Shown in pieces: positions 1 through 7,385 of a stretch of 7,385 nt of DNA (the stretch's first letter is position 1; every line of letters starts with the position of its first letter). The notes below the pieces were generated by a model. The model was not told the origin of the DNA and searched no databases. It worked only from the letters and a program-made list of their open reading frames with translations. The stretch is taken from the IMG/VR virus record IMGVR_UViG_2585427757_000019; one strand, 5' to 3'. The translations under genes were made by a program, and so were the position numbers. Source of the stretch: a virus. Taxonomy: Duplodnaviria > Heunggongvirae > Uroviricota > Caudoviricetes.

Positions 1-303
<303 letters not shown>

Positions 304-383
304 TCATCGAGATCTGCCACGCGCGGCTCCTTTTGTGCCGCATCCGGCACTGGAAAATTGAATATCTCAGCAGTGTTTGCCAT
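304..383 (-). pseudogene. Lambda O-like replication initiator, N-terminal fragment of about 27 codons truncated by the IS insertion
   Basis: Minus-strand ATG at 383-381 is preceded by GGGAGG (rc of 386-391). The translation MANTAEIFNFPVPDAAQKEPRVADLDD resembles the lambda O N-terminus as I recall it (MTNTAKILNFGRGNFAGQERNVADLDDGY...). After LDD the frame continues into IS sequence (VNAKIIGRF...) and stops at 243-245. The listed ORF 243..473 is this chimera with an upstream in-frame extension. Confidence 0.5.
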
Positions 384-469
384 AATTCCTCCCGCAATGA
401 GTGTGTTACGATTTGCACCTGAAAGTCGGTTCTGTTCCAGCAGACCGGCTTTCGCCATTTCTGAACCTG

Positions 470-1009
470 TCATATCGCCCCCAGCATGGTAGTAACCATC
501 GCCATCAATGGACCAGCCAGATCTGGGTCCACACGAAACATCGACACAATACCTTCACTAATTTCCTTCAGTTTCTGGTGGCGTGGTGCGTTGAGAATGA
601 CAGCCTGTTTTGCCTCACTGAGTTCCTTTTCCATTTCAGCCAACCTAGCCATGAAGCTATCCTGCTCAACCAGGTAACCGCGATATTCCAGCGGTAGTAC
701 CGCCAGAATTGCCGGGGTCAGTTCACGCACGTTATTTCGGTATTTTTCAGAATCGAATTTGTTATCGAGGAAGCGGAACAGCTTCTGGCGTGCACGGCTG
801 ACATCATCAGGGAAATCGATGGTGCCGCCGCCCTGCTCCCGATACTCATTCACAATGAGTGTGGCAACGACATCCTGATTATCTACAGCCGACCAGGCGC
901 GGACGGCATCACGGATTTTTTCGTGGCCTGGCACCTGTTTTGTTTGAGAACGATTTATCACCGCAGTCGGGCTAAATCCGCTAGTCTGTTGGTATGTAAG
1001 TGGTTGCAT
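470..1009 (-). CDS. Regulatory protein in the cII position, possibly YdaT-like (functional CII analogue of Rac/CP-933P-type prophages)
   Basis: 179-aa ORF directly downstream of the cro-like gene on the same strand. AAGGAG lies about 8 nt upstream of the ATG at 1009. Its stop overlaps the next ATG (ATGA at 470-473). Motifs such as EYREQGGG and LTPAILAVLPLEYR are reminiscent of YdaT as I remember it, but this is a tentative family call. Confidence 0.55.
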   Translation of the reverse strand: MQPLTYQQTSGFSPTAVINRSQTKQVPGHEKIRDAVRAWSAVDNQDVVATLIVNEYREQGGGTIDFPDDVSRARQKLFRFLDNKFDSEKYRNNVRELTPAILAVLPLEYRGYLVEQDSFMARLAEMEKELSEAKQAVILNAPRHQKLKEISEGIVSMFRVDPDLAGPLMAMVTTMLGAI

Positions 1010-1078
1010 AATTGACTCCTTTAGTTTGAATTGACTGTTAAGTTGATTGCTTATTGTTAAAGAGCGTGAAATGGAAAT

Positions 1079-1309
1079 TTAAGCTGCGTTCTTTTCGGTG
1101 TGTGGAAACAACTTCGGAAGATCCGGGCGAATCTGGTATGCCTTCACTACTCCACCAGTAGCCGTAACAATGCTGCCGACATGTTCAGGGGATACCTTTG
1201 CTTTGTTGTGAAGCCACTTATAGACGGCCTGCTGTGAAACTTCGCAAGCAGCGCCCAGTTTCTTTTGTGAACCAACGATATTGATCGCTGTTTTGATAGC
1301 TGGGTTCAT
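1079..1309 (-). CDS. Cro-type HTH repressor, YdaS-like
   Basis: 76-aa ORF divergent from the repressor gene, with GGAGG 6-7 nt upstream of the ATG at 1309-1307. The helix-turn-helix segment GSQKKLGAACEVSQQAVYKWL and the RPDL motif fit the Cro/YdaS family. Confidence 0.7.
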   Translation of the reverse strand: MNPAIKTAINIVGSQKKLGAACEVSQQAVYKWLHNKAKVSPEHVGSIVTATGGVVKAYQIRPDLPKLFPHTEKNAA

Positions 1310-1413
1310 AACAACCTCCGTGGTTAATTTGAATCAAGATTAAAACTATGGTTGTTTTTAGTCAACAACCATTTTCGTTTGATGGAATAAAACCTTGGTT
1401 GTACATTTGGACT
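1310..1413. promoter_or_regulatory. OR-like divergent operator/promoter region (pR toward the cro-like gene, pRM toward cI)
   Basis: Perfect inverted repeat ATGGTTGTT-N7-AACAACCAT at 1348-1372. Further AACAACC/GGTTGT half-sites at 1310-1316 and 1397-1402. Minus-strand promoter candidate: -35 TTGACT (rc of 1360-1365), 17-bp spacer, -10 TAATCT (rc of 1337-1342). Plus-strand promoter candidate: -35 TTGATG (1379-1384), 17-bp spacer, -10 TACATT (1402-1407), placing the start site at or next to the cI ATG at 1414. Confidence 0.5.
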
Positions 1414-2103
1414 ATGAAAACAACACTCTCAGAAAGACTTAAAGAAGCCAGATTAGCGCGAGGCCTTACACAAAAGGCGCTTGGGGATTTGGTCGGGGTT
1501 AGCCAGGCTGCTATTCAGAAAATCGAAACAGGGAAAGCTAATCAAACAACTAAAATCGTGGAGATCGCGAACGCTTTGGGTGTGCGCGCAGAATGGTTAT
1601 CTTCTGGCGTTGGAAATATGTCAGATAGTACAGTGCAACCAATACAATCAACTGTCAGCCATTCCAAATACTTCAAGATTGACGTTCTTGATATAGAAGT
1701 CAGTGCTGGGCCGGGAGTCATCAACCGTGAGTTTGTAGAAGTTCTACGCTCGGTTGAGTACTCGTTTGACGATGCTCGTCACATGTTCGATGGTAGGAAG
1801 GCGGAAAATATCCGCATCATTAACGTGCGTGGTGACAGCATGTCAGGAACGATCGAACCAGGTGATCTGCTGTTCGTTGATATCACAGTTAAATCTTTCG
1901 ACGGTGATGGTATCTATGCGTTTCTGTACGACGACACAGCCCATGTAAAGCGCCTGCAAATGATGAAGGATAAGCTGCTGGTCATCTCTGATAACAAAAG
2001 CTACTCACCGTGGGACCCGATCGAGAAAGACGAGATGAACCGGGTGTTCATCTTCGGTAAGGTTATTGGGAGCATGCCGCAGACATATAGGAAGCATGGG
2101 TAG
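1414..2103 (+). CDS. cI: CI-type prophage repressor (N-terminal XRE HTH, C-terminal S24 LexA-like autopeptidase)
   Basis: HTH segment LTQKALGDLVGVSQAAIQKIETG. Ala-Gly candidate cleavage site in EVSAGPG. Catalytic Ser in GDSMSG and Lys in HVKRL. Start placed at 1414 (MKTTLSERL...) because the upstream in-frame ATG at 1348 lies inside the operator palindrome and the promoter geometry predicts a leaderless transcript from 1414. Alternative start 1348 would give 251 aa. Confidence 0.85.
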   Translation: MKTTLSERLKEARLARGLTQKALGDLVGVSQAAIQKIETGKANQTTKIVEIANALGVRAEWLSSGVGNMSDSTVQPIQSTVSHSKYFKIDVLDIEVSAGPGVINREFVEVLRSVEYSFDDARHMFDGRKAENIRIINVRGDSMSGTIEPGDLLFVDITVKSFDGDGIYAFLYDDTAHVKRLQMMKDKLLVISDNKSYSPWDPIEKDEMNRVFIFGKVIGSMPQTYRKHG

Positions 2104-2224
2104 TACCAATTAAAAATTATCAACTGGGCATTGTGCTCATTCAGTAAAGAACTAATTCCTATCTTTGCTCTAGGTAGTAATATTAAGCCACCGCAATAAT
2201 ATCTTTACCTAACGGCGTAAGAAT

Positions 2225-2251
2225 CCCGGTCACCGTGCCGGGTTTTCTTTT
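2225..2251 (+). terminator. Rho-independent terminator downstream of the repressor gene
   Basis: GC stem CCCGG (2225-2229) / CCGGG (2238-2242) with an 8-nt loop, followed by TTTTCTTTT (2243-2251). Confidence 0.6.
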
Positions 2252-2345
2252 GCCCTCCCCTCATCACACACACCGTTAAAAAAACCACCATAACCTCGCT
2301 TCAGTTATCGCTATGCGATTCAAGTCACAAAATAAATCCATCCTA

Positions 2346-2421
2346 AATACAACCAGTTATATCTAAAACAACCAATAAAACAACTTTTGTTGTTGACGAT
2401 AAAACAACTATAGTTTTAAAT
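2346..2421 (+). promoter_or_regulatory. OL/pL-like region: operator repeats and rightward promoter candidates
   Basis: TAAAACAAC occurs three times (2364-2372, 2376-2384, 2400-2408), with a related ATACAACC at 2347-2354 and a palindrome AACAAC-TTTT-GTTGTT at 2379-2394; these share the ACAAC(C) core with the OR sites. Promoter option 1: -35 TTGACG 2393-2398, 17 bp, -10 TTAAAT 2416-2421. Option 2: -35 TTGTTG 2387-2392, 16 bp, -10 TATAGT 2409-2414. Confidence 0.45.
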
Positions 2422-2614
2422 AAGTTCATCGCAACAACACAACGATACGGCAACTACCTGATTCACCGTTGCGATGACCGCTTAGATCCGCAGTTTGAAT
2501 TTCAGCAGGCTTCGGGGAGTGCGAGGGGTGAAACGGACGCGTGAACGTCGGTGTGACCAGCTGAAATTAACTCAACATTTCATACCTTAGTCGCTTCAAC
2601 GAGGCGGCTTAGTT

Positions 2615-2905
2615 ATGACAACCGGCGGCCATCCACCGCCTGAATACGCGCAGAAGTCTCTATATGTTCAGCAGCCCAGCTTACGGGCAGGAGTTTTTAT
2701 GGTTCATCAACATTATGGAACGCAGACCGTTAATCGAGGTGCGGTCATGCCAGGAATGCTGGTCAAACACAAAGATGGTACCTGGACTGCATCAGCTAAT
2801 TTACGCGGACGGCTTTATCTGCATCGCGGCATCGAGCGCACTTATACCCGTGATTTGCTCGTGGAAGTTTTTCTCGACGGACGCGGTAACGGCCTGAATC
2901 ACTAA
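2615..2905 (+). CDS. Hypothetical protein in the kil position immediately upstream of gam; start uncertain
   Basis: 96-codon ORF ending 75 bp before gam. Candidate starts: 2615 (GAGG 10 nt upstream), 2699 (AGGAG 6 nt upstream, 68 aa), 2747 (GAGGT 6 nt upstream, 52 aa). No resemblance to lambda Kil, CIII or N as I recall them. Confidence 0.45.
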
Positions 2906-2980
2906 TCCCCTTTCCTGTTTTCCTAATCAGCCTGGCATTTCGCGGGCGATATTTTCACAGCCATTTTCAGGAGGTCAGCC

Positions 2981-3277
2981 ATGAACGCTTATTACATTCA
3001 GGATCGTCTTGAGGCTCAGAGCTGGGCGCGTCACTACCAGCAGATCGCCCGTGAAGAGAAAGAGGCAGAACTGGCAGACGACATGGAAAAAGGCCTGCCC
3101 CAGCACCTGTTTGAATCGCTATGCATCGATCATTTGCAACGCCACGGGGCCAGCAAAAAAGCCATTACCCGTGCGTTTGATGACGATGTTGAGTTTCAGG
3201 AGCGCATGGCAGAACACATCCAGTACATGGTTGAAACCATTGCTCACCACCAGGTTGATATTGATTCAGAGGTATAA
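2981..3277 (+). CDS. gam: Gam, host RecBCD nuclease inhibitor (short 98-aa form)
   Basis: Translation [21 protein letters not shown]...[10 protein letters not shown] matches lambda Gam from memory with only a few substitutions. AGGAGG-like SD (caggagg) lies upstream. Confidence 0.95.
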
Positions 3278-3282
3278 AACGG

Positions 3283-4068
3283 ATGAGTACAGCACTCGCA
3301 ACGCTGGCAGGGAAGCTGGCTGAACGTGTCGGCATGGATTCTGTCGACCCACAGGAACTGATCACCACTCTTCGCCAGACGGCATTTAAAGGTGATGCCA
3401 GCGATGCGCAGTTCATCGCATTGCTGATCGTCGCCAACCAGTACGGCCTTAATCCGTGGACGAAAGAAATTTACGCCTTCCCTGATAAGCAGAACGGCAT
3501 TGTTCCGGTGGTGGGCGTTGATGGCTGGTCCCGCATCATCAATGAAAACCAGCAGTTTGATGGCATGAACTTTGAGCAGGACAATGAATCCTGTACATGC
3601 CGGATTTACCGCAAGGACCGTAATCATCCGATCTGCGTTACCGAATGGATGGATGAATGCCGCCGCGAACCATTCAAAACCCGCGAAGGCAGAGAAATCA
3701 CGGGGCCGTGGCAGTCGCATCCCAAACGGATGTTACGGCATAAAGCCATGATTCAGTGTGCCCGTCTGGCCTTCGGATTTGCTGGTATCTATGACAAGGA
3801 TGAAGCCGAGCGCATTGTCGAAAATACTGCATACACTGCAGAACGTCAGCCAGAACGCGACATCACTCCGGTTAACGATGAAACCATGCAGGAGATTAAC
3901 ACTCTGCTGATCGCCCTGGATAAAACATGGGATGACGACTTATTGCCGCTCTGTTCCCAGATATTTCGCCGCGACATTCGCGCATCGTCAGAACTGACAC
4001 AGGCCGAAGCAGTGAAAGCTCTTGGATTCCTGAAACAGAAAGCCACTGAGCAGAAGGTGGCAGCATGA
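3283..4068 (+). CDS. bet: Bet (Red beta) single-strand annealing protein
   Basis: 261-aa translation [66 protein letters not shown]... is nearly identical to lambda Bet as I remember it. The stop overlaps the exo start (ATGA at 4065-4068). Confidence 0.97.
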
Positions 4069-4745
4069 TACCGGACATTATCCTGCAGCGTACCGGGATC
4101 GACGTGAGAGCTGTCGAACAGGGGGATGATGCATGGCACAAATTACGGCTCGGCGTCATCACCGCTTCAGAAGTTCACAACGTGATAGCAAAGCCCCGCT
4201 CAGGAAAGAAGTGGCCTGACATGAAAATGTCCTACTTCCACACCCTGCTGGCTGAGGTTTGCACCGGTGTGGCTCCGGAAGTTAATGCTAAGGCGCTGGC
4301 CTGGGGAAAACAGTACGAGAACGACGCCAGAACCCTGTTTGAATTCACTTCCGGCGTGAATATTACTGAATCCCCGATCATCTATCGCGACGAAAGTATG
4401 CGCACCGCCTGCTCCCCCGATGGTTTATGCAGTGACGGCAACGGCCTTGAACTGAAATGCCCGTTTACCTCCCGGGATTTCATGAAATTCCGGCTCGGTG
4501 GTTTCGAGGCAATAAAATCGGCTTACATGGCCCAGGTGCAGTACAGCATGTGGGTGACGCGAAAAGATGCCTGGTACTTTGCCAACTATGACCCGCGCAT
4601 GAAGCGTGAAGGCCTGCATTATGTCGTGATTGAGCGGAATGAAAAGTACATGGCGAGTTTTGACGAGATGGTGCCGGAGTTCATCGAAAAAATGGACGAG
4701 GCACTGGCTGAAATTGGTTTTGTATTTGGGGAGCAATGGCGATGA
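4065..4745 (+). CDS. exo: Exo (Red alpha) 5'-3' dsDNA exonuclease
   Basis: 226-aa translation [65 protein letters not shown]... is nearly identical to lambda Exo as I remember it. Confidence 0.97.
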
Positions 4746-4924
4746 CGCATCCTCACGATAATATCCGGGTAGGCGCGATCACTTTCGTCTACTCCGTTAC
4801 AAAGCGAGGCTGGGTATTTCCCGGCCTTTCTGTTATCAGAAATCCACTGAAAGCACAGCGGCTGGCTGAGAAGATAAATAATAAACGGGAGGCGGTATGC
4901 ACAAAGCATCTCCTGTTGAGTTAA
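4742..4924 (+). CDS. Small protein of unknown function, lambda orf60a-like
   Basis: The ATG at 4742 overlaps the exo stop (ATGA), giving 60 aa ([60 protein letters not shown]). An in-frame ATG two codons upstream (4736) is the alternative start. Resembles lambda orf60a from memory. Confidence 0.65.
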
Positions 4925-5088
4925 GAACGAGTATTGAGATGGCACATAGCCTTGCTCAAATTGGAGTCAGGTTTGTGCCAATACCAGTAGAAACAGACGA
5001 AGAATTTCATACGTTAGCCACATCCCTTTCACAAAAGCTGGAAATGATGGTGGCGAAAGCAGAAGCAGATGAGAGAGACCAGGTATGA
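4897..5088 (+). CDS. Small protein of unknown function, lambda orf63-like
   Basis: 63-aa [66 protein letters not shown] overlapping the end of the previous ORF by 28 bp. Resembles lambda orf63 from memory. Confidence 0.65.
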   Translation: MHKASPVELRTSIEMAHSLAQIGVRFVPIPVETDEEFHTLATSLSQKLEMMVAKAEADERDQV

Positions 5089-5168
5089 CAACCACTGAAT
5101 GCATTTTTCTGGCAGCGGGCTTCATATTCTGTGTGCTTATGCTTGCCGACATGGGGCTTGTTCAATGA
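5085..5168 (+). CDS. Candidate 27-aa hydrophobic micro-protein (MTTTECIFLAAGFIFCVLMLADMGLVQ); not in the supplied ORF track
   Basis: The ATG at 5085 overlaps the orf63-like stop (ATGA) and its TGA stop at 5166-5168 overlaps the ATG of the next ORF at 5165 (ATGA). A 16-residue uncharged core (CIFLAAGFIFCVLMLA) is long enough for one transmembrane helix. GAGAGAGA/AGG purine run lies upstream. Confidence 0.3.
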   Translation: MTTTECIFLAAGFIFCVLMLADMGLVQ

Positions 5169-5380
5169 CACCTCAGCAAGAAAACGCCCTTCGCAGCATT
5201 GCCCGTCAGGCTAATTCTGAAATCAAAAAAGCCAGACAGCATTTTCCGGATAAAAACGTCGATGACATTTGCCGTAGCGTACTAAAGAAGCACCGCGAAA
5301 CGGTAACGCTGATGGGATTCACACCGACTCATTTAAGCCTGGCGATCGGCATGTTGAACGGCGTCTTTAAGGAACGGTAA
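5165..5380 (+). CDS. Hypothetical small protein (71 aa), orf61-position
   Basis: ORF MTPQQENALRSIARQANSEIKKARQHFPDKNVDDICRSVLKKHRETVTLMGFTPTHLSLAIGMLNGVFKER. Start chosen at 5165 because of the ATGA coupling to the upstream micro-ORF. The track's longer version (5099) would overlap that micro-ORF. Confidence 0.5.
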   Translation: MTPQQENALRSIARQANSEIKKARQHFPDKNVDDICRSVLKKHRETVTLMGFTPTHLSLAIGMLNGVFKER

Positions 5381-5402
5381 ACATGAAAAGCAAAATCATC
5401 AG

Positions 5403-5423
5403 GGAGCTACAGGCTCCTTTTTT
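5403..5423 (+). terminator. Rho-independent terminator inside the leftward (pL-type) operon
   Basis: Stem GGAGC (5403-5407) / GCTCC (5413-5417) with loop TACAG, followed by TTTTTT (5418-5423). Confidence 0.65.
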
Positions 5424-5478
5424 ATTATTCGCATTTACCCTCAAGCGTATTAACCAACAATTCAGGGATTAATGAAAG

Positions 5479-5697
5479 ATGGCAGACATCATTGATTCAG
5501 CATCAGAAATCGAAGAATTACAGCGCAATACAGCAATAAAAATGCGTCGTCTGAACTACCAGACTGTATCCGCAACTCATTGTTGTGAGTGTGGCGATCC
5601 GATAGATGAGCGAAGACGCCTGGCTGTTCAGGGTTGTCGGACTTGTGCGAGTTGCCAGGAGGAGATCGAACTTAAGAACAAACAATGGGGACTGTGA
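5479..5697 (+). CDS. TraR/DksA-family C4 zinc-finger protein (lambda Orf73-type)
   Basis: 72-aa ORF with the paired Cys motifs C-x2-C ... C-x2-C (HCCECGDPIDERRRLAVQGCRTCASCQEE), which is the arrangement found in TraR and in the DksA C-terminal zinc finger. Confidence 0.75.
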   Translation: MADIIDSASEIEELQRNTAIKMRRLNYQTVSATHCCECGDPIDERRRLAVQGCRTCASCQEEIELKNKQWGL

Positions 5698-5744
5698 TGG
5701 CCTCAAAGCAGCAAATTTCAACATCGTCCAACTGAGGTGTAAAA

Positions 5745-6023
5745 ATGTTCAGAATCATTTTTCCTAACACCTGGTACGTCGACCACCACGGCACTCCCTG
5801 CAAAATCCTGCGTTCTACCCACAACAAAGTTCACTACATCCGAAAAGGCAGAACATGTATCGCCAGCATGTTCCGCTTTAATCATGACTTTGAACCTGTG
5901 AATAAAGCTGATGCAGATCGGATAGCAGAAGAGATCGAAACGGCAGAACACATTAAGAAGTTACGTGACATGCGTTCAAAAAGCAGAGGTAACCATGGAA
6001 TCATACAGCCTCACACTCGATGA
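5745..6023 (+). CDS. Hypothetical protein (92 aa), His/Cys-rich, in the ea8.5 position next to xis
   Basis: GAGGTG lies 5 nt upstream of the ATG at 5745. The ORF overlaps the xis start by 29 nt. H/C-rich N-terminal half (HHGTPCKILRSTHNKVHYIRKGRTCIASMFRFNH) suggests possible metal binding. No family recognised. Confidence 0.45.
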   Translation: MFRIIFPNTWYVDHHGTPCKILRSTHNKVHYIRKGRTCIASMFRFNHDFEPVNKADADRIAEEIETAEHIKKLRDMRSKSRGNHGIIQPHTR

Positions 6024-6366
6024 GGCCTGTCAGTTTCTTAAGATATCCAGACCAACCGCCACCAACTGGATACGAACAGGCCGCCTACAGGCAACACGTA
6101 AAGATCCAACCAAGCCAAAATCTCCTTACCTCACAACACGGCAAGCCTGCATTGCGGCGCTTCAGTCTCCGCTGCATACTGTCCAGGTGAGCGCGGGTGA
6201 TGGCATAACAGAGGAAAGAAAATGTCACTCTTCCGCAGAAATGAAATATGGTATGCCTCGTATTCGCTCCCGGGCGGGAAACGAATTAAGGAATCTCTTG
6301 GCACAAAGGACAAGCGGCAAGCTCAGGAGTTGCACGACAAGCGAAAAGCAGAACTCTGGCGAGTAG
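5995..6366 (+). CDS. xis: Excisionase / AlpA-type HTH DNA-binding protein; 3' end uncertain
   Basis: GAGG lies 5 nt upstream of the ATG at 5995. The N-terminal segment [26 protein letters not shown] is a typical excisionase-family HTH, and the gene sits immediately upstream of int. The frame stays open to 6366, overlapping int by 145 nt in another frame. Confidence 0.6.
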
Positions 6367-7385
6367 AAAAGCTAGGGGATTTACCTGATGTCACTTTTGA
6401 AGAGGCCTGCCTAAGATGGCTTGAGGAAAAAGCTGATAAAAAATCTCTCGATTCAGATAAAAGCCGGATTGAGTTCTGGCTTGAACATTTTGAGGGTATA
6501 AGGCTTAAAGATATCTCGGAGGCAAAGATTTACTCTGCTGTAAGCAGAATGCATAACAGAAAGACGAAAGAAATATGGAAACAGAAAGTTCAGGCCGCCA
6601 TCAGGAAAGGTAAAGAACCGCCTGTTTATGAACCAAAGCCAGTATCAACTCAGACAAAGGCAAAGCATCTTGCCATGATAAAGGCCATTCTCCGTGCTGC
6701 AGAACGCGACTGGAAGTGGCTGGAAAAAGCGCCTGTCATCAAGATACCAGCGGTCAGAAACAAGCGAGTCAGATGGCTGGAAAAGGAGGAAGCAAAACGC
6801 CTTATTGATGAGTGCCCCGAACCACTGAAATCTGTCGTCAAGTTTGCGCTGGCAACTGGTCTGAGAAAGTCGAACATCATAAATCTGGAATGGCAACAAA
6901 TCGACATGCAGCGACGAGTTGCCTGGGTGAATCCAGAAGAGAGCAAATCAAACCGCGCCATTGGTGTGGCGCTGAACGATACCGCCTGTAAAGTGTTGCG
7001 TGATCAAATAGGCAAGCATCACAAATGGGTGTTTGTACATACCAAGGCGGCTAAGCGAGCAGATGGAACATCAACGCCTGCGGTCAGGAAGATGCGCATC
7101 GACAGCAAGACATCATGGCTATCAGCTTGTCGTCGTGCAGGAATTGAAGATTTCCGTTTCCATGACCTCAGACACACCTGGGCAAGCTGGCTGATTCAGT
7201 CAGGCGTCCCATTATCAGTGCTTCAGGAAATGGGCGGATGGGAGTCCATAGAAATGGTTCGTAGGTATGCTCACCTTGCGCCTAATCATTTGACAGAGCA
7301 TGCGAGGAAAATAGACGACATTTTTGGTGATAATGTCCCAAATATGTCCCACTCTGGAATTATGGAGGATATAAAGAAGGCGTAA
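6222..7385 (+). CDS. int: Tyrosine-type site-specific integrase
   Basis: 387-aa ORF with GAGGA upstream. N-terminal arm-binding-type domain ([27 protein letters not shown]...). C-terminal catalytic motifs HDLRHTWAS and RRYAHL (catalytic Tyr). Overall resemblance to Stx-phage 933W-type integrases from memory. The stop codon is the last triplet of the window, so any attachment site lies beyond it. Confidence 0.93.

Follow-up and report, generated by a model that had tools for sequence, protein, structure and literature searches.

The question posed by this locus is how an early-left operon that encodes no N protein could be transcribed past an intrinsic terminator into xis and int. The window, by which we mean the whole 7385-nt stretch of DNA analysed here, is a lambdoid prophage of Escherichia coli, and nucleotides 302–7385 are 100% identical to PhiR34_1, a DLP12/lambda-like phage of 44.6 kb with a Q gene and no annotated N; the early-left direction is the + strand of the window. 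An earlier note on this DNA had proposed that the leader following OL/pL lacks an N-like gene and instead carries two long inverted repeats, which might form an antitermination RNA conceptually like put of phage HK022. The absence of N is borne out: neither the window nor PhiR34_1 over its full length yielded an N gene, family-profile searches included. The terminator, which the note had placed at 5403–5423, is likewise present, with a stem of eight pairs at 5401–5419 followed by TTTTATTATT, and it lies between an orf61-like gene and a TraR/DksA-like gene. The downstream operon has the lambda order of gam-bet-exo, terminator and xis-int, and in the one stretch compared, the 321 nt around the terminator (5160–5480), it is 96.9% identical to the early-left operon of lambda. 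The same terminator is thus found in the N-dependent operon of lambda and in the N-less operon of the window.

The operon beyond OL/pL comprises, in order, kil, gam, bet, exo, four small open reading frames (ORFs), of which two precede and two follow the terminator, xis and int (Table 1). Family profiles start Kil at the ATG at 2699 (residues 1–68 align to positions 1–70 of NCBIfam NF008465), behind a GGAG Shine–Dalgarno sequence at 2688–2691, and the leader is therefore about 271 nt long. The earlier estimate of about 190 nt between the promoter and the first ORF is sound as a distance, there being 187 nt from the predicted +1 to the ATG at 2615, but the first real gene is kil. The annotation of Kil is inconsistent between the public records PV340567 and PV340559: the PhiR47_2 record has a 128-residue Kil with its start inside the non-coding leader, and the PhiR34_1 record has no Kil and gives a 77-residue ORF in another frame (2664–2897) instead. 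At the other end of the window, identity to PhiR34_1 ends at 301/302 and nucleotides 31–246 encode the C-terminus of an IstB-like protein of the IS21 family, so that an insertion sequence appears to interrupt replication gene O; the prophage copy in the window is probably defective.

Table 1. Features of the immunity region, leader and early-left operon, in window coordinates
Feature	Position	Strand	Remarks
YdaT-like gene	470–1009	−	
cro/YdaS-like gene	1079–1309	−	
cI repressor gene	1414–2103		S24 peptidase domain
cI terminator	2225–2250		followed by OL/pL
OL operators and pL promoter	2356–2421	+	three TAAAACAAC half-sites; direct/inverted repeat search
Predicted +1 of early-left operon	2428 (A)	+	predicted from its place 7 nt past the −10
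HP1, 5′-terminal hairpin (RNA form of repeat 1)	2428–2475	+	8-bp stem 2428–2435/2468–2475; 32-nt CA-rich loop
Conserved core, subtype I (candidate antiterminator RNA)	2473–2570	+	about 98 nt; gap-free against subtypes II and III
Stem-loop 1	2479–2523	+	helices 2479–2481/2521–2523, 2488–2490/2513–2515, 2492–2497/2506–2511
Repeat 2, arm 1	2498–2506	+	apical loop of stem-loop 1 plus C2506
Stem-loop 2	2524–2562	+	helices 2524–2525/2561–2562, 2527–2529/2556–2558, 2533–2534/2551–2552, 2536–2539/2546–2549
Repeat 2, arm 2	2560–2568	+	3′ end of stem-loop 2 plus tail
HP3, junction hairpin	2581–2617	+	stem 2589–2597/2601–2609, closed by CAUA 2581–2584 with UAUG 2614–2617
Conserved mini-ORF start	2615–2698	+	ATGACAACCGGCGGCCATCCACC (MTTGGHPP); in kil frame here; lowest diversity, 0.018
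kil (FtsZ inhibitor, 68 residues)	2699–2905	+	PHROG 294, E = 1e-37; first real gene of operon
Intrinsic terminator	5401–5429	+	upstream of TraR-like gene, xis and int

Read directly from the sequence, the pL promoter consists of a −35 hexamer, TTGACG (2393–2398), a 17-nt spacer and a −10 hexamer, TTAAAT (2416–2421); the promoter scan did not list it because of the T at position 2 of the −10. The operator motif of OL also occurs at OR (1340–1372). An independent, 4A7-like immunity type (TTGATA, 17 nt, TATTAT) predicts the identical +1, and 2428/2429 is where the two immunity types become homologous. The first 40 nt of the predicted transcript are C-rich and G-poor (35% C, 12% G) and in this respect rut-like. 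Its CA-rich start (CAACAACACAACGAU, 2432–2446) contains ACACAAC, close to CACAACA, the GcvB R1 target consensus that is used by the prophage anti-sRNA AgvB (Tree et al. 2014). A Klebsiella phage that shares the operator type (locus L129) and HK639-type leaders (CAUCGAAACGAAACAUCGA) have similar CA-rich starts.

The leader contains a conserved core that occurs in three subtypes, that of the window being subtype I. A covariance model of the core, R2, scores the window's core at 120.7 bits, this sequence being among its training members. The three subtypes share a consensus fold of two stem-loops side by side, with 99.4% of cells paired and four compensatory pairs, compared with 0–1 in slid controls. 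Two of these are in stem-loop 1, at 2492:2511 (A:U to C:G) and 2493:2510 (G:C to A:U), below an apical loop, AAUUUCAG, at 2498–2505 in the RNAalifold consensus. The other two are in stem-loop 2, at 2533:2552 (A:U, G.U or G:C) and 2537:2548 (A:U to G:C), and here a further position, 2535:2550, varies by subtype as G.G, G:C or U.G. The four compensatory changes on the transcribed strand argue for selection on RNA pairing, the covariation being drawn from three subtypes only and hence from few independent events.

The whole leader folds no better than shuffled sequence, with z-scores of −0.35 and −0.39, and competing folds of similar energy exist. An alignment from within E. coli, at 98% identity, shows double compensatory changes neither for a fold based on the repeats nor for an irregular hairpin of 116 nt (2448–2563, about 40 bp), which is the minimum-energy fold of the majority variant. 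Subtypes II and III and immunity type C lack the 5′ strand of this long hairpin, and we rejected it as the conserved fold. A small hairpin suggested by energy minimisation (2510–2514/2522–2526) was also discarded, since its pairing is lost in subtype II and with the common U2512C change. In one 3′ context, that of loci L214–L225, an A-rich spacer comes directly after the subtype II core, and then a strong Shine–Dalgarno sequence, a three-codon mini-ORF (AUG AAG CAC UAA) and some 100 nt of GC-rich, apparently structured sequence; in the same loci the complementarity of repeat 2 reaches 12 bp.

How do the inverted repeats relate to this fold? As sequence features, both are real. Repeat 1 pairs TCATCGCAAC (2426–2435) with GTTGCGATGA (2468–2477), 10 bp of 100% complementarity with the arms 32 nt apart, and repeat 2 pairs AATTTCAGC (2498–2506) with GCTGAAATT (2560–2568) and can be extended to 12 nt with one mismatch (2498–2509/2557–2568). 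The small GACG/CGTC hairpin (2536–2539/2546–2549) that had been described within repeat 2 is present too. A chance origin is improbable, as had been argued: a perfect repeat of at least 10 bp with a spacer of 3–60 nt arose in 8 of 1000 dinucleotide shuffles of 2421–2614, and in 30 of 1000 shuffles of 2100–2700. With transcription predicted to start at A2428, repeat 1 would become in the RNA an 8-bp stem at the very 5′ end. This hairpin, HP1, has a z-score of −3.3 when folded alone, and its stem is paired in 77–78 of 78 unique variants, the A2428G variant retaining a G.U pair; its loop tolerates substitutions and 8-nt insertions. HP1 occurs only where subtype I is joined to immunity type A or B; type C and subtypes II and III lack it.

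In repeat 2, arm 1 is unchanged across all subtypes except for A2504G, and the complementarity of the arms is conserved, yet only wobble-type changes and no compensatory ones are seen. Of the 78 unique variants, 67 have A.C at 2498:2568, the last pair of the helix. The fold based on repeat 2 is the minimum-energy fold for the window's own variant and lies within a few kcal/mol of the two-stem-loop fold; with its terminal pairs broken in most variants, we reject the repeat 2 helix as the main fold. Arm 1 may pair with 2560–2567, either as a loop-to-tail pseudoknot or in an alternative fold. Overall, the proposal that the repeats are the structural basis of the leader is mostly wrong, repeat 1 being subtype-specific and repeat 2 without compensatory change. 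Covariation among homologous leaders does exist, but the four covarying pairs define another fold, to which only the GACG/CGTC hairpin of the structures first described belongs.

The leader is non-coding and under purifying selection. It is found, without annotation, in 2210 of the 5426 complete E. coli genomes, and its nucleotide diversity of 0.02–0.03 compares, among nearby neutral-like sites, with 0.089 in the next intergenic region and, at third codon positions, with 0.099 in kil and 0.095 in gam. The earlier note had missed a 31-residue, arginine-rich ORF (2495–2590) that overlaps the repeats and continues into kil in most variants. As a hidden N-like gene it fails on several counts: a TAG at 2588 interrupts it in 25 of 83 unique variants (30%), indels of 5 nt and 1 nt occur among the variants, substitutions are distributed 12/7/9 over codon positions 1/2/3 without an excess at the third, and there are zero protein-family matches. 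The arginine-rich frame is an artefact of purine-rich sequence.

Between the core and kil lies a second structured element, the junction hairpin HP3. Its base-pair probabilities are 0.82–1.0, it occludes the AUG at 2615, and its architecture is constant over at least seven different stem sequences among 71 unique variants. The mini-ORF that starts there leaves the kil frame in some variants through one-nucleotide deletions. The region is homologous to that which follows N in phi80 and that which follows the terminators in HK639. The junction element (2581–2640) is found in many lambdoid early-left operons (L006, 2985–3050; L007, 3001–3062; many IMG/VR loci), with over 40 different modules upstream of it. 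A tL1A-type terminator stands directly before the junction in the majority of phages, but the phage type of the window has none there.

The strongest indication of what the core might do comes from its exchange with put. Antiterminator RNAs of the HK022 putL/putR type have been described (Hwang et al. 2022, PMC9378689). A profile search with the leader identified a diverged homologue of the core in prophage locus L098, whose leader is that of HK639 in its 5′ part of about 75 nt and its 3′ part of about 60 nt; between these, the annotated putL-like cassette of HK639 (79 nt) is replaced by a 99-nt homologue of 2473–2569. HK022 putL/putR and the putL-like element of HK639 are known as antiterminator RNAs (King et al. 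1996, 2011), and King et al. (2011) are reported to have shown that of HK639 to work, with which its GenBank annotation agrees. The put RNAs of HK022 act in cis on terminator read-through with no phage protein required, and mutations in the β′ zinc-binding domain (rpoC), for example Y75N, block them. An IMG/VR scan found 118 loci sharing the 22-nt 5′ flank, and these carry either a put-like cassette (105) or the core (13) and nothing else. The 13 core loci with the HK639-type 5′ flank comprise two diverged subtypes, and some also share the 3′ flank. The common 5′ flank, together with the common 3′ flank in some loci, indicates that the core replaces put exactly. The two elements are also exclusive: among 317 loci, the core alone occurs in 142 and put alone in 120, and in no locus are they found together.

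The association of the core with early-left promoters is similarly broad. Subtype I follows such a promoter in three immunity contexts and subtypes II and III in at least eight, some 12 in all, and the core begins about 45–60 nt past the predicted pL +1; one of the promoter/operator regions preceding the diverged subtypes is HK639's own. Searching a genome collection with a 20-mer of the core gave only a chance 21-nt match, in an alphaproteobacterial metagenome-assembled genome, and a degenerate-pattern scan of metagenomes returned mostly random matches and two true additional members, L319 and L321. We found no description of the element in Rfam, in phage records or in the searchable literature.

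The core nevertheless does not belong to the put family. A covariance model of seven put RNAs, R1, scores its own training members at 55–95 bits (HK022 putL 94.7, HK639 92, putR 54.9) and finds nothing on the leader strand, whether in the window, over the complete phage or among subtype II loci; an nhmmer put profile has 0 matches in 142 core-bearing loci, and R2 finds nothing in put phages. The put motifs GAACGG, GUCGG, GGCGGG, AGGAUGA and CAAUG are missing from the core. The likeness to put is one of position and architecture and not of homology: both elements lie just downstream of an early-left promoter in N-less lambdoid phages with terminators beyond, occupy the same slot between identical flanks in HK639-type leaders and form two adjacent stem-loops with internal loops or bulges in about 70–100 nt. 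Copy number is usually one per locus in each case (put: one copy in 112 loci, two in eight). No second copy of the core, analogous to putR, follows pR in the 44.6-kb phage, and every core locus is single-copy; as most of the sampled put loci are single-copy too, a second copy is not a universal feature of put. A 26.5-bit R2 match in the stf tail-fibre gene of PhiR34_1 (L008, 39578–39655) lacks stem-loop 1 and was judged to be due to chance, R2 E-values being rough.

Comparisons with other known elements were equally negative. Rfam 15 gave no match in 2400–2700 at E-values up to 10 and two chance-level matches elsewhere in the window. No tRNA-like gene was found in the window by ARAGORN, no intrinsic terminator or attenuator was called in 2428–2700, where neither 2568 nor 2609 is followed by a U-rich tail, and there is no convincing match, judging from the sequence, to an rrn-type boxA, an RfaH ops element or a hammerhead-like three-way junction. 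The core and N/nutL of lambda take up the same slot, with pL on one side and, on the other, the conserved junction that in phi80 follows N. The core differs in that the window has neither an N gene directly after pL nor a boxA together with a boxB-type hairpin with a GNRA-like pentaloop. With the EAR (eps-associated RNA) element of Bacillus it would share, by hypothesis, the action of a cis-acting leader RNA in reading through distal terminators; EAR comes from an unrelated organism and operon, and no Rfam family matches the leader.

Terminators are a consistent feature of operons that contain the core. In L098, three terminator-like sites, two of them strong, lie downstream of the core on the operon strand, and L225 has a homologue of the annotated tL1A terminator of phi80 between the core and kil/gam. 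Subtype II and III cores are followed by varied small genes, the first of which is not kil, and then by strong intrinsic terminators, and no N-like ORF was found after the core in these loci. In PhiR34_1 itself no strong intrinsic terminator is predicted in the pR operon. With no tL1A-type terminator, no strong pR terminator and no second copy of the core, the need for read-through in this phage rests on one terminator and on Rho sites, which are unpredictable. It also counts against the antiterminator reading that an N-less relative that shares the operator type, Klebsiella phage ST101-KPC2phi6.1, has only a short leader of 75 nt, from which the core is missing. ARAGORN identified tRNA-Ile-like genes in the early-left operons of HK639 (L006, 2393–2462) and the subtype II prophage L098 (6974–7053, minus strand), in each case past the antiterminator cassette and ahead of the terminators.

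On the basis of its interchange with put, the mutual exclusivity of the two, the downstream terminators, the lack of an N gene and a two-hairpin fold supported by covariation, we propose, with a probability of roughly 0.55, that the core is a cis-acting antiterminator RNA, an analogue of put from a different sequence and structure family. The suggestion of a put-like RNA in the earlier note thus becomes the best-supported reading of the locus through the swap, the exclusivity and the N-less operons with their terminators, although membership of the put family does not stand. We infer antitermination activity, cis action, binding to RNA polymerase and independence of other factors from the analogy with put, an argument limited by the put-unlike sequence of the core, as equal position does not prove equal function. 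By this mechanism, transcription would start at about 2428, and the nascent RNA would fold into a subtype-specific 5′ hairpin and then into the two stem-loops. The folded RNA would remain on the polymerase that made it, as put does, and the RNA-bound polymerase would resist pausing and termination. It could then pass the terminator at 5401–5429 and any Rho-dependent sites and so reach xis and int without an N protein.

The best of the alternatives is that the leader is a cis-regulatory 5′ untranslated region that limits leaky expression of kil, HP1 protecting the transcript against decay from its 5′ end and the core or the long hairpin serving as an RNase III site or a Rho attenuator. The 8-bp stem exactly at the predicted 5′ end, the 116-nt minimum-energy hairpin of the majority variant, the rut-like first 40 nt and the presence of a toxic FtsZ inhibitor as the first gene are all consistent with such a role. 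There are precedents in the RNase III hairpin of the lambda N leader and the silencing of kilR by Rho in the Rac prophage. Conservation points the other way: HP1 and the 5′ strand of the long hairpin are missing from type C and from subtypes II and III, where the core is kept, and the first gene after subtype II and III cores is not kil but one of various small genes. Moreover, this explanation leaves the interchange with put and the exclusivity unaccounted for, and we consider it unlikely.

A second alternative is a nut-like recruitment site, at which the core would need a factor in trans, either host Nus proteins or an unrecognised phage protein. All the positional evidence for an antiterminator fits a nut-like site equally well; the long invariant single-stranded stretches, such as GGGGAGUGCGAGGGGUG, are suggestive of sequence-specific recognition, and a two-hairpin layout is common to many protein-binding RNAs. 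No N-like or arginine-rich protein is, however, encoded beside the core in any subtype, and the downstream genes differ wholly between the subtypes, so that a co-inherited phage factor is not evident. The best boxA-like sequence, CGCTTAGA, read by eye, is a poor match, agreeing with lambda boxA, CGCTCTTA, at five of eight positions. A recruitment site of this kind is, in our judgement, distinctly improbable.

It is still less probable that the leader acts as DNA, either as a protein-binding site, a possibility raised in the earlier note, or as a functionless recombination linker between phage modules. Module boundaries do coincide exactly with its ends, at 2428/2429 and about 2578, recombinational sweeps could give low diversity, and the thermodynamic signal is absent from the leader as a whole. 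Against this, the compensatory changes at four base pairs of the transcribed strand point to selection for pairing in RNA. The half-sites of repeat 1, whose centres are separated by 42 bp, are not shared by all the types, and exclusive alternation with put would not be expected of a neutral linker. Finally, a trans-acting small RNA or sponge, titrating GcvB for example through the CA-rich 5′ sequence, may be set aside as highly implausible, for although ACAACACAACG at 2436–2446 resembles the GcvB R1 target consensus and Hfq-dependent small RNAs such as lambda LPR1/PreS are possible in phage early-left operons, there is no terminator or U-tract to end a short transcript, type C and subtypes II and III have not kept the CA-rich part, the location and sequence are unlike those of AgvB/AsxR, the Pas small RNAs and LPR1/PreS, and pL is repressed in lysogens.

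To return to the antiterminator RNA, the natural swap between put and the core within identical flanks makes the proposal directly testable by existing put assays. If it is correct, an annotation gap would be filled in thousands of E. coli genomes. It would also explain the expression of the distal early-left genes, xis and int among them, in the very common N-less lambdoid prophages of the DLP12/lambda-like and Bievrevirus types. To our knowledge, put and EAR are the only RNA families that modify RNA polymerase by themselves, and a structure has been solved for put only. More tentatively, the core may represent a second class of RNA-only processive antiterminator, structurally unrelated to put, that binds the elongating E. 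coli RNA polymerase directly and makes it resistant to terminators, as put does. Some 40% of sequenced E. coli genomes would then hold this class in lambdoid prophages, and other prophages would hold its diverged subtypes; such a class would tell us whether the route through the β′ zinc-binding domain and exit channel is the sole way to a terminator-resistant polymerase.

Follow-up and report, generated by a model that had tools for sequence, protein, structure and literature searches.

The locus considered here raises the question of which gene occupies the position directly upstream of gam in a lambda-like early operon, and of where that gene begins. The window, that is, the whole stretch of DNA that was analysed, has 7,385 nucleotides and comes from a virus of the Caudoviricetes (IMG/VR record IMGVR_UViG_2585427757_000019). 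In a first-pass annotation, made from the letters of the sequence, an open reading frame (ORF) of up to 96 codons had been placed in the slot that lambda kil occupies and had been described as unrecognised.

Layout of the window and its junction with lambda-like DNA

The window represents the early region of a lambdoid E. coli prophage, whose features are collected in Table 1. On the + strand, the repressor gene, the product of which is named 'S24 family peptidase' by PGAP, is followed by an AT-rich control region, then by the ORF, assigned below to the kilR family, and then by gam. In the lambda-like block, Pfam matches were obtained for Gam, RecT, YqaJ, DUF1317 and DUF1382; the order after gam-bet-exo is DUF1317, DUF1382, a TraR-like gene, DUF4222, an xis-like remnant and the integrase gene. 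It was also observed that the xis-like HTH_17 ORF (5995-6366, + strand) overlaps the beginning of the integrase gene, and that just its first 66 nt were flagged by PGAP, as an incomplete pseudogene. In the immunity region, a CI of the S24 type is found together with homologues of YdaS and YdaT that are Rac-like and take the cro and cII positions, while the recombination genes are those of lambda; the YdaT-like protein is named 'cII' in the PhiR34_1 record.

Table 1. Features of the window (position 1 is its first letter)
Feature	Position	Strand	Basis or remark
IS21 istB, 3′ end	1-246	+	Pfam IstB_IS21, E 6e-21
YdaT-like gene	470-1009	-	
YdaS/Cro-like gene	1079-1309	-	
CI-type repressor gene (HTH + S24 peptidase)	1414-2103	+	Pfam Peptidase_S24, E 1e-18; HTH_3, E 5e-13
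Putative pL-like promoter, TTGACG-17 nt-TTAAAT	2393-2421	+	Read from sequence
Operator-like site (OL)	2401-2419	.	Second copy at 2375-2391; partner at 1340-1358, by the cro-like gene
Untranslated leader, 183 nt, conserved with the kil allele	2432-2614	+	16 phage records
Stable RNA hairpin, with ATG 2615 in its 3′ arm	2579-2617	+	-16.5 kcal/mol, z -5.4
ORF of 96 aa, ATG to TAA	2615-2905	+	
In-frame extension (96-aa reading), not conserved as coding	2615-2698	+	Closed or frameshifted in relatives
Spurious 77-aa ORF, overlapping in a different frame	2664-2897	+	CDS in the PhiR34_1 record
Shine-Dalgarno sequence, AGGAG	2689-2693	+	5 nt before ATG 2699, read from sequence
kilR-family gene, 68 codons + TAA, conserved coding sequence	2699-2905	+	Homology, PGAP, selection
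Lambda-like block: kil-gam spacer, gam, bet, exo, orf60a, orf63, orf61	2899-5674	+	BLASTN and Pfam

The same DNA was found elsewhere. PhiR34_1 equals the window at 100% over the compared stretch, 2300-3000, and E. coli strain 64 carries the window at 100% identity from base 302 on, at a place where it adjoins a tRNA-Arg gene. Other E. coli genomes matched the window from base 302 on, bases 1-301 representing the 3′ end of an istB gene of the IS21 family. Since an intact replication-protein gene spans the base-302 point in strain 64, an IS21 element has disrupted the replication gene of the prophage here, and the copy present in the window is probably defective.

The first-pass annotation had located the upstream limit of similarity to lambda at about the stop codon of the ORF. 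When the window was compared by BLASTN with lambda 27000-38500, a single block was returned, in which window 2899-5674 corresponds to lambda 33193-30418 at 97.0% identity over 2777 nt. In the pairwise alignment, identity to lambda begins at TCACTAA, where a closing His codon is followed by the stop in the ORF and in lambda kil (33187-33330) alike; thus, the junction had been placed exactly to the base. The accompanying statement that the ORF looks nothing like lambda Kil or CIII was also borne out: BLASTP against lambda Kil gave no alignment, even at E<=100, the local Pfam copy contained no match to Lambda_Kil or to any other family at E<=1, and the lambda CIII profile gave no match, phrog_294 being the sole PHROG or Pfam match of the ORF.

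Lambda Kil (47 aa; PF06301; PHROGs 3924/2461) resembles the gene of the window in place and in label, but not in sequence. Each lies in the slot directly upstream of gam, each reading frame finishes with CAC TAA at one and the same base, and each bears the functional label of an FtsZ-directed division inhibitor, whereas no sequence relationship between the two proteins was detectable; moreover, lambda Kil overlaps cIII, and the window has no cIII. Regarded as a junction, this is an ordinary mosaic one, which adds little beyond tidying. Regarded as a slot, the position upstream of gam in lambdoid phages is filled by one or the other of two division inhibitors, which are not related to each other and adjoin the Red genes exactly at the stop codon.

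Family membership and predicted function

A profile homology search had been proposed for the ORF, and it returned matches to PHROG 294 and to NCBIfam NF008465. The ORF is thus no longer to be called unrecognised, as it matches a characterised family, that of KilR of the Rac prophage, and already carries a corresponding RefSeq name. KilR is the Kil or 'killing protein' and FtsZ inhibitor that the defective prophage Rac of E. coli K-12 encodes as b1352, with a length of 73 aa (Conter et al. 1996, via PMC3961180; PMC12482147).

The ORF matched phrog_294, 'Kil protein for bacterial septation inhibition', at E 1.2e-38 and 1.3e-37, residues 1-68 of the 68-aa form covering profile positions 13-80 of 83, that is, its full length; Rac KilR matched the same profile at E 7.5e-35. 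In BLASTP against E. coli K-12 KilR, 22 of 61 residues were identical (36%, E 3e-12), and M29 of the ORF stood opposite M1 of KilR. When 14 relatives of the window protein were aligned by hhalign with 10 relatives of KilR, the probability was 97.6% (E 3.9e-12) over columns 1-63 versus 1-65. NF008465, 'FtsZ inhibitor protein' (PRK11354), aligned with the window protein from end to end at E 1.8e-17, with a score of 63.1 bits against a curated cut-off of 92 bits and against 159.1 bits for Rac KilR. Because this score lies below the cut-off, the protein was placed in the wider KilR family and not taken as a KilR equivalent. The precomputed PF27398.1 assignment is found on representatives of clusters at 96-98% identity to the window protein and on Rac KilR clusters; this model is not part of the local Pfam copy, which accounts for the lack of a Pfam match there, and Rac KilR likewise had none in that copy. 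For the ORF, no match was obtained in PADLOC or among PDB sequences. The residues invariant across both subfamilies are R13, P18-G19, A31-S32, L39-Y40, L59 and G63, and the family as a whole is small: in a collection of 1.84 billion proteins it has 92 representatives at the 50% identity level, most of which are 60-75 aa long. By homology, window 2699-2905 is a KilR-family gene, already known and named.

A similar picture emerged from the predicted structure. The AF2 model of the 68-aa form, built on a 24-sequence alignment, reached a pLDDT of 87 and a pTM of 0.71, with six strands spanning residues 8-59. Confidence was low at the ends, at residues 1-7 (mean pLDDT 67 over residues 1-10 and <50 over residues 1-3) and lower also in the tail, 60-68, so that the model presents about 7 disordered residues at the N-terminus and a C-terminal tail of 9 residues. 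An AlphaFold3 model of KilR has been described as a beta core with 7 unstructured N-terminal and 12 unstructured C-terminal residues (PMC12482147), and the predicted architecture of the window protein, a beta core with floppy tails, matches that published description. Foldseek against PDB gave no significant match, the best being the SH3-like barrel of eIF5A (E 0.26), and its only match in BFVD was a small uncharacterised Pantoea phage protein (E 3.5e-4, 34% identity).

The resemblance to Rac KilR extends from homology, similar size, the common PHROG 294 and the precomputed PF27398 on relatives of both proteins to the predicted six-strand beta core with disordered ends and to a place in the early-left operon upstream of recombination genes; genes of the kilR type stand directly upstream of recombination genes in Rac, HK225 and mEp237 too. 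Despite this, the window protein belongs to a distinct subfamily, at 63 bits versus the 92-bit cut-off of NF008465. Its tail, DGRGNGLNH, is Gly-rich and three residues shorter than that of Rac KilR, GRDGLPVKAESW, and within the tail region (9 residues versus 12) only L59 and G63 are common. The genes downstream also differ, kilR being followed by ydaE-racC-recET and the window gene by the Red genes of lambda.

The explanation that we favour, and regard as quite probable, is that the 68-aa KilR-family protein, encoded by the first gene after a repressor-controlled pL-like promoter, would block division through FtsZ when the prophage is induced. In the lysogen, the CI-type repressor would keep the kil operon silent; upon its inactivation, the early-left transcript would appear and the small protein would be translated from ATG 2699. 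The protein would then disturb the formation of the FtsZ ring, leading to filamentation of the host during phage development. For Rac KilR it was reported that extra FtsZ suppresses toxicity and that Z-rings are lost (PMC12482147, PMC5793797). We infer target and phenotype from these Rac KilR experiments, at 36% identity, and by this analogy an FtsZ-directed arrest of division after prophage induction is likely. The first-pass annotation had guessed at a cell-division inhibitor among other host-takeover functions, and this guess agrees with the function that homology indicates. According to PMC12482147, high levels of Rac KilR also mislocalise MreB, and the cells round up; such an effect on the elongation machinery is possible for the window protein, but less certain. 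Weighing against the FtsZ reading are the identity of 36% to KilR, the score of 63 versus 92 bits and the shorter, divergent tail. No experimental work on the 68-aa subfamily was found in the literature.

These same features could be read differently, namely that the protein belongs to the KilR family by descent and has a main role other than FtsZ inhibition, such as another cytoskeletal target, anti-defence or exclusion. A tail that is shorter and divergent and a score under the cut-off of the Rac KilR model would fit such a shift, as would two precedents: KilR has a second target system, MreBCD (PMC12482147), and other prophage division inhibitors, for instance DicB, reportedly have side roles of this kind (PMC6832061). 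However, both subfamilies have the beta core and the invariant residues in common, the gene occupies exactly the genomic place of kilR, and neither a defence-related profile nor that of any other family in the local Pfam and PADLOC collections matched the ORF, so that we consider this alternative unlikely.

The 68-aa subfamily, whose tail is shorter and Gly-rich, may differ in target range from Rac KilR, for example by acting on division only, without MreB and rounding, and the leader and hairpin may gate expression; we put this forward tentatively, as a possibility on the less likely side. The C-terminal tail of KilR is essential and acts in a length-dependent manner, and loss of its last three residues, on which the rounding and MreB effect depends, ends rounding and not filamentation (PMC12482147). 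The gene was found at >=90% identity (that is, at least 90%) in 2196 of 5426 complete E. coli genomes (~40%), nearly all under the RefSeq name, and this commonness would make the 68-aa subfamily a convenient natural variant for dissection of the KilR tail.

Other small division inhibitors provide a further frame of comparison. DicB of the Qin prophage, T7 Gp0.4 and the host protein SulA are likewise small and arrest division via FtsZ or its regulators (PMC3961180, PMC13423816), but they are unrelated to the window protein in sequence and predicted structure. Gp0.4, lambda Kil and Rac Kil were also reported to be mutually unrelated in sequence and predicted structure (PMC13423816). Lambda Kil acts via ZipA, whereas the toxicity of KilR is ZipA-independent (PMC12482147).

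Start codon and reading frame

Three products, of 96, 68 or 52 aa, had been offered for the ORF on account of internal starts with good Shine-Dalgarno sequences. Inside the ORF and in its frame, ATGs are indeed present at 2699 (68 aa) and at 2747 (52 aa), each with a purine-rich stretch on its 5′ side, which for ATG 2747 is GAGG at 2735-2738; conservation was found for the 68-aa form only. Upstream of the conserved ATG, the frame is open for just 5 codons in HK225 and for 18 codons in mEp237 and Turner. In mEp237 the similarity stops at the ATG, all DNA on its 5′ side being unrelated, and Turner carries a deletion of 1 nt that throws the 96-aa reading out of frame, the 68-aa ORF being intact and the GGAG retained despite the deletion. 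HK225 and mEp237 possess a GAGG/GGAG of their own at equal distance. In DNA of 100% identity, the CDS called by PGAP for WP_000233576.1 has exactly the coordinates 2699-2905. As judged from these comparisons, the conserved product is the 68-aa form from ATG 2699. The 52-aa start was rejected, as M45 is replaced by Q, L, R or T in relatives and such a start would drop the first strand of the model.

It is very unlikely that the product is the 96-aa form from ATG 2615, or a mixture in which the extra 28 residues are functional. The frame from 2615 meets no earlier stop in the window or in the majority of its close relatives, ATG 2615 or a longer start is the annotated one in several phage records, and the protein collection holds a 96-aa cluster with 472 member sequences, but the extension meets the closed frame, the unrelated DNA and the frameshift described above for HK225, mEp237 and Turner, respectively. 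Furthermore, M1 of KilR faces M29 of the 96-aa ORF, the choice of PGAP was 68 aa and not 96, and the GAGG available to ATG 2615 lies 10 nt away from it, both being in the stem of the hairpin of -16.5 kcal/mol. With this ATG and its distant GAGG inside a conserved hairpin, ATG 2615 is more readily understood as belonging to an RNA structure.

The substitutions that separate the window from its relatives follow the frame of KilR. Counted by codon position of that frame, they number 9/7/39 against HK225 and 9/8/37 against mEp237, and the codon changes comprise 32 and 29 synonymous and 10 and 11 non-synonymous ones, respectively. The pattern against HK225 indicates a kilR-family gene under purifying selection, and the dominance of the third position sustains the earlier view that the ORF in the kil slot is a real gene. 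That the real gene is instead the overlapping 77-aa ORF, or that the region is non-coding, has next to no probability, since the 77-aa ORF, although the annotated CDS of the 100% identical PhiR34_1 record, has no PHROG or NCBIfam match and only a sub-threshold chance match in Pfam, is refuted by the 4-5 stop codons that break its frame in HK225 and mEp237, and does not carry the third-position bias.

Control region, leader and public records

Transcription of the gene would start from the proposed pL-like promoter, the hexamers of which are listed in Table 1. A simple consensus scan did not call this promoter because of the T at position 2 of the -10 hexamer, and this hexamer matches at 4 of 6 positions, which weighs against the favoured explanation. 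The operator-like repeats comprise an inverted repeat of 19 nt, 95% complementary, and a direct repeat of 17 nt at 88%; these sites of 17-19 nt overlap the promoter, and their partner is found on the other flank of the repressor gene. The flanking of the repressor by such sites and their overlap with the promoter suggest that the kil gene is probably the first to be transcribed leftward upon loss of the repressor. No gene for an N-like antiterminator was found between the pL-like promoter and kil, and a rut-like bias of C over G at the start of the leader was weak.

The leader is 95-100% identical in the 16 phage records, including Lambda_4C10 and Perceval, which have different upstream genes. 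Rfam (E<=1) gave no match anywhere in the window, leader included, and RNA stability was unremarkable both for the leader stretch 2430-2720 (z +0.29) and for a long inverted repeat at 2488-2585 (z -0.84). Here, too, the window differs from Rac, in that the leader and the region of the Rac kilS sRNA showed no convincing similarity; no paper on KilS was found in the literature. The hairpin in which ATG 2615 lies, on the other hand, stood out in stability, and its fold is found also in HK225 (z -5.4) and in lambda, directly upstream of cIII (z -3.7), where two pairs are changed on both sides. It might serve as a processing site, as an attenuator or as a boundary element of the mosaic.

With regard to public annotation, the identical protein WP_000233576.1 bears the RefSeq name 'phage encoded cell division inhibitor protein', and a Kil label is attached to the gene in several phage records. 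The present comparison fixes the correct start and frame for a gene that is misannotated in several others. Conflicting records are those of PhiR34_1, in which the wrong frame was chosen, of Turner, which contains a frameshift chimera, and of Perceval, with a 139-aa extension. In phages 1W and 3W the gene is labelled 'membrane carboxypeptidase', and in others 'hypothetical protein'.

Follow-up and report, generated by a model that had tools for sequence, protein, structure and literature searches.

A probable 27-codon gene beneath the annotated start of orf61 in the exo-xis block of lambdoid phages

Small hydrophobic proteins of the Escherichia coli inner membrane include AcrZ, MgtS and YohP, and a further group of small hydrophobic products is formed by the type I toxins Hok, Ldr, TisB, Ibs and ShoB, which are often found on prophages. 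With regard to gene organization, trpE-trpD is the textbook example of a gene pair coupled through an ATGA overlap. A 27-codon open reading frame (hereafter the micro-ORF), located between homologues of the phage lambda genes orf63 and orf61 in a 7,385-nucleotide stretch of Caudoviricetes DNA (IMG/VR record IMGVR_UViG_2585427757_000019; hereafter the window), resembles each of these systems in part. Like the AcrZ, MgtS and YohP class, its predicted product is shorter than 50 aa, contains one hydrophobic helix and is missed by gene finders; unlike them, it has no basic flanks, a charge of about -2 and a shorter hydrophobic run, and it shares no sequence similarity with them. The size range of approximately 20-50 aa and the hydrophobic helix are also reminiscent of type I toxins, but the micro-ORF has neither its own promoter nor an antisense promoter, no antitoxin RNA is known for it, overlaps tie it into a polycistronic operon, and it encodes no basic residues. 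Finally, as in overlap-coupled pairs, stop and start codons overlap at both of its ends, and the same junction joins bet to exo in the window; what distinguishes it from the usual pairs is that the coupled unit is a 27-codon gene under sequence selection.

The exo-xis region in which the micro-ORF lies has been the subject of work by the Wegrzyn and Donaldson groups (PMC8614690; PMC6213356; PMC4195576). The Orf61 proteins annotated in lambda, Phi24B and 933W derive from the same DNA, the 5′ part of the annotated gene covering the micro-ORF (PMC8614690), but the annotated extension is read in a different frame, which is unconstrained over 5099-5164; the micro-ORF is a distinct candidate gene upstream of Orf61 and does not belong to it. 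A second described product of the block is the 31-aa orf2313 (Liu et al. 2013, as related in PMC8614690). Orf2313 is, like the micro-ORF, small, conserved, unannotated and abutting orf61, whereas it constitutes a separate ORF downstream of orf61, placed at window positions 5383-5472 by its length only. The ORF at that location, 29 aa in the window and 31 aa in lambda (MNMKSKIIRELQAPFLLFAFTLKRINQQFRD), is probably the 31-aa ORF that the review attributes to lambda ribosome profiling, a match that is one of length and position only. It is kept in 305 places and contains an intrinsic-terminator-like hairpin followed by a T-run (hairpin at 5401-5419), which, again matched by length and position only, is probably the published t2 terminator. 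In most relatives this ORF is joined to orf61 by an ATGA or GTGA junction; in the window, the two are separated as TAA, 2 nt, ATG.

On the basis of Pfam and similarity searches, the window is assigned to the exo-xis block, in the early leftward arm of a lambdoid prophage (Table 1), and its closest public match is phage PhiR34_1 (100%). At the left end of the window, an IS21 IstB fragment comprising the C-terminal part of the protein (profile positions 190-238 of 238) adjoins YdaT-like and YdaS-like genes. Only about 880 bases (2100-2980) separate the CI-type repressor gene from gam; the sole ORF tested in this interval (2615-2905, 96 aa) had no Pfam match. N, cIII and kil are unannotated in the two closest phages, PhiR34_1 and Turner, and Kil and 'GevA' are present between the repressor and gam in other relatives. 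From bet to orf61, all gene junctions are overlaps: 4 nt between bet and exo (4065-4068, necessarily ATGA), 10 nt between exo and orf60a (4736-4745) and 28 nt between orf60a and orf63 (4897-4924), followed by the two ATGA junctions of the micro-ORF. In this reading, translation appears to link the whole block into a single chain. The orf63 homologue aligns with lambda orf63 over its full length, with 4 amino-acid differences among 63 residues, as counted between translations.

Table 1. Features of the window (positions count from its first letter)
Feature	Position	Strand	Remarks
IS21 IstB fragment	31-246		Pfam E=6e-21
YdaT-like gene	470-1009	-	
YdaS/Cro-like gene	1079-1309	-	
CI-type repressor	1348-2103		
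Gam	2981-3277		
Bet	3283-4068		
Exo	4065-4745		
orf60a	4736-4924		DUF1317
orf63 homologue	4897-5088	+	63 aa; DUF1382, Pfam E=7.7e-31
SD-like stretch	5071-5084	+	weak (GAGAGAG..AGG); within last orf63 codons
ATGA junction 1	5085-5088	+	orf63 TGA (5086-5088) overlaps micro-ORF ATG (5085-5087)
Micro-ORF (candidate gene)	5085-5168	+	ATG start, 27 codons and stop; predicted product MTTTECIFLAAGFIFCVLMLADMGLVQ
orf61-extension frame	5099-5164	+	annotated elsewhere as N-terminal 22 residues of 93-aa Orf61; part of the 61-aa orf61 of lambda
ATGA junction 2	5165-5168	+	micro-ORF TGA (5166-5168) overlaps orf61 ATG (5165-5167)
orf61 homologue	5165-5380	+	71 aa; PHROG 303, E=1.7e-35
29-aa ORF	5383-5472	+	
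orf73	5479-5697		TraR/DksA type
DUF4222 protein	5745-6023		
ORF with excisionase-like HTH_17 domain	5965-6366		scanned as 5992-6363
Integrase	6222 onward		

The micro-ORF was first noticed in a sequence-only reading, which described a start codon overlapping the stop of the orf63-like gene and a stop codon overlapping the start of the next gene. Both overlaps are borne out as ATGA at the two ends of the frame. The duplex of its Shine-Dalgarno (SD) stretch with the 16S 3′ end is weak in the orf63 context (-5.6 kcal/mol), compared with -10.3 kcal/mol for orf63 and -4.7 kcal/mol for orf61 at 5165. In simulated random sequences, 26 codons stay open in approximately 25-29% of cases; frames that were open and equally hydrophobic over 15 residues arose in at most 2 of 10,000 simulations (<=2e-4). 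Neither strand has a promoter-like site adjoining the micro-ORF.

For a broader comparison, 331 places were gathered from IMG/VR, metagenomes, phage records and genomes with a conserved 21-mer inside orf61 as the anchor; since the anchor lies within orf61, the sampling was blind to the micro-ORF. Some IMG/VR contigs were fetched twice, which inflates the counts and leaves the ratios unaffected. The micro-ORF is kept in 311 of the 331 places and encodes the identical peptide in 273; the 20 exceptions are accounted for by a 14-nt deletion (1), a 1-nt deletion (1) and a different module (18). Apart from these two deletions, indels within the micro-ORF occur only in two error-ridden assemblies. 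Peptides that are not identical carry one or two, mostly conservative, changes (T3A, T3I, E5K, F8L, G12V, F15L, A21S/V, D22N/G, V26A and rare singletons). Some rare singletons place a charged residue in the hydrophobic core, namely G12D and I14K (L235 887-970, E. coli 52F4, and one metagenome place), and in one contig the micro-ORF stop is lost and the orf61 ATG with it; these singletons could be sequencing errors or deleterious variants. In the first set of 186 micro-ORF places, the start codon lies within a 5′ ATGA junction in all 186, and two further contexts, those of the methyltransferase gene and of Escherichia sp. E1V33, provide it with GGAGG, so the start is usable. At the 3′ junction of the same set, ATGA was found in 175 places, GTGA in 10 and TAATGA in 1, the GTGA form arising because a synonymous CAA-to-CAG change turns the orf61 start into GTG.

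The diversity within these places was then assessed by frame. Using a Nei-Gojobori-style calculation over all pairs of indel-free sequences, a piN/piS of 0.051 (piS 0.0835) was obtained for the micro-ORF in its own frame, and the same bases gave 2.08 in the orf61-extension frame and 3.50 in the third frame. Among the neighbours, the value was 0.056 for the 71-aa orf61 and 0.244 for orf63; purifying selection on the micro-ORF is thus as strong as on orf61. Among distinct alleles, 15 synonymous and 16 nonsynonymous changes were counted in the micro-ORF frame (expected synonymous fraction 0.23, p=0.002), and all five alleles present in at least 10 places are synonymous. Because all relatives are Escherichia sequences at least 90% identical in DNA, this signal rests on approximately 31 variable alleles and five common polymorphisms. 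The sequence-only reading had proposed checking the frame and its ATGA junctions in related prophages and had named loss of the frame in close relatives as evidence against the ORF. Both overlaps are retained along with the frame and the diversity is almost purely synonymous, an outcome that favours the ORF. Three sequences were set aside as frame tests: the two most divergent orf61 homologues, P0069 and P0075, are uninformative, being indel-ridden assemblies in which orf63 is also broken, and P0037 has an IS element upstream. On this comparative evidence, which goes well beyond what chance would give, the micro-ORF is quite likely a selected coding ORF, and it is probably a genuine protein-coding small gene of the lambdoid exo-xis block, phage lambda included.

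An open frame with overlaps at both ends might also be translated solely to pass ribosomes from orf63 to orf61, in which case the peptide would be functionless. The conserved ATGA overlaps at both ends, the weak SD of orf61 and the presence of a GAGG SD of its own in an orf61 variant that lacks the micro-ORF are all consistent with such a relay. For this purpose, however, any open frame would suffice, and yet amino-acid changes are selected against to the same extent as in orf61, the peptide is not free to vary, its composition is far from random in the simulations, and in five lambda-type loci the micro-ORF is intact even though orf61 is truncated. A relay without a functional product is therefore unlikely. 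For a micro-ORF that encodes a functional product, the following sequence of events can be proposed. It would be transcribed as part of the early leftward operon to which gam, bet and exo belong; ribosomes that terminate at the UGA of AUGA, at the end of orf63 or of the methyltransferase gene found in its place in some relatives, would restart on the overlapping AUG and, 27 codons later, restart again at the next (A/G)UGA on the weak-SD orf61. Since the peptide sequence is constrained, the product is expected to be functional in itself, and it may act as a small modulator in early lytic development. A knock-down by CRISPRi in lambda found the annotated genes of the block, orf61, orf63 and orf60a, to be non-essential (PMC10695390).

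Relatives with other gene arrangements offer additional insights. In 23 of 194 context-classified places, a 185-aa phage N-6-adenine methyltransferase gene takes the place of orf63. Homology between this context and the window begins at base 46 of the query, i.e., at window position 5085, where the micro-ORF ATG begins; here too the two genes join through ATGA, with a canonical GGGAGG 5 nt upstream. A homology boundary at the start codon is what is expected of a gene boundary in lambdoid mosaics. In another arrangement, found in 18 of 331 places, a variant orf61 (71 aa, N-terminus MTIEHNN...) lies behind a 250-aa gene, has its own GAGG SD and is not preceded by a micro-ORF. From the absence of any extension in this variant it follows that Orf61 can do without the 22-residue extension, and the micro-ORF itself is, judged from these sequences, dispensable in some relatives. 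In the lambda-type loci orf61 is frameshift-truncated with the micro-ORF intact (5 of 5 places); one of these five micro-ORFs encodes 26 aa, with its stop one codon early.

A fourth arrangement, the only such case seen, is found in Escherichia sp. E1V33 (locus L215; 371-1438 and 1435-1716), where the gene upstream of the module encodes a 355-aa protein with a DGQHR motif. Here the micro-ORF SD and first seven bases are present, the next 14 nt are deleted, and the ATG is thereby joined to the orf61 frame. When codons are read in the micro-ORF frame, the bases just downstream differ from the reference by two synonymous changes and one conservative change. Because the SD and first seven bases are kept and the downstream changes are mild, the E1V33 arrangement is most readily interpreted as a derived disruption. 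A search of 5426 complete E. coli genomes found no match to it over its full length. Five E. coli matches seemed to share the deletion; the two that were examined carry ordinary micro-ORF alleles.

The start of orf61 is annotated inconsistently, with lengths of 71, 83, 93 and, in lambda, 61 aa. Start 5165 (71 aa) is used by the curated phage 434 entry and by PGAP in several E. coli genomes, and other annotators choose the ATG corresponding to 5099, which opens a different frame overlapping the micro-ORF. In lambda, the annotated gene (NP_040613, 30839..31024) starts at an upstream ATG, runs for 31 codons over the micro-ORF out of frame and continues with residues 1-22 of the 71-aa protein (MTPQQENALRSIARQANSEIKK), ending early because of one extra A in an A-run. 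It could be argued that a long Orf61 (93 aa from 5099, or from 31024 in lambda) is the real gene and that the micro-ORF is a chance frame over its 5′ end. The lambda and phage Turner annotations and the exo-xis literature give the gene in this form, PHROG 303 spans all 93 residues, and in E1V33 that very frame begins at an ATG that is preceded by GGAGG and forms part of an ATGA junction. Nevertheless, the extension frame shows no sign of constraint in the piN/piS comparison, ATG 5099 has a weak and badly spaced SD (-3.8 kcal/mol), and the common allele, the one in this window, has TGA just upstream of 5099, where others have GGA or AGA. Moreover, the extension is missing from the variant orf61, and E1V33 is more readily read as a deletion inside the micro-ORF. 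Structural models point in the same direction: in the AF2 model of the 93-aa protein, block-mean pLDDT is low at the N-terminus (45 for residues 1-10 and 60 for 11-20) and reaches 72-86 over residues 21-80, which include the helical core. Published Orf61 models disagree over residues 1-23, which are not consistently modelled (PMC8614690).

Taken together, these points make a genuine long Orf61 very unlikely. Because the micro-ORF evolves as a coding gene, the published 5′ extension is probably wrong; positions 5099-5164 are probably not coding in the orf61 frame, and the true start of orf61 is most likely 5165, giving 71 aa. As to the nature of this protein, the literature models the orf61 product as a homeodomain-like three-helix protein. 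PGAP often names the product of 5165-5380 'cell division protein ZapA', a name that is unsupported because the Pfam match (E=0.038) scores 14.7 bits against a cut-off of 23.8.

The selected frame could also lie on the opposite strand, where a 61-aa ORF at 4967-5152 (-) would make the micro-ORF its shadow. This frame likewise has a synonymous excess (S=11, N=20, p=0.032), which is explained by its third codon positions coinciding with those of the micro-ORF. The signal falls short of that in the sense frame, and the same shadow effect appears antisense to orf61. In addition, the length of the antisense ORF varies with context (40, 44, 48, 61 or 76 aa), its ATG is lost in 4 places, it crosses the orf63 antisense in a non-matching frame, and there is no minus-strand promoter-like site nearby. 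An antisense gene is accordingly an exceedingly improbable source of the signal. A further proposal treats the segment as a non-coding spacer, an RNA element or a programmed -1 frameshift site joining the micro-ORF to orf61. As read from the sequence, a T5 run at 5104-5108 could allow slippage into the orf61 frame, but this run is broken in several haplotypes (TTC, CTT, ATA), no X XXY YYZ heptamer is present, and the frame entered by such a slip shows no constraint. With regard to an RNA element, no Rfam family matched anywhere in the window at E<=1, and the micro-ORF region folds no better than its shuffles (z=+1.09). This set of explanations is hence highly unlikely. A hairpin over the orf61 start was also considered and rejected, as a common GGG/GGA polymorphism would break one of its G-C pairs.

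The micro-ORF is widespread in sequence collections. Lambda encodes the peptide with 100% identity (J02459, 30925-31008, complement), and a tblastn search with the peptide matched 176 phage records, with identity of >=99% in 138; lambda is among them at 100% (J02459 30928-31008). The micro-ORF is unannotated in both J02459 and RefSeq NC_001416. At the DNA level, window positions 5040-5215 have matches at 4367 places, distributed over 3205 of 5426 complete E. coli genomes; among the matches listed, PGAP annotates no gene other than the two flanking ones. As a protein, the 27-aa sequence occurs in identical form on at least 981 contigs and is already listed in protein databases as a 'hypothetical protein' from a few submissions (UniRef A0A0A2SGE8; GenBank, e.g., ETI79567.1); it has therefore been called before by some pipelines. 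Almost all non-Escherichia matches in the genome-contig scan are lambda-type copies of the region that include the extra A of lambda. Such copies occur in assemblies labelled Shewanella, Pseudomonas, Bradyrhizobium, Paenibacillus, Kitasatospora and others (L216-L229), and several sit on contigs of ~48.4 kb. This contig size suggests laboratory contamination; the copies look like lambda DNA contaminating the assemblies and so add no taxonomic range.

In the literature, full-text searches found no paper mentioning the peptide, the supplements of an EHEC Ribo-seq study did not contain it, and a search for initiation-site profiling of lambda returned nothing relevant. A PIRT-Seq study of a K-12 strain makes no mention of prophage. 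In the account of lambda Ribo-seq given in one review, only a 7-aa and a 31-aa ORF are named as extra ORFs of the block, and the 27-aa ORF is not on that list (PMC8614690). The peptide also had no significant match in Pfam, PHROGs or NCBIfam.

As for the properties of the peptide, the sequence-only reading had described a hydrophobic core compatible with a single-pass membrane peptide. The core is real: it spans C6-L20, 15 uninterrupted residues, and can be extended to V26 (21 residues) if D22 is tolerated; its best 15-residue window has a Kyte-Doolittle mean of 2.87, and none of the other ORFs of 20-45 aa in the window (72 in all) is as hydrophobic. On the position-independent Hessa scale, the residues sum to -3.5 kcal/mol over 15 positions and to -0.14 over 21. 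The only charged side chains are E5 and D22 (net charge approximately -2), no Lys or Arg is available for a positive-inside flank, and with a hydrophobic run of only about 15-16 residues the peptide is therefore atypical of such proteins. From the combination of E5 and D22, the missing basic residues and the hydrophobic run, the acidic 27-residue product is predicted to form one helix that either lies within the inner membrane or associates with a hydrophobic partner; that it is membrane-embedded is about as likely as not. A role as a type I toxin finds no counterpart in the surrounding DNA, given that no minus-strand promoter-like site was found near 5085-5168 and no Rfam family matched in the window (E<=1). 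Confidence in any specific function is low.

These findings bear on earlier genetic work in the block, which influences induction and lysogenisation (PMC6213356). Published orf61 deletions replaced 'the nucleotide sequence of orf61'; since the whole annotated gene was replaced, the micro-ORF was removed with it. A deletion made at the annotated coordinates takes out the entire micro-ORF in lambda; under the 93-aa annotation, only the first four codons of the micro-ORF are left. If the micro-ORF is a gene, the phenotypes of orf61 deletions in lambda and Phi24B (induction, lysogenisation and adsorption) would not be attributable to Orf61 alone. Because Orf61 is frameshift-truncated in lambda, it is a poor candidate for the lambda phenotypes. 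One tentative and rather doubtful extension of this argument is that in lambda the functional gene between orf63 and orf61 is the micro-ORF, and that its hydrophobic 27-mer, acting through a host inner-membrane target, explains some or all of the effects of 'orf61' deletions on lysis-lysogeny and on induction. Over-expressed orf61 has been found in insoluble aggregates (PMC6213356). Structural and expression work on the 93-aa Orf61 would, if the micro-ORF is real, have used 22 non-native residues; that these Cys-rich residues underlie the aggregation is speculation.

The micro-ORF brings no new mechanism, as small hydrophobic phage proteins overlooked by annotation are already known. It does offer an example of an 84-nt gene that would have escaped annotation by being hidden beneath a mis-called start. 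Lambda is the reference temperate phage, and the exo-xis block occurs both in Stx phages and in over half of the complete E. coli genomes. If the micro-ORF is a gene, the lambda, 933W and Phi24B references would be wrong at orf61, with its start misplaced and a gene missing, and the orf61 annotations of Stx phages (93 aa) and of lambda (61 aa) would both carry a spurious 5′ extension. The micro-ORF provides a directly testable candidate in a region that has long been puzzling.
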